Shown in pieces: positions 1-12,897 of a DNA stretch of 12,897 bases. The stretch is from a candidate division WOR-3 bacterium (lineage in GTDB: Bacteria; Hydrothermota; Hydrothermia; LBFQ01; DSFT01). The DNA lies in assembly GCA_965649115.1 (NCBI GenBank), contig CBFGJN010000055.1, forward strand, positions 1 through 12,897, in the 5' to 3' direction. Below the pieces are notes generated by a model that saw nothing but the letters and a program-made list of their open reading frames with translations, was not told the DNA's origin and made no database searches. Made by a program: the position numbers and the translations under genes. Within the stretch, counting starts at the first letter, position 1, and the number at the start of each line of letters is the position of its first letter.

Positions 1-140
1 TTGTTGATTTATTGGGGGGATTATTAGGGGGGCTCTGCCCCCCAAAGCAAAAAATGGGTATTTTAAAGCCGAAGGCTTTTATTTAGGGCGGGTGGGAAAA
101 TAAAGAAAAATAAATAATTCCAGAATTTTTGGACACAGCA
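1..140 (+). repeat. Intergenic modular repeat, copy 1 (left end may lie outside the window)
   Basis: Contains TTGATTTATTGGGGGG (4-19), hairpin GGGGGGC-TCT-GCCCCCC (27-43), hairpin AAAGCC-GAA-GGCTTT (65-79), AGGGCGGGTGGGAAAA (85-100) and end CAGAATTTTTGGACACAGCA (121-140). Positions 47-142 align by eye with 12344-12429, and 5-76 with 7272-7331. Confidence 0.9.
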
Positions 141-159
141 TTAAAAAATAATCAATCAA

Positions 160-171
160 CTTTAAAATTTT
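160..171 (+). promoter_or_regulatory. -10-like CTTTAAAATTTT motif upstream of nuoE
   Basis: TAAAAT at 163-168, 10 nt before ATG 179. The same motif recurs before other first-in-run genes. Confidence 0.55.
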
Positions 172-178
172 GAAACTT

Positions 179-679
179 ATGGAAAAAGAAAAACTTATAG
201 AGGAAATAAAAAATTTAAAACAGATTTATAATAAAGGAAATTCAATCATTATTCCCGCTCTTTGGAGAGCTCAGGAGATATATGGTTACTTATCAGATGA
301 GGCTCTTGAAATTATAGCAAATGAAATAAATAGTACAAAAGAAAAACTTCTTCAAGTTGCTACATTTTATCACTTTTTTCATACAAAACCTACTGGAAAA
401 TACCATATTCACATCTGTACCAATATATCTTGTATGTTGAATTCAGCATATGAAGTTGTTGAAACGTTAAGGAAAGAATTGGGTGTTGATGAAAATGAAA
501 TTACACCTGATGGTTTGTTTTCTTGGGAAGAAATTGAATGTATAGGTTTATGTGATAAACCTGTTGCAGGATTTATAAATCGTTATAGATTAACTAACTT
601 AAACCCAGAAAATATTAAGGAAGTTATAAAAGATCCACAAAAATTTGCTCCACAAAAGCCAATTATTGAATTAATTTAA
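179..679 (+). CDS. nuoE: NADH-quinone oxidoreductase subunit E / thioredoxin-like [2Fe-2S] subunit
   Basis: IIPALWRAQEIYGYL, VATFYHFF, P-G-YHIHICTNISC (Cx4C) and ECIGLC (Cx3C), T-DGLFS are NuoE family motifs. ATG 179 is preferred over TTG 170, which overlaps the -10-like motif. Confidence 0.9.
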   Translation: MEKEKLIEEIKNLKQIYNKGNSIIIPALWRAQEIYGYLSDEALEIIANEINSTKEKLLQVATFYHFFHTKPTGKYHIHICTNISCMLNSAYEVVETLRKELGVDENEITPDGLFSWEEIECIGLCDKPVAGFINRYRLTNLNPENIKEVIKDPQKFAPQKPIIELI

Positions 680-1789
680 ATGATATTCATATTATTTTTA
701 ACTGCATTTAATTTATTTCTTGGGTTTAGTTTGATATTTCCAATTTTCCCTTCCTTTGTAAAACAACTAAATGGAAGTCCTACTGATGTGGGTGCTCTTG
801 TTTCAATTCAGCCACTTATGCAATTTTTATTTTCACCATTTTGGGGAACATTATCAGATAGATTTGGACCAAAAAAATTTATTTTTATAGGTATGCTTGG
901 ATATGCTATTTCATTCTATTTAACAGCAATAGCAAATAATATACAATTTTTATATTTTGCAAGAATTTTTGGAGGAATTTTATCATCTGCTGCTATACCA
1001 ACAATTTTTTCTTATTCCTCTTATATTTCAACAAATGAAAATAGGAATATCTATCTTGGGATAGTAGGTGGTGGTTTTGGACTGGGGCTTATTATTGGTC
1101 CGTTTATTGGAGGAATTTTAGGAATTTTTAATATAAGACTTGTCTTCCTTACTTCATTTTTTATTTTCTTAATAAATTCATTGCTTGTTTTGATGCTTTT
1201 GAAGGATATAAGAGTTCAAAAAATTCAAGAATCTAATAACAAAGTTAAACTAATTAATAGATATATAATTTTTGCACTTTTTGTCAATTTTGTTATTTTA
1301 TTCTGTGCAACGAATATGCAGATTGTTTTGGGAATTCTATTAAACTATAAATTCCATTTAGATGTTCTTAAAATTGGTTTAATTATTGGGATTGGAGGAA
1401 TTTTTGGTGCTATTTCTCAATTGTCTTTAAAGTTTCTTTTAAATTTATTTTCTGAAAAATTTTTAATTGTAATGAGTATATTTCTTTTATCAATAAGTAT
1501 GCTTTTTGTTCCATTTATAAATAATCCAAGTTTGCTATTCATTATAATGATGCTTTACGGTTTGGGATTTGGAATTTCTCAACCTAATATAACTGCAAGA
1601 ACAAGCAAAAAAATTCCAAATGAATATCAGGGTCAATTTATGGGTTTATTTCAATCATCTGGGTCACTTGGTAGATTTTTAGGTCCAATTTTATGTTCAT
1701 TACTATATCAGATTAATCCAAATTTACCTTACTTTTTGGGTGGATTTATTTTGATTGTTGTTTTATTATTTTCAATTTTATGGCTTTAA
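680..1789 (+). CDS. MFS transporter, DHA1/TetA-like drug:H+ antiporter family
   Basis: About 12 hydrophobic segments. Motif A GTLSDRFGPKK, ARIFGG, motif C-like GFGLGLIIGPFIGG, C-terminal QGQFMG...GRFLGP. Confidence 0.9.
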   Translation: MIFILFLTAFNLFLGFSLIFPIFPSFVKQLNGSPTDVGALVSIQPLMQFLFSPFWGTLSDRFGPKKFIFIGMLGYAISFYLTAIANNIQFLYFARIFGGILSSAAIPTIFSYSSYISTNENRNIYLGIVGGGFGLGLIIGPFIGGILGIFNIRLVFLTSFFIFLINSLLVLMLLKDIRVQKIQESNNKVKLINRYIIFALFVNFVILFCATNMQIVLGILLNYKFHLDVLKIGLIIGIGGIFGAISQLSLKFLLNLFSEKFLIVMSIFLLSISMLFVPFINNPSLLFIIMMLYGLGFGISQPNITARTSKKIPNEYQGQFMGLFQSSGSLGRFLGPILCSLLYQINPNLPYFLGGFILIVVLLFSILWL

Positions 1790-2184
1790 TACTTGGTATT
1801 TTTTTTAGCTATTTTTATAGTGTTTTTTACTATGTGATACCAATAAATTTAAATTCCATTTTTATTTTATATTCGCTTAAAAAATATCGTCTTAATGTAG
1901 TTTTGATATTTTCTTTAATTTTTGGTATTCTTTCAGATTTAATTTATCCAAATAAAGTTTGGATTTCGCCTATATTTTACATTATTTTATCCTACTTGAT
2001 AAGTTTTTTCAAAGGAGAATTTGTTTTGATTTTTTTAGGTTTTATTATATGGCTTGTTGGTTATGAAGCTTTTAAGTTTTTTCTTGATTTTAAAACACCT
2101 TTTCCTATATTAATTTTAAGAATTTTTTTAACATCTATAATTTTTTTTGTAGTTTCAAGAGAAAACTTAAATATAGGAAAATAA
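1780..2184 (+). CDS. Small integral membrane protein, possibly MreD-like
   Basis: 134 aa, 4-5 hydrophobic segments, FGILSDL resembles the MreD G-x-x-x-D motif. No mreBC next to it. Confidence 0.5.
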   Translation: MALILGIFFSYFYSVFYYVIPINLNSIFILYSLKKYRLNVVLIFSLIFGILSDLIYPNKVWISPIFYIILSYLISFFKGEFVLIFLGFIIWLVGYEAFKFFLDFKTPFPILILRIFLTSIIFFVVSRENLNIGK

Positions 2185-2390
2185 AAGCCTTATTTTTAAG
2201 GTGAGTGGAAGAAATAAGAAAAGGCTTATATTCAGGGTAGTATGGGGTTTTTAAAAGCTGTAGGCTTGTTTTGTAGGGTGGGTGGAAAGAGCACTTTGTC
2301 CTGATTAAACCTATTGATTTTATTGGGGGTTTATTGAAAGGGGACTACGCTATTTATAAGGTGTAGCCTTAATTATAGGGTGGGTGGGGA
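2185..2390 (+). repeat. Intergenic modular repeat, copy 2 (internally reiterated modules)
   Basis: Four G(G/C)CTT-N6-8-(A/G)GGT(G/A).. units starting at about 2187, 2223, 2263 and 2366. Hairpins AAGCT-GTA-GGCTT (2255-2267) and TAAGGT-GTA-GCCTTA (2357-2371). TTGATTTTATTGGGGG at 2314-2329. Confidence 0.8.
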
Positions 2391-2424
2391 TACGATATTT
2401 AAAAACTTTTTAAGACTTTCTTTG

Positions 2425-2436
2425 TTTTAAAATTTT
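2425..2436 (+). promoter_or_regulatory. -10-like TTTTAAAATTTT motif upstream of the HU-like leader
   Basis: TAAAAT at 2428-2433, followed by a small stem (CACTG 2438-2442 / CAGTG 2454-2458) and AAGGAAG before ATG 2500. Confidence 0.45.
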
Positions 2437-2499
2437 CACACTGGATGTCAGGGCAGTGGAAGGGAAAAGGAAAAAAAACCTAAAAAGGAAGTTTGATCT

Positions 2500-3135
2500 A
2501 TGAACAAGGCACAACTTATAAACGAGGTAGCAAAAAGATCAGGGATAACCAAGAAAGATGCAAAAGCTGCTGTTGGTGCCGTATTTTCAGCAATAAAGGA
2601 TGCTCTTGCAAAAGGTCAAATTATTTCATTCAATATAATTTTTTTGCTTCTGATATTGTTTTCATGTACTAATAAAACTACTGAACCCACTTTGAATAAT
2701 AAGGGAAATGTTGAAGTTGACTCGGAAACAGCACTAATCTATGAAGGTTTAATATCAATTGAAAAAGAAATTTTAAAACATGAAAATAAGGACCTATTTA
2801 CTATTGCTAAAAATAACGAGTCTTATACGCTTGCTTTTATCTCAAAAAACAAAATTTACAATTATCAGTTTTCAACATTTTTGAATAATGTATCTTGTAA
2901 AGTTAAAGAGATAAATAATTTCAGAATTTTAAAAAAGGGGGATAATTCTTATAATATTATTATTTACAAAGAAGGTGATGGAAAGGATTGTTCCCAGTGT
3001 TATCCTTATATTTGGTCATGTTGTAGTTATTCCAAAGACCCCTGTTTTCATTGGATAACCTGTCCACTTGTAGGTTGCACAAGTGGAGCTTGTTATTACG
3101 ATTGCACCTGTCCTCCACTTGATCCAAACGATTAA
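2500..3135 (+). CDS. Chimeric ORF: N-terminal 40 aa of HU fused to a lipobox-containing protein with a Cys-rich C-terminus
   Basis: MNKAQLINEVAKRSGITKKDAKAAVGAVFSAIKDALAKG matches HU helices 1-2. The GFGTF/GRNP arm is absent. It is followed by IIFLLLILFSC (hydrophobic stretch plus lipobox-like Cys) and 10 Cys in the last 49 aa. Confidence 0.7.
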   Translation: MNKAQLINEVAKRSGITKKDAKAAVGAVFSAIKDALAKGQIISFNIIFLLLILFSCTNKTTEPTLNNKGNVEVDSETALIYEGLISIEKEILKHENKDLFTIAKNNESYTLAFISKNKIYNYQFSTFLNNVSCKVKEINNFRILKKGDNSYNIIIYKEGDGKDCSQCYPYIWSCCSYSKDPCFHWITCPLVGCTSGACYYDCTCPPLDPND

Positions 3136-3160
3136 ATTTTGTCTTTTTTATTATTTCATT

Positions 3161-3265
3161 AAAGGGGATGTCAATTTTTTGGGTGGGGAAATATAATAAA
3201 ATTATGGTATCAACAATAATTTATGAACTTTTAATGTACTTCTTGATTTTAGTGAGGGTATTTTA
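3161..3265 (+). repeat. Degenerate intergenic repeat, copy 3
   Basis: AAAGGGGA (3161), GGGTGGGGAAA (3181-3191), AATTATGGTATCAACA (3200-3215, resembles the end module) and TTGATTTTAGTGAGGGTATTTTA (3243-3265). Confidence 0.5.
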
Positions 3266-3270
3266 TTGTG

Positions 3271-3282
3271 CTTTAAAATTTT
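3271..3282 (+). promoter_or_regulatory. -10-like CTTTAAAATTTT motif; probable leaderless promoter
   Basis: TAAAAT at 3274-3279, 7 nt before in-frame ATG 3287. No SD. Confidence 0.6.
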
Positions 3283-3286
3283 CATT

Positions 3287-3508
3287 ATGACACCAAGATA
3301 TGCGATTTTAACTTGCCCTGTATGTTGGAATGAAGTTGATTTAAATGATGACACAATAACATATAACTTCAATGAATATATATTTACATTCTGCTCTGAG
3401 AATTGCTATAATAAGTTTAATGAAGAACCCAATTATTACATAGAAATTATGCTTTCTTCTATAAATCATAAATGCTCTTGTGGTGGAAATTGTTGCTGTA
3501 ATGAATGA
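3287..3508 (+). CDS. YHS/TRASH metal-binding domain protein with a Cys-rich tail
   Basis: CPVC...FTFCSENC...F..EP..Y is the YHS/TRASH pattern. Tail HKCSCGGNCCCNE. Start moved from TTG 3266 to ATG 3287. Confidence 0.8.
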   Translation: MTPRYAILTCPVCWNEVDLNDDTITYNFNEYIFTFCSENCYNKFNEEPNYYIEIMLSSINHKCSCGGNCCCNE

Positions 3509-4389
3509 TATATTATTTTTCAAGTGGTGAATTTGGGAGTTTAGTTTTTTTAGAGATTTTAAAACTAATAGAAATAAGAAAAGTTATAACAATCCCTAAT
3601 AGACCAAAGGGTAGAGGTTTAAAATTTCAAGAACCTTTAATAAAGCGATTAGCATTAGAAAATGATGTTGAAGTTATACAAGTTGAAAATCCAGAAGATT
3701 TGGTATTTGATGAAAGACCTGACTTTATAGTAGTTTGTGATTATGGTAAAATTCTAAAAGAAAAAACATTAAAACTTCCAAAAATTGCTCCATTAAATAT
3801 TCATCCTTCTTTACTTCCAAAATATAGAGGTGCTGCTCCTATTGAGAGAGCAATGATGGAAGGTGATGAAATTGGTGTAAGTATTATTTTAATGAATGAA
3901 AGAATTGATGAAGGAAAAATTATTAGACAAGAAAGAGTAAATTATTCTATTGAAATGACAAAGGGTGATTTATATCCTATATTGGCGCAATTAAGTGCAA
4001 AATTGCTTAAATTATCTATTGAAGATTTTATAAACAATAATGTTAGCTTGGTGGAGCAGATTGGACAACCAACTTATGCTAAAAAAATAAAGAAAGAAGA
4101 GCTATTTTTAGATTTTAATGAAAATTATTTAAAAATTGTAAGAAAGATAAATGCTTTATCTCCAAAGCCAACAGCAAGAGCAATTATAAAAAATTTATAT
4201 TTAAAATTTTATAGAGCCATTCCTTGTGAAATGAAATTAAAACCCTACGAAATTTATATAAATAAAGAAGAATTTATTATTGGTGCATTAGATGGTTCTG
4301 TGAAAATTTTAGAAATTCAACCTGAAAATTCAAAAATTATGAAAGCAAAAGATTTTATAAATGGTTATGCAAAATTAATTCTTGCCTAA
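3505..4389 (+). CDS. fmt: Methionyl-tRNA formyltransferase
   Basis: P-RPKGRG, NIHPSLLPKYRGAAPI, TYAKKIKKEE, RKINALSP-P, EIQPE..K.M.A.DF.NG. Confidence 0.95.
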   Translation: MIYYFSSGEFGSLVFLEILKLIEIRKVITIPNRPKGRGLKFQEPLIKRLALENDVEVIQVENPEDLVFDERPDFIVVCDYGKILKEKTLKLPKIAPLNIHPSLLPKYRGAAPIERAMMEGDEIGVSIILMNERIDEGKIIRQERVNYSIEMTKGDLYPILAQLSAKLLKLSIEDFINNNVSLVEQIGQPTYAKKIKKEELFLDFNENYLKIVRKINALSPKPTARAIIKNLYLKFYRAIPCEMKLKPYEIYINKEEFIIGALDGSVKILEIQPENSKIMKAKDFINGYAKLILA

Positions 4390-5665
4390 TTTTTAGGAGT
4401 TTATTGCTTATTTCAATTGGATATTCTATTTGTGATTTATTTATAGTCTTTAAATAATCTGGAAGTGTTGATAAATTCTCTTTAAAGAATTTCCTTGAAT
4501 TTTCAATTTCTTCATGCTCTAAAACTTTACCATTTTCTATATATTTTTTTAGAAGTGGAACACCTTCGCATTTCTCATCTTCAAGTGCAATAATATCTTT
4601 TACCATTATTCCATTTTTATAAATTCTATAAACTTGTTTTTTACCAGGTAGGGTTATCTTATTTGGTGAAGTTTTTATTTTAAAACCATATTCATCCTCA
4701 ACAAGTTTATAAACTCCGTTTAAATATGGGGCATCTGAACTTGTTCCCATTTTTGTTCCAATACCAAAAGCATCTGCTACTGCCCCCTTCTTCAAAATTT
4801 CATCAATTACATATTCGTCTAAATCTCCTGATAAAAAAATTTTTATATCAAAGCCTTCATTTTTAAACATTTGTTTGACTTTTTTACTTAATTCAACTAA
4901 ATCTCCACTATCTATTCTAACACCTTTAATTTTATAACCTTCTTTAAGTAATTTTATAACTTTCTTTGCTCCTTCAATAGTATCATAAGTATCAATTAGT
5001 AAAACTGGTTCCTTAAAACACTTTAAAAATTCTTTAAAAGCAGTTTCTTCATCGCCAAAGCTCATTATATATGAATGAGCCATAGTTCCATAAACAGGGA
5101 TATTATAAATTTTCCCTGCTAATACATTTGATGTTCCAATAAAATTACAAATATAACTAACTTTTGCTACTTTTAAAGCACTATCAATTCCATGGTCTCT
5201 TCTTGGTGAAAAATCAATACAAGGAATTCCTCTACTTGAAATTATAATTCTTGCACATTTACTTGCTATCATAGATTGGAAGTTAAATTGATTTAAAATG
5301 ATGGTTTCTAGTAATTGAGCTGATATTCTATCAGCAGTTATTCTTATGACAGGTTCATTAGGAAAGTAAATTTGACCTGAAGGAATTGCCCAAACATCCC
5401 CTTTAAATTTAAAATTTTTCAAATAGTCAAGAAAATCATCGGAAAATAATTTCAAGCTCTTTAAATACTTTATATCGTCTTCGCTAAAATGAAACTCAGA
5501 AATAATTTTTATTATATCATCAATTCCAGCACTAACAAGGAAATTTCTATTATTTGGTAAATTCCTAATAAATAATTCAAATGTTGAAATTTCATTTCTA
5601 TTTGATTTAAAATAACTATATGCCATCGTCAATTCGTATAAATCTGTCAAAAGTGATATATTCAT
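4355..5665 (-). CDS. pncB: Nicotinate phosphoribosyltransferase
   Basis: LLTDLYELTM, AQLLET, DF-PRR-HG, GTSNV-AG, GTMAHSY (phospho-His), LIDTYD, GVRIDSGD, FGIGT, VYKLVE, K.TLPGKKQVYR. Confidence 0.95.
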   Translation of the reverse strand: MNISLLTDLYELTMAYSYFKSNRNEISTFELFIRNLPNNRNFLVSAGIDDIIKIISEFHFSEDDIKYLKSLKLFSDDFLDYLKNFKFKGDVWAIPSGQIYFPNEPVIRITADRISAQLLETIILNQFNFQSMIASKCARIIISSRGIPCIDFSPRRDHGIDSALKVAKVSYICNFIGTSNVLAGKIYNIPVYGTMAHSYIMSFGDEETAFKEFLKCFKEPVLLIDTYDTIEGAKKVIKLLKEGYKIKGVRIDSGDLVELSKKVKQMFKNEGFDIKIFLSGDLDEYVIDEILKKGAVADAFGIGTKMGTSSDAPYLNGVYKLVEDEYGFKIKTSPNKITLPGKKQVYRIYKNGIMVKDIIALEDEKCEGVPLLKKYIENGKVLEHEEIENSRKFFKENLSTLPDYLKTINKSQIEYPIEISNKLLKIRQELILHNHL

Positions 5666-5670
5666 ACTAT

Positions 5671-5684
5671 TTAAAATTTTAAGG
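5671..5684 (-). promoter_or_regulatory. -10-like CCTTAAAATTTTAA motif upstream of pncB
   Basis: Minus-strand TAAAAT (5681-5676), 10 nt before ATG 5665. No SD. Confidence 0.55.
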
Positions 5685-5695
5685 CAATTTTTTAA

Positions 5696-5759
5696 TGTTG
5701 TGTTCCATAATTCTGAAAATATCTATTTTTCTAAATTTTGCCTATAATAAAATCAACAA
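5696..5759 (-). repeat. Internally deleted intergenic repeat, copy 4 (inverted)
   Basis: The minus strand reads TTGTTGATTTTATT...AAAAATAGATATTTTCAGAATTATGGAACACAACA, matching copy 1 at 1-13 and 106-140. Confidence 0.75.
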
Positions 5760-5788
5760 ATTTTTTAATAGTCCTTATTTTGTTTAAA

Positions 5789-5811
5789 CTTTAAAATTTC
5801 AGGGGGGGTGA
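5789..5811 (+). promoter_or_regulatory. -10-like CTTTAAAATTT motif and G-rich SD-like site upstream of the secreted-protein gene
   Basis: TAAAAT at 5792-5797 and GGGGGGGTGA at 5802-5811, before ATG 5816. Confidence 0.5.
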
Positions 5812-5815
5812 GAGT

Positions 5816-7271
5816 ATGTTAAGGTTATTAACAACAATAACCTTTTTTATAAGCATAGCATATGCTCAGATAAGTAAAATTGTTTGGATGAATTATAGTG
5901 CAACAGGATGTATAACCTGTCATAAGATAGCATCTGTTAAAATGAACGATACTCTATATATCTTTGGAACATTTCATTATAATAATAAATTAAATCCTTT
6001 CCTTATTGCTGTTGATAGTTTATTAAATATCAAATGGTATAAGGCTTTTAGTCATAATTTGGATAATTTGGCAATTGATAAAATGGTAAAAATTAACGAT
6101 AGCTTAATTGCTATAAGTGGAGGACATACTTATGCTAATGGTCAATGTCCAAATACAAACTGTACATTTTTTGGAATTTTTAATATAAAAAGTCAAAATT
6201 TTGTTTGGGCAAAATATAGGCAATCTGGTGGGTTCCTCTCTGCAACTGCTATTGATTTTGATGGAAATAATTTAATAATTGGAGCACAAAGTGCGATAAA
6301 TAATGGAGGTTCATGGCTAATTAAAGTAGATTTAAGTGGCAATGTCCTATGGCAAAAAATTATAGATATATGAGGAACAGGCTATAATGTAATGGATGTA
6401 GTTTTTGATGGAAGTAATTGGGAATTTAATATGGGCTAAAAATTACGATTTTGGAGCTTATGACCTTGCTTATAAACTACTAAAAGACATTGACGGATAT
6501 AATGATGATATTCTTGTTTTTAAGACTGATTTTAATGGAAATATCTTATGGTCAAAGTTATATTCTTCAAATGTTGCTGGATGGGCTAGTGAGGATAGAG
6601 CTTATAACATAGCATTTGATTATGATGGGAATTATCTTGTTAGTGGTTTTATAAGGGCAAGTTCAAGTTCATCTTATCCAATTGTTTTAAAAATAAATAG
6701 AAATAATGGAAATTTAATATGGGCAAGGGCTTGGACAACACCACCACCGAATACATCTTCAAATGAAGCAAAAGGCATAATATCCATTGGACAAGGAAAA
6801 TTCTATTTATTAACATTTATTGGAAGTGGAATTGATGCTAGTGGAGGATTTGCAATTATTAGAGAAGATACAAATCCAAACTTGGTAGGCCATTGTACTG
6901 AGACAATAAATTTAACTGTTAATTCGTTTACACCAACAGTGGTTAATGAAACTCCAACAATTACAAATGCAAACTATACTTTATATGATTTATCACTTAC
7001 ACCTTATAATCCTTCAATAAATCAAACTTCAAGTTGTCAAATAACCCCAATTTCCAACTATGAATTTTATAAATCTTGTTCTTTTGAAATTAGAGCTAAT
7101 AGAGGTTATATTGATATAAAACTTAAAGAAAGAAATAGTGTTATTATTTATGACATAATTGGAAATGTTGTTTATAGTGAATTTTTTGAAGGTGAAAGGA
7201 AAGTTAAGGTAAAGAATGGGATTTATATTATTAAGGTTGGAAAAGAAAAGGTAAAAATTATTGTAAAATAG
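5816..7271 (+). pseudogene. Disrupted secreted beta-propeller protein with a T9SS type A-like C-terminal sorting domain (ORFs 5816-6373 and 6405-7271)
   Basis: Sec signal peptide ending AYA|Q. Repeated K.D..GN..W blades in both halves. C-terminus IIYDIIGNVV...GIYIIKV...KIIVK. Internal TGA at 6371 and a frame change near 6419. Confidence 0.75.
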
Positions 7272-7372
7272 TGATTTTATTGGGGGCAAAGCCCCCCAAT
7301 GCCGAGAAACGGGCATTTTAAAGCGGAAGGCGTAATTTATAGTTTTAAAATTATTGGACAAGGCAAAGAGCA
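7272..7372 (+). repeat. Intergenic modular repeat, copy 5
   Basis: TGATTTTATTGGGGGC-AAA-GCCCCCCAATGCCGAGAAACGGGCATTTTAAAGCGGAAGGC aligns with copy 1 positions 5-76. End module AATTATTGGACA at 7349-7360. Confidence 0.85.
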
Positions 7373-7384
7373 TTATTTTTTGTC

Positions 7385-7396
7385 CTTTAAAATTTT
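7385..7396 (+). promoter_or_regulatory. -10-like CTTTAAAATTTT motif upstream of ccmE
   Basis: TAAAAT at 7388-7393, 8 nt before in-frame TTG 7402. Confidence 0.55.
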
Positions 7397-7401
7397 CAAA
7401 C

Positions 7402-7782
7402 TTGATAAAACTAAAATATATTTTTATAATAATTGCTCTTATTTTAGCAATAGCATATAGTGTTTATGCAGGTATAAGTAAATCCGCTGTTTATTACTAT
7501 AGAGTTTCAGAAATATATGAAAAACCAATTAAATCAGAAAATATAAAGTTGAGTGGAACTGTTAAAAAAGGTTCAATTTTGAAAAATATGAGCAAAGTTG
7601 AATTTGTAATTTTTGAAAATGATAAAGAAATAAAAGTTGTTTATAATGGTATTTTACCTGATGCTTTTTCAGAAAACAATGAAGTAATAGTTGAAGGATT
7701 TTTTGATAAAAATAATAAAGTTCTTTATGCTAAAAACATCCTAACAAAGTGCCCTTCAAGATATGAAAAGCTTAATAATTAG
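7402..7782 (+). CDS. ccmE: Cytochrome c maturation heme chaperone CcmE, CxxxY variant
   Basis: N-terminal TM anchor, VYYY..SE, G.VKKGS, V.Y.G.LPD.F.E...VIVEG, A..IL.KCPSRY. Start TTG 7402 is inferred because TTG 7354 lies inside the repeat. Confidence 0.9.
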
Positions 7783-8044
7783 AGTTTATGGTAAGGTTCA
7801 GGGTGTAGGTTATAGATATTTTGCTCAAAGACATGCTAGAAGACTTGAAATAAAAGGATATGCAGAAAATATGCCTGATGGAAGTGTTTATATGTTAGCT
7901 ATTGGTGAGGAAGAAAACTTAAAGAAGTTTTTAGAGGTACTAAAGGAAGGACCACCCTTAGCTGTTGTTGAAAAAGTTGAATATGAAGAAAACAAAGACA
8001 TAAAAAATATAGAAAGCTACAAAGACTTTGAGATAAAAGAATGA
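7763..8044 (+). CDS. acyP: Acylphosphatase
   Basis: [33 protein letters not shown]. Confidence 0.95.
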
Positions 8045-8313
8045 ATCTTGAAAGATTTGAAGAACTTGCGAAAATAAAAATTCAGAATGAAAGAGAAAAA
8101 TTTAACAAACATTTTGAAAATATGATAAATTACTTTTCTCAATTAAAAGAACTAAATACTGATGATATTGAACCCCTATTTAATCCAATTGAAATTGAAT
8201 GTCCTTTAAGAGAAGACTTAGTGGGAAAATCAATAGATAGACTAACTGCATTAAATCTATCCCCTGATTATTATTTAGAATTCTTTAAATCTCTTTCACC
8301 TATTAAAAAATGA
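8041..8313 (+). CDS. gatC: Asp/Glu-tRNA amidotransferase subunit C
   Basis: 90 aa. LAKI, I.YF.QL.ELNT..IEP, PLRED, AL..SP.....FF...P are GatC-like. Confidence 0.8.
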
Positions 8314-9266
8314 GGATAGCAGTTTTTGGAGCAACAGGTCTTGTTGGCTCACTAATGATAAAGTTATTAGAAGAAAGAATAAAAGAAAATATTGAAATTT
8401 ATCCTTTTGCAAAAGAAAGTGGAAGATTTATTAAATATAAAGGTAAAGAAATAGAAGTTAAGCCAATTTCAGAGAATGAAATTCCAAAGCTTGATTTTGC
8501 ATTATTTGCTGTTGATAATGAATTAGCTATTAGATGGAAAGATACTTTCAGAAATAAAGGTGCAATTATTATTGACAATTCTTCTGCTTTCAGATTAGAA
8601 AAAGATGTTCCACTTGTAGTTCCAGAAGTAAATTTAGAAGATCTAAAATTTCACAAAGGAATAATAGCAAATCCTAATTGTTCAACGATTCAATTAGTAA
8701 TACCATTAAAAGCTTTAATGAAATTCAATATAAAACGTGTTTTTGTAAGTACTTATCAAAGTGTTTCAGGTGCTGGTAGAGATGGACTAAATGCTTACTA
8801 TTATGAAAAAGAGAATAAAATTTATGAAAAAACACCTTTTGATAAAAAAATTTTTAATAATTTAATTCCACAAATAGGTTCATTTATGAATGGTTATTGC
8901 ACAGAAGAATGGAAAATCATAAATGAAAGTAGAAAAATTTTACACTTTGAAAATTTAATAATATCAGCAACAACTGTTAGAGTTCCTATTGAATTTTGTC
9001 ATTCCCAAAGTGTGGAAATTGATTTAGAAAAAGGAAATTTTGAAGAAATTGAAAATAGTTTAAAAGAATTTAAAGGTATAGTTTATGATAATGAAAATTA
9101 TTTCACACCAATTGAGGTTGTAAATAAAGATGAAGTTTATATAAGTAGATTAAGAAAACATCCGTTTTTAGAAAAAACATTTTTATTTTGGTCAGTATTT
9201 GATAATTTAAGAAAAGGTGCCGCATTAAATGCTATTCAGATATTAGAGAACCTTATTTTGAGGTAG
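8310..9266 (+). CDS. asd: Aspartate-semialdehyde dehydrogenase
   Basis: GATGLVG, IDNSSAFR, PLVVPEVN, IIANPNCST (catalytic Cys), TYQSVSGAG, TEEWK...E..KI, VRVP...HS, DNLRKGAALNA. Confidence 0.95.
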   Translation: MRIAVFGATGLVGSLMIKLLEERIKENIEIYPFAKESGRFIKYKGKEIEVKPISENEIPKLDFALFAVDNELAIRWKDTFRNKGAIIIDNSSAFRLEKDVPLVVPEVNLEDLKFHKGIIANPNCSTIQLVIPLKALMKFNIKRVFVSTYQSVSGAGRDGLNAYYYEKENKIYEKTPFDKKIFNNLIPQIGSFMNGYCTEEWKIINESRKILHFENLIISATTVRVPIEFCHSQSVEIDLEKGNFEEIENSLKEFKGIVYDNENYFTPIEVVNKDEVYISRLRKHPFLEKTFLFWSVFDNLRKGAALNAIQILENLILR

Positions 9267-9268
9267 TG

Positions 9269-9279
9269 TGGACACAACA
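9269..9279 (+). repeat. Isolated end module of the intergenic repeat (TGGACACAACA)
   Basis: 10/11 match to TGGACACAGCA at 130-140 and 12417-12427. Confidence 0.6.
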
Positions 9280-9290
9280 TAAAATTTATC

Positions 9291-9302
9291 CTTTAAAATT
9301 TT
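9291..9302 (+). promoter_or_regulatory. -10-like CTTTAAAATTTT motif; probable leaderless promoter
   Basis: TAAAAT at 9294-9299, 6 nt before ATG 9306. TGGACA (9269-9274) lies upstream with a 19-nt spacer. Confidence 0.6.
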
Positions 9303-9305
9303 AAT

Positions 9306-9566
9306 ATGCTTAACTTGCTTTTAAATTTAACATTGAATGGATTTAGTGCTTTTGGGACAAACTATGGAATATATGGATACTCTACGAGTTTCAATTTAAT
9401 AAATAAACCAAACTACACTTTAAATGTTGGTTTTGGAACGATAAATAGTAATAGTTTTTCTAAAAATTACATGAATTTTGATTTTAAATACAATAAAGGC
9501 TCTTTTTACATTCATATTATTGGAAGTTTTCCCTTGAACTATAACTATGTCCCAAATTTTAGATGA
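9306..9566 (+). CDS. Hypothetical protein, 86 aa, N/G/S/F/Y-rich
   Basis: Fills the gap between asd and ruvB, follows the promoter-like motif and overlaps the ruvB start. Alternating aromatic/polar pattern. Confidence 0.65.
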
Positions 9567-10548
9567 GAATTTATCTCCCTCCGAATTAGAATTTGAGAAT
9601 TCGTTAAGACCTAAAAGACTATCAGAGTTCATTGGGCAGGAAAAAGTTAAAGAAAATCTTGAAATTTTTATAAAGGCTGTTAAAAAAAGAAAAGATGTTT
9701 TAGAGCATGTTCTATTATCAGGACCTCCTGGACTTGGTAAGACTACACTTGCTCATTTGATAGCTAATGAACTTGATGTAAATATAAAAACAACATCAGG
9801 TCCAGTTCTTGAAAGACCTGCTGATTTAGTTGGAATTTTAACATCATTAAATGAAGGAGATATATTGTTTATTGATGAAATTCATAGAATACCACGAATT
9901 GTAGAAGAATATCTTTATTCTGCAATGGAAGATTTTACCATAGATGTAATTTTAGATAAAGGACCCTCTGCAAGAACATTTCGGATAAACTTGCCTAAAT
10001 TTACACTAATAGGTGCTACTACAAGGATGGGTTTAATTTCTCAACCTTTAATTGGTAGGTTTGGAATACTTTTACATCTTGATTATTATTCAATTGAAGA
10101 AATTTTTAAAATTGTTAAAAGGTCTGCTAAAATTTTAAATTTACAAATTGATGATGATAGTGCTTTTGAAATAGCAAGAAGGAGTAGAGGAACACCAAGA
10201 ATAGCAAATAGGCTGTTAAGAAGAGTTAGAGATTTTGCTGATGTTAAAAATAATGGTATTATAAATTTAGATATAACAGTCTATGCTCTTGAATCTATTG
10301 GTGTTGATAAATTTGGACTTGATGAAATTGATAAGAAAATTTTAAAAGTTATTATAGAAAAGTTCAGGGGGGGTCCTGTTGGGATAAAAACAATTAGTTT
10401 GGCAATAAATGAAGATGTTGGAACAATTGAAGAAATATATGAACCTTATCTTATTAGAATAGGTTTTCTTGAAAGAACAAGTAGAGGAAGATTAGTAACA
10501 AAACTTGCTTATGAACATTTAGGATATAAAGTAGAGAAATTAATTTAA
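9547..10548 (+). CDS. ruvB: Holliday junction branch migration helicase RuvB
   Basis: LRPK.L.EFIGQ, Walker [10 protein letters not shown], Walker [51 protein letters not shown]. Confidence 0.98.
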
Positions 10549-10550
10549 TT

Positions 10551-11399
10551 ATGCATAAACCTGTTATGGTTAGTGAAATTATAAAACTAACTGAGCCTAC
10601 GGATAATAGTATAATTGTAGATGCAACATTTGGTTTTGGAGGTCATTCAAAAGCATTTTATGAAATAGTAAAAAATGGATTGATTATTGGATTTGAAAAA
10701 AATGAAAAGACTTATGAAATTGTAAAAGAAATTTTTAAAGATTATTCAAGAATTTTGATTTATAATGTTGGTTATGAGAATATGAGTGAAATTATTGGAG
10801 AACTTGGGTTATTAAATAAAGTTGATATTGTTGTTTTTGATTTGGGACTATCTTCGTTTCTTATTGAAAGGTCGGGATTAGGTTTTAGTTATAAAAGAAA
10901 TGAAATTCTTGATATGCGATTTAGTCAAAAAGAAGGTAAGCCTTTATACCAATTACTTGAAAATCTAACTCAAAATGAAATTGAAAAAATTCTTAAAAAT
11001 TATGGAGATATTAAAAATCCTTATAAAATTTCAAAAGTTATTGTAAATAGCAAACCTATTAAAACAACAAAAGAACTTGTAAGTATTATAGAAAAAATTA
11101 CACCAAGAAATAAACTTGACAAAACACTAAAAAAAGTTTTTCAAGCATTTAGAATCTATGTAAATAATGAGATTGAAAATATAAGAAGGGGTATTTTGAA
11201 TGCTCATAAATGTTTAAAAGTTGGTGGTAAAGTAGCGGTTCTATCTTATCATTCAATTGAAGATAGAGTTATAAAAGGTTTTTATAAATCCCCTCTCTTT
11301 TTTCCACTTTTAAAAAAGCCTTTAAGACCTTCAAGTGAGGAAATTCAACAAAATCCAAGGGCAAGAAGTGCTAAATTAAGAATTTTAATTAAAAGATGA
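10551..11399 (+). CDS. rsmH: 16S rRNA C1402 N4-methyltransferase RsmH (MraW)
   Basis: HKPVM..E, DATFGFGGHS, DLGLSS, GFSY, LDMR, FQAFRIYVN.E, SYHSIEDR.IK, NPRARSAKLR. Confidence 0.97.
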   Translation: MHKPVMVSEIIKLTEPTDNSIIVDATFGFGGHSKAFYEIVKNGLIIGFEKNEKTYEIVKEIFKDYSRILIYNVGYENMSEIIGELGLLNKVDIVVFDLGLSSFLIERSGLGFSYKRNEILDMRFSQKEGKPLYQLLENLTQNEIEKILKNYGDIKNPYKISKVIVNSKPIKTTKELVSIIEKITPRNKLDKTLKKVFQAFRIYVNNEIENIRRGILNAHKCLKVGGKVAVLSYHSIEDRVIKGFYKSPLFFPLLKKPLRPSSEEIQQNPRARSAKLRILIKR

Positions 11400-12235
11400 T
11401 TTTTATAATTCTTTCAATCATAATTTTATTTTTGGGTTTTGGTTTTATAGCTTTTGAGATTGCTTATCTTTCAGTTTCATATCCAATAATTTTTAAATCA
11501 ACAAATAGAAAAGAATTTATAGAAAATCCTGTTGGTATTTTATTTACAATTTTATTTGGTGTAAATGTTTTGTCTATCGTTTATGCAATAATAAGTTTTA
11601 GATTTTTCAAAGAGTTCTTTAATGAAGATTTGTCAATTGTATTTGGAGGAATTTTTTCTACAATTACATTCGTTTTATTTTCTGAATTTGCTCCAAGAAT
11701 TATATCAAGGTTAAATCCTTCAATTATTTTGAGAATTTTTAAATGGCAAATTTTGCTTACATATTATTTAATTTTACCCATAAACTTAATTCTTAAATTT
11801 TTCTCTCCAAAGAATCCTGAAGAGATTATTAAATTGTACTTGGATGAACTTGAAAGAAAACAAATTGTAGATAAATTTGAAAAAGAAGTTATAAAAAGAA
11901 TTTTTGATTACTTGAAAATGGAAGTTAAGAACTTTGTAAGAAAGTTTGAAGATTTTGATATTGTTTCTTTAAATGAGCTTGAAAACATAAGAAATTTTAA
12001 AAGTGATATTATTATTGTTAAGGATGGAGAAAAAATTTTGGGGTACATATATAAGAAACAACTTTTGAAAATTGATGAAATAGAAATTTACGATTTGATT
12101 AATAAACCTGTCTTTATGAGTGATAATTCAAAACTTGAAGATGTTATTAAAGAAATGAAGAATAAAAGAGTAAGTGTTATTTTTACGGAGAGTGGTATTA
12201 TTACGCTTGAAGATGTTTGGAAAGGTGTTATTTAA
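11396..12235 (+). CDS. CNNM (DUF21) transmembrane domain plus degenerate CBS pair protein (CorB/TlyC-like)
   Basis: F.A.E.A..S, TILFG.N, LFSEFAPR (GE..PK-like), P....L and C-terminal GIITLEDV. Confidence 0.8.
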   Translation: MIFIILSIIILFLGFGFIAFEIAYLSVSYPIIFKSTNRKEFIENPVGILFTILFGVNVLSIVYAIISFRFFKEFFNEDLSIVFGGIFSTITFVLFSEFAPRIISRLNPSIILRIFKWQILLTYYLILPINLILKFFSPKNPEEIIKLYLDELERKQIVDKFEKEVIKRIFDYLKMEVKNFVRKFEDFDIVSLNELENIRNFKSDIIIVKDGEKILGYIYKKQLLKIDEIEIYDLINKPVFMSDNSKLEDVIKEMKNKRVSVIFTESGIITLEDVWKGVI

Positions 12236-12239
12236 ATGT

Positions 12240-12427
12240 TGCTTTAACTTATAAAAATTCATTTAGAACTATTGAGGTATAATGTAGTTGGGTGGAAATC
12301 TTATTGATTTAATTGCCCCCTACTGAAATAAGGGCATTTATAAGCCGAAAAATGGGTATTTATAAAGCTCTGCTTTATTCTTAGGGGGTGTGGAAAATAA
12401 ATACTTTCGGAATTACTGGACACAGCA
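12240..12427 (+). mobile_element. Putative MITE-like element; the best-delimited copy of the intergenic repeat
   Basis: 188 bp, begins TGCT and ends AGCA, flanked by the direct repeat TTTAAATGT (12231-12239 and 12428-12436). Contains family modules, including hairpin ATAAAGC-TCT-GCTTTAT (12362-12378) and end GAATTACTGGACACAGCA. Confidence 0.6.
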
Positions 12428-12428
12428 T

Positions 12429-12897
12429 TTAAATGTAAGCTCCATAGTATTCTCTAAATTTTTTCATTTCTTCATTATCACTATTTAAGGCTGATTGAAT
12501 GTCTCCATCAAAAATTTTATAACCATCTTTTAGTAAAATGATTCTATTTGAGATTTTTATAGCACTTCTTAAATCGTGTGTTATTGATATTGTAGTAGTT
12601 TTAAGCTCGCTATTAAGCTTAATAATTAGTTCGTTTATTAGGTCAGATGTAATAGGATCAAGTCCTGTTGTTGGCTCATCGTAAATAATATATTTTGGAT
12701 TGTTAATGATTGCTCTTGCTATTGATACTCTTTTTCTCATTCCTCCTGATAATTCAGATGGATACAATTTTAAAACTCTTTCATCTAAATCAACCATTTT
12801 TAAAACTTCTATTATTCTGCTTTTAATATATTCATTATCTTTTATCCCATTTTCTATTAGAACGAATGCTAAATTTTGATATACATTATAAAAGTCA
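12429..12897 (-). CDS. mlaF: ABC transporter ATP-binding protein, MlaF/Ttg2A-like (5' part outside the window)
   Basis: PSELSGGMRKRVSIARA, YDEPTTGLDPI, ITHD. The frame stays open to the window edge (DFYNVYQNLAF...), so ATG 12797 is internal. Confidence 0.8.
   Translation of the reverse strand, partial: DFYNVYQNLAFVLIENGIKDNEYIKSRIIEVLKMVDLDERVLKLYPSELSGGMRKRVSIARAIINNPKYIIYDEPTTGLDPITSDLINELIIKLNSELKTTTISITHDLRSAIKISNRIILLKDGYKIFDGDIQSALNSDNEEMKKFREYYGAYI

Follow-up and report, generated by a model that had tools for sequence, protein, structure and literature searches.

A high-copy MITE with right ends at a fixed distance from promoters in a hot-spring bacterium, and its probable IS5-family partner

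The related intergenic repeats of the window, i.e., the whole stretch of 12,897 bp that was analysed (G000:C55:1-12897, with G000 being the genome of the host, a hot-spring bacterium), belong to one MITE, some copies of which are intact and others decayed. It is probable that this MITE is a non-autonomous element of the IS5 family, which a partner transposase places at a fixed distance from promoters and which stacks and decays there. As a MITE, the repeat family is an ordinary kind of thing.

Results

Structure and copy number of the family

The element is a linear, non-coding consensus of 206 bp, the terminal inverted repeats of which pair over 17 bp. A profile made with 122 full-length copies from the genome, which was used for the window as well as for the genome, gives 730 matches at 451 loci (5.2% of the genome) and 0 matches in a simulated genome. 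The strict end motif was not found in G001 and G004. Exact 9-bp duplications flank 105 of the 268 end pairs of 60-300 bp (compared with 11 pairs with duplications of 8 bp and none with 10 bp) and 53 of the 113 full-length copies; the 105 duplicated targets comprise 95 distinct 9-mers, which are A/T-rich only and follow no sequence rule. Adjacent matches are oriented head-to-tail in 218 of 250 cases, and the copy on the promoter side scores higher in 81 of 112.

The first-pass annotation of the window had expected a very high genome-wide copy number and had considered the repeats as MITE-like, which agrees with the 730 matches, the inverted ends and the 9-bp duplications. It had recognized the right part of the element, but missed the left end, the target duplications and the fixed position relative to promoters. 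It had also described five modules (A, B, C, D, and E), the frequencies of which are far above chance: their patterns occur 41, 404, 133, 188, and 66 times, respectively, on both strands of the genome, where module B is mostly counted twice since it is nearly self-complementary, and each pattern occurs 0 times in a Markov-simulated genome. The idea that the modules are reshuffled was rejected: the collinear order A<B<C<D<E is kept in 265 of the 273 end-to-end elements of 100-260 bp; the mixed orders in the window are due to copies that were stacked, deleted and decayed.

Copies in the window

Profile matches are present at most of the intergenic sites that had been listed as related segments (Table 1).

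Table 1. Element copies, target duplications and neighboring promoter boxes in the window
Position	Strand	Feature	Details
1..140	+	Right 140 bp of MITE, young copy	Model 66-206, match 2-140, E 1e-35; right inverted repeat ends at 140
141..149	+	Expected 9-bp target copy 3' of right end	Family duplication length; left partner off contig
163..168	+	Host -10 box TAAAAT	22 nt past MITE end; 10 nt before ATG (179) of thioredoxin-like 2Fe-2S gene
2185..2413	+	Decayed head-to-tail stack of 2 or 3 MITE copies	Model 137-180, 120-163, 58-188; left-end remnant near 2294
3210..3260	+	Possible old MITE remnant, not significant	Best profile match there, E 1.4
5676..5681	-	-10 box of nicotinate phosphoribosyltransferase gene	14 nt past MITE end (minor spacing class)
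5696..5759	-	MITE with internal deletion	Match 5742-5696, E 0.004; right end at 5696
7272..7366	+	MITE copy with deletion: modules A-B-C followed by the right end (7366)	Match 7274-7337, E 2.1e-10
7389..7394	+	-10 box of ccmE-acylphosphatase-gatC-asd unit	22 nt past MITE end
9269..9279	+	Likely last 11 bases of MITE right end	11-base match to element end and spacing to promoter box; weak alone
12231..12239	+	Left copy of 9-bp target duplication TTTAAATGT	
12240..12427	+	188-bp MITE, decayed, flanked by two convergent genes	Match 12245-12427, E 7.6e-14
12428..12436	+	Right copy of 9-bp target duplication TTTAAATGT	Perfect

Copies that are 99% identical to the one at 1..140 exist elsewhere in the genome; this segment, annotated before as copy 1, is a clear match, but its left part is cut off by the contig end. 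The box that follows it is also found in the orthologs of G001, G003, and G004, there without a MITE. Within the stack at 2185..2413, the profile matches 2304-2413 (E 1.6e-8), 2244-2288 (E 0.0075), and 2185-2227 (E 0.26), and the stack is absent from the ortholog of the sister species G002. The degenerate family member that had been placed at 3161-3265 was not confirmed, as nothing beyond the non-significant match at 3210-3260 was obtained there. The copy reported as 7272-7372 exists, but ends six bases earlier, and G002 has a MITE end at the same place. The short end proposed at 9269-9279 has no profile match; its resemblance to the element end and its distance of 14 nt to a downstream -10 box (9294-9299), which itself lies 6 nt before the ATG at 9306, nevertheless point weakly to a right end. 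The bounds 12240-12427 had been given exactly, with the perfect duplication flanking both sides; no promoter is nearby, and the orthologous site in G002 is empty. Among the contigs of public runs no empty allele of any window copy was found; the one RNA run that was used has coverage in 13 of 30 bins. A transposase was not found within the window, which confirms the earlier observation.

The partner insertion sequence

Near contig ends of the genome, 16 right and 10 left stubs of an IS have the same ends as the MITE, and the left stub ends lead into the N-terminus of a transposase. An intact transposase gene was neither assembled in G000 nor found in G002, and the Pfam DDE families have no match in G000 because the copies of the IS collapse at the ends of contigs. 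Pairs of ends that were considered as borders of an intact IS, seven of 0.75-1.8 kb and two more, held ordinary genes. P0001, a full-length relative of the partner transposase with about 50% identity to the G000 N-terminus, reaches 238 bits on the NCBIfam model NF033579 for IS5 (cut-off 140), a score that applies to this relative and not to the G000 gene itself. Its fold matches DDE transposases and integrases, and the residues D115, D194, E256, and K263 are invariant in 73 aligned homologs. No ISLre2, ISKra4, or IS256 model is among the 14 NCBIfam matches of the transposase at E<=0.01, and the best matches among plasmids, with 31-32% identity, carry the annotation IS5 family (ISNov2, ISRhba5). 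A relative in viral contigs was not found. The ends of the MITE resemble ISAba12-type ends, and the 9-bp duplication fits the IS903 group, to which the partner IS probably belongs. From the shared ends and the duplications we infer that the MITE is moved in trans by this co-resident IS5-family (IS903-like) transposase.

Position of the ends relative to promoters

The main promoter box of the host is CTTTAAAATTT, within which TAAAAT is the -10 element. It is located 7-20 nt upstream of 32 of the 46 tRNA/tmRNA genes, an in-frame ATG follows 342 boxes at 6-11 nt versus 17 at 0-5 nt, and orthologous genes of the relatives G001, G003, and G004 have the box without a MITE. A -35 conservation is not seen in these promoters. 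An outward-facing box also occurs close to the left end of the MITE. Judged from the sequence, the box can be assumed to be the promoter and the mRNAs to be mostly leaderless.

Of the 318 free right ends of the MITE, 179 are located 21-22 nt upstream of a -10 box (background 0.9%), compared with 6 of the 162 left ends, and the box points forward at 164 hit sites and exclusively in the opposite direction at 3. The same spacing is found for 42 of 75 right ends in G002 and for 19 of 36 at metagenome loci, as well as for the IS itself (11 of 13 free right ends, 0 of 10 left ends), one copy of which (C3) is inserted inside an older end with the 21-nt distance kept. Boxes at gene starts are hit in 199 of 435 cases and boxes inside MITEs in 0 of 62; no nesting hot spot was found at promoter-like boxes inside the MITE. 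A further 54 of the 318 right ends stand at 13-16 nt, and 77 have no box at either spacing. A promoter TGCTT acting as false element end was considered for the 13-16 nt class and dropped as weakly supported (16/49 versus 31/179, p 0.03).

These positions might also come from survival and stacking instead of targeting, if the family were an ordinary IS903-like MITE with loose A/T-rich targeting that is shaped by selection against insertions within genes and the core promoter and by landing beside resident ends, which we regard as improbable. Such an origin would go along with the high coding density, as only 7 of the 730 matches lie mostly inside ORFs, with the spacing of 9 nt from one end to the next in 109 of 132 cases, and with a related IS in another family (G013), which shows the promoter spacing at 0 of 6 right ends. 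Moreover, 59 of the 105 perfectly duplicated copies adjoin an older right end, and therefore many are repeat landings and not independent choices. However, selection predicts a broad tail past a threshold, whereas 161 of 227 right ends fall into 2 of 33 positions (14 expected if uniform), and the asymmetry between right and left ends (161/318 versus 3/162) also speaks against it. The youngest copies and the identical IS stubs are the most exact, with 83 of 112 copies of the youngest age bin at 21-22 nt and 23 of 63 of the oldest, which is the reverse of slow purging. Furthermore, the first arrivals still peak at this distance (17/36).

It is very improbable that the element is a domesticated regulatory module, retained as a promoter part that supplies a -35-like hexamer or upstream element, or as a hairpin insulator. 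The right end does contain TGGACA/TAGACA, but this hexamer and the -10 box are 26-27 nt apart, well above the 16-18 that are usual between -35 and -10 boxes, and a hybrid promoter with a -35 box from the MITE end was rejected for this reason. Hairpin C varies in step (C-G in 78 and G-C in 40 of 122 copies) and the loops of hairpin B are mostly GNA/AAA or their reverse complements, which would fit such a module; strand-switch repair of near-palindromes can, however, also yield paired changes in the absence of selection. Besides the orthologs that keep the box without the element, 338 of the 571 gene promoters of G000 have no right end at 12-24 nt. No terminator-like site falls within a window copy, and the predicted folding of individual window copies does not exceed that of shuffled sequences (z -0.55 to -1.62). 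Finally, the first-pass annotation had suggested REP/BIME palindromes moved by HUH (RAYT) transposases or a family of structured non-coding RNAs; both are hardly tenable and already largely refuted. GC-rich triloop hairpins are present, and in 12 sampled full copies the interiors give more stable folds than their shuffles (median z -1.9 to -3.4). However, inverted ends combined with duplications of 9 bp are characteristic of DDE transposition, the ends are common to an IS5-family element, PF01797 (Y1_Tnp) has 0 matches in the 94.5% complete genome, and Rfam has no match at E<=1 in the window.

Gene order in relatives

Breaks in gene order relative to a sister species are concentrated at MITE junctions (65 of 123 versus 8 of 90). 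Between the two MITE-free genomes, with orthology assigned via G000, genes with a promoter have a different upstream neighbor in 32 of 42 cases; MITE-free relatives thus differ at promoters as well, which weakens the idea that the MITE causes the shuffling at promoter edges. Of the syntenic junctions, 36 have a MITE in G000 alone; there, the similarity to G002 is mostly limited to the 5-10 nt beside the box, and clean empty sites are rare in this comparison.

Discussion

The right ends of MITE and IS face the gene from 21-22 nt upstream of the -10 box, and it would be the transposase that sets them there. Insertion at this site may spare the function of the gene, as the promoters have no conserved -35 box and would mostly give leaderless mRNAs; the gene would still work, and the family could therefore fill about 40% of the promoters. 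New copies would land again at the same distance and displace the older ones outward, and repeated landing would lead to head-to-tail stacks that decay by deletion into the mixed module orders of the window.

The signal that is sensed is most likely a promoter in use, perceived via RNA polymerase or opened DNA, to which we give about an even chance. It is possible, at a lower probability, that the transposase reads the box directly, and other sensing routes are unlikely. The 9-mer that serves as target coincides with the expected position of sigma region 4; a loss of this region was rejected, as it is intact, which does not agree well with simple tethering to a holoenzyme bound at the promoter. 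The predicted complex of the transposase with sigma regions 2-4 scored 0.00, which speaks neither for nor against an interaction.

The closest relative in structure is MITEAba12 with ISAba12 (PMC6382973), a short non-coding element with inverted ends of 16-17 bp starting with GCTTTGT and 9-bp duplications, which a co-resident DDE IS with a single ORF moves in trans. Ends, duplications and an interior that is not related to the IS except at the ends are common to both MITEs, but the parts of that report available to us give no fixed promoter-distance rule. IS903B is described to insert at several sites within and before mgrB (PMC10513040, in part). Correia and ERIC are high-copy bacterial MITEs as well, with 711 ERIC copies in Photorhabdus (PMC10969869, PMC3184786), and share hundreds of intergenic copies, size variants and hairpins with the present family. 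However, their ends are different, the accessible text reports no fixed promoter distance, and Correia carries its own promoters, whereas the present MITE sits beside those of the host.

In their presumed promoter targeting, the present elements work like the TnGBS ICEs and the ISLre2 and ISKra4-group IS, promoter-targeting prokaryotic Mutator-like transposases (PMC3942029), as far as the portions consulted go. Their transposases are unrelated to the IS5 family, their insertions lie 15-17 bp upstream of the -35 box, whereas the present site is where a -35 box would be, in promoters without -35 conservation, and unlike in those elements most copies here are non-autonomous. In the literature searched, mostly without subscription papers and without supplements, no report of promoter-anchored IS5 elements or of the present MITE was found, and fixed-distance promoter insertion was found in print, from partial texts, for these Mutator-like elements only.

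As a tentative scenario with slightly less than an even chance, an IS5-family transposase in one hot-spring lineage may have independently evolved the targeting of working -10-only promoters, via RNA polymerase or opened DNA and with a precision of 1-2 bases, which would have opened about 40% of the promoters to the MITE as a safe harbour, and the many copies may now speed the shuffling of promoter-plus-gene units. Promoter-directed bacterial transposition was found in print for one superfamily only, with the mechanism untested there. A second case, with an IS5-type transposase of 300 residues, hundreds of natural sites and two-base precision, would make promoter finding directly testable, and such a transposase could serve as a small tool to insert DNA without disruption. 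Furthermore, the stacks preserve the order of insertion, and several hundred promoters of this uncultured bacterium are mapped by the ends of the MITE.

Repeat family

The first-pass annotation had proposed a very high-copy repeat family, and its modules are strongly enriched in the host genome G000, that of a hot-spring bacterium (1,848,020 bases, 99 contigs, 27.6% G+C, completeness 94.5%; the public runs that match it best carry the label hot springs metagenome), with none in a simulated genome. The window is C55, an entire contig of this genome. When end motifs were paired, the lengths clustered sharply at 200-209 bp (122 of 337 pairs), and these 122 copies, 121 of them distinct, yielded a 206-bp consensus with a median identity of 85%. 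The resulting profile (E<=0.001) has 730 matches in 451 loci, which occupy 96,540 bases or 5.2% of the genome; 261 matches span at least 180 positions and 7 lie mostly inside ORFs, and the simulated genome gave no match at this threshold. In the window, five of the segments assigned earlier are backed by the profile and two are not (table). The supposed reshuffling of modules does not hold: 265 of 273 end-to-end copies carry them in collinear order, and the modules are therefore consecutive parts of one element, the mixed sets being this element with parts deleted and copies stacked. The two ends can form a 17-bp pairing, and 9-bp duplications flank the element (exact in 105 of 268 pairs; 8 bp in 11, 10 bp in 0). 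The copy at 12240-12427 has a perfect 9-bp duplication, and the sister species G002 has no insertion at this site. Inverted ends, duplications and the empty site thus identify the family as a MITE, which is real, high-copy and genus-restricted. Among 61 genomes searched, the strict end motif was counted 486 times in G000, 142 times in G002, once in the relative G003 and six times in G013, a genome outside the genus; the remaining 57 have none. Comparable copy numbers are described for other MITEs (PMC10969869, PMC3184786, available parts); it is promoter-anchored insertion that sets this one apart from the known kind.

Within the MITE, hairpin C shows paired changes across copies and the loops of hairpin B switch between a triloop and its reverse complement, which points to DNA hairpins, although the variation may be mutational. 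Of 64 genomes of the class, G000 and G002 alone have the hairpin C motif in abundance. Promoter-like boxes lie on the minus strand at consensus positions 45-60 and 123-134, directed outward through the left end; a strict box near 45-65 is found in 27 of 122 full copies, and an outward promoter is possible.

Features of the window
Position	Feature	Right end to box	Remark
1-140	MITE segment	22 nt (end 140)	profile match
163	promoter box
2150-3258	region missing at the G002 ortholog
2244-2413	MITE segment		profile match
2423-3135	partial HU gene copy fused to a lipoprotein-like paralog
2451-2464	complementary stretch of HU leader		also in G000:C4
3161-3265	MITE segment of first-pass annotation		not significant, E 1.4
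3274	promoter box
5676	promoter box
5696-5742	MITE segment	14 nt (end 5696)	profile match
5816-7271	ORFs of 185 and 288 aa		look like a single split gene
7274-7337	MITE segment	22 nt (end 7366)	profile match
7389	promoter box
9269-9279	MITE segment of first-pass annotation	14 nt (end 9279)	no profile match
9294	promoter box
12245-12427	MITE segment	no box (end 12427)	profile match

Host promoter

The TAWAAT box is the promoter of the host. Of 46 tRNA/tmRNA genes, 32 have it 7-20 nt ahead of them (the remaining 14 include six later cluster members), and it is kept in relatives without the MITE. Its distance to start codons is typically 6-11 nt, so that most mRNAs would be leaderless. In 114 such promoters within 400 kb of the MITE-free relative G004 no -35 box is conserved, and the host appears to use a single, -10-only box. 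In another relative, G001, a palindromic double promoter is common to two window genes. The sigma-70 gene (L405, G000:C12) has an altered first helix of region 4.2 in all 5 genomes of the genus; these changes are missing in the other 25 aligned class members, and the RERxRQIE helix is kept.

Partner element

As the first-pass annotation had stated, no transposase is found among the window genes, which are housekeeping genes (2Fe-2S ferredoxin-like, MFS transporter, formyltransferase, nicotinate phosphoribosyltransferase, ccmE, acylphosphatase, gatC, asd, ruvB, mraW, ABC ATPase), and the assembly of G000 contains no transposase family. A non-MITE right end, identical throughout, is present at 16 contig ends of G000, and the left end of an IS5-family partner (the IS) at 10 places, each continuing into a transposase N-terminus. 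IS and MITE share ~25 bases at the left end and 17 at the right, and on the metagenome contig L199 a MITE right end is followed by a 9-bp spacer and the IS left end. P0001, a full-length relative of the transposase, passes the NCBIfam IS5 model, keeps D115, D194, E256 and K263 in 73 of 73 aligned sequences, and has a predicted fold resembling DDE transposases. The ends are similar to those of ISAba12 and MITEAba12, which likewise generate 9-bp duplications (PMC6382973, available parts). It can be assumed that the transposase of the IS mobilises the MITE. In G013, 12 stubs at contig ends (L237-L248) belong to a related element of IS5 type whose ends are similar; this genome is G+C-rich, and the stubs lie in its A/T-rich patches, at no fixed promoter distance.

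Insertion at promoters

Among the 318 MITE right ends of G000 not in contact with another copy, 179 lie 21-22 nt from the start of a TAWAAT box, compared with 6 of 162 left ends and 0.9% of random positions; a second class at 13-16 nt comprises ~50 further right ends. The same peak holds 42 of 75 right ends in G002 (63 contigs, 1.04 of ~1.6 Mb), 19 of 36 metagenome loci, and 11 of 13 free right ends but 0 of 10 left ends of the IS. Seen from the genes, a right end lies 12-24 nt upstream of 233 of 571 G000 gene promoters. Neighbouring matches stand head-to-tail in 218 of 250 cases, the promoter-side copy being better preserved in 81 of 112, and the target 9-mer has no consensus other than A/T.

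Survival of suitably placed copies, rather than targeting, might explain this spacing. A box is missing at about a quarter of the free right ends, exact empty sites are seldom seen, and 59 of 105 perfect insertions adjoin an older end, so that these 59 are not independent; moreover, 0 of 6 right ends of the related IS in G013 stand at such spacing from the TATAAT promoters there. However, 161 of 227 right ends located 12-44 nt from a box fall on two positions, the 21-22 nt share drops with age from 83 of 112 youngest to 23 of 63 oldest copies, and one IS copy retained the 21-nt distance although it landed in, and duplicated, an older MITE end. Promoter targeting therefore looks real but limited to this lineage.

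What the transposase senses we can only infer. Boxes inside MITEs are hit in 0 of 62 cases, compared with 199 of 435 gene-start boxes, and 164 insertions lie upstream of the near-symmetric box versus 3 downstream, which favours a working promoter over bare sequence, with the caveat that boxes within MITEs have existed for less time and that purging would remove downstream insertions. The target lies approximately where sigma region 4 binds, and this region is intact, so that a tether to resting holoenzyme is not obvious; it is as plausible that the transposase would sense opened or just-vacated promoter DNA.

TnGBS, ISLre2 and ISKra4 behave comparably, inserting 15-17 bp upstream of -35 boxes and in a single orientation (PMC3942029, available parts), but with another transposase and distance than the IS5-family element here, whose MITE is therefore no member of that group. 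The available parts of PMC7780238, PMC10513040 and PMC9208149 contain no promoter-distance rule, and a literature search, with subscription papers, supplements and ISfinder outside its scope, found no report of a promoter-anchored IS5 element or of this MITE.

Other observations

The HU copy in the window corresponds at 95% identity to the start of the intact HU gene (promoter, leader and first 41 codons; G000:C4:7873-7672) and is fused in-frame to a lipoprotein-like paralog related to G000:C40; it begins exactly at the promoter box, after a decayed MITE stack. Fourteen bases of the leader are exactly complementary to a stretch immediately behind the stop codon of the intact gene, 338 nt further on, and the pairing is maintained with altered letters in G004 and G001, which suggests a stem joining the 5' and 3' ends of the HU mRNA. 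The split-gene ORFs have paralogs (65-86%) on C9, C10 and C12 and variant copies in public contigs. Long repeated-word arrays at G000 C1:75716-77463, C32:52-1730, C35:81-2717 and C66:8175-9251 are not MITE-related and are probably CRISPR arrays.

Gene order

Comparison of G000 with G002 (median protein identity 91%) shows breaks in gene order at 65 of 123 junctions where either genome has a MITE, versus 8 of 90 promoter junctions free of MITEs and 9 of 489 junctions lacking a promoter (ORFs from a simple script, G002 partly sampled), and homology mostly ends 5-10 nt upstream of the box. The two MITE-free genomes, G004 and G001, also differ from each other at 32 of 42 promoter-bearing genes, and G004 differs from G000 at 123 of 148 (G004 and G001 sampled over 400 and 387 kb, ~73% identity). 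Promoter edges are shuffled throughout the genus; the MITE may accelerate this process or may just occupy the same tolerant sites.

Follow-up and report, generated by a model that had tools for sequence, protein, structure and literature searches.

The 12,897-nt window analysed here (contig C55 of a 1.85-Mb, 99-contig assembly, G000) ends in two convergent genes that are separated by a short stretch of DNA flanked by a direct repeat. This arrangement raises the question of whether the stretch was inserted between the genes, by what kind of element, and at what cost to the two reading frames. Our analysis revealed that the 188-bp insert is a real, worn-out copy of a very abundant MITE moved by an IS5-type transposase, which is an ordinary kind of event, and that the insertion hit the overlapping stop codons of two genes, harming neither.

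Organization of the locus

Sequence inspection showed that positions 12230-12239 and 12427-12436 both read ATTTAAATGT. Within these segments the 9-mer TTTAAATGT is found at 12231-12239 and again at 12428-12436, and the extra matching A corresponds to 12230 and to 12427, the latter of which still belongs to the element as its last base. The two 9-mers enclose 188 bp (12240-12427, plus strand, left-to-right) that start with TGCT and end with AGCA, and the same ...GGACACAGCA terminus recurs at 131-140, where it closes a second copy in the window. The left 9-mer holds the stop codon TAA (12233-12235) of a plus-strand gene (11396-12235) that encodes a CNNM/DUF21-domain membrane protein of 279 residues (PF01595, E 1.8e-9). 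The right 9-mer holds the stop codon (TTA on the plus strand, 12429-12431) of a minus-strand gene for an ABC-transporter ATPase (PF00005, E 1.1e-12), of which the 3' part, 12429-12896, lies in the window before the gene runs off its end. Both genes are unaltered by the insertion. The initial annotation, made from the letters of the window, had described the two repeats around a TGCT...AGCA insert and had placed a stop codon inside each of them, and our inspection confirmed both points.

The insert overlaps no open reading frame of at least 80 residues in the ORF list of the window. A scan of the window against Rfam at gathering thresholds returned 0 families, so the MITE repeat is not a curated RNA family. 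Consensus scans of 12000-12700 gave 3 promoter-like sites, compared to 4.2 expected, and 0 terminator-like sites, and the latter result thus gives no sign of the insert supplying a terminator to the converging genes.

A MITE family with 9-bp target duplications

Iterated nhmmer searching from the rightmost 88 nt of the insert returned 585 hits, in which the conservation of the family stops sharply one base past ...ACAGCA. Canonical copies start with TGCTTTGTCCAGTAAAT, the inverted complement of the right end ...ATTACTGGACACAGCA, and possess inverted ends of ~17 bp. A 17-nt end motif (at most 4 mismatches) occurs 910 times in the genome, compared to 83 times in a reversed-genome control. Adjacent inward-facing ends define 219 elements of 100-320 bp, with a mode at 204-206 bp in addition to shorter size classes of 138-193 bp. 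From 92 copies a model of 205 positions was derived; its matches, at 771 places, together cover 97,266 bases or 5.3% of the genome.

Among the 219 elements, 210 had enough flanking sequence for the scoring of target duplications. Perfect 9-bp duplications were found at 84 of them and 8-of-9 matches at 14 more, against 0.7 and 0.7 with permuted flanks. Comparison of the flanks at 7, 10 or 11 bp gave 0 exact matches, and at 8 bp gave 9. The family is a MITE making 9-bp target duplications: its members are short and noncoding (188 bp here, 204-206 bp in the main class), they carry terminal inverted repeats, of which only the right one is whole in the window copy, and they duplicate a target of fixed length, with 9/9 matching positions at the window copy. 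Two further plus-strand copies that end in a right terminus are present in the window, one at 2-140 (model positions 66-205) that is cut by the contig start, and a partial one at 7273-7365. When a canonical copy was searched against 64 genomes of the class, matches among the best 12 candidates per genome were restricted to G000, G002 and G003, which belong to one genus.

The parental IS5-family element

The parent insertion sequence (IS) was found via end motifs with a non-MITE-like interior. This yielded 10 left and 16 right IS ends at 26 contig termini, all of them 43-178 nt from the contig ends. Every IS copy in G000 is broken across contig ends, and its interior is unassembled. The left end reads TGCTTTGTCCAATAAAT... 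and the right end TGCCTTGTCCAATAATT..., with a terminal repeat common to the MITE. The left end runs 67-68 nt to the ATG opening MGKVNWQEYNKELVRRGEIW..., and the right end comes after ...IMNSFYSYSNLAD and a stop codon; at the protein level the IS termini give MGKVNWQEYNKELV... on one side and ...IMNSFYSYSNLAD* on the other. The MITE therefore has its ends in common with an autonomous element of the same genome, the termini of which flank the N- and C-terminal codons of a transposase.

A database protein of 300 residues, P0001, is 92% identical to the N-terminal transposase fragment and matches the C-terminus at 13/13 positions. It scores 88.9 bits against PF01609 (E 4.8e-25) and 73.5 bits against PF13737 (E 2.3e-20), and it aligns end to end (residues 5-292) with the NCBIfam IS5-family model NF033579 at 245.5 bits, compared to a cut-off of 140. 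P0001 is thus a DDE_Tnp_1-type transposase of the IS5 family. With the ATG 68 nt in, an ORF of 903 nt and ~85 nt after it, the IS is estimated to be about 1.05 kb long. A profile search of G000 with PF01609 and PF13737 found nothing, which is not evidence of absence because the IS interior is unassembled there. As no complete IS is assembled, the link between MITE and transposase runs via the terminal fragments and the database protein. Altogether, the shared ends and the IS5-type transposase indicate that the MITE is the non-autonomous partner of an element of the IS5 family, which presumably makes 9-bp duplications as well.

Related metagenome loci carry both ends around such genes, and one complete-ended relative, L097 375-1296, is degenerate and has flanks that do not match. 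A search of the 64 genomes of the class with the N-terminal transposase fragment found only G000 and one weak hit in G013. The family end motif was present in 0 of the 30 loci fetched from PF01609 hits in 60 relatives. A tblastn search of the ORFs at these PF01609 loci against G000 gave 34 matches spread over ordinary contigs, which we took as neighbouring genes. In addition, pairs of family ends 330-2,700 bp apart in G000 enclose, from a reading of their ORFs, ordinary-looking genes.

The repeat family is a main cause of breaks in the assembly, which lacks the transposase gene. Short-read assemblies of the lineage can be expected to lack this gene as well, and annotators of the lineage should mask the family. 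In this small thermophile genome the MITE and its parent IS account for breaks at many contig ends, and numerous other contigs terminate within MITE copies.

The short left end of the window copy

The family model aligns with the window copy in two pieces, a weak match of model positions 41-137 to 12245-12349 (E 1.5e-7, calculated on the local stretch) and a match of positions 109-205 to 12343-12427 (E 1.8e-16). The right terminal inverted repeat AATTACTGGACACAGCA (12411-12427, plus strand) is intact, with 2/17 mismatches to the end motif. At the left end, comparison with canonical copies identified TGCTTT (12240-12245, plus strand) as the remnant of the terminal inverted repeat. Model positions 7-40, which comprise most of the left inverted repeat and the adjacent palindrome, are missing, and TGCTTT directly joins AACTTATAAAAATTC, a block that resembles other copies with 94-97% identity over 31 nt. 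Since the left repeat is only 6 nt, the left boundary of the element rests on the duplication and the TGCTTT match rather than on a full repeat. Used as an nhmmer query, the leftmost 70 nt of this copy recovered only themselves; divergence or rearrangement there is too strong for a family search to start from them.

The junction TGCTTTAACTTAT... is found once in the genome, and the other matches with at most 2 edits are unrelated sequence, so the short left repeat is a one-off lesion and not a family trait. A terminal repeat of about 4 bp had at first been taken as typical of the family and as a hint of an unusual mechanism. This view is not supported, as canonical copies have ends of ~17 bp and the window copy has lost positions 7-40, and an unusual mechanism need not be invoked; the locus thus corrects the impression of 4-bp family ends. 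The simplest order of events would be that a normal element inserted first and that an internal deletion came second.

Alternatively, the window copy might have transposed in its present short form via a left end of ~6 nt, by an atypical mechanism or an end-relaxed transposase. Such a course would agree with a duplication that is perfect at 9/9 positions despite the nearly lost left repeat, and with the existence of the 138-193 bp classes, which shows that shortened elements move. However, the shortened classes that were counted had been found via both end motifs, so they have kept their ends, and the window junction is seen only once in the genome. Moreover, IS5-type transposases act on both terminal repeats. 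We therefore consider transposition in the short form improbable, compared to insertion of a normal element that was later damaged.

An empty site in a congener and the direction of change

The CNNM-ABC synteny is kept in only one relative, the congener G002, where the 3' ends of the CNNM gene (87% DNA identity) and of the ABC gene (91%) lie on a single contig. The CNNM gene ends at the same place as in G000, and at G002:C56:4271-4278 the two BLAST matches share 8 nt. The junction reads ...GGGATTATTTAGATATAAGCTCC..., in which the flanks are joined via one 9-mer with no element between them. This 9-mer differs from TTTAAATGT at 2 positions, and the two stop codons overlap there. In G001, G003 and G004 the ABC gene has other neighbours, again without the element.

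G002:C56 thus presents the empty site that the initial annotation had predicted for relatives, with two substitutions in the 9-mer. The initial annotation had also suggested looking for 9-bp duplications at other copies and for longer same-ended elements that encode an enzyme; the former were found at the 84 elements described above and the latter as the IS5-family transposase at 26 contig ends. Its proposal that the family is a mobile non-autonomous element is borne out by these three results together.

On grounds of parsimony, 12240-12427 would have been gained in G000 rather than lost in G002. The opposite direction, in which an ancestral element was precisely excised in G002 through recombination between the 9-bp repeats, appears even less probable than transposition in the short form. 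The synteny is common only to G002, which leaves no outgroup for the direction, and the degenerate state of the element suggests some age; but the loss would need a deletion exact enough to restore both stop codons, the repeats in G000 have stayed identical whereas the 9-mer of G002 differs from them at 2 positions, and 0/4 congeners have the element at the ABC 3' end. Finally, the idea that the flanking repeat is a chance AT-rich match around a family hairpin patch that arrived by recombination deserves hardly any credence, for in a genome of 27.6% G+C the 9-mer does occur 208 times (both strands, 1.85 Mb) and 2.1% of random trials (2,543/118,486) find a one-G/C 9-mer repeated 109-329 nt upstream, but the repeat adjoins both element ends exactly, the joint chance falls to about 1e-5 once TGCTTT is required directly after the recurring 9-mer, the empty site of G002 is what remains of the locus once the element and one repeat are taken away, and the 9-bp rule holds in 84 of the 210 other copies.

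Altogether, it is very probable that an IS5-type MITE inserted at the TTTAAATGT stop-codon overlap, duplicated its target and later decayed, that it was gained after the split from the nearest sampled relative, and that its position is off-target for the family. We propose that the element entered at the 9-bp TTTAAATGT, in which the convergent genes would have had overlapping stop codons (TTAA). A pair of cuts staggered by 9 bp, with the gaps then repaired, would have duplicated this target, as the duplications across the family suggest, and because of the duplication neither gene lost its stop codon or had its protein changed. Subsequent decay would have removed 34 nt just inside the left end, with most of the left inverted repeat, and the internal hairpin region of the copy was probably rearranged during the same decay. 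The resulting 188-bp copy is very probably immobile now. The insertion would be later than the split from the nearest sampled relative, which keeps the empty site. The locus thus provides a clean, datable case of a transposon on the overlapping stop codons of convergent genes, in which both genes survive by virtue of the target duplication.

The filled site is identical in public hot-spring contigs from runs of different studies (X1, 12039-12800; X5, 12184-12502), and contig X7, which covers 12075-12287 with the left junction, shows no difference from the window. In a comparison of 4 public runs with 11700-12897 every contig at the site includes the element, which gives no sign of recent activity there; as rare variants are lost from contigs, the absence of an empty-site allele among them is no proof of fixation.

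Position of insertions relative to a promoter-like motif

In most copies of the family, a promoter-like motif near start codons follows 18-19 nt downstream of the right end. The genome has 453 right ends, of which 106 are followed by another element after exactly 9 nt, forming stacks; with these and 7 ends without enough flank excluded, 340 non-stacked right ends were scored. The motif CTTTAAAATTTT (at most 2 mismatches) begins at +19 in 130/340, at +18 in 47/340 and at +10 to +13 in 58/340, compared to about 0.6 matches expected per offset from the 6,907 matches genome-wide. There is no motif within 80 nt of 68/340 right ends. The left ends show no motif-distance peak, and the duplicated 9 bases carry no sequence signal. 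An ORF of at least 50 residues starts 3-8 nt past the motif in 140 of the 177 cases at +18/+19. Given this position before start codons, CTTTAAAATTTT, which has 386 exact copies in the genome, may act as a start-proximal promoter element, and it resembles a promoter of the -10 type that serves leaderless mRNAs. Of the 9 IS right ends examined in this respect, 4 sit 19 nt from the motif and 3 adjoin another element via 9 nt. The ATG of the IS transposase is itself preceded by a motif copy (ATTTAAAATTTT GGA ATG).

In the window, the copies that end at 140 and 7365 obey the +19 rule, with motifs at 160-171 and 7385-7396, respectively, whereas the copy that ends at 12427 does not. The sequence CTCTAAATTTTT (12452-12463, plus strand), a 10/12 match to CTTTAAAATTTT, lies 24 nt past this right end, inside the ABC coding sequence. 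The right end at 12427 is the only one of the 340 with its first motif match at +24, and the window copy is an off-target insertion for the family.

We lean towards a model, held with moderate confidence, in which the IS5-type element and its MITE measure 18-19 nt from the start-proximal promoter motif, always turn the same end to the gene and re-enter the same 9 bp, thereby building stacks, the targets not being chosen by their sequence; the window copy would then be a rare off-target insertion drawn by the 10-of-12 pseudo-motif at +24. If this is true, promoter-directed integration, described for the Mutator-like TnGBS/ISLre2 group, would extend to a second transposase family unrelated to it, and off-target cases such as the window copy would show what the targeting tolerates. 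Should experiments confirm the model, a small single-protein IS5 transposase would have position-directed integration. The literature titles and abstract beginnings that were searched included no paper on promoter-distance targeting by IS5-family elements and none on the repeats of this lineage.

Comparison with known systems

We take the IS5-family elements with 9-bp duplications to be the IS903 group in the ISfinder grouping. The present pair resembles the IS5 family in the DDE_Tnp_1_5 plus DDE_Tnp_1 architecture of P0001 and in the 9-bp duplications. It differs from the IS5 family and the IS903 group in its ends, which start with TGC and not GGC, and from the IS5 family also in its host, an uncultured AT-rich hot-spring lineage, and in an insertion that is oriented and lies 18-19 nt from a promoter-like motif. 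The family is an IS5-type MITE, a known kind; the empty site at this locus, the cause of the short left end and the exception to the promoter rule are new results.

The closest published pair found is MITEAba12 and ISAba12 of Acinetobacter. According to the part of the report consulted (PMC6382973), this pair has 16-bp ends GGCTTTGTTGCACAAA, 9-bp duplications and an IS of 1,039 bp, whereas MITEAba12 itself is 113 bp long, with 90 copies across 31 genomes, duplications in 40% of the copies and, as the only target preference mentioned there, AT-richness. As far as that part of the report goes, both pairs consist of a non-coding element that shares ends of ~16-17 bp with a single-ORF DDE IS of ~1 kb in the same genome, and both show 9-bp duplications in about 40% of copies (84/210 here). 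In addition, the ends of ISAba12 and those of the present family share the core GCTTTGT (GGCTTTGTTGCACAAA compared to TGCTTTGTCCAGTAAAT). Compared to MITEAba12 as described in these sections, the family here is 205 bp long, contains G+C-rich hairpin modules, has hundreds of copies in one genome, and displays both a strong preference in position and orientation by the promoter-like motif and 9-nt-spaced stacks.

Fixed-distance, oriented insertion upstream of promoters has been described for TnGBS, ISLre2 and ISKra4, which have Mutator-like transposases (PMC3942029, in the excerpt consulted). Set against that excerpt, the transposase here is unrelated (IS5/DDE_Tnp_1, compared to p-MULT there), the motif lies 3-8 nt from start codons and is not a -35 box, and the window copy itself breaks the distance rule.

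Stacks, composites and remnants

Analysis of 33 clean two-element stacks revealed that all three 9-mers are identical in 7, one side is shared in 12, the outer 9-mers are identical with a different inner one in 3, and none is shared in 11. The three identical 9-mers (7/33 stacks) are re-insertion into the same target. The stacks with identical outer 9-mers lie at G000 C27:20296-20790, C4:18773-19153 and C5:23320-23646, and their arrangement suggests tandem dimers that were transposed as one unit.

A larger unit of 1,426 bp at G000:C11:31359-32784 (L031 560-1985) has family ends and perfect 9-bp flanks TATATCTTT. It contains a partial right-end copy, two genes and a whole MITE. One gene encodes a weakly RelB-like protein of 65 residues (E 0.019) and the other a protein of 242 residues without a Pfam family; neither ORF matches a transposase family. 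It may represent a composite with cargo genes that the same transposase mobilizes.

Besides the copies that end in a right terminus, the window contains a partial internal family copy at 2303-2413 (plus strand, model positions 57-187), which lies inside a run of hairpin modules at 2163-2391. The stretch 2163-2413 consists of three hairpin-plus-GGGTGGGTGG modules without recognisable terminal repeats, and it looks like a decayed stack upstream of the motif-like TTTTAAAATTTT at 2417-2428. On the minus strand, 5691-5745 is a reverse-oriented remnant of a family right end; a CTTAAAATTTT motif lies 12 nt from it, ahead of the start of the minus-strand gene 4355-5665.
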